Assembly (NCBI GenBank): GCA_907165135.1
Contig: OU015568.1
Span: 13,578,001 to 13,642,000 of the forward strand
Length of the DNA: 64,000 bases
Reading direction: 5' to 3'
DNA from: Oikopleura dioica
Taxonomy: Eukaryota; Animalia; Chordata
Shown here: positions 1 through 64,000 of the stretch, piece by piece
How positions within the stretch are numbered: position 1 is the stretch's first letter
How the letters are laid out: the number at the start of each line of letters is the position of its first letter
Translations under genes and position numbers: made by a program
Notes under the pieces: model-generated
The model's database searches: none
What the model was told of the DNA's origin: nothing
What the model saw: only the letters and a program-made list of their open reading frames with translations

Positions 1-3000
1 GTTCCAAGAATCTACTGAAACAAGATTCATTGGACTTGGACAGCTTGGGATTTCCCTTGGAGGCGGCGGTGGTTTCCGAGGCAAACGAGCTGCAAACTCG
101 ACACATGGACTGGGAAGATCTCTCATGTCAATGGGAATCGATCGAGGAATTCCTCAAATGGCAGATAGAATCGTTGGTGGTGAAGTATCTGTTGCTGGCG
201 CATGGCCTTGGATTGTTCAAATTGCTGACAATTACGGCCAGTACTGTTCAGGTGTAATCATCGACAAACACTTTGTACTGACAGCCAAGCCTTGCGTCAC
301 AAATAGCAAGCCTGAGGACTTATATGTCATTGTTGGCGGATTCCAGATAAACACCGATGAAGCTACTCGTGCGGTTCACACAATTTCAAGTATTACTTGC
401 AATACAAACGTGATTAATCTGGCTGATGGAATCTGCGTTCTTCACATTGCTCAAGAGATGTACTTTAACAACTATGTCCAGCCAATGTGCCTTCCAGACG
501 AGGACATAAAGTTCAGTGAAGGATCTCGATGCTACATGGCTGGATGGGGAGAAACCATGCTTGACGGAAACAACAACATGCTTCATGAGCTCGACATGCC
601 ACTTTTCAGCGATACTTTGTGCAAAAATCACTTCATGCAGAACAACATTCGAGGCTACTACAATGATATTCACATGTGTGCAGGATATTTTGACCATAGA
701 GGTGCCTGCACAGGTGATGCTGGCGGACCTCTCATGTGTCTCCATGGTGGCATGCCATATTTAGCTGGTATTCTCTCTTGGTCTGAAGGATGCCGACTTG
801 AAAGTACCCCTGCTGTTTTCTCTGACATCAGTTTCCAGAAAGAGTTCATTGATTCTGTTGTTGGGAATCCTTGCATTGGAGAACCATGTCAGAACGGAGG
901 TCACTGTGAAGAAAATGCTGCGGGCGGTTACACTTGTCACTGTGTCGATGATTACTCCGGCGATACTTGTGGAGTTGACCTCAAAATGATTGATGACTGT
1001 GCTGCCGAACCTTGTCAGAATGGAGGCGTTTGTGAGGACGACATCGGTGGATACATTTGCACTTGTCCAGAGGGATTTTATGGCCAATCATGTGAGAACG
1101 CTCAAACATTCTGTAGAGATTCGGATGTCTTCATCACTCAAGGCCCTCGAGCAACATACCCATGGGCAGCATTCTTGATTATGCAGGCTGGTCGGTCTAA
1201 TGTTGGAACTCCTTTCTGTACAGGTTCCATTATTGATGACCGGCATATTCTTACAACTGCAAGCTGCGTATTCAGTACTGACAAGAGCTTAATCGGCATT
1301 CAATATGGAGTGGAAGGACCGAAACCAGTTCTCAGTGAAGCAGTCGATGAAGTCTTTATTCATCCATTATACTCATTCTATGAGTTCAACAGCAAGGCCG
1401 CAGATATTGCCATAATCCGATTATCTCACACAATTGAGTTCAACAACTTTGTTCAACCAGCTTGTCTATCTGACGAAGTTGAAACTGCCGTTGGAAAGCA
1501 ATGCAAGGTACTCGGTATTCAGGGAGATGGAAATATTGGAGAATCGAATGTCAACAACATCGGACTGGATTACTGTGAAAAATGGAACCCAGCATTTGGT
1601 AGGACAATCGATCTTTCTCATTTTTATACGTTTTTAGCTCTCAAAAACACTCACCACAAATGCTTTACGTATGCCGACTCTAATAGAGATATTTGCAATA
1701 GCGGTGTCGGCGCATCCGTCTGGTGCGTCGATGAGCTGATGCAGCCTGTTATTCACGGCCTAACAGCATTTGGCCAGTCTTGCGACGAAGAAGGAACACC
1801 AGGCGTCTCAACCAACATTGGATATTTCCATGCCTGGATCAAACAGATCCTTTCTCACGGCGAAGCTAGCTGTGCTGATAGCGACTGTGAAGGTGTCTGC
1901 GTTGAACAAAAGTACAATGATGAGTTTATTGTTCAATATCCCGGCTACATTTGCCAGGTAAAATAATAAGTAAATACTGAATAATCGAAATTTTATTCAG
2001 GGAGAAAATCCTTGTGAAGATGGGGTCGATACATGTCCAACTCAAAGTACCTGTAATGCTAATCCTGATGAGGAAACTGGCTTCTCATGTGACTGCGCAC
2101 TTGGTCTTAGACTGGACGAAGACATGTGTGTTGACGTTGACGAATGTTTGGAAAACGTTTGTGGCGAAAATCAAACTTGTGTAAATAACGAGGGATCTTA
2201 CGACTGCATATGCAGTGATGGATTCGAAAACACTGACTCTGGATGTGTTGATATCAATGAATGTCTTGAGGAAGGTACTTGTGGCGAAGGCGCTATCTGT
2301 ACAAACAACCTCGGAGCGGCAGCGACTTGCTCATGCCCAGAAGGCCTTGAAGGGAATGCTTACAAAAAGTGCGAACATCCTCCACAGTTCTGCAATCACC
2401 CTAGGGTTGACGGTGCTGTGACAGGAAATGTCGTTCTCACTGGATGTCTTCCACCATTCAAGGATGGTTCTGTGTGCAGCCCGCGATGTGGCCGATCCGG
2501 ATATGTTATCAACACAGGAGTCGATGCTATCACCTGTAACTGTATCGCTCCTGATGGAGGATGTGAGTGGGATGGCAAAGACATTGCGTGCGTTAATCAG
2601 AAACGAATGACAACAGTTCCGCCAACTACCACAACTCAAAGTACTATCCCAACTCTTGCACCAGCGTGCGCCGCACTCAATGAGCTTTACCCAAGCTTCC
2701 CAAAAGTAAGACTTGAATGTGACACTGTAGATGGTCGGCCCACTGATCGCGCCTCATGCAAGGTGTTCTGTGTTACCGGCGGTGCAAGAAGCTCGATGAA
2801 CGAGGTTAATTGCTCATGCAAAGGATCCAAATGCAAATGGCTCGAGTGGAAGGAACTCAAGAAAAATGAAATTGAATGTATCGATCCAAATGCACCGAAG
2901 GAACTAGTTGGCTGCAATTTGAAGAAAGAGATTGGCAAATACATGGGAGAAGGGGTTGTTCTTGGATGCGATAATATAATCTCGTAAGTTTGAGTCTTCC

Positions 3001-3598
3001 GCCCAAGGTGTTGATAAGTTCTATTTAGAAAATCTTGCCCAGTTACATGTGCTGAGCGATCGTTCACCCCCGACTTCAAAAAACTTAACTGTAAATGTAA
3101 AACTAAAAAGGGTAAAACCAAGTGCAAGCTGAAGGAGGCGAAAAAAGTTAAAAAGAAGGGTCTTACATGCGGTAACGGCGTCGGCCGCAAGCGAAAGATT
3201 GGTCGAAACACCCGACCGCGCTTAGACGACTTTTCTTGCCCCAATCCATACGAAAAGTATGGAGAGTCATTTGAATATGGCGTCTTGATGGAATGCGATA
3301 ACTTTGAAGTTGGAGGAAAATGCAATCTTTCATGCAACGGAACTCCAACAGGGCCGGTTAAATAATGATTTTACCTTTCCTAGATTAAAATTTGAAAATC
3401 GATAAAAAATTAAAAACCAAAAAAGTCGCTGAAATAAACTGTGTCTGCGATAGAAATAACAACTGCGACTGGGACAAGCGCAAAATGATGAAGAGGCGCG
3501 TTCGATGTCTTTCAACTGACAGCCGAAAATACGAAAAAATGCTCAAGAAGTACCGCAACCGAGCTGGAAAAGTCAACTGGTGGAATCTTCATCAATAA
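1..3598 (+). CDS. Secreted multidomain protein, 5'-partial: two trypsin-like serine-protease homology domains (both apparently inactive), EGF/Ca-EGF repeats and C-terminal Cys-rich Sushi-like repeats
   Basis: The frame of ORF 125..1966 is open back to base 2. IVGG..AWPW activation motif; LTAKPC and GDAGGPL in domain 1; CxxxPCQNGGxC EGF repeats; GT-AG intron 1958..2000 continues into DVDEC/DINEC Ca-EGF repeats (ORF 2124..2987). Further exons carry CxC....CxW repeats to the stop at 3598. Confidence 0.85.
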
Positions 3599-3645
3599 TT
3601 CAAAATTGTTTTTGATGTAAATAAATATTTCTGAATTCTTCTTAC

Positions 3646-3931
3646 CAATCTACCGACGTTGATGAACTTTGATTGTTGAAGGCGTTTTTGTTGCTCCAGT
3701 GTCTTTTCTTTCTTCTCATAAAAGTCGATGATTTTGATGCGTTGCTGGTTGACAAGCCGACCTTTTTCAATTTGGAATTCTTCATCAGCCTAAAATAAAG
3801 TAAAAAACTCATCGAAATCAAGAAGGAGTTACCTTAGCATAAATCTCTTCGATTTTCTCCTGAGACTCATTCTTGATAAAGGCGATCATATGATCGATTT
3901 GTCGGTTAACATCGTCATCCGAAAGAGTCAT
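3646..3931 (-). CDS. ATP6V1E: V-type ATPase subunit E, first two exons only (81 aa); the rest is not in this window
   Basis: Exons 3931..3833 and 3789..3646 give [68 protein letters not shown], the N-terminus of V-ATPase E. The exon ends at a GTAAG donor at 3645. Confidence 0.9.
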
Positions 3932-4139
3932 TTTTGAACCTCTGAAAATATTCAAAAATATACATTTGGAAGACTGAATAAAGTCATGTTCGGAAATATT
4001 GCACCATTAGCATAAGGAAATATTTGCGGAAATAAACTAAAGAGGGATTGGTAAGTTGGTCAACTGAAAAAGAAATAAATACAGCACATACAGAAATCTT
4101 CAGAGGTTGGCAAAATTCATTCAACTAAAAAGCATTGTT

Positions 4140-5299
4140 TCACTGGTTCTCACACCACGGGGTCTCTTCTTTGTTACACTCTAGTTCCACGTGAAGAATT
4201 TTAACAGGAGTACTGTTAATGTTTAGATCATCAATTCTTGCGACTTTGTGCTTCAGCGTGTGGAATCCGCCTTTGAGGTCGCGTTTGAATTGCTGTTTCT
4301 TCTGATCTCCGATACGCTGAAAACGCGTTATTGTTTGTTTCTCTCACTTGCGAAATGAGGATATTACTCATTTACCTTATAATCTCGTGGACGTTTTACT
4401 TTGTCATGAACGTGTTTAAACGTCTCATAACCAGTGGTTACACCCTTGGGCCGGTGCAACTCAAGACCTGCGTCTCTCATTCGAAGAAACAGCTCATCGT
4501 CCTCTCTTCCCCAGCCCCAGAAATTGTTCGACATTCCATTCACTTTCTTGAAATCCTAAAAGTCACAACTTATTTTTCTGTCTGTCTTGTGGATATCTTA
4601 CGGTATGCGATAACATAAGAATGCCACCGACGTAGTTAGGATAATGATACTTCGGATGAAGATCAGGGGAAGCGATGTGGACGGGACCGTCTTTTGGATA
4701 CTCGTATTTGATCTGGTGAGTTTGTGGAATCAAATCAACATCGTGCATGGCAATGTAGTCGATCTTAAACACGAATAGCTTTTGAATATTTTGATTCGAA
4801 TACCTCTGTATCAAGCGTATACAAAAATCCAGCATTTATAAGGGAAGCTCGATTGAATCGATAACTATCGACTTGATTGACAACGATGATTTCGTGGGGC
4901 ACATTAGCTTCGCTAAATCCAAATTGTTAGAAAATGACAAAAGTGATATTCTTACTTGAGGAAAGAGTGCATCGCTGGAGCAAATTCCATCAACTCATCA
5001 AATCGGTCACGGAATGGGACAATTATCGCGAGTTTATGTCTGCCGAGGGTTTTCTTTATTGGACTGGGGATTGAATCTTCCTTGTGGACCTCTTCATCGG
5101 GACTTTCATGCTCGACTTTGTGATGTTTCTGTTTAGGTTTATCATGTTTTACAATTTTCGGGTGGGCATAACTTCGATCATGACATTTTATCAACTAAAG
5201 AAGGCATATTTTTATTCCCTTTTGAATTGAATGTACCTTTAGCGCCACATAATTGAATAGAACAACTGCGAGGGGAAGTATCAACCTTTGGGGCCTCAT
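4140..5299 (-). CDS. B4GALT7: Xylosylprotein beta-1,4-galactosyltransferase (galactosyltransferase I)
   Basis: [52 protein letters not shown] and C-terminal [11 protein letters not shown]. The first exon [21 protein letters not shown] is a type II signal anchor. Confidence 0.92.
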
Positions 5300-5389
5300 T
5301 CAAACGAATTCATCTACGATTTCTAAATGCAAGAAACAAAATATTTCAGTTTATTCAGGGCAGTTTGAGTTAAATTGAAAGTTTTTGAA

Positions 5390-9050
<3,661 letters not shown>

Positions 9051-9178
9051 TCTTAATGAAGATAGTTTTTGTATTTTCGGTATTTACGGGCAGTTTTTTT
9101 ATTTCTCGCGGGGGGAGAGTAATTGAGTCTAAATGATAATAACTGTAACAGGTTTCAGTTCAGTTATGGAGAAACGGT

Positions 9179-9735
9179 TTAGTATCCACGGCCGTATCCT
9201 CGTCCGCCGCCAGATCCCATCGGAGGTCTCATCTGAGCGCCCATAGGGCCACCGACGCCGGCAACAGGGCCGCCAAGGCCAGTTGGAGCGCCAGGACCGC
9301 CCATACCGCGACCAGCAGCGCGGGCCATTCCCGGGCCACCTGGGCGACCCATCGGCATGTTTGGAACACGGGCAGTGGCGTGCTCCTGTGGTGGGGGACC
9401 ATCGACGGACATCGAGACCAGGTGTTCGCCGCGGAGGAGAACGAGACCCAATGTTCGTTTTTCCTCTCGGATAGCCGTTTCGCCTGAATTCATTTTCTAG
9501 AATTTTACATTCTAGAAAAAATATTACCTTTCTTAGGCTTGATGCGTCTGAATTCGTCGCAGTCGACCAAAATGAGATTCATGTGCTTGTCAAAAGCTAG
9601 AAAAAAAAAGATAAGAAAGGCATTGCAAAGGAAAGTTGTACCTTTGAAAGTTCCAATGAAATTTCTACCGTCTTGTAGTGTAACTCGCATGCGGTAGTTC
9701 AAATAGTTGTTGAGTTTTGATCCTTTGGGAGCCAT
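9179..9735 (-). CDS. SNRPB: Small nuclear ribonucleoprotein SmB/B'
   Basis: [41 protein letters not shown] and [26 protein letters not shown], with a Gly/Pro/Arg-rich tail. Confidence 0.97.
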
Positions 9736-10318
9736 CTTCGCTCACGTCACAAAATTCTAACCTTCTGAAAAACAAAAAATGGTGAAAGTGCGCTAATATT
9801 TTTGAAAAAATGGTATTTCTTTTCAAAATTTTGATCATTTGATCAGTAACTCTCTATTTTCAAGTCCTGCTAAAAGTCTCTTTCCAAAAAAGACGCTGTT
9901 CTGGAAGCTCGATGAAAATATGGAGCGCGCCAAATTCAAAAAAGCTTCGCTTCTTTCAATTTTTCGAGTTAATCGATTTTTATTTTTTTCCAAATTTTTA
10001 CAGTAGAATGGTGAACGCAGGGAATATATGAACATGTGAAAAAGAAGGTAGAATGGTGACATGTTTTTTTAGAAAGTGTGAAAAATACGAAAAGATTCAC
10101 GAAGACACGGTGAAAAGGGGGCGAAAATTTCGAATATCGGGAAAAGCTCAATAAATGTGTGAAAACACCTTATTGGGCTGCATAGGGAAAATGCACAGTA
10201 ACACTCTGAAAATTTGATATTTGCGAAAGGAACGATTCAATAACATTTTTTTGGAATTTTTGAAGATTTTTTTCAATTTTTTTTGGCATTTTTGAAGATT
10301 TGAAGATCAGGCTCAATA

Positions 10319-11383
10319 CCAGAGGACCTCCCATAAATTTTTGATAAAACGTATGAATCTTCTTCTCTTAAGGGTATAGTAATCGCTCAGGCCTACTTTG
10401 AGCTCGTATTCCTCAGCACCTGTAAGTAGTAAAAATTGCCTAAATGGCTAGAATTAAAGATCTATCTTAGATCTTACTATTGACAAGAGCTTTTTTTGAA
10501 ATTCCATCATTTTTACCACGTGACAACCCCTTAAAGTTGGCATCTCGGCCAAAATAGGCTATATAAACGGCCGAACTCCTCCGAAGTTTTCAATAACGTC
10601 CAGATTTTTTTTGCGTGGATTATAAAGATAAGACCCTTATCTTAAAACTGACAAGAGCTTTTTTCGATTACTTAATTTTTTCTTACAAAATTTTTTTCGA
10701 AAATCGATAGTACCCATTTTTGACCGAAACAACCTCCTTAATTGCCCTGAGGGCATGCCCAAACTCCGACGTTTATATACCAGTTTGAAGCCCTGAACAT
10801 AAGCTTTCTAAAAATGTGTCATATGAAGCCCCTCGGAAACTTCTAAATCTGGTCAAAATTTGGCTGTTGGGCAAAATGCATTAAATTTCGCCAATTTCAG
10901 TCGCAATTTCCGGGAAACCGGTTGAAATAGAGAAAAAGTCCATACGGACTTTTTTGTTCAGAATTTCATGAGGATTCTAAAAATCAACTCAGATTAAAAA
11001 TTTGATACTTTGTAAAGAGCGATGACTATACCCTTAATTTTGTCCAAAACGTACCACATTTTCCATAACTTTTGATTTCGCCGTGTGATCATTTTGAATC
11101 TTGAATCACGTCCGCGGATATGACGCGGAATTTTTCATTGCTGCAGTAGTTGTAGTAGTCTTTAATCATCAAAATATTACTCAACAATCAAAATCAGCCA
11201 ATCAGCAGCTTGGACGTGACCTCAAAAATCACGTATATTACGTATATTATGCCATCACGTACCTTTGTAGATCAGACTTGCACACGGCGAAATCAAAAGT
11301 TATGGGAAACGTGGTACGTTTTGGACAAAATTATGAGAAGAAGACTCATACGTTTTATCGAAAATTAAAGGGAGGTCCTCTGG
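10319..11383. mobile_element. Non-autonomous DNA transposon (MITE), Tc1/mariner-type signature, interrupted by a second MITE
   Basis: Imperfect 103-bp TIRs: left 10319..10371 plus 11038..11087, right 11281..11383. TA on both flanks (10317-18, 11384-85). No transposase ORF. Confidence 0.85.
10372..11033. mobile_element. 662-bp MITE with TTAA target-site duplication (Kolobok/T2-like termini) inserted in the left TIR of the outer MITE
   Basis: 17-bp TIRs GGGTATAGTAATCGCTC and GAGCGATGACTATACCC (16/17 match); TTAA at 10368..10371 and 11034..11037. Confidence 0.85.
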
Positions 11384-11541
11384 TACATAACTATTTACAT
11401 TCAAACGCAAGAAAAGTAAATATACGGAAAGAAGCGAAAAAAGAGGGAAACCTTTGGGAGCAATGGAGAAACAAGGAGCTCATGAATATCGGCAATTGAC
11501 TGGTTAACTTCGGTTAGCCGGCGAATCGCCAATTTCGGTGA

Positions 11542-11785
11542 TTAAAGATTGAAGACTCCGTTGAGTTCGTGGCGGATTTGGTGGATCTCCACCAGTCGCT
11601 CCAAGGTTGACGCCTCTGTAAATTGCATCTGAAGGATTTAGTCATGATCGGTGTACAAATGCAATCATTTCCGGTATTCTCAAAGGTCAAAATTTCAAAT
11701 TTACCTGTTGAGCAAGTCTGAGTTGCTCGTTCTTCAAAAGGTTGTCCCAGTTGAGAATGTTTGAGAAAGTAGTTGGTTGTTCCAT
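11542..11785 (-). CDS. Putative 55-aa spliced microprotein, unknown function
   Basis: Exons 11785..11705 and 11628..11542 joined by a phase-0 GT..TTCAG intron (76 nt): MEQPTTFSNILNWDNLLKNEQLRLAQQMQFTEASTLERLVEIHQIRHELNGVFNL. Confidence 0.45.
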
Positions 11786-12492
11786 CGTTTTGTTTTTGTT
11801 GTTTATCAGCTGTTTTCTAAAACGAACAGGGGTTGAAATCAAATTTTGAAGAAGCTGAATAGTTAGAAAGTTGTTTGCAGGAACGGTCTCTGGAATTGCC
11901 AAGGCACAATGGGAGGTAATTATAAGTTATTAAATAAAAGAAGGGGAAATATTGATTTCTCTGATATATAAAAACTCGAAAAAAATAATGAAAGGGGTGC
12001 TTTTGTTAGCGCCAGAAAAGCGTGTCTGCCAACGGCCGTGATCTCGAGGGGAGATCTTCAAAACATGAAAACGGACGTTAGAGGTCGTTCCGGTGCTAAA
12101 TCTGAATGAGCAAATGAACCGCGAATGAACCATTTTCAAGATGCTCGCAGGATACTTAACGGTATTTGCAAAGCGCAATAAAGTAAATTTAAATGTTCTG
12201 AATACTGGGCGAATTTCAGGCTAAGTAAAGAATGAAACTGGAGTACGGAAACTGGAACTCAATAAAAGGAATGATTGATAGTCGAGAGCGTAAAGTTGTA
12301 AAGAAAAAAGGGGAGTTGAAGAAGGAGGAGTATTTCTGATTGAAACTGAAACTTGAAATCTGACTGTAACTACGAGCAACAGTAAAGCAACGTTAAAATT
12401 GCACAAAAAGGTTTTTAATTTATTTATTTCTCTTGCTTTGGTATTTTTTAGCTTGTCCAGGTTGCCAAAAGTAACCTTATCACCTTGATTGA

Positions 12493-15400
12493 TTAATCAG
12501 GCAACCTTTTCCTTTTATAATCTGATAAGCCGATGCCAGGAGAGCCCATCATCGCTGCGTCAAACGTTTTCATGTCCTCCCTCTGGCTCTCAATTAGCAT
12601 CAAAAGCGTGTTTCTTTCGTCGACGTACTGTTGATACTGGTCGATCTTTTCGAAGGGTCAAGAGAGATTTTATAAAATCAAGAAAGAGAACAAGAATTGT
12701 TGAGTTTCTTTATTTATTCTAGTCTGTTTTATTACTTCTGTACATATTTACAGTGCTAGTTTATTTTATTAGACAATGCTATGCTCAATATGTTTAACAT
12801 AAAGAGTGGAGGTACGGCGGAGCTGGTGGTAGCGAGGGAACGAGCACTTTCTGACCCCAGACAAAAGCTGGTCTTCTTTCTTGTCGCGCTCGGATTTTTG
12901 CTTCTCGGGCAGTTTTAGGCGTTCTCTGATCGTCGCAGCCACGGCTTGTTGCTGATCCTGAAAATATAACTTGATCCAAAGCGCTCCTAAGGGATCGATA
13001 AAAAAGAGGAAAATCCAAAGCTGCGGATTTTCACCGAAAATGAACCCTTCAAAAAGTTCAAATCACCACCAAATCACCACTACTTGTATCACCAACATCT
13101 TACAACAGTAGTTAGTTTCGCATATTCATTCAAACAGTAATTGTAACCCAGGCAGAGTTTGAATCAGGCGGTGTTTCGATAAGAATGTCTTCGGGATTTA
13201 CCTCGAGTTGAAGATAGCGTTGCTCGATCATGAGCTCGTTCTCGCGGCGCAAAAGCTGGTTCTTTTCTTCAATAGTTTGGAACCATTGCTCCATGAGTTC
13301 CGTTGAATCGTTGATCGTCTCGCTGCGAATCTGTCGTTCTGAAAACAGGGTTGAAGAAGCTGACTGAATTGAGTGAAACAAACCAATGTTGGCGGACTGT
13401 TCTTCAAGTTGCATTTGGCGAACAGCAACTTCTTCCAACTGTCTTTGAACTGTCTGCGCTTTCAACTGTCTTCTTCGAGTAAGCTAAAATAAGATTTTTA
13501 AATATAGAGGACTTCGGCAAGAATCAAACCTGTTCCATTTCGTAAATATCATCATCAGATTCAGAACTTTGCTCCTTCTCGGGCGTCCAAGTAACCGGCC
13601 TAACAACCCTTGACTTCTAAATGGGCAAATAAATCGATTCTTTTCAAAAAGCACTTACATTCTGTCGCATCTTTATATTTCCATTTGCCTTCTGCGCTGT
13701 TTGTCCTAACTGAATCCTATCTATTCCCTTGACGCTTTCCTCGACAGGATCAGGAATAATCTTCCTTCTGACGGCCGTCTTCCTAGCTACGCCCCTTGTT
13801 GGTGTCACTTGTGGACTCTGAAACGAAGCAAAATGCGGCAGGCTTGCCATTCCAGATTGCATTGATGCTGGAGGACTATCTTGACCGCCTTCTAATATCT
13901 GCGTTTCGAATTCGTCGAAAGGCGAGGTGCTTCGAGGAGAGACAGGAGTCGACGGCATCTTCTTTCTCGGAGTGTCCTCTTCGTCGTTGAGTCGGACAGA
14001 GCGAATAGAAATAGCGGAAGAGTTCAAAGGTAGATTCTTTGAAGAATTCAAAGGCAGGCGGTTAGATGAACGCGAGGAGGTAGACGAAGTAGCAGGCTGA
14101 TCCCAGTCGGAAGAGGAGAGAGCGACGGATATTCGAGATCGAGCTTTGGCGGACACTCGACCAGAGCTAGCAGAACTCGAAGGAGGAGCAGCAATAGAAT
14201 GTCTAGAATTTCTCATTAGCATGTTATTAACTTTCACTATCTTACCGGCTTCCAGGACGGTTATGATTTTCCCCCAGCTGGATTTCACCTCTTGGCGACA
14301 ATTGCGAGCCCGCCGGTGATCTTCGATTCTCTCGCATATGAATTGAGCTTGCTCTACCGCTGCTACTCCTCGCGTCTGACAAGATCATATCCGAATCGTC
14401 GCTTATTCCAGTCTCCGAAATACCCGATAGGTCCAAGGACTCATTTGTACTCAGTGGAGTGAAGGGCTTTGCCGTTTTTGATCGTCGAATTGGGAATTTT
14501 GTCCTTGGTTTCGGTTGAGGAACATTATGCTGCGCGATGATTTCATCAACTTTATCTTGTCGCTCAAGATCAGAGAGCATTTTTGCGTCTGCTTCAGCGA
14601 AATTATCCTTCGGCAATTTCGCGTTTTCTTTAGTGCTCTTTTCTTCGGTGGATTTCTTGACGTGCGATGCCATCGTTGACCTGCGCTTGAGTGAATTCGC
14701 CATTTTTGAAATGCTTTGCTCAAGACTCTTCTTTGCGTTGCTCTTCTTCGAGGGTTTTGAACTTGATTTCCTGACGTCTGAAGCATCTGAGACTTGAGGG
14801 TTCACCAGTGGGGCAGATTGATACGCGTTTTTGATCTGGGTCAAGGTCGTGATAAGCATTAGCAAGTCAGGTTTTGAGCGGACGAAGTCTTTTGCTGCGC
14901 CAATTTTTTGCAAAGAGAACTGTTCCTCGCATACAGAAAGGGCCAGCTCCACTTTCGCCGTTGCGCTCATTTTCTTTGGTGATTCGGAGTTCGCTAGCCA
15001 GTCTGGTCGAATTGATTTGATCAAGTTTAATAATACCGTGCCGGTTTTCCATGGAAGTTCTTGCAACCCACAATTTCTGTACTTCTTTTCAAGCGGCATC
15101 ACAGCCCTCATCCAGTTCAAAACTTGTGTTTCTTGATCTTTCATCGTCCCACAACGAGACCTCTTCGTATTGAACGGATCATTTGGCGCAAGAGATCGTT
15201 TCTTGCCAGATTTGTGATCTTCTTCGACAAACAAAATCGGAACATTCTCACTCCTGTTTCCGATCCCCAGCAAATTGTAACGCGTCTTGGGGTCGATTGT
15301 GTATCCAGCGAACTTTTGGATCAAAGCAGAAGCGCTATTACCCGGATCACATGAGTCGAGAATCTTGTAAATAACTTCCCGCTCCTGAAGAATCTGTTGC

Positions 15401-16970
15401 TGAGACTTCTTGCCAAGGCAGAATTCGCGGAATGTCCAGCAAGCATCGAAAACGCCTAAGAAACCTTTTCCAATGCCCGTTCCAGTCGGCCAGAAAGGAT
15501 TGATCAAAGAGTCGCCAACAAGCAGTCCGAGAACATCTCGCCCGCGACATCTCCTGATAATTGCCGCATATTTTGAATGGTACCGGGAAGTAAAATCGAA
15601 AATAGAGACGTCTGGATTGCCACGAGAGTTGGTTTCGAATTCGAAAATATCCTTGAGTTTGTAGTTTGTGGCGAAATTTGCTGCGTCCAGCGCGTAATTC
15701 TGAAGCTGATTGGGGTCGATGTTCGATCGACTTAGGAGCGTTTCCGAGTTGTCTGAGTGGTTCAAGAGCACGCCTCGCTCATACAATGACTTCGCCCGCG
15801 CAGTCATCACAAAATAGTGCGTCTCGTCCTTGTAGTAAACGATGTTTTCCAAGTCGATCCCAGTAGTATTCCGAAGCTGCTTGAAGAAATGCTGCTTGTA
15901 AATCGACGCGACGCCTGAGATTTCTTCAACGCGCGCTTCTTGCGCCGAATTGAAGTTCTTAAAGTTGACAGTGATTCCAATCGCGAGGAGGCCGCGAAAT
16001 TCTTTTCGGGCTAAATCTGGGGACAGGATTGAAGAAGTCCCCGCTGATCCACCAGTCGAGTCTACAATTGTATCCCATCGTACAGCTGAGATTTCTTTAG
16101 AGAGGGTTAACAGAAGAAACACTATCAATTTTGTTATAACAAAATTGGACCTGTAGAAAGGTTAGACCTTTCTGGAGCGCGTGACCTGACAGGCTGTCAT
16201 TGCCGGTCTTTCACCTCGAAAAAACGCGGGCAATTATGGTTAATAAATTAGTCAACCCGCTCCTGGATCGTGTGGTCTAAGTCTTACAGTCCAATTTCCA
16301 CCCGCATCCTTCGCAACTTCATCGCAAAACACCTCCCTTGTGAATTTGACTCCAAGAAGCAGTGCCACCTTGCACAAGATGAGCTGCAATCGTCTGATTG
16401 GCACGTGATCAATGGCGCCAGAGCAGAATTTCCCAAAGAATGACTTGGCTCCCAGTGCTTTCAGATCAGCAATGCAAAAGGGCCATAAATGTAGAATGTT
16501 GTTGCGTGAGAATTCTTTCCTAGAGTCGACCACGTGAACTTGAGCGCCTAAGAAGGCCATTTCTATGGCAGTACGGAGGCCACATGGCCCGGCTCCGATG
16601 ATGAGGCATTTCTTCCCTTCAGCTACCCGTTTCTTGAGTTGAATCGCATCCGCCCGAGTTGGGAAGTAAACGGCGTTCTCTGAGCGCGAGCAGATTTTGT
16701 CCAGCAGCTGCTTCGCTTTCCAAGTTGTGATGGATTTCCTCAGTTTGTACAAAAGCCCGATTCCGTAGAAATTGTCCACATTGACATTAATATCGTAAAG
16801 CAATTCCTCGAATCGCTCGAGCGCTTTCGGAAAATATGTTTGTTTGGGATCAGTGAAATTTGCTTACCTGCCGAGAAACTTTCCGATGCGACGAATGTAT
16901 CAAACGGGTCCAGGGGAACATTCTGAGCGGCCACATTTCTCCCTGGCGTGTAGTTCCCCGAGATCACCAT
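12493..16970 (-). CDS. MICAL: MICAL-family F-actin monooxygenase (monooxygenase + CH + bMERB domains; no LIM seen)
   Basis: [57 protein letters not shown]; CH domain ([17 protein letters not shown]); C-terminal [23 protein letters not shown] and [15 protein letters not shown]. Start codon and last exons are approximate. Confidence 0.93.
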
Positions 16971-19900
16971 TGTTACCTTCAGAAGTACCTCAGCTCCTCA
17001 GCTCTGGAGAAATCAAATCTGTTCCCATTCTGAAAAGAAAAATACATAATTTTTATAAAACATTCCTCTGAGCGCACTTATGCTATTTGCTCTGCTGCAA
17101 ACAGAATTGAGCCTCGCGAAAAGCGCAAATATCTCTAAGCCGTAAATTTCTCAGGAAAGAATAATTATTAGACGCCCGCGTGCCTGTAAAATCGTGATTG
17201 TACTTGCTGTGCTTCTTGTAACTATGAGATAAAAATTCAACAATAGGGGACTCGCGTCTACAGACTGTAGCAGGACGGCAGTACTTGTTCAGTAAATTTG
17301 ATTGTTACAGTGTGCAAATAGTACGATGTTCTCTCGGTATGTAAGCGCTGAAAAAATAATAAGGAGAATTGAGTGATTCAGGGAGGGGATGACTCGTTTT
17401 GGAGGCTCAGTTAATATTTTTAAAGTGGCCGCTTGAGAGAAAGAAAGATGACCGGCAGTTTATCTGGTCACTTGACTTTACTAACAAAACTTTGGAGAAA
17501 CTTCTTCTTTCATAATGTTTGACCATATTAGGCGTGATTTAGGGGAGAAGCAAATTGAATGAATGTTCACTGTTAGTTGAACAAGTCTATTTTTAGAAGT
17601 AAATGACATTTTGAATGAAGACTTAATTTATACACCGGAAATGCGTTAAAGACGACTGTTTTAAAGGCCATTGTGTTACGCAACACACAAAAACATAGTG
17701 TTCGATTCTCCTTTGTGTTCAGTTTCCGAGGGTACATAGAAATAAAGCCAAGAGTCAATGACGACATTCAAATATTTGCATCGTAGGTAGCCCCCTGGTT
17801 TTCATCATTTCACCAAACAGTCCTACAGTCCGTGACCGTTTTCAATTAATTATAACTCCAGTGAAATTTCAGTCAACTTCGATGTCAAATTTACAAGCCA
17901 GGTACTTAGAAAATATTCTTCTGAATGGCCCCGAAATCGATGTAATTCCTGGAGAATGTTCTTTCTTTTCTCGTTCAAAAATTGAAAAGCAACGGTTGTG
18001 TATCATCTCTGATTTGAAATGAACAAAAAATATCATCGGGTGTGGAACATAATCCATTGTTTTATGTTAAAACATTGGAGCAGCTCCAAGCAATTCATCA
18101 GGGAATGTTGTTTGAGTGCACAGCCGAATACGCATGATGCTCATTCAGCCGCCTTCGATCGCCCGTTGAGATGATCCGATAGATTCGCCGGGAGCTCTCT
18201 CTAATGCCCGAAATCACATAAACGGCCTCATGTGAAAAATTTCCTTTTGAGACTTTTCTTAGGCTAAAGTAAAACCCTACTAAAAGTAAAACTGCCCATC
18301 AAGAAAAAGTTGTGCTTTTTGTCAGAACAAGTTGTTCAGAAAAAAGGCCGGAATTCGAACGGGAACAACCCGAAATAACAAAACCATAATGAGCGAAGAT
18401 AATTTGTCAGGCAAATTTAGAACTTCCTCGGACGCTAATTGCTTGCTGCTGGCAGATCTTTTTATGCAGCCAATTTTCATCCCCGCCCAGGTTGACATTT
18501 GAAACCAGATTCATTATGCCGCGAGCTTTTTTTTAAATCTTGTGTCATGGTGAGCCTAGGCCACAAGTTTATTTAAAAAAATCCGACAAGCGGAGACCTA
18601 GAGACCCAGACGCGCAGGACAGACCAAAGAGAGATCGAATTTTTGAAGCAAGAAACCGACAACTTTATGATTTATAACGGTACGTTCTTACTCAAATTCT
18701 GGTTAATGCTTCTCTACTTAGTCTCTTTTCTATGAAAAATAGACAGTTTGAAAGCTCTGTCTATTGTATTTTTTTATTCAATGAGTGGCTTGTAAAGAAT
18801 CCTGCATTTTTATGATAATCGGTTAACGACGTCAACCGGACGTTTTTTTTGTATTCAAGCGTTTTGATTGAATCCTGCTTCCTCGAGTGAGTGATTTGCC
18901 GATGATTCGTAAATTATTGTACGTAACGAATAATGCAAATACAGATTGTTGCTTTTATAGTATTCTTTCGGGGATTCTTTTGAATTCAACGGCTCGAAAT
19001 TTCGGCTTGAGATGTTAATCTGACATTTAACCAGCATAATTTATTCGGGCCAGTTTCAAACATAATTTCGCTGGACATTTATCAATTTTCCTTTCCATTT
19101 CTTTTAGCGTAGAACGTTGATTAATTTTCATAAAGGGCCTTTTTCATTGACGAAATAGAAATCGGTCTATTCGAGAAAATGGAGATTTATTTATTGTTAA
19201 TAACAATAGAAGGGAGATTGAACCAAGCTTCGTTGATTTGAAAACAAGACCGATTTTGACCCAATCGAGTATTTTTATTACTATTTTGCAGCTACTGAAT
19301 TTAAATGAGACGGAATTCGAACCGTGTTGTTTTTGAGAGGGCTGGAGCATAATCTCCATTAGACTGCATTCGCTGCAATAACGCATGGTCGCTGAACCTT
19401 GCTGAAGACAATCTCGCAAACACTAATTCTGAGTGAAAGAGGGTTATCATGCTGCATTTCCAGAATTAAATAAATAATCTTCTGAGACGCCATTTTGTGG
19501 GTGCAAAGCACGCAACTACATGTGGTATTGATTTCCTGTTAAGAGCGGTCAAAAAACCCTTCTTCTCTTCTGCTTTAAAACCCGAGCACGGTGAAACAGA
19601 AAGAGTTCAGAAAGAAAAAAGAACGGCGCTTTTTCATTTTTTTCTCTAGAAAAAAAGTTTATGTCCGGTCTAAATTCGCAAAAAGCCCTTCATTCTCGAG
19701 TAATCAAAGCAAACAACAGGTAATTGAGAAACTGCTATCGAGTATATTTTCGGTCAAACGACAAACCAAGCCTTATTTAAACAATTTGTTAAATAAGACA
19801 GTAGTATGTTTCTAAACAATTTTTTTCATTATTTACGAAGTAAAAAACAACCCCTGAAAGCATTAATTCAAGCGTAAAATTAAAGTAAAACTATTTGTAA

Positions 19901-20192
19901 AAAGGACATTACAACATTTACACACAGAACAAAGGGTGTCAATCATGATTTCTGGTAAAAATTAAAGTTCAAATGATGAACTTTATCGAATTAAAACCTC
20001 GCCCCTATTTAATAATTTCAGCGGTCACTACCTTCCTGGCAGTTATTAAATTATGAATCGGGGCTCTTCAATGAAGAGTTAATTTTGTACAGGGGCGAAG
20101 GCATCTGATAATAAATAATTAAGTATCAGAAAACATGAGTGCTTTAGAGGAAGTCTACTTTGGAACTTATTCTTCGGTCACTATATTTTCTG

Positions 20193-20722
20193 GGGTACGC
20201 GTTTTTTCTGGCATTTTTAAGAAAAGCGTCTTTTCTGGCATTGCGTTCTTTCTGGCAGTCGCGTCTTTTCTGGCACTGAAGTCTGATTCATTTAACTTTG
20301 ATATCAAGTAGGGTCCACCAAACCTAATAAGCTGATATGAATAACAGAAAATCTTTACCTTCAATAGCAACTTGCCACTGGGAAAACTTATTTATTTGAT
20401 TTAGAAGTTCTTATCATCAAAGAAAATAGTGCTGATAATTTACAAAATTTGAAAGAATTTTAGCATATATTATGATGATCTCATAATTTTTATTCCATTC
20501 TAGTGAAAAGAAATTTGTCCTCTCAATCATATTCAAAACTACGGCCTCTTCTTCTTGAAGATAATTTCAGAAGGAAATAACAGTTAATTAGATTTGGTAG
20601 ACCCTACTTGATATCAGAATTCAATGAATCAGACTTCAGTGCCAGAAAAGACGCGACTGCCAGAAAGAACGCGATGCCAGAAAAGACGCTTTTCTCAAAA
20701 ATGCCAGAAAAAACGCGTACCC
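20193..20722. mobile_element. 530-bp Mutator-like (MULE) MITE with long TIRs and 9-bp TSD
   Basis: TIRs of about 135 bp starting GGGTACGCG (20193..~20328 and ~20587..20722), with internal TTTTCTGGCA subrepeats. Identical TATTTTCTG flanks at 20184..20192 and 20723..20731. Confidence 0.88.
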
Positions 20723-21299
20723 TATTTTCTGGCTATTTTTTGTTGCTGAAATGGCGCTAAATATGCTTACCTCCACTGTCTTACAGTGCGGGCGCTACAT
20801 TAGGTACAAAAGACGTGGAATACCGGTATCTGAGTGATCTTGTGAAGCAATTTATGCTTGAAATATAAGAATAATGATTTTATGGAGACATTATTAACTT
20901 GTTCTTGACGATTTTTAATAAGAATAACAAAGATAGTTGACACTTGGCGATCTTCCTTCAGAACTTTAGGTCCTAGTAGATTACCTACTCAAAGATAAGG
21001 TCCTTTGATTGTATCATTTAATTTATATAAATATGCTGACTTTCAACATCGTCAGATTACGAGTATAGACTCAAAAGAGGCTAGTAAAATGTTTCCAAGA
21101 TACTTTTTTAATGACTAGAAGTTTTAACGATCGCCGATCGGCTTCTTTCAATGGAAATATATTTTAAAGATAACTCTTTTCCAAGATTTTAATCGATAAA
21201 GATGCAGTGAATGAAATAAGGAGTTAAATTGAATCAATAGCTTTCTCTTTGACGGTAAATTTCCTCCCATTTCGGGCGGGTATCAAAATCACGCGTGCT

Positions 21300-21500
21300 C
21301 GTATTTTTGAGACTTTTTGACCGCTGGGCTTTGGCTTAGGGAGTCCACGCGGGCGCTGGCTCCACCCTAGGGTCGCCAATGAGCCAATAGCGCCGTCAGC
21401 TTCTTGCGACGGTGGTTCATCGACCGCACCTAGCACCCTCGTCCGAGAGCTGGTGCAAAGCAGAACGAAACGAGAAAGTCTCTCTCCCTCGCGCACAACC
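21300..21500 (+). promoter_or_regulatory. GC-rich putative promoter/enhancer with tandem CCAAT boxes, upstream of the nuclear receptor gene
   Basis: GC-rich patch in AT-rich intergenic DNA; CCAAT at 21376..21380 and 21384..21388. Motif-level evidence only. Confidence 0.3.
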
Positions 21501-22128
21501 CAGACGAGTTACATTTACTTTCATTTTTTCCCTGAGAAATTTTTAACGCGCGAAAGTCAAACAAAGCCAAAATTACAAAGAAAAAAGAGAAAACGACCCG
21601 GAATAGGTATTAAAGTGCTCAAAATTTGTTTAGTAAGCAAATTATAATAAATGATAATTATTTTGCAAGTTTCAGACAGTTTTTATTGAAAAGTAACTAT
21701 AAAATTTTGAAGTTTTCAATGTTGCGCAATTTTCAGTCAGGATCATTAGTTATTGCTGCCCCTTGGTATAATTTTAAATATTTTGACGCCTGAGCTCTTT
21801 CTTTACAAAAGAAATCTAATTTTTCGTTTCTCTACGAAAGTAATAGTGCAAAAATGCTCACCACGCTACTGCCGTGATCGTTAGTCCCCGCGTATCGATC
21901 TACGCGGTTACTTTCTTTCCCAACTTCTTTTACGATCGTTTTAAATATCGCTCCCGCCACCCAAGAAATCGAAAAAATAGACACCAAGTGAAGTCTTCTT
22001 GAGGCACTTCCGCAGTGCATACGTCACTGGGACTACCTTATTTCGTTTTTTTAACGAGCGTAGGAATGAACGCTAATCTACCTAAGCATGAGTTTATGTT
22101 GGCTAATAATATTTTCAGATTCGCGAGA

Positions 22129-24474
22129 ATGAGTACTGGTGGTGCTGCTACGACGCCCAGAAGTATGTTTATATTTCAAACAATCGAAAGTTTCCTAATC
22201 TGGAAAGTATGCTTCGAAGATATCCCTTATTTACTGATAAGAAGAGGGTCATTTGAAGCGCTACTGTTAATTGATCTGATACGACTGTATCTTGAATATA
22301 TCTAAAACAATTATGTTAGAACGAGGGCCAGAGAAAAAGATACAGCCTGGAGAATTGTGTCAAGTCTGCAACGAGCAAGCGACCGGATTCAATTACGGCG
22401 CGCTGACTTGTAATCCGTGCAAAAGCTTCTTCCGGAGAACTGTTTTGGAGAATAACCTCACTCAGGTAACCCTATCTTTCAATCTCAAAATTATTTTTTT
22501 TGAAAAGAAATGCGATCGAGGCGGCTCCTGCTACGGGAAGTTCATCAGACGATGCATCGACTGCCGCCTGGCTAAGGAAAGTTTCAGGAGAAAGATTAAA
22601 AGCCTGCGGGCAATTTTCGTTATAGAGAAATTACATTTCTTCTCCGCCAGTAAATTTCGTATGCAAACTTGATGGCGGACGGGTTACAAACTCTCAAGAA
22701 CGCGCGACAGTTGAATGAAACTTTAATAAGTGTGAGCTTGTGGGCATGAACGCAGATTACATTCGCGATCTGCGAATTCGATCGATAAGAAGGCGAATCC
22801 AGAAGATTCCGACCAACGGTCAAATGATGAAGTTCTCCGAAACATTAGGTAATCGGCCGTTTTCTTGGCCTATTTATCATTCGATCAGGAAGTCGATAAA
22901 TCTGCGTGTAACTGAAGTAAAACACAAATCAAATTAATCTTTAGACCCATTTCAAGAAAATTTTCTGGCGATCCTGGAAGGTTTCTGGATCATTTACAGG
23001 AATAAACAGGCTAATGCTCATGAGGTAGATTATTTTTATGAAATATATTAATGAGAATTCTTCATTCGAAAGTTTCAAAGCTCTAACCGGGAAATTTTTA
23101 GCCATCTCTTGACACAACTGGTGCTGTTCAAAGAACAGCCTACGAAGTCGTCGTTAACTTCGAAAACAAGCTGAGCACCATCAAGCAACCGAATCCCTTT
23201 TTCCACATTGCGCTCGATCGTCTTCACTTCGTCAAGGATGTCATTAACCTTCATGCGTCGATGATGCTGGTCTTTCTCGAAGCGATTCCGTCAATCAGGT
23301 TTATCTCAGTTCAAAAATGCGCTGCACACGTCAGCAGGCTAATTATGATACATGAAAGGGGCTCGTAAAACTGAGTTGATTTAAAACTAGTTGATCTGTG
23401 ACTATCGTTACAGATTGTCATATATTTTAATGATTATTCCTGAAGGGAAAAATTTATATAAAGAAATTTTATTAAGATGGCATCAGCTCCAAGAGGAAAC
23501 AAAGCGCGAGCTTATCACATTCGGAACGATGGAGATACCGCTGATTCGATCTGGCTCCCGTTCGCTGTCCGGTATCCCCCCGAATCGGGTTCAATTCGAG
23601 GGAACCGGCCTCCGCAACTGGGTGATCGAACACATGTTCGCGCTCATTGACGATTTTTCGATGAAACTTCAACCCGATTCGTACGAAACCGCGCTCATCG
23701 CTGCCCTCGCCGCTACTTCGCCTGATAGGGGCATTTCAAGCGCCGTTGATTACAAAATCCTCAGCAACATCCAGGTACAATGTAGTTTAGTGACTCTGAG
23801 TTACGACGATAAAAGATCCTATCTCAAGTGGGCATCCAATGCCACACAGAACCATTAGAACTTCTTATCAGGCCGGAGTTATAAGCCGGTTACGAAACGC
23901 GATAAGCATAATTCCACGCCATAGAAATAGAGTTTTTCAATCGACTTGGACTAGTTCGAATTTGAAATAATGTCATCTGATGACAGCGAACTTTCAAAAA
24001 GAGAAAGCTACTGTCACAGAAGGGATTAAAATGTGACGAAAACTCTTGTAAGAATATTCAATCTCAAGGGTCAATAATTTTTAGCCAAAGAGTATTAAAA
24101 TTTGGTATTCTTACGTCGTTTTCTTCAGCGCGTGAATAACAAATTAAACCTCTTTCGCTGCCTTGTCGATCAAGATATGACTGAGACGTAATATTTTAAC
24201 TGATCTTAGAATTAAAAATTTTAACAAAAATATAATTAACCATATTTCCACCTATAAGTTTGATCGCCATTTTAAAATCTATTTATTAAAGGAAACGATC
24301 CTTGAGATCCTACGTATCAAGCTCCAAATAGACAGGAAGCAGCTAAAAGTACTAGCGTCTTTCGTCGCGTTTCTCCAAAAGCTTAGGGAGTACTCGCACA
24401 ACTCCAGCGATGAATGGTGGAGGTTTATTAGGCACTGGTCACAAAATATACACAACAAAGTAAATTCAAATTAA
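22129..24474 (+). CDS. Nuclear hormone receptor, divergent NR1 type (C4 DNA-binding domain + ligand-binding domain)
   Basis: CQVCNEQATGFNYGALTCNPCKSFFRR; second finger CDRGGSCYGKFIRRCIDCRLAK-CELVGM. LBD-like exons ETALIAALAATSPDRG and QETILEILRIKL...FVAFLQKLREYS (24292..24474). 3' end is uncertain. Confidence 0.9.
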
Positions 24475-24631
24475 GAGCAGTTTATTTTTGACCTGAAAAA
24501 GTCACAAAAAGAAAATCTTCATGGCTAAACAAGAAGAAAAAGAAGTTGTTCGCAGTGGAATGGATTTTGTGGCGCAAGGACGAACGTAGCAGTAAATTCA
24601 TTTCGTGATCGAATAAGTCTTTCGTTGACAT

Positions 24632-25504
24632 TTATTTATTCTCCGAAAAAACACTCTCAAAAGTTGAAGCTCGCGAGAAGTATTCCCAGTTTCTTCTTAC
24701 TGAATCATATTCCACAGTTTCCTTTGTGACAAGATAGACAACATAAACAATCAAGTCCCGACTCAAAGTTAATAATTTTCCAAGTGCTGTATAAAAACCC
24801 ATTTCTGTACCAAAACGTTTTTGACAAAACTCATAAGATCTCTATGAGCAATCTTATAATCTATCGGCAAAGCTCTCTTCTCGCGTGCTTAATTTCTCAG
24901 CTGTAGTTTTCCTTTTTATCTCGTTCCTTGGCAAACCGACGACGCTTGGAGGGATTTTTTCAGTTTGCATTCGATTTCCACCGTTAAAATCAGCAATAAA
25001 CCAAGTTCTAGCAACCTCCCGCGTTCTCAAAACATGTGTACAATTTCTTTTCTATGCCAACTCACTTCTTAAATTAATTTCTTGAAATAAACCTTCTGAA
25101 AAAAATCCGTTCCTTTGGACGAATTTCTCCACTGAAAAGCACGCTAGACAGGAAACAAGGGCAATACCAATGTAGCAAAACATTTGAACACAGAGGAGTA
25201 TTTTGAGAATGTTCGTTTTGCTAAAGAATTCTTTAGATAATTGGTTAAAAATAACTTCTGTTTCATTTACCTTTTCAAGACATGATTGTTCTTTTCCTTC
25301 AAAGTCTCGGGTTCCTCGTTAAATCCGTCGATAGAGTATCTATAAAATAATATTTCTATCTTCTATAATTATCTCGATACAAAACAGTTATTGCAGAAAA
25401 TAATCTATCAAGGATCGGTACCTTACTTACTCGTCATGACTAGTGTGCTTTGGAACAAGGTACCATTGCATCGCAAGTGGACAAGTTACAACTGTTGATA
25501 CCAT
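24632..25504 (-). CDS. Putative multi-exon orphan membrane protein, missed by the ORF track
   Basis: Three consecutive in-phase exons joined by GT-AG introns 25430..25340 and 25270..25221. They include a hydrophobic stretch ILKILLCVQMFCYIGIALVSCLACFSV. A terminal open frame runs RSYEFCQKRFGTEMGFY...SENK*. Confidence 0.42.
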
Positions 25505-25785
25505 CCCTTTTTTATCAGTTGTATCTCAATTTATTACGGAGAATAGTCAATGTTTGTTGAATAGAATTTCTCGAAAAGCAACTTTCCTATGAGCACCAAA
25601 ACCAACGAAATCGCGTTTGTTATACTCTCTGGCACTGGCATTCCTTTTTTTGTGATTTATCTTTTTTGAATAGAACGACAGAGAGAAGTCTTTCTTTTAA
25701 TTTTTGTCCAGGGTTAAGATGGCATTATTACCTTGCGAAAATGAGCTGTCCGTCGAATTTAAATTGCTAATTTCAGACCTCGAGG

Positions 25786-28700
25786 ATGTGGCTTATTGCC
25801 GCATTGTTGACCCTCGTGTCTGGGGCGGCAGATGCGTCCACTTCCAAAGTTTCCATCAACCTCAAAGCTGGTTGGAAATCTCCTCCGATTTATGTAGAAG
25901 CTATTGAGTACATCGCTTCTCTCGGTGACCAGGATGTTTTGTTCAAATTCATCGAAATGGTTAGCTACATTCCGGAGCTCAATGAGAAATCGGACATCGA
26001 GATCTATGATACAGTAAACACACTTGTGAACGGCATGAAACTGTCCAAGGCGGACATTCGAATGATGAACTTCGCCCTCTCGCTTCATATTTTCTCCCCT
26101 AAAATCGAGGCCACGCGGAGTAAATGGATCGAAGCCCCTAGTGATTGTAGTTCAGTCTTCTTCTCGTCCGCCGGATCATCTTTTTGTGAACTTGAACCTG
26201 AAGAAATTGGCGAGCCAGCTGCAGTACAGACCGATCTCGTCCTAATCCCAGGATCAAAAAAGATCATCATGCATGGAATCGCTGAAGCCGCCGGTTTCTA
26301 TGACCGATTGCAGGCGGCTAAAGTATTTTGCACGCGCAATAACATTGGACTCTCCTTGAGATGGCAATTTAGCGATGATTTGTGTGCCACTTCATCGTTA
26401 ACTGGTTACGGTGTTGAGTTGCGTTTGAAATCGACCGAGTACAAAGCATCCGATGATTCGATGGAGAAAGAAGACGACGATGATTTAGTCAAGACTGCAG
26501 CTGGATTCGACTTTGAAATCCTTTCTAAACGATTCCCGGACTTGCAGAAAGAAATAAAGAAGTTCTCAAGATACGTGTCCGATAGTTCTCAAGAAATCCA
26601 GCCGATGAAAAAGTGGCAAATGGGCGATCTCTCTTACCAAGCTGGTCTTGCCGCTCATGAAGCATTCTCAAAAGACGGCCCTGAAGCAGGTCTTGAATCC
26701 CTCCAAAAGATCAGCGGCAACTTTCCACAAATGGCCATGCGTCTTGCACGATCATCCGTACCTTCAGCGTTTAAAAAAGAGGTGAAGAAAATCTCCGAAT
26801 CTCTTTCTCAGACAGTTGGAGTTCGCCAAGGCGAGTCGTACTTTTCCATAAACGGAATGCCCGTTGATCTCACGTCGCAGTGGGGTGATCCTTTCCAACT
26901 TTTCGAGACTGTCAAAGGCGAACTAAAAGTAATGGAAAAACTAGCTGGACTTGGAATAACTGGAGACCTTGCTCAGTCGATTCTTCAAGCTCCCGAGCCT
27001 CAAGGATCGTCATCCGAAGCTGTTTTAAAAATACCTGGTGATAACGAGGGACTTGTGTGGCTAAACAACATAGAAAGTGATAAAAAATACGTTCAATTTG
27101 GCCAGTCACTGCAAGAATTTCTCCGCCCTACTTTTCCAGGCGTTATCAGACGACTTCGCTACAATTACCTTAATTTGATGGTCTTCGCTGATCCGCTCAA
27201 TAAAGAAATTCACGCGATTCATGATGTTATCGATACGCTTTCTCAGAATAATCTTCCCGTCCGGGTGGGTATCGTCTTCACTGGTAGTTCCGATGAATCC
27301 CTGGCTGCTTCTGCCATTTTCCACTTCTTATCGAAGCGTAGCAAAGAGAAGAATAAGTCGAACATGTACACGTGGAACAAGTGGATTGCCCTTTTGGAGG
27401 AAAATTTTGATTCTGCTTCGATCAAGAAATTAGGAGTTGAAAAAGACGAAATAACATCGAAAGACTCTGAATTCTTCCAGGCAGCCGTCAAAATGCAAAA
27501 GTACGGCGATCGAATCGGCGTTGGCACTGCCAGCTCGATTCTCATCAATGGAGCGGCAATTAAAAATCTCGTTTTTGGGGAGGGAATTGAAGAAATTGTT
27601 TATCAAGAAATGCTCGAAGCAGTTCCAGATATTCAACGCGCGATCTACTATGGAACTTATCGCGGGGAAGTTAGTTTTACCGAGTACTTCAACAGTCGAG
27701 GCGGAGTGGTTACTCGTTTCAATCAGGATATTCTCAAAGCTCCAGTGCTAAACATCGACTTGACAACACTCGACTTCGATGGAGAGTATCACGGCGACGG
27801 AAATATTTGCACCTTCTGGGTTACAACTGATTCTGAAACATCTCAAGTCGCCCATGAAGCACTCGAACATCAAAAATCATCGAAAAATTCAAGAACAGCG
27901 ATTATTAACTGTTCTGAATCGTCAAAGCTTTGCGAGTCTTTGGACAAAGATGCAGTTTACATCAATGGCCGTGCTTATACAAAGAACACCCAGAGCTTCC
28001 TTGCCGCGGACTTTGCCCTCCTAGAAACACTAGCGATTCAATTTGGAGCTAATAAGATCGCTCACTTGCTCAAGTCTTTTGACAATGATGTCATCACAAA
28101 AACAATCAACATTCTTTCTTCCCAGACTGAGATCAAGTCCCGGAAATCAGTTTCCTTCCCAGCGGCTAAATACTCGCTCTTGGATTTTGAGCCTTTGCGC
28201 AAAAATGAAGCTTCATTCGATGTCATCGCTGTCTTGGATCCTGCATCGGAAGATGCCCAAAAGATGATCCCTATTATTTCTACTCTCCGTAAAGTCGTTA
28301 ACATGCGGCTAAAGATCTTCCTCAACTGTCAGGAGAACTTGTCTGAGCTCCCCGTCAAATCTTTCTACAGATTCGTTATCAGCGATGAATTCCGTGAATC
28401 TGATAAGACAAGGGCCGTTTTCAAGGGACTCCCTCAACACTCTCTTCTTACAGCCGCCGTCGTTCCTCCAGAATCATGGATGGTCGCCGCTGTCGATGCT
28501 GTCCATGACTTGGACAACATCAAGCTCGTAGATCAAGGAGATGTCTATGCTGGTTTTGAACTGCAGCATTTGCTACTCGAAGGACAAGCCGTTGATGTTT
28601 CTAATGGTTCTCCTCCTCGAGGAACTCAATTTGAACTCGCCAAAACTGATGTTGCTCTCGATACACTTGTCATGGCTAATCTTGGCTACTTCCAGTTTAA

Positions 28701-29994
28701 AGCTTCCCCTGGCTTTTGGAATCTGAATCTTCGCGAAGGATTGTCTAAAGATATCTATGAAATCAAGGAAATCGAGGCAGACGGAAAAGAACAAGGTGAA
28801 ATTATGATGACATCTTTTACCCCGAAGAGCATCCGAGTCGGCGTTGCGAAAAAATCGGGAATGGAAGATATGGACGTTCTCGGCAAGGCTGATGATCGAC
28901 CACAAGTAAATAACGATGAGGGGTCTATTTGGGATCGCGTAGGAGAGGCGGTAGGCCTTAAATCTAAGAAGGTGCTATACTACTTTTTTTTTCACTTTAT
29001 AGAGTTTTTTAGGAGGTCAAAGAAGAGCCTAAACCGGAGGTCGAAACCATCAATATCTTCTCTCTCGCCTCTGGACACATGTATGAGCGTCTCATGCGAA
29101 TCATGATGCTTTCAGTGGTCCGAAAAACAAATACTAAAGTCAAATTTTGGATCTTAGGAAATTACGCCAGTCCGGCTTTTAGAAAATCTTTACCAATCGT
29201 GTCCAAAGAATTCGGTTTTGAATACGAGTTCGTCCAATATAAATGGCCTAGATGGCTGAATGCACAAAAGGAAAAGGTATATTATGATATCTTTCATATT
29301 CTTCATTATCTTAGCAACGAACAATGTGGGGCTACAAGATTCTCTTCCTTGATGTCCTCTTTCCTCTTTCTGTGGACAAGATTATCTTCGTCGATGCTGA
29401 TCAGATCATCAGAGCTGACTTGAAGGAGCTGGTCGAACTAGATTTGGAAGGCAATCCTTATGGTTACACACCATTCTGTGACGATCGTAAAGAAATGGAT
29501 GGCTTCCGATTTTGGAATGGTGAGTCAATTAAAAATTGTATTATGACTCCACTTATTCTAATTTAGGTGGGTACTGGAAACAACATCTTGCTGGACGAAA
29601 GTATCACATTTCCGCAATTTACGTCGTCGATCTTAAACGATTCCGTCAACTTGCTGCAGGGGATCGACTTCGAGGACAGTACCAAGGGCTCTCACAAGAT
29701 CCTAACTCGCTCGCAAACTTGGATCAAGATCTACCGAATAACATGATTCATCAAGTCGGAATCAAGTCTTTGCCGCAAGAATGGCTCTGGTGTGCCACTT
29801 GGTGCTCCGACGAGTCCAAAGCTCGAGCGAAAACCATTGATCTCTGCAATAATCCTCTTACAAAGGAACCTAAACTTGTGGCTGCTGCGAGGATCGTCCC
29901 CGAATGGACTGGATACGATGAAGAAATCAAACTTATCCTTCAAGGCGAGAAGCCAGTAGAAAAAGAAAACTTTAATGTCAAGGAAGAACTTTAA
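25786..29994 (+). CDS. UGGT1: UDP-glucose:glycoprotein glucosyltransferase
   Basis: Signal peptide; [17 protein letters not shown]; [15 protein letters not shown]; [22 protein letters not shown]; [12 protein letters not shown]; C-terminal KEEL ER-retention-type motif. Confidence 0.97.
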
Positions 29995-30187
29995 ATAAAT
30001 GTCGAAATTCCTATCGAATGTGTCTTTATTCATTTTTGAAAAAGCAAGGAATTTTTTTCAAGGTTAGGATTCAATAGGGAAAGCGATGGAATAAAACGCA
30101 TCTTATGTTTAAAATTGAAAAATAGCTGAATCGTACTTTTCACAAGTAAAATCTATGACTGGTCGTCCCTAGCAACCGATTTTTAGA

Positions 30188-30394
30188 ATGTTCGGCTGCG
30201 CTGGTTGCATTGTTTGTACCGTTACAAATTATCTTTATGTTTTCGTCGCGTCATTGTTTTCGTACTTTTTCAAATTTTTCTTCCTTCTCGACACTACGAG
30301 TCTCGTTATCTGCTTTGCTTCATTAACATTCGTGGGATATTGGATCAGTACATATTTCAAGAGAAGCAATACTGACGAAAAGAAGACCGAATAA
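30188..30394 (+). CDS. 68-aa small hydrophobic protein ending in a KKxx motif (KKTE)
   Basis: ATG directly after a TTTTAG acceptor; two hydrophobic segments; C-terminal di-lysine; lies between two co-oriented genes. Confidence 0.55.
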   Translation: MFGCAGCIVCTVTNYLYVFVASLFSYFFKFFFLLDTTSLVICFASLTFVGYWISTYFKRSNTDEKKTE

Positions 30395-30615
30395 GTTCCT
30401 TTTTATTCCTCTCAAAATGATTTTCTGTAGTAATTTCCTTTGTGCTCCAATTTCTGTCTTTATTTTTGATTCAGCTATTCGTTTTCAACAATAATTTATA
30501 TAAAATTTATTAAAAGCCTATAAAAATATATAAAAATATATAAACTCATCAAAATTTATAAAAATATATAAGCATGTACATAACTAGCTCGAAAATGAAC
30601 GAATTTTTTAAGAAA

Positions 30616-33542
30616 ATGGGTGGAGAATCGAATCTTCCAACAGAAGAGTCTGAGCTAGTCTCGCTCGAGAAAGATTTCCAAGAAGTCATCTCTGAATTGA
30701 CAGATGATCCGAAGTTAACCAAGTTTCGCATTGAATATGAGAAAATCCACGACGCTCTCAAGCGCATCTTAGAAGCGAATGGACGGCTGCAAAGGCAGAA
30801 CAGAGAACTTAATGCCGAGATTGTATCAAATTCCGCAAAAGTAGCGCAAGTGACGAAAATTTGCCAAGACGATCAGGCAACGAGAGGAGAAATATAATTA
30901 TAAATCTGAAATAATGAATTTAAAAGTTTGATTATTTTACAGAGAATTTCTCACCTCCGAAAAGGCAAATATCGAGCGGCTCAATGCAGAGTTAGAAAAA
31001 GCATGGAAACTTGTTGACGGCGCGCATGAAAAAGAACATCGAGCGCGAGAGACAATCAAGCAGTTAGAGCGAGAAATTCAAAATCTAACCGACCTGATTG
31101 AATCTGGAAAGCTCTCCAACGCTAGCAACTTGAATGAAGAAACTGAACTGATTGGCAGACGCGATGACGAACGTAAAACTAACTCTCAGTTGCTCGAAGA
31201 GCTGACCCAAGTCAGAGAGCAGCTAAATCAAGCGGATGAGAACTACTCGCGTATTCAAAAAGAGCACCTCGAAGCGCAAGAAGCTGTGATTGAAATGCGA
31301 GACCAGCTCTTCAAAAAGCAAAACGATATCACTCAAGAGCAGAAGCGCGGTGATGTGATTCAACGCGACCTGGACAAGACCAGAGAAGACATCAAGAATC
31401 AAGAGAAGAAAGTTAAAGGACTCGAAAGCGACCTAGCAGATAAACGAGTCCAACTTCAAGACACTGAACGACAGACTCGTGATTTTAGAATCGAATGCGA
31501 CAAGAAAACGAAAGAGAATCGCCTTCTCGAAGAGCGAATTCACAATTTGAAGTCAAAAATCGACTCTTTGGCTCATGAAAATGAGAAGTCTACGCAGGAG
31601 ATCAATGACGGAAAGAAAGAACTGAGCATGAAATCAATCGAAATTCGAGATCTCAACAACGAGATAAAGAAAGTCAAGACACAACGAGAACTGGCAGAGA
31701 AGAAACTCAAATCGATGGAAGAATCAAGAGCTTCGCTGGAAGAACAGCGAGATAATTTGAAGCGCGAAACCGCTCGACTTGAACAAGACACTGAATCTGC
31801 TAGGATTCAAGCTGATTTTGACAAAAAGGAAATCGAAAAACTGACTCGAGAACGAGACCTAATCAACAAAACCCTTCAAAAAGCGTCCTCTCAGACTCAG
31901 AAGCAAGTGAACTTGGTAAAACTGCATGAACAGCAAAAAGCGAACTTGGAAAACGAGATTCAACAATTTCGAGATGAAGCAGCTAAACAACGAAAACTAA
32001 TCTATGCACTTGAGAAAGAAAGAGATAAATACATCAACGAAGCTTCCGAGAAATCCCAACAAGTTCTTCAGTACCTCGATGAAGTCAAGGAAAAAGAAAT
32101 GTCGATTTTTGATTTGAAGAAAGAAATCGCCATGGGAGATACTAAACTCAAGCAGCAGACAAATCTGTATGAGGCTTGCCGCGCCGACAGAAATTTGTAT
32201 TCGAAGAATCTCGTCGAAGCAAATGATGAGATTCTTGAGATGAAACGCAAACAAGACTTCCTGAAGAACCAAATCGACCAGCTCAAATATGAAATCAATG
32301 CCAAAGAAAATGCTCATCATGATGTCACTAAAGAAATCAACAAAATGCAAAAAGAAAAGAACGACTTAAAAGCTTTCATCGCGACGATGAAGGAAAGATA
32401 CAGCAAGTCCGAGGAGCAGCTGAAAGACCACGAAAAAGAAATCGCTCGACAGCAGAGCTCCCTACGAGAAGCAGAAGCTGAGCGAAAGAAACAAAAGAAC
32501 GCCCTTGATCAGGTTATATTTTCGATTTCAAAGCTTGATTCTAAAAGTGTTTACAGGTTGTCACCGAGAGAGATATTCTTGTTCGACAGCTCTTCAGACG
32601 CAACGACGAGTTAAGGTAAATCAATAAATCAAATTAATCGCAATTTATTTGTCACATTAAGCGATCATATGACCAATTTAAACTATATTTAGCCTGGTCT
32701 ACGAGAAGATCAAACTGCAACAGGCCACCATGTCAAAGGGAGAACTTCAGTACAAGCAGCGCCTTGAAGACCTTCGGTAAAAATCTCCCTTTTCATAGCG
32801 ATAAATTTTTCTAGAGTTTTGAAGCTTGAGATCAGAAAGCAGCAAAGGGAAAAACAAATTCTCAAGAATACTCTTTCAAATGCTGACGAGCTACGACGAG
32901 AGATCTTCAACACACAAAAAGAGCTTCTCAAAGAACGAACGAAATGTAGGGCTCTTGCCGAAGAGCTTGAAAATCCATTGAATATTCATCGATGGCGACG
33001 ACTCGAGGGAAGTGATCCAGCTAGCTACGAACTCATCCAGAAAGTCCAGGTATACATTTGTCCTATTTGCTGATCCTAGTGAATCCAAGGCTCTCCAAAA
33101 ACGGCTGATCGAAAAGAACGAAGAAGTCGTAAAGACCGACATGATGATCCAGGAGAAAGAGAAAATGTACATGGAGCTAAGAGAAATCCTCGCTCGACAA
33201 CCAGGACCTGAAGTTGTTGAGCAGCTCGCGGAGTTCAAAAACGCCCTGCGTCACAAGACAAAACAACTTAAGGTATTCAATAATTGTCCTGTCTTTTTCT
33301 TACTTGATTTAATTAAAGCGTCTTGCTGCTGAGCTTAACATGTCTGAAAGCCAGCAGGAGCAGCAAGAGATGGAGATTCATAAGATCGCCCGAGAGCTTC
33401 AGGTTCGAACAGAAGATTCTCTTCGTTGATTTCATTTTTAATTTAGGAAATAAAGCAGAAATATCTTGCTGCTAAAAACGAGAACACGCTCGCAAAGAAG
33501 CAGAATTCTACCATTCTCAAAGATCCCGCGATGTTATGGTAG
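30616..33542 (+). CDS. CFAP58: Cilia- and flagella-associated protein 58
   Basis: LEKDFQEVISEL..KFRIEYEKIH..ELNAEIVSNSAKV; long coiled coil; ELENPLNIHRWRRLEGSDP; LARQPGPE. Confidence 0.93.
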
Positions 33543-33841
33543 ATCGACCAGTCATAACAGGCGGCGGCTTCCATTTAAAGAACACTGTAACTACGTAATT
33601 TAATTTACGATCACATCCTATTGACCTTTTCCCACGGGAATGATTCAAGTCATTTCCACTCTCTTCCTCTACATTTTTCTTCTTTTCTACTATTGTGCCT
33701 TCTATCTTCAAATTTTCCTTGTCTCCACGCCTTCCTATACCAAAAAGTTCCATTCACATTATTCTATTTTATTATTACTCAAACATTGATCTATTTTCTT
33801 ACGATCGTGCATCAGCTGTCCAAACATAGAATAACTTCAGA

Positions 33842-35295
33842 ATGGATATTTCGAAGCCACAAATTCTGACATACGCGGAGAAGAGCTTGAACTACACTGT
33901 TCATTGCGCTCGATGGGTACCCCAATCTAATCGCTTTGTGGCACTTGGAGAGCGGCCTCGGGGTACTGGTGCTTTTCAAATCTATGAACTCAATGGACCC
34001 GAAATAAAAATACAGTGGATACGGAAAAGACTGGAGCATTCAGGTGCGGAACATTCAATGCTTCCGACACTCGTCAACTGGCAGTTGGCGACTTCCACGG
34101 AAAAATGAGCATAATCGGTAAATTAAATGCGAACTTTGGTTGAGCCGCTTTTGAAGCGTCAACTTTAGCATTTTAGCCTTATAAAGGCAATGAGTAGGCA
34201 ATAACACCGCGGTTCAGATCTTGAAAATCACTCGAAACCCGTTTATGTCTCTGACGCCCATAATGGCATAATAAATAGCATCGATGGCTGCGGGGGAGCT
34301 CGGTAAGGAATTTGCGCTTTTTCGATTTTTTGACTTTTTGAAGAGGCCACGGTGCACCTGAAATCGTTACGGGAGGCAAAGACGGGTGCGTTCGCGTTTG
34401 GGATCCAAGGCAAGGACTCATTTTATTGGTGATCCGAAACATAATTAGCTCGTAAGAATAATTAGTAATAGTCCGAAAACAGACAGAAAAATGTACCAGT
34501 AGCAGAAATAGAGCCAGAAGATGGACAAAAGGAAAATGCCCGAGATTGCTGGGCAGTAGCTTTTGGCAATGCATTTAATGCCGAGGATAGAATGATTGCC
34601 GCTGGATTTGACAACGGAGACGTAAAATTGTTCGACTTGAAGGCGATGAAAATTCAATGGAGCACGAATGTCCAGAATGGAGTCTGTAGCCTTTCTTTTG
34701 ATAGAATGGGTGAGAGAAATCAGAAAAACATATCGATAAGTGTTAATAGATATTGAAATGAACAAATTGGTTGCATCAACGCTCGAAAATAAAATTCACA
34801 TTTGGGACTTGCGGACGCAGCACAAAACAGAAGGCTTCGCTCATCACATGTTTCGTCACGAGAAGTAAGCTTCAGCTTTAGAAAATATCTAAAAAGAGAC
34901 GAAATCATACTGATGTCATTATAACTGAATCCATTCATAGCAATGATGCTAGTACGTCCACAACAGTTTGGTCAGCAGTTCATCTTCCACAAAATCGCGA
35001 CATTTTTGCAACTGCTGGTGGCAACGGAACGGTTTGATAAATCACCTGTCAATATAATTTGTACGCTCCATAGATGAACGTCTGGCAGTATAAATATCCT
35101 GACAAAAGAGTTGAAGAGAAGGGAGGCGAAAAAGTTGGCGTAGCAGGAACTGCCGAGCTCATTCAGAAACAAATCCTCGCCACTCAACCTATCAACTGCA
35201 TCGACTTTCATCCTGACAAATGTGGCCTCGCAGTAATGAGTGGCTATGATCAAGCTGTGCGCGTGGCGCTTGTGTCAAAGTTGAACAACTACTAA
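33842..35295 (+). CDS. DNAAF10: Dynein axonemal assembly factor 10 (WDR92); apparent 1-nt frameshift near 34010
   Basis: [35 protein letters not shown]; [14 protein letters not shown] in the shifted frame; [14 protein letters not shown]; C-terminal [34 protein letters not shown]. Confidence 0.92.
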
Positions 35296-35427
35296 TCATT
35301 ATCTTCCATCCATTTTCCACTACCTGCCATGTGCCTCAGACGTTATGTATTTTATATCCATGATAATTTTACTTTTCTACATCCACGAATCATTCCCCAA
35401 TTTCAGATTTCATGCGATAAAGAATGT

Positions 35428-38192
35428 ATGTCGGGGTTACGTAGAAGCCAAAATCATCAATGGCTGACCTCAGATATGCTAGGCCAAGGGGCCACGGGAG
35501 GTGTTTACAGAGGGTGGCGTATTGATACGGGTGCTTCTGTCGCTGTGAAAACCTTCAATACAGTAGGCCTCCAACGACCCAGCCATGTGCACAATCGAGA
35601 GTTTGACATTCTCAGGGCAATTAGCCACCCTAACATTGTGCAAATGTTTGCTGTCGAAGAGGAAGAGCGCTCAAAAGAATCCGTCATTGTCATGGAACTT
35701 TGTACTGGAGGCTCTCTTTACAACGTTCTCGAAGAGCCAGAATATATCTACGGCCTTCGTGAAGAGCACTTGCTGAAACTTATTTCCGACGTAACTAACG
35801 GAATGTCGTACTTACGGGAAAAGGTCAGCTCTTGTCCTTATTCATGAATCATAAAAAATTCTCATATTTTAGGAAATTATTCACCGGGATATCAAACCAG
35901 GAAACATTCTACGCTCGGATCGATCTGCTTCAGCTTGCTGGAAACTAACGGACTTTGGTGCTGCTCGTCAACTAAATCAGGATGCTCAGTTCATGGTGAC
36001 TTTTCCCGTGATCTTTAAATCAAGTTATACTAGCATTTTGTAGTCCCTTTACGGAACAGAAGAATACTTACATCCTGATATGTATCAACGGGCAGTTCTC
36101 CAAAATAGGCAGGCCTCTGGCTGGGATGCTACTGTTGACCTTTGGTCCTTAGCAGTTACATTCTACCACGCAGCTACTGGACAGCTACCTTTCAGGCCAT
36201 TCAACGGTCCTCGTAAAAATCCGCAAACAATGGGAAGGATGACGAAGGAAAGACCCGCAGGGGCAATAATGGCGGTTCAACAACATTCGCCTACTGGAGA
36301 AATTCAGTGGGGTCATGATCTACCCAAGACATGTAGACTTGTTGGCAGATTCCGAAAATCTGTGTCGCAGTTGATCGCTAGTTTGATGGACGGGTGTTCT
36401 TTTGATGACTATTTTGTGCAAGCAGAAAGCATTCAGGGGATGAAGCAAGTGTATGTGTTTGAGTGCGCCACCTCGAAACTTCTTCCAGGTTAGATCAAAA
36501 ATTGTAATATAGTCTATGCAGCAAAGACAGTCACAAACTGAATGTGTCACATTCAATACTATTCATCCAAGAGTCTGGGATCTCAGACAGTATGTCATGT
36601 TTCGCTGACATTCATCCCTAACCTAGACTAATTGGCTCTCAGACTAGTACATTCAGCCTAGCGTGGGTCTTTTTGAGCCCCATGTTAGTATGAAGGCTCA
36701 ATTTGACCAATTGTTTAGTCTATATCCAACTTCCGGCTACCATATCCCAGCTCAAAGAAGCAACCAAGTCTGAGCTGCCTAAAGATAAAAGTAAAGAAAA
36801 ACTCGATTTCTTTATATGGCGAGGGCAACTTCTCGGCATGTCTAGCATGATACCAGAGGAATCGCGCCTCGATGAGCCAATTATTTCCCTGGGACTTATC
36901 GAAAAGGGCCCACTTCATTTGCCACATACAGCCAAGCCGCCAAGTATAAGCTCTTACCAGAGTGTGGATCAGGATACGCAACTGGCGCGACTTTGCTGTG
37001 GAACTCTTTTTGATATTGCCAGAACTGTGGAATATCTGACGCAAATTGAATCAGCAGCAGATTTTGCCGCTATTCAGGTAGGAGGCCAATTCCACTGTTT
37101 CCGCATCTGCGCATCATTTCAAGGTCGACAGAGTGCGAGATCATGCACTTGTTCAACTGAAAGCCCTGCAAGAGAGCCTCCACCAAAATCTCAACAGCTC
37201 ATCACAAATAGTCGACACTCTCTCTGGTTTAAATATCTCCACAGCATCTGTTCGGCGACTTACTGGCGAGGTCAGAAAGTTGCGTGAAGAAGCATCAACT
37301 GTTTCAAAGCAATACCAGCAGTTAGAAGAAGACAAACTCAAACTAAAGAGGAATTTCTTGAGCCTACCGGAGGTACTTTACCAGCTAAATATTTCCGGTT
37401 ACAAAATTATAAGGGCGTTCATGTAAGAATATGTCAAGTTGCTGACCAAGCAAGCGAAATCTATACTGACATGAAGAGAAGGCGTTCTGCAAGAACCTCA
37501 TCTCCTGCTGAGTTAGCATGTCATAAAGCGCAGCGTCTAAGACTCAAGAAATTTTGGTGAGGGCAGAACAAACTAGGACAATTATATTATTGTCTATTCA
37601 GTGCTGAGCTTGTCTCGATTTTTGCCGAGAAAACATTCCCTTTGATGAAAAAGCGACACCAATCAACTACTTCTTATTTTCACCTTATTCTGAAACAATT
37701 GCGGCTTATCGAGATGATAAAACAGTCCACGCTTCAACTCAAGAAAGGTGACGCAATCGTTTAACGACGTAGCCCGTGCGGATTTTCCAAATGGAAATGA
37801 CGAGCCATAAATTTTCATTCGCAACGGAATTACAAGATAAATTAAAAGCTGTGTTCAGACTGCCACTCGCTCCACGATCTGAATAAAGCAGCGAAATCAG
37901 AAAGTCGAGAAGCTTTCTTGAAAAACTCCAAGGCCTCAAACTCTGATCTAAATGAAACTTCTTTGGGTCCTTTGACGAATCTTGATGCGGAGAACTTGAC
38001 AAATCTGCTGCAAAATGAGCTTCCTACAATATATCAAGGAATTCAACGCAATGATAATCTAATCAATGTCATAAAGGTTTTGCTAAAGCCTCGATGCAAA
38101 ATACTATAATTCATTTTAAGAACCTTCTCGTGCAAGAAAACGGCAAGCTTGATCTTAATCAAGCGATTCTGAACATTGCTCCAAACTATTGA
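35428..38192 (+). CDS. TBK1: TBK1/IKK-epsilon family Ser/Thr kinase
   Basis: [73 protein letters not shown]; ubiquitin-like and coiled-coil C-terminal exons. Cannot separate TBK1 from IKBKE. Confidence 0.9.
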
Positions 38193-38449
38193 AAGCGGTG
38201 CTCATCGATATTTGCAGTTCCATAATTCCTCCTTCCATTTCAGTCGTATTTCATCATTTCTTCCCACTGTTCTTTCCCTGCCAGGCTTCTATTCAGATAC
38301 GTTGCTGTAACTTTCCGTTCATTGATGCAATAAATGAGATTTCAAAGAAATTTAGTCAATAACCATGTTTTTAATTCTCTTCTATGATCGCACAGAGAGA
38401 ATTAGTACGATTTCAAATCCATTGCGTGAGCAATGCTCATTGAGCATTT

Positions 38450-39545
38450 TCAGCGTCTTGCAGCGAGTGCTTTTTCAACTGCAGCTTTTGATTGGCTTTT
38501 TTTTAAATTATTCCTAAAATGATCCTAACCAGATTGACCCCGAATGGAAATCAGTTTGGATTAGTGCTATTAAATAGCCAAGCTTGTGTTGCCGGCTTAA
38601 GCACATGGTCGACGAATCTGTCTCCATCGCTAGCAGCAGTTTCCATGATTTTTGAAGTCATCTCCGCTCTCAGTGCGTTTTTGGTGCGCATTCTAGCATC
38701 GAGCGGGATAGTTTCCAACCTCTCGAAGAAGAGAGTTGATGATCTTTTTACGTCATTCGTCACCACATCCACAAGACCAATGCTCTAAGCTTCGATGAGT
38801 AAAAAATATTCCGGAGAGACTCAATAATCGGCTTAAAAGGTTTTTAGAATACGAGATGTTCAAATCGAACTTTAAATCTCAGTAATCCATTTCGTGTAAT
38901 TCTTCGCTAAAAATTTACCAGGGCCTCTTTCGGTAAGAACACCTGTCCTTCGATCAACGCCTTTTCGGCTTGCCGACGTCCCACAATATCCACCAAAAGC
39001 TGACAAAGCCAAGGGGGACAGGAGAAATTGTATCGAGTCTCGTTCAGACCGATTACGACATCTTGAGAATCTCGTATGATCCTGTGGTCGCCAACCATGG
39101 CGAGCATGCATCCCGCAAGGATAGCAGTGTCTTCGATTTCCACCACTAAAGGCTTCTTCATTCCGTAAAGTTTTGCCGTTGTTCGTTGAACTAAATCACT
39201 TTCGATATCAAGCTAATTTATACAGCCAATAAACCTAGCATCCAGTAATCATGCAAATCGCTCGCTTTAGGCTTGTAGAATTCCTCCAAATCAAGTCCTG
39301 CAGTAAAAACATTTCGATTGTTCGAACATAAAACCGCGCCAGAAATATCTGGTGAGCTGTCAATAAGATCAATACTGTCAGATATTTTCTTTTGTAAGTT
39401 AGCAGCAAAAAAAAGTTAACGGAATTCTCGACGTCTATGCGCCAACGTTTTCCTGAAACGTTGCTCTATTCAGAAGGTTCGCCGGAGGATTTGACATTTC
39501 AATCCGGAAGATAGAGCCAGCGAATCTTTTTGAAGCAGAAAGCAT
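38450..39545 (-). CDS. ECI1: Enoyl-CoA delta isomerase 1, mitochondrial
   Basis: MSNPPANLL, VFTAGLDLEEF, AGCMLAMVGDHRI..IGLNET (catalytic Glu retained), GRRQAEKAL. Confidence 0.88.
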
Positions 39546-39827
39546 TCTTTAACCTTTCCTAGAAGTTATTCCGTTTTTGTGAGATGAGAAACTGCAATCA
39601 CGCGAGTTGCTCAACTATAGACATTAAATCATACATTATCCGTTTATTATTTTCATATCTTTGGAAGAAGCAGGTACTAGGTACATCGAGATGAGTGAAA
39701 TGAGGTTGAAACACGTACAGAAGCAGAGATAGAACAAATATTTAGCTGGGTCAATTTAAACATATTGGCAATATGATATTGCAACGGATTACGCCCGTTT
39801 ATGAGTCGTCTTTGTTGTTGTCCAAGA

Positions 39828-42800
39828 TCAACTTTTCGAGCAAGCTTCGCAAACACGTTGGGGCTTATCGCTTGATGGCATCATTATCGTAAAATTACTA
39901 CATTGCCAGCAGAAAATAATGCTGAAAAGAAAGAGATACTAACATAGAGATTCATAAGGGATTCTTACCCGCATTTTCTACAGTGATGTCTTCTAACAAG
40001 CAGCGAGAATTCTGCCGAGCATCCGCGACAATTAGACACTTCCTCATCGGCTTCCCATCTCACCGATTTTTCAGCGTTCCATTGGACCTTGTTTCAGTAA
40101 GTTTTTGCCTCGCAAAATTTTGACTACCTGAAGCTCGGCATGTTTGGCCCCCAGTTCCGATAACGCGGTCTTCGATTGAGAAAGAACTTTTACGTTTTCA
40201 TCGTATTTCAATTTCAATGTATTTTTGTCTTCGGTGAGGTGGTATATTTCCGAAGCCATCTCAGTCTGTGAGTCTTCCATCTTTTTGTATTCTAGCTTGA
40301 AGTTTTTGAGTTTGAGCTCAGTGTCTGAGAGCCGTTGAGATAGATCCTCGCGCGTTTGACATGAACTTTCCAGTTGCTTTTCGAGAGATTGAATTTGCTC
40401 TTCAGCTGAAAAAAGAAATAAATGAATAAAGCTGAACCTATAGAAAATTACCATCAGACAGCTCTTTTTTCGTTCGTTGGAATTTCTCGTTAGCAAGAAG
40501 GAATTCTTCATGCGTTTCATTTTCCTTTTGCAACGAGTTTTCCAGCGATTTCTCTGCTCTCGACTTTTCCATTTTCAATTTTTGCTCCATCTCTTGCGCA
40601 ACAGATGCTTTCTTTTTAAGATCATTGACGGTGGAAGTTAATTTTTCCGACTGGCTTAGAAGAGTATCTCTTGTTTTCAGCCAAGATTCCTTTTCAGCCA
40701 GAACTCGTGCAAGCTCAGTTTCTGCTTGGCGAGCCGTCTGCTTCGATGATTTAAGAGATTCAGTAAGCTGGGTCGACGACTTTTCGATAGCTGCAATTTT
40801 CTCATCTTTCTTTATAAGGTTACGTTCATCACTGTTAAATTAAATGCGACTAGCCTCTCGAATTATCATCAAGTATGGAGAAATCTGTCTTGACTTCCAT
40901 TTGCTAATACAAAAGCACATCTACTGATTCCGGGCACCTTAAATTTTCCGGAACGGTTTAAGAAAAGCGGATAACACTTTTCAAACTACCCAAATCAATA
41001 TGTTCAACCAAAGACGCATCAATTATTCTAGAACCTTTTCCTTTGCTATTTCAGCCACAAAGCCGTCCAGCTGTCCTTTCAGTTCCGACAGTTCCTCGTC
41101 CTTGGACACAAGACTTTCCGCCCACATTCCCGCTTCTTTTTGAGAAGCTGCAATCTGTTCAATATGTTGCTCCAAGGATTTAGTCGCGCTTTCTTTTTCT
41201 TCTCGAAGCTCTTTGTTAGTCTCCGTCAGGCTCAAAACGTCTTGTTCGAAAAGCTCCATTTGCTTTTCAAGCTTTTCGCGCTCTTTCATCATTTCTCCGA
41301 CGAGCTAAATTGAAATTTGAAATCTTCCTTTTCTTTGTTGATTTCACCTTTTCGGAATCAGCACAGCTCGAGTTCAGCTCCGTCACAGTCTTTTGCAGCT
41401 CCTTTATTTGTCTTTGCGAGCCGGAAAAGTTCTCAGTCAGATCCTTCATCTTCAGTTCCGCGGCATCAAGTTTTTTCGTCGTTGATTGATAGTCGTTTTT
41501 GAAGGACTCACATTCCTCCCTTAGCTCCGAGATTTCTGATATTGACTTTTCATTCTGTCCTTCAAGATTTTGAATATGCTTGAGAAATGTTGCATTTGAG
41601 TTTTCAAGGGCTTCTCGGAAGTCTTCAAGCTCTGCTGCTTTCAATTCAAGTTCCACCTTTTCTTTTTCGAGGTTGTCGACGTGGCTTATTTTCGGATAGA
41701 CCAATATTTTCTAGATACTCTTCTTGATAATCATTATTTTTGATAAAAAAATTTGGGTTTCAGCCTCAGGCGTCAAGTTATGACGCCCCATCCAAAAGCC
41801 AGGGGAAAAGGATACATTTATTTAGTTCGAGTTATATAGATTTTCTATCCAACAAAAGACGCAGCTGATCTGACGGATGCATCAGACTTCACTGGAGAAG
41901 ACATCTCCGAAATCGCAGCAGAACGCATACGAATGGTCACTTTCACAAGCAGTAAGAAAATCCGTCAAAATTATATAATTTCTAAGTTATTCAGTCGTGT
42001 GGATGCTTCTGATAATTGTCTCCTTTGGCTTTTACGTACGGTTCCTAACGATTTCCTGCTAAATTGTAGACAAATTTTTGTTTTTCTGATGATGAACCAA
42101 TAACAGATCCACTGCTGCCGACCGGAGCTAGAACCTGAAAACGACGAGGAAATGTCATCAGAAGAAAAGAGCGTCGACGATGGAGATACCCCGTGAAACC
42201 CCAATACTGAAAAAATCACTTAGCGCCAAAAAATATTCAACCAAATGTATTGCCGTATATTTTTATGCCGTTTTATAAAAAAAATCCTCTAGTTTTCATA
42301 TTTTTAGAATGAGAAACTATATTCGAGTACTTTTGGATGAGAAGCTTCAGCTCGGGCACGAAAAAGATGGCGTAGCTGGTAGAAGTTCTGTAAGTTAGCG
42401 CTTCCTACTAAATTCAGTTAGAATCATTATCTTGAGAATTATATATTTTAGCATGTCTTGGGACCAGAAGCAACGCCGGAATTCGATACTCTGAGAATAA
42501 CCACAATGAGCATTGGTATACTTTTCTTAACTTCAACGGTTTCTCAAACGATTTTCAGCGATAACACTGTTTGTGCTCAACGTGATTTTCCTCGTCTATG
42601 TCAATATCAACGAGCCAAAGAAAAAGGCAAAAGAAGAAGCGTAATGTCTATCCATTTCCTGTGCAACTTCGAAAGCTCTTCATTCAAGCCTGCGTTTTCG
42701 TTCAAAGTCTCTGTCAACCGACTGCTCGCTTCAAGATATTTTTCTTCCGCTTCTGCTGTCGCTTTTTTAAGTTCGGAATCATCTGAATAAATTTTATGTT

Positions 42801-43726
42801 CCTCCTTCAATCATCAAAAAAGAGACTTACCCTTTGAAAGAGTACTCTCTATCGAATCGAGTTTTTCTTGAATGAATTGATTGTTTTTGGCGCTTTCATC
42901 GAGCTTCTGCTGTGCTTCGGACAGGGCAAATTGTAATTCGTTGATTTTTGAAGCGCTATTTTGGTTTTCTAGGAGCTGGTGATCAAGTAAGTTCTTCTGC
43001 TCTTGTACAGTGGATTCTAGCATTGAAACTTTTGAGTGAAGTTCGTTGGATGTCTCCTGGGACGATTGCAGTCGTTCCTCTGATGATTTCAACGATTCCT
43101 GCAAGGAAACGCATTGTTCTGTCAGATCGCGTTCTATTTGCGTCTTAACAGATATCTCGGAGGACTTCTCATCGACTTCGAGAAGAAGTTGACTGTTTTT
43201 GGCGGTGAGTTCTGCGGCTAAAATATCTCGCTCGGCAATTTCTCTCTCTAATTGCTTTGTTTGAGTTTCTAGCTGTGAATATTTGGCTTCTAGGTCTTTC
43301 TGTTCATGATTGAGAAGAGTTATTCTATTTGTTACTTTATCAAGGGTTTTATCAATCTTTTCCTTTTGAAGAAGTTGAGCTTTTAGCTCTTTTATTTCAT
43401 TTCTGAGGTCGTTTTCGGCATTGGAGTTGTTGGCGGCGGCTGGGCGGGAAACTGGGGGACGGGAGTTAGTCTGGGCGGGTGGAGCTGCTGGTTGGAAATT
43501 TTCACCGTCATGAGTGGAGTGGTGTTGAATCAAGAGCTCGGGATCGGTGAAACGCTTTCGACAGACTGGACATTGAAAATCGCCTTGGCCTGATTCTGGG
43601 TTCGAAAACGACTATACGAACACTTATTGTACGATCTCGTGAACCTTTTCCTTCATTATCAATGGAAAGATTTTGCTCAAGTTTTCTCGTTGCTTCTTGT
43701 GCGGCTTCTTTTATCCTACTGAACAT
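39828..43726 (-). CDS. EEA1: Early endosome antigen 1
   Basis: N-terminal C2H2 finger [23 protein letters not shown]; long coiled coil; C-terminal [45 protein letters not shown]. Confidence 0.92.
41840..42196 (+). CDS. Nested antisense single-pass membrane microprotein A in an EEA1 intron (N-terminus uncertain)
   Basis: GT-AG introns 41952..41994 and 42036..42106 give ...[53 protein letters not shown]. Confidence 0.6.
42309..42644 (+). CDS. Nested antisense single-pass membrane microprotein B (76 aa) in an EEA1 intron
   Basis: TTTTAG-A-ATG start; GT-AG introns 42390..42451 and 42516..42558 keep the frame: [76 protein letters not shown]. Confidence 0.68.
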
Positions 43727-43910
43727 CTTAATACAAAAGTTTAAAAGTGAAACCTCTTTTTTCTTTAATTAACATCTTCGACAAAACGAATAAATAAATA
43801 GATATCGAGAATTTGTATATTTTTGAACATTTGTTGTTATCAATCAGTAGGATAAAGGTAGAGAAGTTGAACCAGAGGATATATTTGCTTCAAATCAAGA
43901 TGGATTAAGA

Positions 43911-44438
43911 TTAAATGTTGAATGATTCTCCGCAGCCACAGGTGCCTTTTATATTCGGGTTGCTAATGTTCACGTTAATAATTGATATGAGTTTGTGAAA
44001 ACACCTGAATATGAAGCCTTCTTCCAATTTATTTGAAGAGTAGTCCATTTCCGTGCCGAGAAGTGTCATTTGCGCTTTCATATCGATGATTACTGTGACT
44101 CCATCTTCAGTGACCTCAAAATTCAGTCAGCTTTTGAATGAGAATAGAAGTACTTACAGTTTCTTCGAACTTCTTTTTACTTTCAATATCGGCATGTTCC
44201 AGTGTGTAGGCCATTCCGTTGCAGCCCTTCGTGCGGAGACCGATTCTGAAGACCGCACTGTTGCTGGGTTCGTCTTGGGCCAAAATCTGCCATTGAAAAC
44301 TTTTATTTATGACAAGGGAAATGTATTTACTTTGAGACGATCGATAGCAGCAGGTGTAAACGTCAAGGGAGCTCTTGTAGGCGCGAGCGGCCTGGCCCTA
44401 GAACGGACAACGCGAATGGCACCAGCAGCGCGGGACAT
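43911..44438 (-). CDS. ISCA1: Iron-sulfur cluster assembly 1, mitochondrial
   Basis: PTRAPLTFTPAAIDRLK, GLRTKGCNGMAYTL, KAQMTLLGTEMDY, NPNIKGTCGCGESFNI*. Confidence 0.96.
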
Positions 44439-44560
44439 GACTTAAACCGACTTAGATTTCTAAACACTGGATTTGTTAGGAAGAAATGAGCGATATTTGA
44501 TTTGAATAGGAACAAGTAATGAATTTAAGGACTGCTTGGGAGATTATTTGAAGAACGGAA

Positions 44561-45437
44561 CTACTCGGCTTTTTGCTTTGAAGCTGTGTAACGCTTTGAA
44601 TATTCATCGTATCCATCCATATTCTGAAAATTCATTGGCTAAAGCAAGTCTTGCAAGAGGGTCACTTCACCTGCAACTCTTTTTCCGTGAAGATATTTCC
44701 ATCTGCAGAAATGACGGATATATTCGATTCCTTCAGAATATCAGTTGGAATGGATTGGAGACAGTTTTCTTCTACCCTCAGAACTTTTAATCTTGCACCT
44801 AAAATTGCATTTAGAAGAGAAATCAGGAAATTAAACTAACATTTTTTCAAGCCAGAAGGTAGCTTGCCGATTTGATTTTGATTGAGGTTGATTTCGATGC
44901 ATTTTAAATTCTCTATTCCGGCTTCATCGATTTCCGAGATTTTGTTTTTCTCGAGATTCAGCGCATCGAGTTGAGGTAAAGCGTAAATACATGAAGAAAG
45001 TCGTTTTATATGGTTATTTGAAAGGTCGAGCTAATAAAATTTAGTTGGAAAAATGTAGTTCTTCGTTGGTTACCGTTTTTAAATTTTTGCATTGCGAAAG
45101 GTCTGGAATCTTTGTCAGAACGTTGTTTGAGGCGAGCAGCGTCTCCAATTTGGGCAGCTAGACGATCAAATAAACAATGAAAAGAGCAAGATTTCCTTAC
45201 CATGCTAACGTTAATCTCCGTTAGTCTATTGTTGCTGATTTTCAGCATTTTCATCATTCCCATTCGTTCGATTCCACTGGGCCATCGAGCGAGCCGATTG
45301 TTTGACGCATCGAGGGTGCGCAACTTTGTGATTTTGAAAATCTCCGGCGGAATTTCTTCCAATTTCAAATTGGCGATTGTACAGACGCCAGTCTTTTGCG
45401 CCGTCTCAAGATGTAGCTTGCTTCCCTTGTTGCCCAT
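44561..45437 (-). CDS. LRRC57: Leucine-rich repeat-containing protein 57
   Basis: MGNKGSKLHLETAQKTGV, LRTLDASNN, LRVEENCL, C-terminal MDGYDEYSKRYTASKQK. Confidence 0.92.
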
Positions 45438-45524
45438 TTCTCAGCATCTGAACGCAATTAATCAATCATGAGAATTTCTACGTGACGGAATGAAGAATCA
45501 GTGAGATAGGAAGAAATAAAAGAA

Positions 45525-46691
45525 CTAGGCAAATTTCTTAAGAATGAAATAAAGCTCAATGCAAGCCAGAATCGACCCAAAAACAAGACCAACAGCAAAA
45601 CGCATCAATATCTCGTGAAAAATATTGCACAAGAAATACTCGCAGAGAATGAAGACGCACAACATGGAAACGAGAATGGTAACAAAAGGTCCGATGGAAT
45701 CGAGGGTTTCTTTGACGGGCGAAGCTTTCGCGATGGAAGAGTAAGCCGTTGACTTTTTGTTCTGAACCAGAGCTTCGTAGTGGACATGTTGAGCTTTTGC
45801 GCGGACCAGTTCGATGTCTTTCTGGGCGACGGGTGACGATGGCTTCGTTTCTATCCCTTTTGGGAGCTCCTTAATTGGGTTGAGTGTTTCTAGAACAGAC
45901 TTGTTGATCAGGGATGAAAAAATAAAGATAATCAGTTTGAAGAAGAAAAATGAGTCGCAGCCGGGCAAGCAAAAAAGGAGCCAAGGCGCGCAAAACAAGT
46001 CAGCAAGTCAGCAAAAAACATGGCAAATCTCAAAAGGTATAGAATCGCGGAATTATCAAATTTACTTTTACTAGGGAGGAAAGCATTCTCAGAAATTCTT
46101 GAGCAGACGAAAATCCTCAATTACGACAGAAAAATTCCTGACGATGATGAAAGGAGACGAGTTGCTCAAAAGATCTGTCGAAATTCTTTCCAGGTAACTC
46201 TTCTTCAAAGAAAATGGTCTTATGAACAATGCTAGTGCCGAGCGAAAACGACGGGCAGATCAAGCTCTGGCTGAAAAGCTCGAAAAAGCGAGGATTCAAG
46301 AGCAAGAAAAAGCAAGACAAGTTAAACTTGCTGAAAAATCCGCCGAGAAAATAAGCAAAGATCTCGCCAAGCTCAGAGAGGAAATGAAAAAACGATACAA
46401 ACAGTTGAAAAAGCAAGGAAAAGTTTAATGCATTTTCTGCTGTTTTTTCGATATTCTGTTCGCTGTACTTTTAATAAATAAGTTATCTATTTAAAATGAC
46501 ATCTTTCAAGCATAAAAAACAATCTTGAAAGCTGCAAAGTACTTTACCTGAAGTTTGAACTTCGCATGTTCTAGCGCATCCCACCCAAAAGCATTCGACA
46601 CTTTGACCTCTTTATCAACCTTTGCTTTCTCATTCCTTTTCTCATTTTCGTCCTTTTTGTCTGTTTTGCCTCTTTTTCTTTGACGCACCAT
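45525..46691 (-). CDS. TMEM199: V-ATPase assembly factor TMEM199/Vma12; first exon (46691..46548) tentative
   Basis: IELVRAKAQHVHYEALVQN followed by two TM helices ending ACIELYFILKKFA. A phase-0 GT-AG intron 46547..45900 joins ...GWDALEHAKFKLQ to SVLETLNPIKELP. Confidence 0.7.
45950..46428 (+). CDS. 132-aa basic, coiled-coil protein of unknown function, antisense and probably nested in the TMEM199 intron
   Basis: Three exons with GT-AG introns 46037..46074 and 46194..46235 in compatible phases: MSRSRASKKGAKARK...AERKRRADQALAEKLEKARIQEQEK...KQGKV*. Confidence 0.7.
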
Positions 46692-46789
46692 AATAAGTTT
46701 ATCTCGCAATCGTCTCGTAATAGCGCGATGAATCTCCACCAGCGTTGATTGGGCCGCGATGCGAAAGAACGAGACCGATTGGGCCCGCG

Positions 46790-47507
46790 TAGATTAGCGC
46801 GAAGATTCCAGAGCCAGTAAATTTTTGAAGAATTTAGCACTTGAGGGAAGAAGTTGTTAATTTTGAAAGAAGAAAGGATGGAAGGCTCGAATTGGAAAGA
46901 GAAATTCTCCCAGCTGCTCTCTCCTCAATCAGTAAATGATGTCATTCTTCTTTGTATGGTAATTTTGTGTGCCGAAGAATTTTTTGAGAATATGTCTTGA
47001 CGTGCATATGATGGAAAATTCTTCTAATAAGTTCAAATATTTATACGTATAAGGTGAAAAAATGTATTCTAATTCCGCGCCTTTCCGTAAAATTTATTCA
47101 TGAAATTATCTGATTCACCGATTTTGCGAAGCACTGAAGGTCTAGGGCAAAAATAACAGAGGCTGATATTGTTGCGCAGATTCTTTTTTATCCTTTTTAG
47201 CCGCGAAAAATATTTCTCATCCTATTACTTTTTCAATGAACACCTGTCTGCAAACGTCCTATGGCCTGACAAATCGAGACAGTATGATTTGATCTGAGGC
47301 TGTTAACTCACCCATCGTAGCCATGGAAGCGTCTTTTCCGCCCGTGAAAAAAAGTCGCGGTCGCTCATTATTCCCGAATAAGGCGATATCGCGGCGCTCA
47401 GCGCGACTGCCAGATGTGAAGTCCGCATCGCTACGGATTTCCTGACTGACATATTCTATTAGGCAGGCTTCATACTTTATACCCTCATCCAGCATCTCAT
47501 CAAGCAT
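46790..47507 (-). CDS. Possible gene of unknown function; exon structure unresolved
   Basis: ATG-initiated 82-codon ORF 47507..47259 with protein-like composition, at the head of the minus-strand run. No family recognised and downstream exons are ambiguous. Confidence 0.3.
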
Positions 47508-47518
47508 ACTTTCAAATC

Positions 47519-48458
47519 ATGGTTCCAAAAGGTAAGTTGAGGGGAGTTTGAGATGGAGCGGACCAAAATACTTTCCAGGGAAACTTCTACTTTCCAACAC
47601 CCGGGAAGATTCATCGCCTTCATTTTCAAAACTGGCTTTCTGGAAAAAGTCAACCTCAGAGAATTAGAAATTACATAAAAGGTAATTGATATCTGTAGTT
47701 TTGTCTTTGTATATTTTTATTGAAGATCGAAATTGCTCGGAACCGCAGAAAATTATCGACGCAATGGACGAGTACGGAGCCAATGTCGAATGGCATCCTA
47801 GCTATGGGGTTGAAAAAGCCAGAATAATCCGCTCGATTCTTGAAAAAATCTCAGCTGAGAAATCTGAAGCTCTAAATATTGCCGAATTCGGGTCATATGC
47901 TGGTTATATGACAGTTCTTCTTGGGTCATCACTGCGGAATAATTCAAAGATGTACTCTGTGGAGGAAGATTCCGAGTATTCCGACATCTCCTCTGAAATT
48001 TTCCGGTAAAGAATTACTTTAGGAGCATTTGTGAGCATAATTTTCTTGAAGAACGGCTGGACTGTCCAACTGCCAATTCTTGAACGACTCGGCAGAATCA
48101 GCTGTTTCTACAATCAGAGACCTTCATGACGGACAACTCGATTTAGTACTCCTTGATGTTAATACCGAGCAATATCTGCCGACTTTCATTCAACTTCAGA
48201 AAACTGGTCTCATCGGAAAAGGTTCTCAATCATTTCGCTCGTCATTCAATTTTGATTTTAGGAACAACTGTTATCGCCAACAATGCCATCGAGCCAGGCC
48301 TTCCGGATTTTCTCATTTACGTTCGAACTGCTCCAGAGCTTTTCTCCAGTACCCTTCATCCCTGCGTAAGTCAGAGCAAATTATCAAATGCCTATGCTTA
48401 TTAGAAAAATGGATACGAAGATCTTCGCGATGGACTCGAAGAAGTGAACATTCTTTAG
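47519..48458 (+). CDS. Catechol O-methyltransferase-like protein (divergent)
   Basis: SQPQRIRNYIK, QKIIDAMDEY, AEFGSYAGYMTV (SAM motif I), LDLVLLD..YLPTF, GTTVIANNAIEPGLPDFLIYVR, terminal DGLEEV. Confidence 0.85.
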
Positions 48459-48786
48459 AATATTTTAATTGCTTAAACCATTCCCTAACTTTTCGCTCAC
48501 ACTTTCAACAATAATGACCATGTTACTTCACAATTGCCTAGTTTCCTCAAGAACAATCTGTGCCTTCTAATACATTAATATTTCATTTAATACAGTTGAA
48601 AACGGGATGTTTTCACTTGATCTCGGCGCTCGAAATTTGCGTAGTCTTATCACAAGCTGGCGTGTTCCTGGGAGATGGGCGTGCGCACGCCCTCTTTACC
48701 GAATTCTCCGCATACCACGGAAGTATATAATCAGCAGGAATACTAACTCAGGCAGCAACAAAATATCCAACAAGCTATTTACGAAC

Positions 48787-49467
48787 ATGGCATACATGTA
48801 TCCTTGCGCAGCCAACATGCAAACCGGTCAATTTTGCAACACCGTTGAGCCCTCCTACATGGCGGAGCTCTTCAACCAAACTCAAAGCATGATCCATTAC
48901 GGTCATGGAAATATGGTCATGCCAAACATGCCGCCCAACGAAAATGTCAAACCCGACTTTCCGGTAATGAAGATGGAACCCGTCAGTCCTACTTCAAGCA
49001 AACCAGCGAGCCCGATTTCCAGCCAACCCGCCAGTCCGCAGAAGCCAACAAAGCAGCAAAAGCGACCTGGTCCGGCTCCGGCGATACCAGATGATCGAAT
49101 CAGCTCCATTGAACTCATGAAGCGAAATCAACGAAGAGAACGAAATCGGTCAGCTGCCGCCCGTTGCCGCCAAAAGCGTGCAGTCCGAATCGAGCAGCTT
49201 GAAACCGAAGTTATTCGACTTAATCAAGAAAAACAACGATGCTTTGATGAGAATCAAGCTTTGTTGGCACAGATAGCATACTTAAAAGAGCAGCTCAACA
49301 ATGTCTCCGGTTCCCCAACTTTTCCAGACAACCATTTTCCAACCACGCCGACATCTGTTTCCAATCCGTCTACAGCCCCTTCTTCCACTGAAAACTTCTT
49401 CAATAACTTTGACTTTCCTCTTTACCAGAACCAGACGAATCGACAATTTCGATCATATTCTTCATAA
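48787..49467 (+). CDS. Intronless bZIP transcription factor, Fos/ATF3/JDP2 type
   Basis: KRNQRRERNRSAAARCRQKR basic region, followed by a leucine zipper LETEVIRLNQEKQRCFDENQALLAQIAYL. The longer ORF begins at 48607; the start codon is uncertain. Confidence 0.88.
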   Translation: MAYMYPCAANMQTGQFCNTVEPSYMAELFNQTQSMIHYGHGNMVMPNMPPNENVKPDFPVMKMEPVSPTSSKPASPISSQPASPQKPTKQQKRPGPAPAIPDDRISSIELMKRNQRRERNRSAAARCRQKRAVRIEQLETEVIRLNQEKQRCFDENQALLAQIAYLKEQLNNVSGSPTFPDNHFPTTPTSVSNPSTAPSSTENFFNNFDFPLYQNQTNRQFRSYSS

Positions 49468-49578
49468 ACGTCCTTTTATCCTGTCAAAAACTGTGTAGCC
49501 CTAATAAAAAGTAATCAAGCAAAATCCGCTTCAGAACTTTTTCTTGACGTTTGAATAAATAATTTATTGAGGATAAAA

Positions 49579-50402
49579 TTAGGCAGGTTCACGTTTTTTA
49601 AGAAGCTCATCAATATTAAGAGGCTTGATTTCACCACAATCAACAATTTTAATGGCAGCAGGATATAGAGTTCCTGGCATTCTAGACATGTCCATTTGAT
49701 CCAACAGTTTATCTCCTGTTTGGCACTCTCCGAAAACAACGAATCGCCCGCTTAGTTCGTCGAGCTAGAATTGCTTATGGTGAGAAATTTTTCCCGAGCA
49801 TGCACCTTATTCAAAGTGATAAAGAACATCGATCCATTTGTATTCGGCTCTCCTCTATTCGCCATTACGAGTAAACCCCGCTTGTCAACGGGTATTTCTA
49901 AATTTTCATCGTCGAAGTCTCCACCATAGATAGAAAACGGCTCATGATCTCCTGACACGTCACCGCAAAGAATCAACTTTTGGAAATCGACATCTTCGAC
50001 TTTGGTTCCCAATAGGATGATTAATAAATATCATTAGCTTTTCCGGTTGCAAAAGGCCATAAAGTCCGACAATTAATATATAATTGTCTGGCAATTAATC
50101 ACATGTCTTATATGAATGTCCGGCTTCTCCGGTACACAGTTGTCGGAAGTTTTCCGCAGTTCTTGGCACCACCTGATAAACATCTATTGATGTCTCGTAA
50201 GAGATATAATAGTTACCTTATCGTAGAGGTACATATTGATTCTTTGAGGAACATGATTTCCTATTTGGAAGTCAATAAAAACGCGTTTTGACGAAAGTTG
50301 GCCTATATTTTGCGAAATAGACATTTTCGTGTGCTTCAACGGAGTAGCAGCAACTACTGAAGGGCCCATTTGCTGGCCTGATTTTTTAACCGCGTTTCCC
50401 AT
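49579..50402 (-). CDS. Cyclophilin-like protein with degenerate PPIase active site
   Basis: [68 protein letters not shown]. Confidence 0.85.
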
Positions 50403-50690
50403 TATCCGCCAGTCTGTAACCATAATAAAAATGACACTTGTGGAATAAGATATTTTTCAAACACATTATTAGTTGTTTCACAGGCCTTGAACGATGCAAT
50501 CGGTCTGACAGTGGCTCAATTCCTTGCAGATCTCAAGAAATTGTTGAAAAGTTCGGAAGAGGGTTCGAGGATCGAAAAACAGTGAATGTGTTGTGAGTCA
50601 ACCTGTGGCAGATAGAAGTGGTCAACGGAACGGCTTAACTACCGGCGTAGATGAGTCCTTCAAAGAGCCCACAACTTGTTGAAAATCCTC

Positions 50691-53600
50691 TCAGTAACCC
50701 AATTTCTTGTTCAAAGCCGTCGAGCCATCCCCAGATTGATCTGAAAAGAAATACAGTCTTTCTAGTGTATATATTCAATAAAACCAAAGAGCAGACACTT
50801 TCATGTCTAAAGTCTTACTTTCAGGAGGAACCCAAGTGGAGACCATTTCGTCGTCGTCATAGTTGACGTCAAATTGTCTGCTTGACTGGCTAATCTTCTT
50901 CTCGTTCTTCTTCCGCTTAGCATCTAGTTCGATGGAATCTTTATCGCCTTTTGACAGATAAAACTTTGAAGCAAAAATAATTGCGATTGAAGATTTGTTA
51001 ATGACGATTTATTTTTATCCTCCCCTGATACAGCGTACTCAGCGTTGAACTGAGTTTTTGTGATACCACTGAGGGTACCAACAATTTTTCGCTTTTGATT
51101 GTTTTTTGGAACTTCTTGGACATTTGTGGCAGTGCTGTTTATTTGGCTAGTTTGTTTCGGTTTCTCAGAATCAACGTCAAAGAGTTTAATTGATTTTCGT
51201 GTGTCGTTTTCTTTTTCTGTCTTATCTACGAATAGTTCAAAGTTCATGTTCGTTCTTGCTGTATACTAAAAAATAGAACCCCTGTCGCAAAATTGATGCT
51301 CAAGGCAGGATCTGATTTGAATGTTTAATGTATTTCATCCAGCATAAGCTGGGTTCAGATAATGGAAAATATTTTCTTTTCGGAAAAATTGTGAACGGTT
51401 ATCACATGGAAAGCTTCTATAAAATTCCATATTCACCTGCTTTAGAGATGTCTTCTTCATCAGAATCATTCTCGACTACATCAGTTTTTGCTATATTGAT
51501 TTCCATCTTATTAATTGTGTCTGCAGCTGGTATTTTTTTCTTGGTCATCATAGAACCCGCAGATGTGACTCGACCTTTCATCAGAGAAGGCACTTTCCGA
51601 GATCCGGTATGTGTTGAAGTCGGTTTGAGAATATCGGGAAGAGCTGCTGGAGCGGCCGCAGTAGCCAACTTCTTCCAATGAGCCAGGTCCTTTGACAACT
51701 CTGCTTTTCTGCGATGCATTTTTGATCGGGTCATGCTATCGAGCGCTCCCCCAGATTTGACTGTTTTCATAAATGCTTCGAGAGGATCATCTGATGACTT
51801 AAACTGCTCCCTTTGTTTCCTATCTAAATAAGCTCATTTTCCACTCGCCCAATTTAAAGCTACCTCTCTCAATTTTTCGGATAAGTGAGTCGTACTCAGC
51901 TTGAGTTTTATTTAGATTTTCCATTATTTCGTCGTACGAGATCGCTTTCTCCTTTTTCTGTTTTCCAGTCGTCGCCAACTTACGCTTCTTACGTTTATTT
52001 TCTAGGTCGCCGGTTCGATCGTAGAAGTTGTCTTCGTCGGAATCGTAGAAATCGTTTTGCTCCAGTTTGTCTCGTTTACTTCTAGCCTTAAAAATGAAGT
52101 TTTGCTTATTATCTATAGAATTATCTCATGCCTTAGCGTTCTGGTCAAAAATTCCATTTCTATCCAGCATCTTACAGGCTTCAAGAGCACAGTGTGTCTT
52201 CGCGCCCAATTTTCCCTCTCCTTCCGCTTCGACTGTGATTCCAGATGCGCCGTCACCTATCGGAAGTTCTAGCTTGCAAATCCATTTTCCTTTGGGAGTT
52301 TGTTGAAAGTCCCATGGTGGTTCCATCATATCCGACGTAAAGAAGTGATTGATAGCTTTGAGTGGGTCTTTGTTGTAGAACGCATTTGGATTCAATTCAG
52401 TCTAAATTATTCCGGTAATAAGCGGGATGAATTATTAATTAATTTACCTTCAGAAATGATGGTGTCTTTCCATCACCTCCGATCGGCGCATTTACATCTT
52501 CTGAATCATCATCGTCCCAGGCGTCCTCAGTGAAACCCCAGTTCACTCCCTCTTCCTCCTTGGCCTTTCCTTTCGCCTTTTCTTCTTCGTCATCAGAATC
52601 ATCCTCGCCAAGCATTTGCTTTTCAAGCTTGCGTTGTTTCTTTTTGAACTGTTCACGCAATTCGAACCCTGATTCTTTGGATTCCTATGTTCGGAGATCT
52701 TTATTCGCACACCTCTCAATTCATGCAAAATTTCTATACCAGAACTAACTAGACGGAAAGTGGTTGGAAACTTGTACGCTGTCTAGACACTGATGATTTA
52801 AATTTGATGATCCCTTGCCTCAAGTTGGTCATCATCTGGCCCGACCATAATGTACTTCCGGGTTGAGTTTCCAATTTCCAAGACGGACCCGACAGTGCAT
52901 CGAACATACTGATGTGGACGCAGCTTCATTTTGTTAAGCTTCACACCATTGCTACTGCCGTAGTCGAGTAGTTTCCACGTCTTGTCTTGAGCATGCCATT
53001 GAAGAATACAGTGATACCTTGAGACCGATGGATGTTCAAGTCGCAGATCGCACGTTTCCCATTTTCCAAGGACATGACAGCTCTTCCCGCTGAGCTGATA
53101 CTTTCCTAAGAGATGAAATTACATTTTATATTAAAATTACTACTGACTTTACCGATAATTTTGCCATTTTTGAGAACTTCTAGCTTGTAAGATTCTTCTT
53201 CGCATATGCTAGTCCAAACAGGCTCTCTGTAGGAAAAGCTTGGGGCCGTTTTACTGGAGGAGATCTTCTTTGGTGGCACTGGATCTGCTTTGTTGGGGGA
53301 ACTTTGAGGAAGTGATGGGGCTTTAAATCCTGAAGATTCCTGAACAGCAGGCTGGGGATAAGCTTTGCATACTTCCTCATTCGGTTGTTCTTCACTATCA
53401 TTCGCGAGTGTGGCATCTGTGAATAGATAAAGATTATTCTTCACTGAATGTGTATTGCTACACTCACCTTTCTTCTCTGAATCCGATGATTTATTTTCTT
53501 CACTTGTTTCCTCTGCATCTGGAATAACAACTTCTCGCTGAGCAAGAACAGCAAGTACGTCTGCTGACGGCATCGCCGGGCCTTTTCTCACGGCATCAGC

Positions 53601-53892
53601 TGGAATATCAGAGGTCTCGGCCGGCTCTCCATTCGACTTGCGTCGGATCTCTAATCACTGGCTTGATTTCCACCTTTGATAATTTGGAATTAAAACTTCC
53701 TCGTGTGATATAAAATTCCTAAGATTCGACGTAAAAATATATAGCCTTTCCTAGTCCACCCTTTCTTCCGTTATCCGACCCTTCCAGCTTTCCGACAAAA
53801 GCATCTGACGTAAAATCAACTTCTGTTCTTTCTTGCTCTTCATCATCTTCCTCCTTTTTCGGCTTGCGTCTTTTACGGTCCAGCTTTATCAT
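50691..53892 (-). CDS. SLC4A1AP: Kanadaptin (FHA + dsRNA-binding-like domain)
   Basis: YKLEVLKNGKII, HPSVSRYHCILQ..DYGSSNGVKLNK (FHA); DPLKAINHFF..WICKLELP..CALEACKMLD; C-terminal WVPPE-SGDGSTALNKKLGY*. First exon approximate. Confidence 0.9.
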
Positions 53893-53917
53893 GCTAAATG
53901 CAAACAGATCGAAAATG

Positions 53918-54882
53918 TCATCTTTCGAGCCTCTTTAATCTTTCCTCACAAGAAGTTGTATGTCTCTGTAAGCGAGTAAAGTTAAGGAAAGTGGTCGAGC
54001 AGTAAGAGCAAGTAAAGTCCTTTGTATGGTTTCTTTGCCAGTGGCGATTCATAGCATCTTGTGTTCGAAAAAGTAATGAGCAGTAATCGCATTTTATGCT
54101 TTTCGTGTCAAAGTGTGTAAGTAGATGCTGGCTAATCATTTTTTCTGAAGTAGTAGAGCGATAAGGACAGTATGGACAGGATAGAAGACGGTTTTCATGC
54201 ACCCGATAGTGTAATTCCAGTCCGTAGGCATCCTTGCATTGGTAAGAACAGCTCTTGTACTTGCACGAACGCTTTGGGTCGACTGTGGGTGCTCTATTTC
54301 CCGTCCCGTGGAAGCGCGAGTAATGTGACTTGAGCGACTTTTGGGAATATGCAACGAATTCGCAATCTTCTTTTCCGCAAGCCATATTTTTATAAAAGTG
54401 TTTGTCAATCATATGCGGCACGAGACCATCCTTCGCCATCGCTGTTGTATACTTGCAGTAAGCTTCGCTACAGTGAATAAGTCGATTTTCTTTTATTTCC
54501 CAGTGAAAATGGTCGCGATTGACATAGAAGAATTCAAGATGCTCTTTTGGAAGACCGAACCTTGTTGCCATTAGTGTGAACTCAGCAGGTACTAGCAAAA
54601 CTATCAACAAAATTCGTAGTGAGAATAAAAGCTACCTTTCTTTTTCTTAGGTAGAGTAGATGCTTTCTTATTGTTCTTTTTTATAGGCTCAATGTCGATT
54701 TTCTTCTTTTCTGGGGGCTTCTGTATAGCAAAACTCAACTTCACTTTGTTTGACGATGAGGTCTTGTTGTTGTTTGATTCTTGTTTGTTAGTTTCTTTCA
54801 GAAAGATCTTCAGAGTCTTCTCTCTTCTCGTTCTTTTGAAATATTTTTCCAAGAACTTAATGATTCTTCTTTTTCTTGACAT
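53918..54882 (-). CDS. Zinc-finger protein A: N-terminal LisH-like motif and about 6 C2H2/C2HC fingers
   Basis: MSRKRRIIKFLEKYFKRTRREKTLKIFLKE, KLSFAIQKPP, FGLPKEHLEFFY, then CxxxxC..H..H fingers. One intron near 54640..54600. Confidence 0.88.
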
Positions 54883-54883
54883 T

Positions 54884-55855
54884 CTAAAATGGCAGAAAAT
54901 AAAAACTTGAGTACGCAAACTTCATCAATCTTTTCTCGCAGGTTCGAACATGTTTTTGGTAACTGGCAATGCTTGTTAACGAAACCAAGCAATGGCAGCA
55001 AGTAAAATCGTTTGAATGACTGAACCTTGTATGCTTACTCAGCTCAGCATTTGACGAAAAGGGATAAGAACAGACTTCGCAGACAAAAGGTTTGATGTTG
55101 AAATGAGACATGAGATGTATGGTCATGCGAGTATCTTTCGCGGTTTTTACATTGCAGAACTCGCAGATCATAAGTCGGTTCTCGTGAATCCGATGATGCA
55201 ATTCAAGAGCACTCGTAGTCGGAGAGATGTAAGGACAGCTCGAGAACTTACAACGATGGAGCTGATCAACACTCGCTGCTCGCTTTCCTATTCCATGAAA
55301 CTTAACCGTGTGGTAACGGAGTGTCTTTTCGGAGTATGCAACGTATTCACAGTCTTTTTTGCCACAAGGAAAATCACCAAATCCATGCGAGTCAATCATA
55401 TGCTGGACAAGTGCTTTTGGCTTGACTTTTGTTGTAAATTTACAGTGCAGATTGTTCCCTGTACAGTGAAGTTTCTGATCTCCCTTAATTTCCCAGTGAA
55501 AGCTTTGCCGGTGTTCGTAAAAAAATTCAAGATGCTCTTTTGGAAGTCCAAATTTTGTTGCCATTACTTCGAAATCTGCTGGAACTATGGAGAGTTTACG
55601 ACGAGAATCTCTATACTGACTACCTTCAAGTTTCTTCTCTTTTGATATCTTGTCTTTTTTCTTTGGTGCTTCAATATCGATTCTCTTTCTATCTGGTGGT
55701 TTTTGTATTGCAAAACTCAACTTTATCATATTCGACGAGGAGTTGTCTTTTTTGTCTGACTCTAGCTCTTCAAGAAATACCTTCAGCGTCTCCTTTCTAT
55801 TTGTTTTTGCGAAATACTTTTTCAAAAACTTGTTGATTCTTTTATTTCTTGACAT
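54884..55855 (-). CDS. Zinc-finger protein B, tandem paralog of A
   Basis: MSRNKRINKFLKKYFAKTNRKETLKVFLEE, KLSFAIQKPP, FGLPKEHLEFFY and 6 fingers aligned with A. Probable in-frame 39-nt intron at the same position as the intron in A. Confidence 0.88.
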   Translation of the reverse strand: MSRNKRINKFLKKYFAKTNRKETLKVFLEELESDKKDNSSSNMIKLSFAIQKPPDRKRIDIEAPKKKDKISKEKKLEGSQYRDSRRKLSIVPADFEVMATKFGLPKEHLEFFYEHRQSFHWEIKGDQKLHCTGNNLHCKFTTKVKPKALVQHMIDSHGFGDFPCGKKDCEYVAYSEKTLRYHTVKFHGIGKRAASVDQLHRCKFSSCPYISPTTSALELHHRIHENRLMICEFCNVKTAKDTRMTIHLMSHFNIKPFVCEVCSYPFSSNAELSKHTRFSHSNDFTCCHCLVSLTSIASYQKHVRTCEKRLMKFAYSSFYFLPF

Positions 55856-56045
55856 TCTAGTAGTAATTCATGACAAAGATTTTCTTGGTAGAAAGAATAT
55901 TTACGGAAAATATCGGAAAAGGCAAGTCAGCTTTGAAATACGAGAGAAAAAGTTCATGTTTGGGGCAGTTTTCGAAGGGAGCAGTAAAACATAAAAAGAA
56001 CTAAGAAGGAGAATAAAGAAATCAGAAAAAGAATCTAATCAGGCG

Positions 56046-58526
56046 CTATCTTCGCGCAACTTCGGGTTGATAAGTGACATGTTGATCCCACTTTTCCCGC
56101 GCAGAAGCATCCATTTTATGGCGGAATTCGTCGTATTCTGCGGCTGGAAGATTTCGAGTTTCCGAAATTTCTATTGATTTTGTTCCTTTTGCGAGGAATT
56201 CGCGTAGAACTGGCAGAACATCCGCTACTTTGATGTTAAATTTTCTATAGGTAGTCCAAGCATTACCTTGTAAGCCACTGCAGTTTGAAAGATTCAGACA
56301 TTCATCCAAGGGAATTTGCGACGCCTCAGACACCAATTTGCTCAGACCATCAGCTGTCAGACGCACACAAGCCATAAGTGACAGCGAGCGAAGATCGGGA
56401 AGTTTTGAAAGATGAAACATTGCATCATCGGATATATCAGCCCCGTCTAGTATGAGCTCCTGCAATTTCATCAGTCGAGAATGGGAGGGAGAAGGCGTGC
56501 CCATTCTGATATTCCCTGTCGGGCAACTCGTCATTTCTTCGATCGCCGCATCTGTAACAACGCTCCAGGACAAATCAAGGCATCGTAGAGGTGGTGCCTG
56601 ACGATTGATTAGAATAAGATTCTAATTTCACTATACCTGGCCCGTGTTGATTGCTGAAATCGCGCTCCAGGATGCGCCGCGGAGGATCAGCTTGCGCAAC
56701 ATCGGGCTTCTGGACAGAAGAAAAGCTGTCTGGCGATACGTACAGGAAGTTGGCAAGGAGACAGATTCTGGAGCTCTACGCATTAACCATTTTAGGCTCG
56801 ATGGGGTCAAAGAGTCAAGATGACTTAGATCTACATGACGCCATAATGTTCTTGCCGTCACAAATCGATGGAACGCCTTACAAGTTTGGGCGACTTTAGC
56901 ACGATCTCTTGTACAAAGTGTCGAGAAAACTTTTCCCCAGATTTCTTCGGGGAAATTGTGGCAGATTTTATTTGCAGTCGAGGCCTTCTTCTCTCCGTTA
57001 ATTTTTAGATGCGTTGGCTTGAGTTTTTGTGCTTCTGACGGGAGAATGACCATTACGCTTGGTAGGACTTTCGGTTTCGGAATCTCGATTTTCAGAACCT
57101 TCGCTGGCGGCTCTTCGTGAGTGTAGTGGATGATCGTAGGCATCAAAATATTCTTTGGAAGGACATCCGCTATGTGTTCGGAAAGAATTTTCTAAAAGCG
57201 AATGCACCAATTACAAAAATGTTTTTTTTACCTTGATGCAAGCCAAAATTTTGTGCGAATCAATGCTAGCCGGGCAATACTTGGTTGACGTTGACATAAT
57301 CGATAGCCGTTTATAGAGTTTTTTCAAACCCTTGATTTCTCTTAGATGATTTTTAGGGATGAATACGGACTGTGCTACTTACAGTGGTGCTAATTTATGA
57401 GAACTGGTTACGACTTGACTGTATGCGTGCATAACATACCACATGAGAGGCCAAAAGTGTGGAAACTTCTCTCGATTGGGAACTTTTAGTTTTTCTTCCA
57501 TTTCAACGACGCGCACTTGCATCTTCATTGACAATCCGTGGAGAAAATTTCCGCCGAAATTGATGCAATCCACAGGTGTAAAAACCGCATGAATCCAACC
57601 AGATGGAATAAAAAGTGTTTCGCCAGCTTGGACTCGTATTCTTTGACATTCATCAACCTTGTCGCCAAAAAATACTTGGTCTTGAGCGCCGCTCAACGTC
57701 CACTTTTCGAAAAGCTCAAGATTCTTCTTCGTCGGAGGGATGAACCAGAAAATCTTCTCACCGCGGTGAACGTGGTACCAAACGCTTGTCCCCCCGAAGT
57801 CTACGTGGAAGTCCGTGTAAGAATTGGCGGGAGAAACAAGACAGTATTTTTGGACTTTTGGCCAAGCAAGATCTAATTCGCCGTCTGGAACTGGTCGTTT
57901 GCTAACGGGCCAACAAAGTGTTACATGATCGATGGCGTTAACGATCGAAGGTCTGCTCACATAATCTAAAGATGTGTATTTTAATAAAATTCTAATTAAT
58001 TCCATTCGACTACCTGACAAGGCGGTGTCGCCGAATTCGAGAGATAATAAATTCAAAATTCTTCTTTTCGTCCTCCTCTCAAAATACCGTACAAACCGCG
58101 AAAAGGTCATCTGCAGACCCTGAAAAACATTTGGAATTCTGATTTATCGCATGGGCAAACCTGTTGATTACGACAGTCAATTAGATCAACGACGCGTTTT
58201 CCACCGATGAGTCGTTCAACATCACGTACGGTAAAATTTTTGGGAGGTAATGTCATCCCAAGTCCATCTGGTTTTCTAAACATCATTGGCCATTCGAAAC
58301 CAGTCTCAGCAAGATATGCGTATGTTAATTTTTCTCCTGACGGAAAATCTCTCACGAATTTTGGCTTTGTATATTTTTCAGACAGCAACTAGAGTCGAGC
58401 GTCGATTGATAATATCGCAATGAAGAGCCTTACCTGCATTTCTATGTCGAAAGATGTTGCTGGTGCTACTTCTTCATCATCGGAAGCGACCATATCTTCT
58501 GGATCAGAACTTTCAAGATCTGACAT
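56046..58526 (-). CDS. KDM2: JmjC histone H3K36 demethylase KDM2 (FBXL10/11): JmjC + F-box + LRR, no CxxC/PHD
   Basis: YTDFHVDFGGTSVWYHV..GEKIFWFIPPT..FIPSGWIHAVFTP..FGGNFLH; F-box FPEEIWGKVFSTL..TCKAF..LWRHVDLS; LRRs (LRSLSLMACVRLT). Confidence 0.93.
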
Positions 58527-58596
58527 ATTCTCTAAACAAATCACATTGATTTATAGGCGTGGCATTGTTTGTTGAAGAAGAAATAATTAATTTATT

Positions 58597-60052
58597 CTAT
58601 TTGAGAGTGACAGTGACAATATATCCGTATTTCCCGGCGATTTCTTCTTGCTGGACCTTGGCTTCATACTTCGATGTCTGAGACCACTTGAACCATCGTT
58701 CAACACGTGTCTCTGGAGGTTCTTCTGTCAGCTGTAAGACCTTTCCCGATGGCCCCAATACACGCACCATTTCATCCATCGCTTGGAAAGAATCGGATTC
58801 TTCAAGTCGCATAAAGGCATCCATTGTTCCCTGAGAACGAATGAATTACAATCGTTGAAATCATGGAGGAGTCAAAATACACCCACCTTGTCAATAATAT
58901 AATCGATAGAGTTGTCTGCACAGGTTAAAGATCTACAATCATCTTTACAGATGACTAGTGAATTTCCATTTTTGACGAGAAGAGATTCAGAATCGCCAGT
59001 CTTTTTCGAATAGTTTTCAAGGAGAGTCTCAACTGATTTTGCCTGAAATCGGCAAGCTTCCTCAGAAAAATCGATCGCCCAACCATCAAGGTCTAAAGTC
59101 AACTTATAAAATCCGAGTAAAATTTTGAGTCTTACTTTTCATCATAAAAATAATGCGAAGCATCAAAGTGCTTGTGCCTACCCCCAAGTCAAGGATGGAT
59201 ACGCGGTGATCTCTGTCAGTATCTGCGATTGATGTGTGTCTCTTGATGAAATCGAGAGCTTGGTTTTGATTCAGAAACCAATCTTGCTTCTGCTTCCGGT
59301 GGTATCCATCCCAAAAATCTTCCTTTGCCAATGGAATGCTCTCAAGATCGGCAGAATAGCTGTCAGATATTTGTGGATTGGGCGGTGGGTATTTCAAGTT
59401 GGCGATTTTCAATGCTCCAGATTGTTTTCTACTGAGAACATCTGGAATATCAATCTCATAATATTCTGGGTCCAGTGGGTCAAACTTTAGATCCGGAAAA
59501 AGTATAGAAAGCTCGTTATGCGCACTATCCAAAGCGTCTGACCTCCACTGGGCTTTAACTGTTCTTCCGAAGAGTTTTATAAGAAATAGTTAGAGCCCGT
59601 TACCCATGGAAAGAGTTTCTCGTGTCAGAAATCCCGTAATCATGCCGAAGAGTATCCGGATTTAGATATTTAGTTTTTGTGACCTTCGTTGGGCCGATTA
59701 ACTGGCGCCAGTTTGCTATAACATTCTCGCCTTGCAAAGCAAGAGCAATCACTGGTCCAGATCGAACATAAGCTTGGAGTCGCGGATAAAAGAACTTTCC
59801 CTCGTGTTCGGCATAAAATCTGGCAGCCTGGGAGGAGGATATCTCAGTTTTTTTGGCCGCTAATATGTTGAACTTTTCATCCGCATCTAATTTTTCTAAT
59901 ATTTTTTGAACTGATTTCGGTGAAGCCGTAACTGTCAGAAGGGATTATTTTTTATATTCAAATCAATTATTCATATGCAATGGTCCCCTCCCTGAAGGTT
60001 TTAAAATTGCCAAAGTGACTTCCTGCGCCCGGACTATCCTCGAAAAGAACAT
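58597..60052 (-). CDS. NME6: Fusion of nucleoside diphosphate kinase 6 and CSKMT/METTL12-like lysine methyltransferase (about 411 aa)
   Basis: VTLAILKPS, FYAEHEGKFFYPRL, LIGPTKV, DTRNSFHGSD (NME6). An uninterrupted linker leads to FWDGYH..DWF, ILDLGVGTS, AIDFSEEA, IDYIIDKGTMDA, EMVRVLGPSG..LQLTEEPPETR (CSKMT-like). Five exons sum to 1236 nt. Confidence 0.85.
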
Positions 60053-60398
60053 TCTAGTACACAATGAACTCAGTATTACAAGCTTCTTACTTAGTAATAC
60101 TTTTGAAATGTTGAAGTTGAAAATTTATTGAGATATATTTTTTAAAAAAATGTTGAAACAATGAAGAGCTGATCGGAACAGGCGGCAAAAGTCTTAATTT
60201 CATTGAATTGGCGATTTTCACAGCATCTATTCGTCATCAAAGAATTCCAGTCAATTTTCATCCTGGACATGTAAACAAAAAATAAAATATATTAGGCGCA
60301 GCATCATGTGTAATTTTCAAATTAGACATTGGAGGCAAGAAAAAATATAAATTAAAGTTTTGGAGGAAATAAAGTTGGTTTGAATTTTTGGAGGAGCT

Positions 60399-62100
60399 TT
60401 AGAATTTTTGCTGTTTTTGAAGAGCTTTGACATCAAGTGAAACGAGTTGAGTTGGTGTTGTGCTTTTATTGGTGCTGGGAGACTGCGTCGACGGACTTTC
60501 TTTGACACACTTTTGGACTTCTTTAAATAGGGTGTCGAGAAGTTGTCACAAAGAAAAATACTCAATAAGTGACTTGTACAAAACCCTTGCCTGAGGACCG
60601 CCTAACAGTTGGTCTCCTTTCATTGGCAAAATTTTCAACGGGGTCCCGCTGTACTCTGCTCCTGGAAGAACTATCAGCGTGACTATCGTCAGAGGAAGAA
60701 TTTGACGGTGATGTTTGCACATTCCTTGAAATTTGTGGAACTCGTGCTAGCTCCCGCACAGCGAGAGGCTAAAAATTGATGGAAAATTATCTTGAGTAGG
60801 TAATATTAGAACTGGATTGATAGGAAAGAACGAAAATTTATTTTAGTTAACTAATTTCTACAGCTGAAATGTGACGATAAAACTTACCATAGACGAGTTT
60901 CTCTGATGCGTTCTGCGGCCACTACCGTGTCTAGATCCACCCGATCCAGATCCAGGGGTCCACATTCCAGAGTCGACACTGAGCCTATCGTTCTGGTCAG
61001 CGTCAGATGGATCCGACATATTGTCAATATGCTCTACAGAGTCAGCACGCCTAAGATCAGAAAGAACAGATCTGCAAGAAGAGGTATCTGACTGGTTGTT
61101 TCCAGTTCCAGCGGCGTTAGGGACTGTTAGATGATCTGATTTACCCTTATCAAAGAGTGACGCTCTGTAAGATATTCTTGAACTTACGGAAAGGTTTGAT
61201 TCTAGACTCTGCAACTTCCGATGCAAATGAATCTGCTCAGATATTGTCTCAAGAGTACGCAGAGCTGCTTGGTAGTCACTTTTCGAGATGTGTAGTTTTT
61301 GTTCGATTTCATTCACAGTGTTTCGTTTATCCTCCATTTCGGCCATTTTAATCACCTTCAGCTCAAAGTACGGTTTTGAAGAAATTATTGATCGCTTTTG
61401 GGATTTTTGAAGACTTCGCATTGTTCTCTGCAATAAAGTTTGATTCTTTACAATCAAGGAGGACTCACCTCGATCTCTTGCAGCTTTTGAATCTTTTGGG
61501 TGTGTAATTTTGCAGCTTCTTGTCGTTCTTTTTCTGCGATATTCACCTTTTCTGTGGCTTGGTTAAGCATTTCCGCCCATGCTAGCTTGTCTTGAGCATC
61601 CGCACCGACGGTACTTTCAAGGGAGGCCTCAGCAACGGCAACCATTTCTCTGGCAGCATTATGTCTTGAAGCCTAGATAGAATTATTCAACAAATGATAT
61701 TTATGAAAGAAATTACAGCATGTTCAAATTTTTCGGTAGCTAGTTGAACTGCGTGTTGTGCTTCTTTGAATTTATTTCTTGACTCGTAGTAAGGCCTCGA
61801 TTTCTTGACGCAAGAGCCGAGTGTTTTCTCCAGCGCTCGTAAATCATGTGATATTTTCTATTGAAACATAACTGAGTTGGAGCTTTTGTTTTACTCTTAC
61901 GTGAAGGTATGTTCGGTACTCAGTTCTAGCTTTCGTTAAAGCAGTTTCCAAGACGTTTATGTCTGTTCCAGCGTTGTTCAGTCGCTCCAGTTCCTCTGTA
62001 TGTACTTCATTAGCTTTGATCCTAATTACAACTGCTTACCTTGAACTCTGGGGTCTGTATCACCCTCACCATTTTCAAAAGAGCTTTCTTCACCTGACAT
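60399..62100 (-). CDS. SH3BP5: SH3 domain-binding protein 5 (SAB/parcas family Rab11 GEF)
   Basis: DPRVQ, EELERLNNAGTDINVLE, SRPYYES, AWAEMLNQATEKV, SKPYFELK, YQAALRTLETISEQIH. Confidence 0.92.
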
Positions 62101-62365
62101 TTAGAATCTCCGCGCTCTCGACTATTTCAAGCGTTTTCATCAGCCCTGCGTCCGATCCATCATCTGAATTAATTCGCCTTTAGGCCACTGAGTGTGCCAA
62201 TGACATTTACTTTTAACAGACACACAGCTTGTTTTTCTATAAAAGGAGGACACGTAGTTTTCTTAGAAAAATAAAATACAGAAAGTAAGAAAATAAGAAT
62301 CACCGTAAACAAAAGAAGATTCGTAGAAAGCGAAGAAGAAAAATCGATGGCGCGATGGGTGATTT

Positions 62366-63344
62366 TTAATGCGACCGGCATGACCAAGATAGGTTGACCG
62401 AGTCCAGCTTTGTCCGCTTTGATACGCTAATCGATGCACATTGGCAGCAAAAAGCAGCGCTTAATTTATCTCTCTGTCGATTCTCTATGCGTTTCCTACC
62501 TTGACGGGTCGTCTATAAGATTGGCTCTGAGTTTGTCTTTTAGGGGATGATTATTTCTTAAAAAAAGATAATCAGTCTCACTTTTCCACCGGCAGCCGCG
62601 AAATCCCACAACATCGAAATCGCATGAGAAACAACGCAGCTTATCACAGCTCCTGAAAGTGGCAGTTAATCTACAATAAGACGAATGGACTTGACTTTTC
62701 TCTATTGTTGTTTACCTGACTTGTGAGGGCTTTGTTAGCCCCTCTTCGTCCACTGCCGAGAGATAAACAAAAGGGGAGCATTTTTTGGAAATATTTGAAG
62801 CCTCTTTTTGCTTCTGCACGGATCTACTTGGCGAAAGATCTTTCCAATTGCTATCATCGTCAGAAAACTAATAATAAATCAGTGGATTCATTTAACACGT
62901 TGTTTCCAGACGCACTTTCTGGTCTAACCTTTTATGAGTTTGCAACTTTTATGACCGGCTCAGAATGCTTTGTATCTAGATAAGCCCCGACCCTCTATTA
63001 TCCGATAGCGTAACATACCTCTTTCAAGAAATCATCGATGCTCTTTGCGGCGCTGGATTTAGCAGCGGGTGCTTTTTGTACTGGCGCTTTCCATTGTTTC
63101 GGAGTTTTAGCTGTTTGAGGAATTGATACAAAATAAAAATCATCGAGGCGTATCAAATACCTAGCTAGTAGCTGGTGCCAATTCGATTTGTGAGCTTCGC
63201 CGCACTCATAAATCACCCAATTCGACTGATTTTGGCTCATTTAGACTTATTTTAAATCTGTTTCCTCCTCCCTTTTGAACCTCCCACATCTTCGAGTATC
63301 CGATCAAGCTCGTCAAGGTCAACTAGCGAGTCATTATCCGACAT
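62366..63344 (-). CDS. CFAP418: Cilia- and flagella-associated protein 418 (C8orf37)
   Basis: N-terminal DLDELDRILEDV; C-terminal SCDKLRCFSCDFDVV..W..DYLFLRNN..AFCCQC..WSCRSH*. Middle exons approximate. Confidence 0.88.
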
Positions 63345-63428
63345 TTTCGCGACTCTAGAATAATAAAACGATCACAAAAACTCGAAATTGTTTTCCACAT
63401 GTGGCAGTTGAGAGTTGTGCAAAATGAT

Positions 63429-63941
63429 CTAATTAAAAGGAACTTCGTATTTCATTTCATTCTTGATCGCTTCCTCTTTTTTCAGTTTGTACTGGGTGAT
63501 GTTCTTTACTGTCAGCCTCCGAGCATCCAATTGAGTGTCAGCAATATCGTCCAGTGCTGCCTGAATCTTATCATGGATTCGTTCTCCCTTTTCCACGAAA
63601 GATCTTAGTCGCTCTGCCTCCGCCTGATTTTCAGTCTGTATCTTTTGGAGTGTGGCTGCTTGTAGGCTGGATGTGGATTCCTCGGACGGAAGGGAATCAA
63701 TTAAAGTATCAATATTCTTGAAGCTACGGGTAATCAGATTGCTGAAAAGCTCAATGTTTCGACGTGATTCTGCCCTCTGTGCCTCAACTTCCGCTGCGTC
63801 TGGGCGAGGAGTGGTAGTGCGAGTCTCAGCGTCATCAAATGAGCTAGGCGGGGCAGTCTCATGTAGAACACCAATCGAGTTGCACATGTGAATAGCGAGA
63901 TCATTTACGAAGTCCTGCAGCTGACTCAAACGGTCCGACAT
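63429..63941 (-). CDS. MED21: Mediator complex subunit 21, intronless
   Basis: MSDRLSQLQDFVNDLA..CNSIGVL..APPSSF, DTLIDSLPSEES, IQAALDDIA. Confidence 0.96.
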   Translation of the reverse strand: MSDRLSQLQDFVNDLAIHMCNSIGVLHETAPPSSFDDAETRTTTPRPDAAEVEAQRAESRRNIELFSNLITRSFKNIDTLIDSLPSEESTSSLQAATLQKIQTENQAEAERLRSFVEKGERIHDKIQAALDDIADTQLDARRLTVKNITQYKLKKEEAIKNEMKYEVPFN

Positions 63942-64000
63942 ATCTTCCACCGATTTCTTAATTCAACAACCTTCAGCAATGACATTCCCTGCAATAGTCC

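Follow-up and report, generated by a model that had tools for sequence, protein, structure and literature searches.

The window analyzed here is a stretch of 64,000 nucleotides of Oikopleura dioica DNA. On its minus strand, five exons between 60052 and 58597 form a single open frame of 411 codons followed by TAG when translated exon by exon (Table 1). This translation reproduced the exon lengths (61+328+407+206+234 = 1236 nt) and the 411-aa product given by a first-pass annotation of the sequence. That annotation had proposed an in-frame fusion of the NDP kinase (NDK) NME6 with a lysine methyltransferase of the CSKMT/METTL12 type, and this proposal held in its core, with an NME6-like kinase: exon 3 is open through the linker, and the spliced leader (SL)-capped mRNAs and the genomic contigs of relatives agree. 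Exon 3 is stop-free from SDALDSAHNELSILFPD to LDLGVGTS...IIFMMK, that is, from the NDK C-terminus through the linker to SAM motif I. Scanning the exon turned up no AATAAA, nor any in-frame Met ahead of residue 127. Upstream, the gene SH3BP5 lies roughly 80-90 nt away.

Table 1. Features of the fusion gene and its surroundings in the window (a slash within a motif or site marks a splice point)
Feature	Position	Strand	Description
Candidate SL trans-splice acceptor AG	60054..60055	-	TACTAG/A ATG; one base ahead of the ATG; in relatives the SL joins 0-9 nt before the same ATG
Exon 1	59992..60052	-	ATG, short basic N-terminus MFFSRIVRAQ, first NDK strand EVTLAILKPS
Intron 1	59932..59991	-	60 nt, non-canonical GG..AG
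Exon 2	59604..59931	-	NDK core up to NSFHG; Pfam PF00334 E 1.4e-26
Exon 3, start	59491..59542	-	Finishes the Gly of HGSD; NDK C-terminal helix (SDALDSAHNELSILFPD)
Linker (exon 3)	59326..59490	-	55 codons, acidic (net -4), 8 Pro; without Met, stop or poly(A) signal
Exon 3, end	59136..59325	-	EDFWDGYH..DWF, extension at the methyltransferase N-terminus; SAM motif I LDLGVGTS
Exon 4	58887..59092	-	Post I (DFS), motif II strand, first half of Post II (..IIDK)
Exon 5	58597..58830	-	Second half of Post II (GTMDA), remaining seven-beta-strand fold; TAG stop at 58599-58597
AATAAA poly(A) signal	58591..58596	-	Immediately past the stop
Downstream neighbour, KDM2/JmjC-like gene	ATG at 58526		70 nt past the fusion gene; gene order the same in L001 and L014

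Introns 2-4 are GT..AG, with lengths of 61, 43 and 56 nt. The GG of intron 1 is also present in L004, another genomic contig. We accepted this GG..AG splice because it is the sole one that yields the conserved ILKP(S/T)VT(A/G)SP reading of relatives; non-canonical introns amount to ~11% in this genome (PMC8008620). Exon 1 is collinear with the fused proteins P0005 and P0012 in tblastn. The exon 3/4 joint, MMK-N-LDGW, is read identically in the public protein P0017, and the exon 4/5 joint (58886/58830) was confirmed by the metatranscriptome contig X1. In the window, the SL acceptor is a candidate recognized from its acceptor AG only.

RNA coverage at the locus was sparse. Three bulk RNA runs labelled O. 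dioica were only 90-95% alike to the window and gave about one read depth on the gene; these runs represent another cryptic lineage. One metatranscriptome contributed four short contigs, none of which reached the linker region 59316-59515 or the exon 2/3 joint. Positions 59646-59819 in exon 2 and positions 59125-59315 were covered by such contigs, and one contig extends 11 nt into intron 3 and could derive from pre-mRNA or DNA.

The NDK half

Whole-protein searches and structure models used natural full-length relatives of the fusion protein (P0005, P0012 and others), while the window was searched exon by exon. Exon 2 of the window alone scored 93 bits against the NDK profile, for which the cut-off is 27. 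In the relative P0005, the NDK match had an E-value of 5e-37 and spanned profile positions 1-134 of 135. The NDK domain occupies approximately residues 11-149, and carries the motifs ILKP, FYAEH, WRQLIGPT, LRHDYG, TRNSFHG/SD and NELS. Nine out of nine conserved NDK residues (K18, Y60, R96, T102, R116, N126, H129, S131, E140) were invariant in alignment A3. The catalytic His of NxxHGSD and SAM motif I had been described as intact, and both are: H129 is invariant, as are D248, G250 and G252 in the second half of the protein.

By language-model features, NME6 clusters ranked second and third, at 0.92. A PDB sequence search of the NDK half returned NME7 as the best match; the PDB holds no NME6. 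Taken together, the searches support an NME6-like NDK half, the NME6 assignment being one by nearest neighbours and not by phylogeny. Like NME6, the larvacean protein has a single NDK domain in which all nine conserved residues and the catalytic His of NxxHGSD are present, and very few residues lie ahead of its first strand; by features, NME6 clusters are its nearest named ones. The human protein, a group II NDK of the mitochondrial matrix, differs in that it stands alone, has 186-194 aa and depends on RCC1L for its activity, whereas the C-terminus of the larvacean protein continues into the linker and the methyltransferase. Other multi-domain NDK proteins (NME7, NME8/TXNDC3, NME9 and Chlamydomonas RSP23) likewise combine a group II NDK domain with other modules. 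In these ciliary proteins, however, the NDK domain is combined with DM10, thioredoxin or additional NDK domains, never with a methyltransferase.

The N-terminus MFFSRIVRA had been likened to a short presequence. This reading is weak, as only ~10 residues precede the first NDK strand; in all lineages this N-terminus has a net charge of +2 to +3, which fits NME6. Human NME6 gets into the matrix although it lacks a conventional targeting sequence (PMC11312278).

The methyltransferase half

The relative P0005 matched the profile Methyltransf_31 with an E-value of 3e-6 and 27.4 bits against a cut-off of 27, so that in full-length relatives each half matches an HMM of its family. In precomputed Pfam annotation, relatives carry PF13847, PF08241 and PF13649. 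Searched singly against Pfam, the methyltransferase exons of the window gave no match above threshold, and a phmmer search of exon 3 against the PDB gave chance matches to Vif only (E about 0.5). In alignment A3, the invariant methyltransferase residues were D248, G250, G252, D273, D333, K334, G335 and D338. The eEF1A-KMT4-like family, which comprises eEF1A-KMT2, eEF1A-KMT4, METTL12 and the N-terminal part of METTL13 (METTL13-N), is defined by the sequence [D/E]-K-G-T-x-D at Post II, immediately following beta-strand 4 (PMC5737405). In the window this motif, DKGTxD, reads IIDK/GTMDA across the exon 4/5 joint; in one relative, F replaces the T.

The methyltransferase fold was modelled with a pLDDT of 88. 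When Foldseek matches in the PDB were ranked by E-value, generic methyltransferases came first, and the search became informative once the matches were re-aligned. All 1000 of the 1000 re-aligned methyltransferase chains had Z >=8 against the model. The best solved structure was 2PXX (Z 20.9, rmsd 2.3, 180 residues aligned, 21% identity), followed by an entry at Z 18.9; a PDB profile search also ranked 2PXX first (E 3.8e-7). This structure is eEF1A-KMT4 (PMC5737405). Among the predicted structures of the ESM-Atlas, the nearest folds were two CS-KMT clusters (TM 0.82 and 0.81, 194-197 residues aligned), while eEF1A-KMT4 reached 0.78 and METTL13 0.76-0.77. By language-model features, CS-KMT scored 0.97 and its clusters ranked second and fourth.

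Judged by its motifs and modelled fold, the methyltransferase half is a class I seven-beta-strand enzyme of the eEF1A-KMT4-like lysine methyltransferase family. Within the family it appears closest to CS-KMT/METTL12, by a small margin over eEF1A-KMT4 (TM 0.82 vs 0.78) and on a nearest-neighbour basis, not a phylogenetic one. It shares with CS-KMT the seven-beta-strand fold, motif I, Post I and Post II DKGTxD, and has CS-KMT as its nearest predicted structures. Vertebrate METTL12, in contrast, exists as a protein by itself, of ~240 aa, and bears a mitochondrial targeting sequence at its N-terminus (PMC5737405). The larvacean domain is internal, behind an acidic linker, and has neither a start codon nor an N-terminal targeting sequence of its own.

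A real fusion could also carry a methyltransferase that is functionally of the eEF1A-KMT4/METTL13 type, or one with a new substrate, instead of one acting on citrate synthase. In that case, the NDK half might give local GTP to a GTPase, either cytosolic eEF1A or mitochondrial EF-Tu, whose methylation requires the GTP-bound form. Methylation of eEF1A K36 by eEF1A-KMT4 does need GTP (PMC10238732), NME6 acts with RCC1L at the mitoribosome (PMC11312278), and CS-KMT is described in reviews as largely limited to vertebrates. The top rank of 2PXX and the small deficit of the eEF1A-KMT4 and METTL13 clusters, just 0.04-0.06 TM under CS-KMT, point the same way. The larvacean domain shares its subfamily and Post II motif with eEF1A-KMT4 and METTL13, which are cytosolic enzymes acting on eEF1A. 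However, the PDB ranking cannot favour CS-KMT, for which there is no solved structure; both CS-KMT clusters come top by shape and stand high by features; and the 10-residue insertion that eEF1A-KMT4 has after Post II is absent from the larvacean family. In addition, the fusion partner here is of the mitochondrial NME6 type. We consider this alternative unlikely. EEF1AKMT4 itself is a distinct protein, initially annotated within ECE2 owing to overlapping sequences.

The fusion in other larvaceans

In L001-L004, four further genomic contigs, exon 3 is likewise open and contains no indel, and no stop or indel interrupts the linker in any of these, a point on which the first-pass annotation could have failed. 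L004 is an independent contig 98% identical to the window; the other three have ~75% nucleotide identity, with conserved exons and unalignable introns. Fused proteins of 40-60% identity recur in many samples and studies; those of 411-424 aa are P0005, P0012, P0015, P0016, P0018, P0019 and P0020, and P0021 is partial.

The transcripts of relatives are informative on where the mRNA begins and ends. Intron-less cDNA contigs from five distinct relatives hold the complete ORF of 411-424 aa. Seven cDNA contigs (L006, L007, L009-L013) begin with the O. dioica spliced leader (sequence from PMC6883708), which ends 0-9 nt ahead of the NDK ATG. The 40-nt leader is complete in L012 and L013, and 23-29 nt of it are present in L006, L007 and L009-L011. 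Its 11-mer was found nowhere else within these seven contigs, and comparison of genomic DNA with cDNA revealed that the leader is not encoded upstream at the locus in L014 or L008. Some of the cDNA contigs, L006 among them, terminate in poly(A). A sixth relative also has the complete ORF, on a contig in which the leader stands in front of the SH3BP5 ORF upstream. The mature mRNAs of relatives run from the SL just before the NDK ATG to poly(A) after the methyltransferase stop. Had transcripts always ended or been SL-joined inside the linker, two proteins would have resulted, but the SL-capped mRNAs of relatives span it.

Sought in other larvaceans, the fusion was found in at least eight lineages, and across the sequences compared the architecture is conserved in at least nine divergent larvacean lineages, O. 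dioica included. On this comparative evidence, the fusion is real and ancient, and not private to this genome. A metagenome scan with the methyltransferase profile found no fusion outside larvaceans, at a sensitivity too low to exclude one. The scan did add one larvacean locus (L016/L017), as well as five distant loci with a methyltransferase only, none of which had an NDK within 2.5 kb.

The linker

From the end of the NDK domain to the first methyltransferase motif, the spacer measures about 50-55 residues, longer than the ~45 aa first estimated. Across relatives, the linker has 47-55 residues, and it is acidic in all eight lineages compared (net -2 to -8). Its dN/dS is 0.08-0.14, while the start of exon 3, which encodes the NDK end, has 0.02-0.05 against L001-L003; all three parts of exon 3 fall within 0.02-0.14. 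As judged by these ratios, purifying selection acts on the linker and on both domains. The linker is nevertheless the fastest-evolving part, with a mean identity of 22% vs 62% and 43% for the domains. In the model of P0005 its pLDDT is <50, and it is predicted to be flexible. Two relatives, each of a different species, have an intron inside the linker, which is spliced out in cis according to cDNA and genomic DNA.

One ORF might still give two proteins, either because the precursor is cut within the linker once imported, a mode of processing found in some mitochondrial polyproteins, or from a minor, internally trans-spliced mRNA. The predicted disorder and fast evolution of the linker would suit such a process, and some relatives (P0015) carry a Met within it. 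However, acidity in 8/8 lineages is unlike a basic presequence or a processing-peptidase site, and in this species no in-frame Met precedes motif I. None of the seven cDNA contigs has an SL-joined start inside the linker, and linker length is held under purifying selection. We regard two separate products as very unlikely.

The public gene model

The public model Oidioi.mRNA.OKI2018_I69.PAR.g12338.t1 (P0017, 568 aa) has an SH3BP5-methyltransferase structure. If it were correct, SH3BP5 exons would splice into the middle of exon 3 and the NDK exons would be a separate gene or a pseudogene. SH3BP5 and NDK-methyltransferase ORFs do occur together on the contig L005, but as separate ORFs 470 nt apart. 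The final two SH3BP5 exons are conserved in L005 and have RNA reads at 60122-60727, yet are absent from P0017, and no read joins ~60927 to 59442 at the roughly one read depth of the sparse RNA. Moreover, five relatives have monocistronic NDK-methyltransferase mRNAs that are SL-capped, and the model was made by AUGUSTUS (PMC8008620), chimeric models being a known problem in this genome. It is highly improbable that the public model is right: g12338 combines SH3BP5 with the methyltransferase half in a chimera from which the NDK half is missing, and the locus is mis-modelled publicly.

An assembly error or a private stop loss merging two operon neighbours, conceivable in an operon-packed genome with neighbours 70 nt downstream and roughly 80-90 nt upstream, is hardly credible and was rejected, as the same frame is open in the 98%-identical L004, in three ~75% contigs and in proteins of 40-60% identity, exon 3 has a low dN/dS, and relatives have fused proteins and SL-capped cDNAs.

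Discussion

In all probability, the locus is one gene with one mRNA and one polypeptide of 411 residues, consisting of an NME6-like NDK, an acidic linker of ~55 residues and a lysine methyltransferase closest to CS-KMT. The domains are known, and the NDK-methyltransferase architecture is new. The first-pass annotation had known of no NME6-CSKMT fusion, and a literature search on NDK/NME6-methyltransferase fusions found no earlier description or anything else relevant.

The invariance of the nine NDK residues and of motifs I, Post I and Post II suggests that both activities have been kept. Since the methyltransferase half lacks a start codon and a targeting sequence, its translation would rely on the NDK half. 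If the protein is mitochondrial, as human NME6 and CS-KMT are, the methyltransferase half would also be imported via the NDK half. The simplest benefit of the single polypeptide would then be co-translation, co-import and 1:1 co-localization of two matrix enzymes, one regenerating NTP and the other methylating protein. The default candidate for the substrate is citrate synthase, which CS-KMT trimethylates (K395 in the human protein). Mitochondrial location, substrate and functional coupling are what we infer. Catalytic cross-talk between the halves is possible, and nothing in the analysis supports it; the full-length AlphaFold model of P0005 (mean pLDDT 65.6, shallow alignment) is uninformative on domain packing.

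The fusion may have originated by stop loss between operon neighbours. Two further readings, which we hold jointly to be rather doubtful, go beyond the single-polypeptide fusion itself. The first is a ‘Rosetta stone’ reading, in which NME6 and the CS-KMT-type enzyme share a matrix target or complex. Methylation of a nucleotide-binding substrate might then be gated by NTP that the fused kinase produces on the spot. That substrate might be an enzyme complex of the TCA cycle or, at the NME6-RCC1L-mitoribosome hub, a translational GTPase. If true, the same coupling would exist, unfused, in vertebrates. In the second, which is independent of the first, the linker intron would be a remnant of the operon spacer, whose trans-splice acceptor turned into a cis-acceptor in the two relatives with a linker intron. 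If true, this would reveal a route from operon to fusion gene.

Both parent proteins of the fusion have entered mitochondrial biology recently and are understood only in part. Mitochondrial gene expression draws on NME6 for (d)NTPs, NME6 being active only when complexed with RCC1L, and the physiological role of CS-KMT is still unclear. The locus also illustrates that non-canonical introns and operon packing can mask true fusions, yet generate false ones. A fusion kept by selection across a tunicate class predicts that both activities share a place and perhaps a process, which is testable in vertebrate cells. The finding would further extend a CS-KMT-like enzyme, described as mostly vertebrate-restricted, to the sister group of vertebrates.

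One open reading frame for both halves

Exon-wise translation of the minus-strand gene gave, as the first-pass annotation had proposed, five exons forming one ORF of 411 codons plus a TAG stop. Exon 3 is indeed open from the NDK C-terminus into the methyltransferase, so that the NDK tail and motif I are held in a single exon. The linker is present and open as claimed, but is 55 residues long in the window rather than about 45. Introns measured 43–61 nt; three are GT..AG and intron 1 is GG..AG, non-canonical introns accounting for ~11% in this genome (PMC8008620). Window exons were analysed exon by exon, and whole-protein analyses were run on natural full-length relatives.

Exons of the NDK-methyltransferase gene and of its upstream neighbour (window positions)
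Feature	Position	Strand	Description
Exon 1	60052-59992	-	61 nt; ATG at 60052; short basic N-terminus and first NDK strand (exon translation)
Exon 2	59931-59604	-	328 nt; NDK core as far as NSFHG (exon translation)
Exon 3	59542-59136	-	407 nt; SD...NELSILFPD, 55-residue stretch, EDFWDGYH..DWF, SAM motif I LDLGVGTS (exon translation)
Exon 4	59092-58887	-	206 nt; with exon 5 completes the methyltransferase fold; ends ..IIDK (exon translation)
Exon 5	58830-58597	-	234 nt; begins GTMDA; TAG stop (exon translation)
Last two SH3BP5 exons	60801-60592, 60455-60411	-	tblastn with the L005 protein

A word search with exon 3 returned four genomic ORF fragments, on contigs L001–L004, with a nucleotide identity to the window of 98% (L004) or 71–75% (L001–L003). 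Their splice sites were preserved, and their introns could not be aligned. In all four, the stretch of exon 3 that runs from the NDK tail up to motif I was open and without indels; neither a stop nor an indel was present in the linker of these other individuals and lineages, and the proposed fusion stands. The dN/dS ratios among these sequences (Nei-Gojobori) were 0.02–0.11 for the NDK tail, 0.08–0.14 for the linker and 0.04–0.13 for the start of the methyltransferase. Given its ratio, the linker is coding sequence under purifying selection, and it is constrained within the O. dioica group despite low interspecies identity.

An exhaustive search with exon 3 identified a relative's fused protein of 413 aa (P0005), matching at its residues 131–265. 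Further fused proteins of 411–424 aa (P0012, P0015, P0016, P0018, P0019 and P0020) and a partial one (P0021) came from cluster look-ups and another word search; they were 40–50% identical to P0005 over 98–100% of its length and all carried NDK and methyltransferase Pfam domains. A metagenome scan yielded one additional genomic locus (L016/L017), in which NDK, linker and methyltransferase follow one another in that order; the scan's other matches were methyltransferase-only relatives at 24–30% identity. Searches beyond larvaceans were too insensitive to establish absence of the fusion there.

Mature transcripts of the fusion

The fused proteins were encoded on intron-less contigs of ~1.3 kb. 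The O. dioica spliced leader (PMC6883708) stood at the start of each of the relatives' cDNA contigs L006, L007 and L009–L013, at its full 40 nt in L012 and L013. The joint lay 0–9 nt upstream of the NDK ATG, and the leader 11-mer was absent elsewhere in these contigs; trans-splicing inside the linker, which would have yielded two proteins, was thus not seen in the relatives' cDNAs. L006 ends in poly(A). When cDNA was compared with genomic DNA for two species (L006/L014 and L009/L008), the leader was not genome-encoded at the locus, and three or four introns, one of them within the linker, had been spliced out. Therefore, capped, polyadenylated mature mRNAs of the whole fusion exist in several larvaceans. 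At L011:24-48 the leader is one base off that of O. dioica (TTTTCGAG versus TTTTTGAG); it is identical in all other contigs, although the proteins are only 40–50% identical.

In the window's species, contigs of one metatranscriptome covered exon 2 and the 3' portion of exon 3 and confirmed the exon 4/5 joint. RNA contigs and reads left the linker uncovered (three bulk runs at ~1 read depth and one metatranscriptome). The three bulk runs bear the species label and are only 90–95% identical to the window, carrying numerous fixed differences and short indels at 60122-60727; by their sequence, they represent another cryptic O. dioica lineage. At window 59125-59315, a metatranscriptome contig continues beyond the donor of exon 3 for 11 nt of intron 3, which could reflect unspliced RNA or DNA carry-over in the library.

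Identity of the two halves and the linker

The NDK half matched its family by HMM (Pfam NDK, E 1.4e-26 on window exon 2 alone and 5e-37 on P0005). All nine classical catalytic and nucleotide-binding residues were invariant in seven divergent fusion proteins, and the catalytic His is intact, as first read. The nearest named clusters by language-model features include two NME6 clusters (0.92), while the best PDB matches were NME7 domains because the PDB holds no NME6. On these comparisons, "NME6-like" is a supported lead, short of demonstrated orthology. Only ~10 residues, with a net charge of +2 to +3, precede the first NDK strand; human NME6, too, reaches the matrix with no conventional presequence (PMC11312278).

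For the methyltransferase half, HMM support came from the full-length relatives, which matched Methyltransf_31, _25 and _11 at or above threshold, but not from the window exons, none of which singly reached the Pfam threshold. SAM motif I is intact, as annotated. A profile of eight methyltransferase halves placed 2PXX, human eEF1A-KMT4 (PMC5737405), first in the PDB (E 3.8e-7). The AlphaFold model (pLDDT 88.4, pTM 0.86), when re-aligned, also had 2PXX on top (Z 20.9, rmsd 2.3, 180 residues aligned), the rest lying two Z units lower. The family of eEF1A-KMT2, eEF1A-KMT4, METTL12 and METTL13-N is defined by the Post II motif [D/E]-K-G-T-x-D (PMC5737405), which is present and invariant in the fusion proteins; in O. 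dioica intron 4 interrupts it between IIDK and GTMDA, at the joint confirmed by the RNA contig. The methyltransferase half belongs to this eEF1A-KMT4-like family. The ESM-Atlas shape ranking gave TM 0.82 and 0.81 for CS-KMT/METTL12 clusters, 0.78 for eEF1A-KMT4 and 0.76–0.77 for METTL13, and language-model features gave 0.97 for CS-KMT. The CSKMT/METTL12 type originally assigned thus holds as to family, and CS-KMT appears from these models to be the nearest member, but its margin over eEF1A-KMT4 is small.

The linker comprises 47–55 residues and is net acidic (-2 to -8) in every lineage. Between species, the linker averaged only 22% identity, compared with 62% in the NDK domain and 43% in the methyltransferase domain, and its pLDDT in the full-length P0005 model was below 50. 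In the window's species the linker contains no Met, stop or poly(A) signal, so the methyltransferase half cannot be translated alone. Its acidic composition is unlike that of an internal presequence or of a processing-peptidase site. In two relatives an intron interrupts the linker (L014:2876-2975 and L008:5252-5290), following codons 154 and 163, respectively, and the two differ in phase; the O. dioica linker lacks an intron, but the gene is interrupted between HG and SD (codon 130). The relatives' linker introns may reflect intron turnover or the trace of an old gene boundary.

Neighbouring genes and the public gene model

A KDM2/JmjC-F-box gene begins 70 nt past the stop (window 58526-58597), with an AATAAA, immediately 3' of the TAG, in between. 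The order of fusion gene then KDM2/JmjC-like gene is common to the window, L001 (1846-2571) and L014 (4895-6063), and resembles an operon. On the upstream side, the neighbour is SH3BP5 in the window and in L005, a relative's transcript-like contig, and a DUF3512 gene in L014. RNA reads covered the SH3BP5 3' region (60122-60727) and stopped near 60130, ~80 nt upstream of the NDK ATG. L005:1-3202 carries, in order, a spliced leader, an SH3BP5 ORF (414 aa), 470 nt and an NDK-methyltransferase ORF (413 aa), an arrangement suggesting that the two genes are transcribed together; L005 represents a dicistronic precursor or, alternatively, a merge made in assembly.

The public model P0017 (Oidioi.mRNA.OKI2018_I69.PAR.g12338.t1, 568 aa) joins the methyltransferase to SH3BP5 instead. 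Over its exon 3 portion it matches the window at 99% identity, and its C-terminal part follows the window's sequence through exons 4 and 5, with SH3BP5 exons (62100-60927, minus strand) joined to 59442 within exon 3. This match assigns the window to the Okinawa lineage of O. dioica, to chromosome PAR or a near-identical sequence. It lacks the last two SH3BP5 exons, found by tblastn, and all NDK exons. We read it as a prediction chimera, since it was produced by AUGUSTUS and this genome is known to suffer from chimeric models; in addition, the true first exons may have been missed because intron 1 has a GG donor.

Proposed function

The two halves share a single ORF and, in relatives, a single SL-trans-spliced mRNA, and the catalytic motifs of both are conserved. 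The product would be bifunctional, its kinase half supplying the start codon for a methyltransferase that lost its own. If the protein is mitochondrial, the kinase half would also supply the import determinant, and the outcome would be co-import and a fixed stoichiometry of both halves in the matrix. By analogy with CS-KMT, citrate synthase would be the default candidate substrate; a GTPase is a live alternative because eEF1A-KMT4 requires eEF1A in its GTP-bound form. Literature searches found no NDK/NME6-methyltransferase fusion. Both domains belong to known families; what is new is the architecture, which is conserved across larvaceans.
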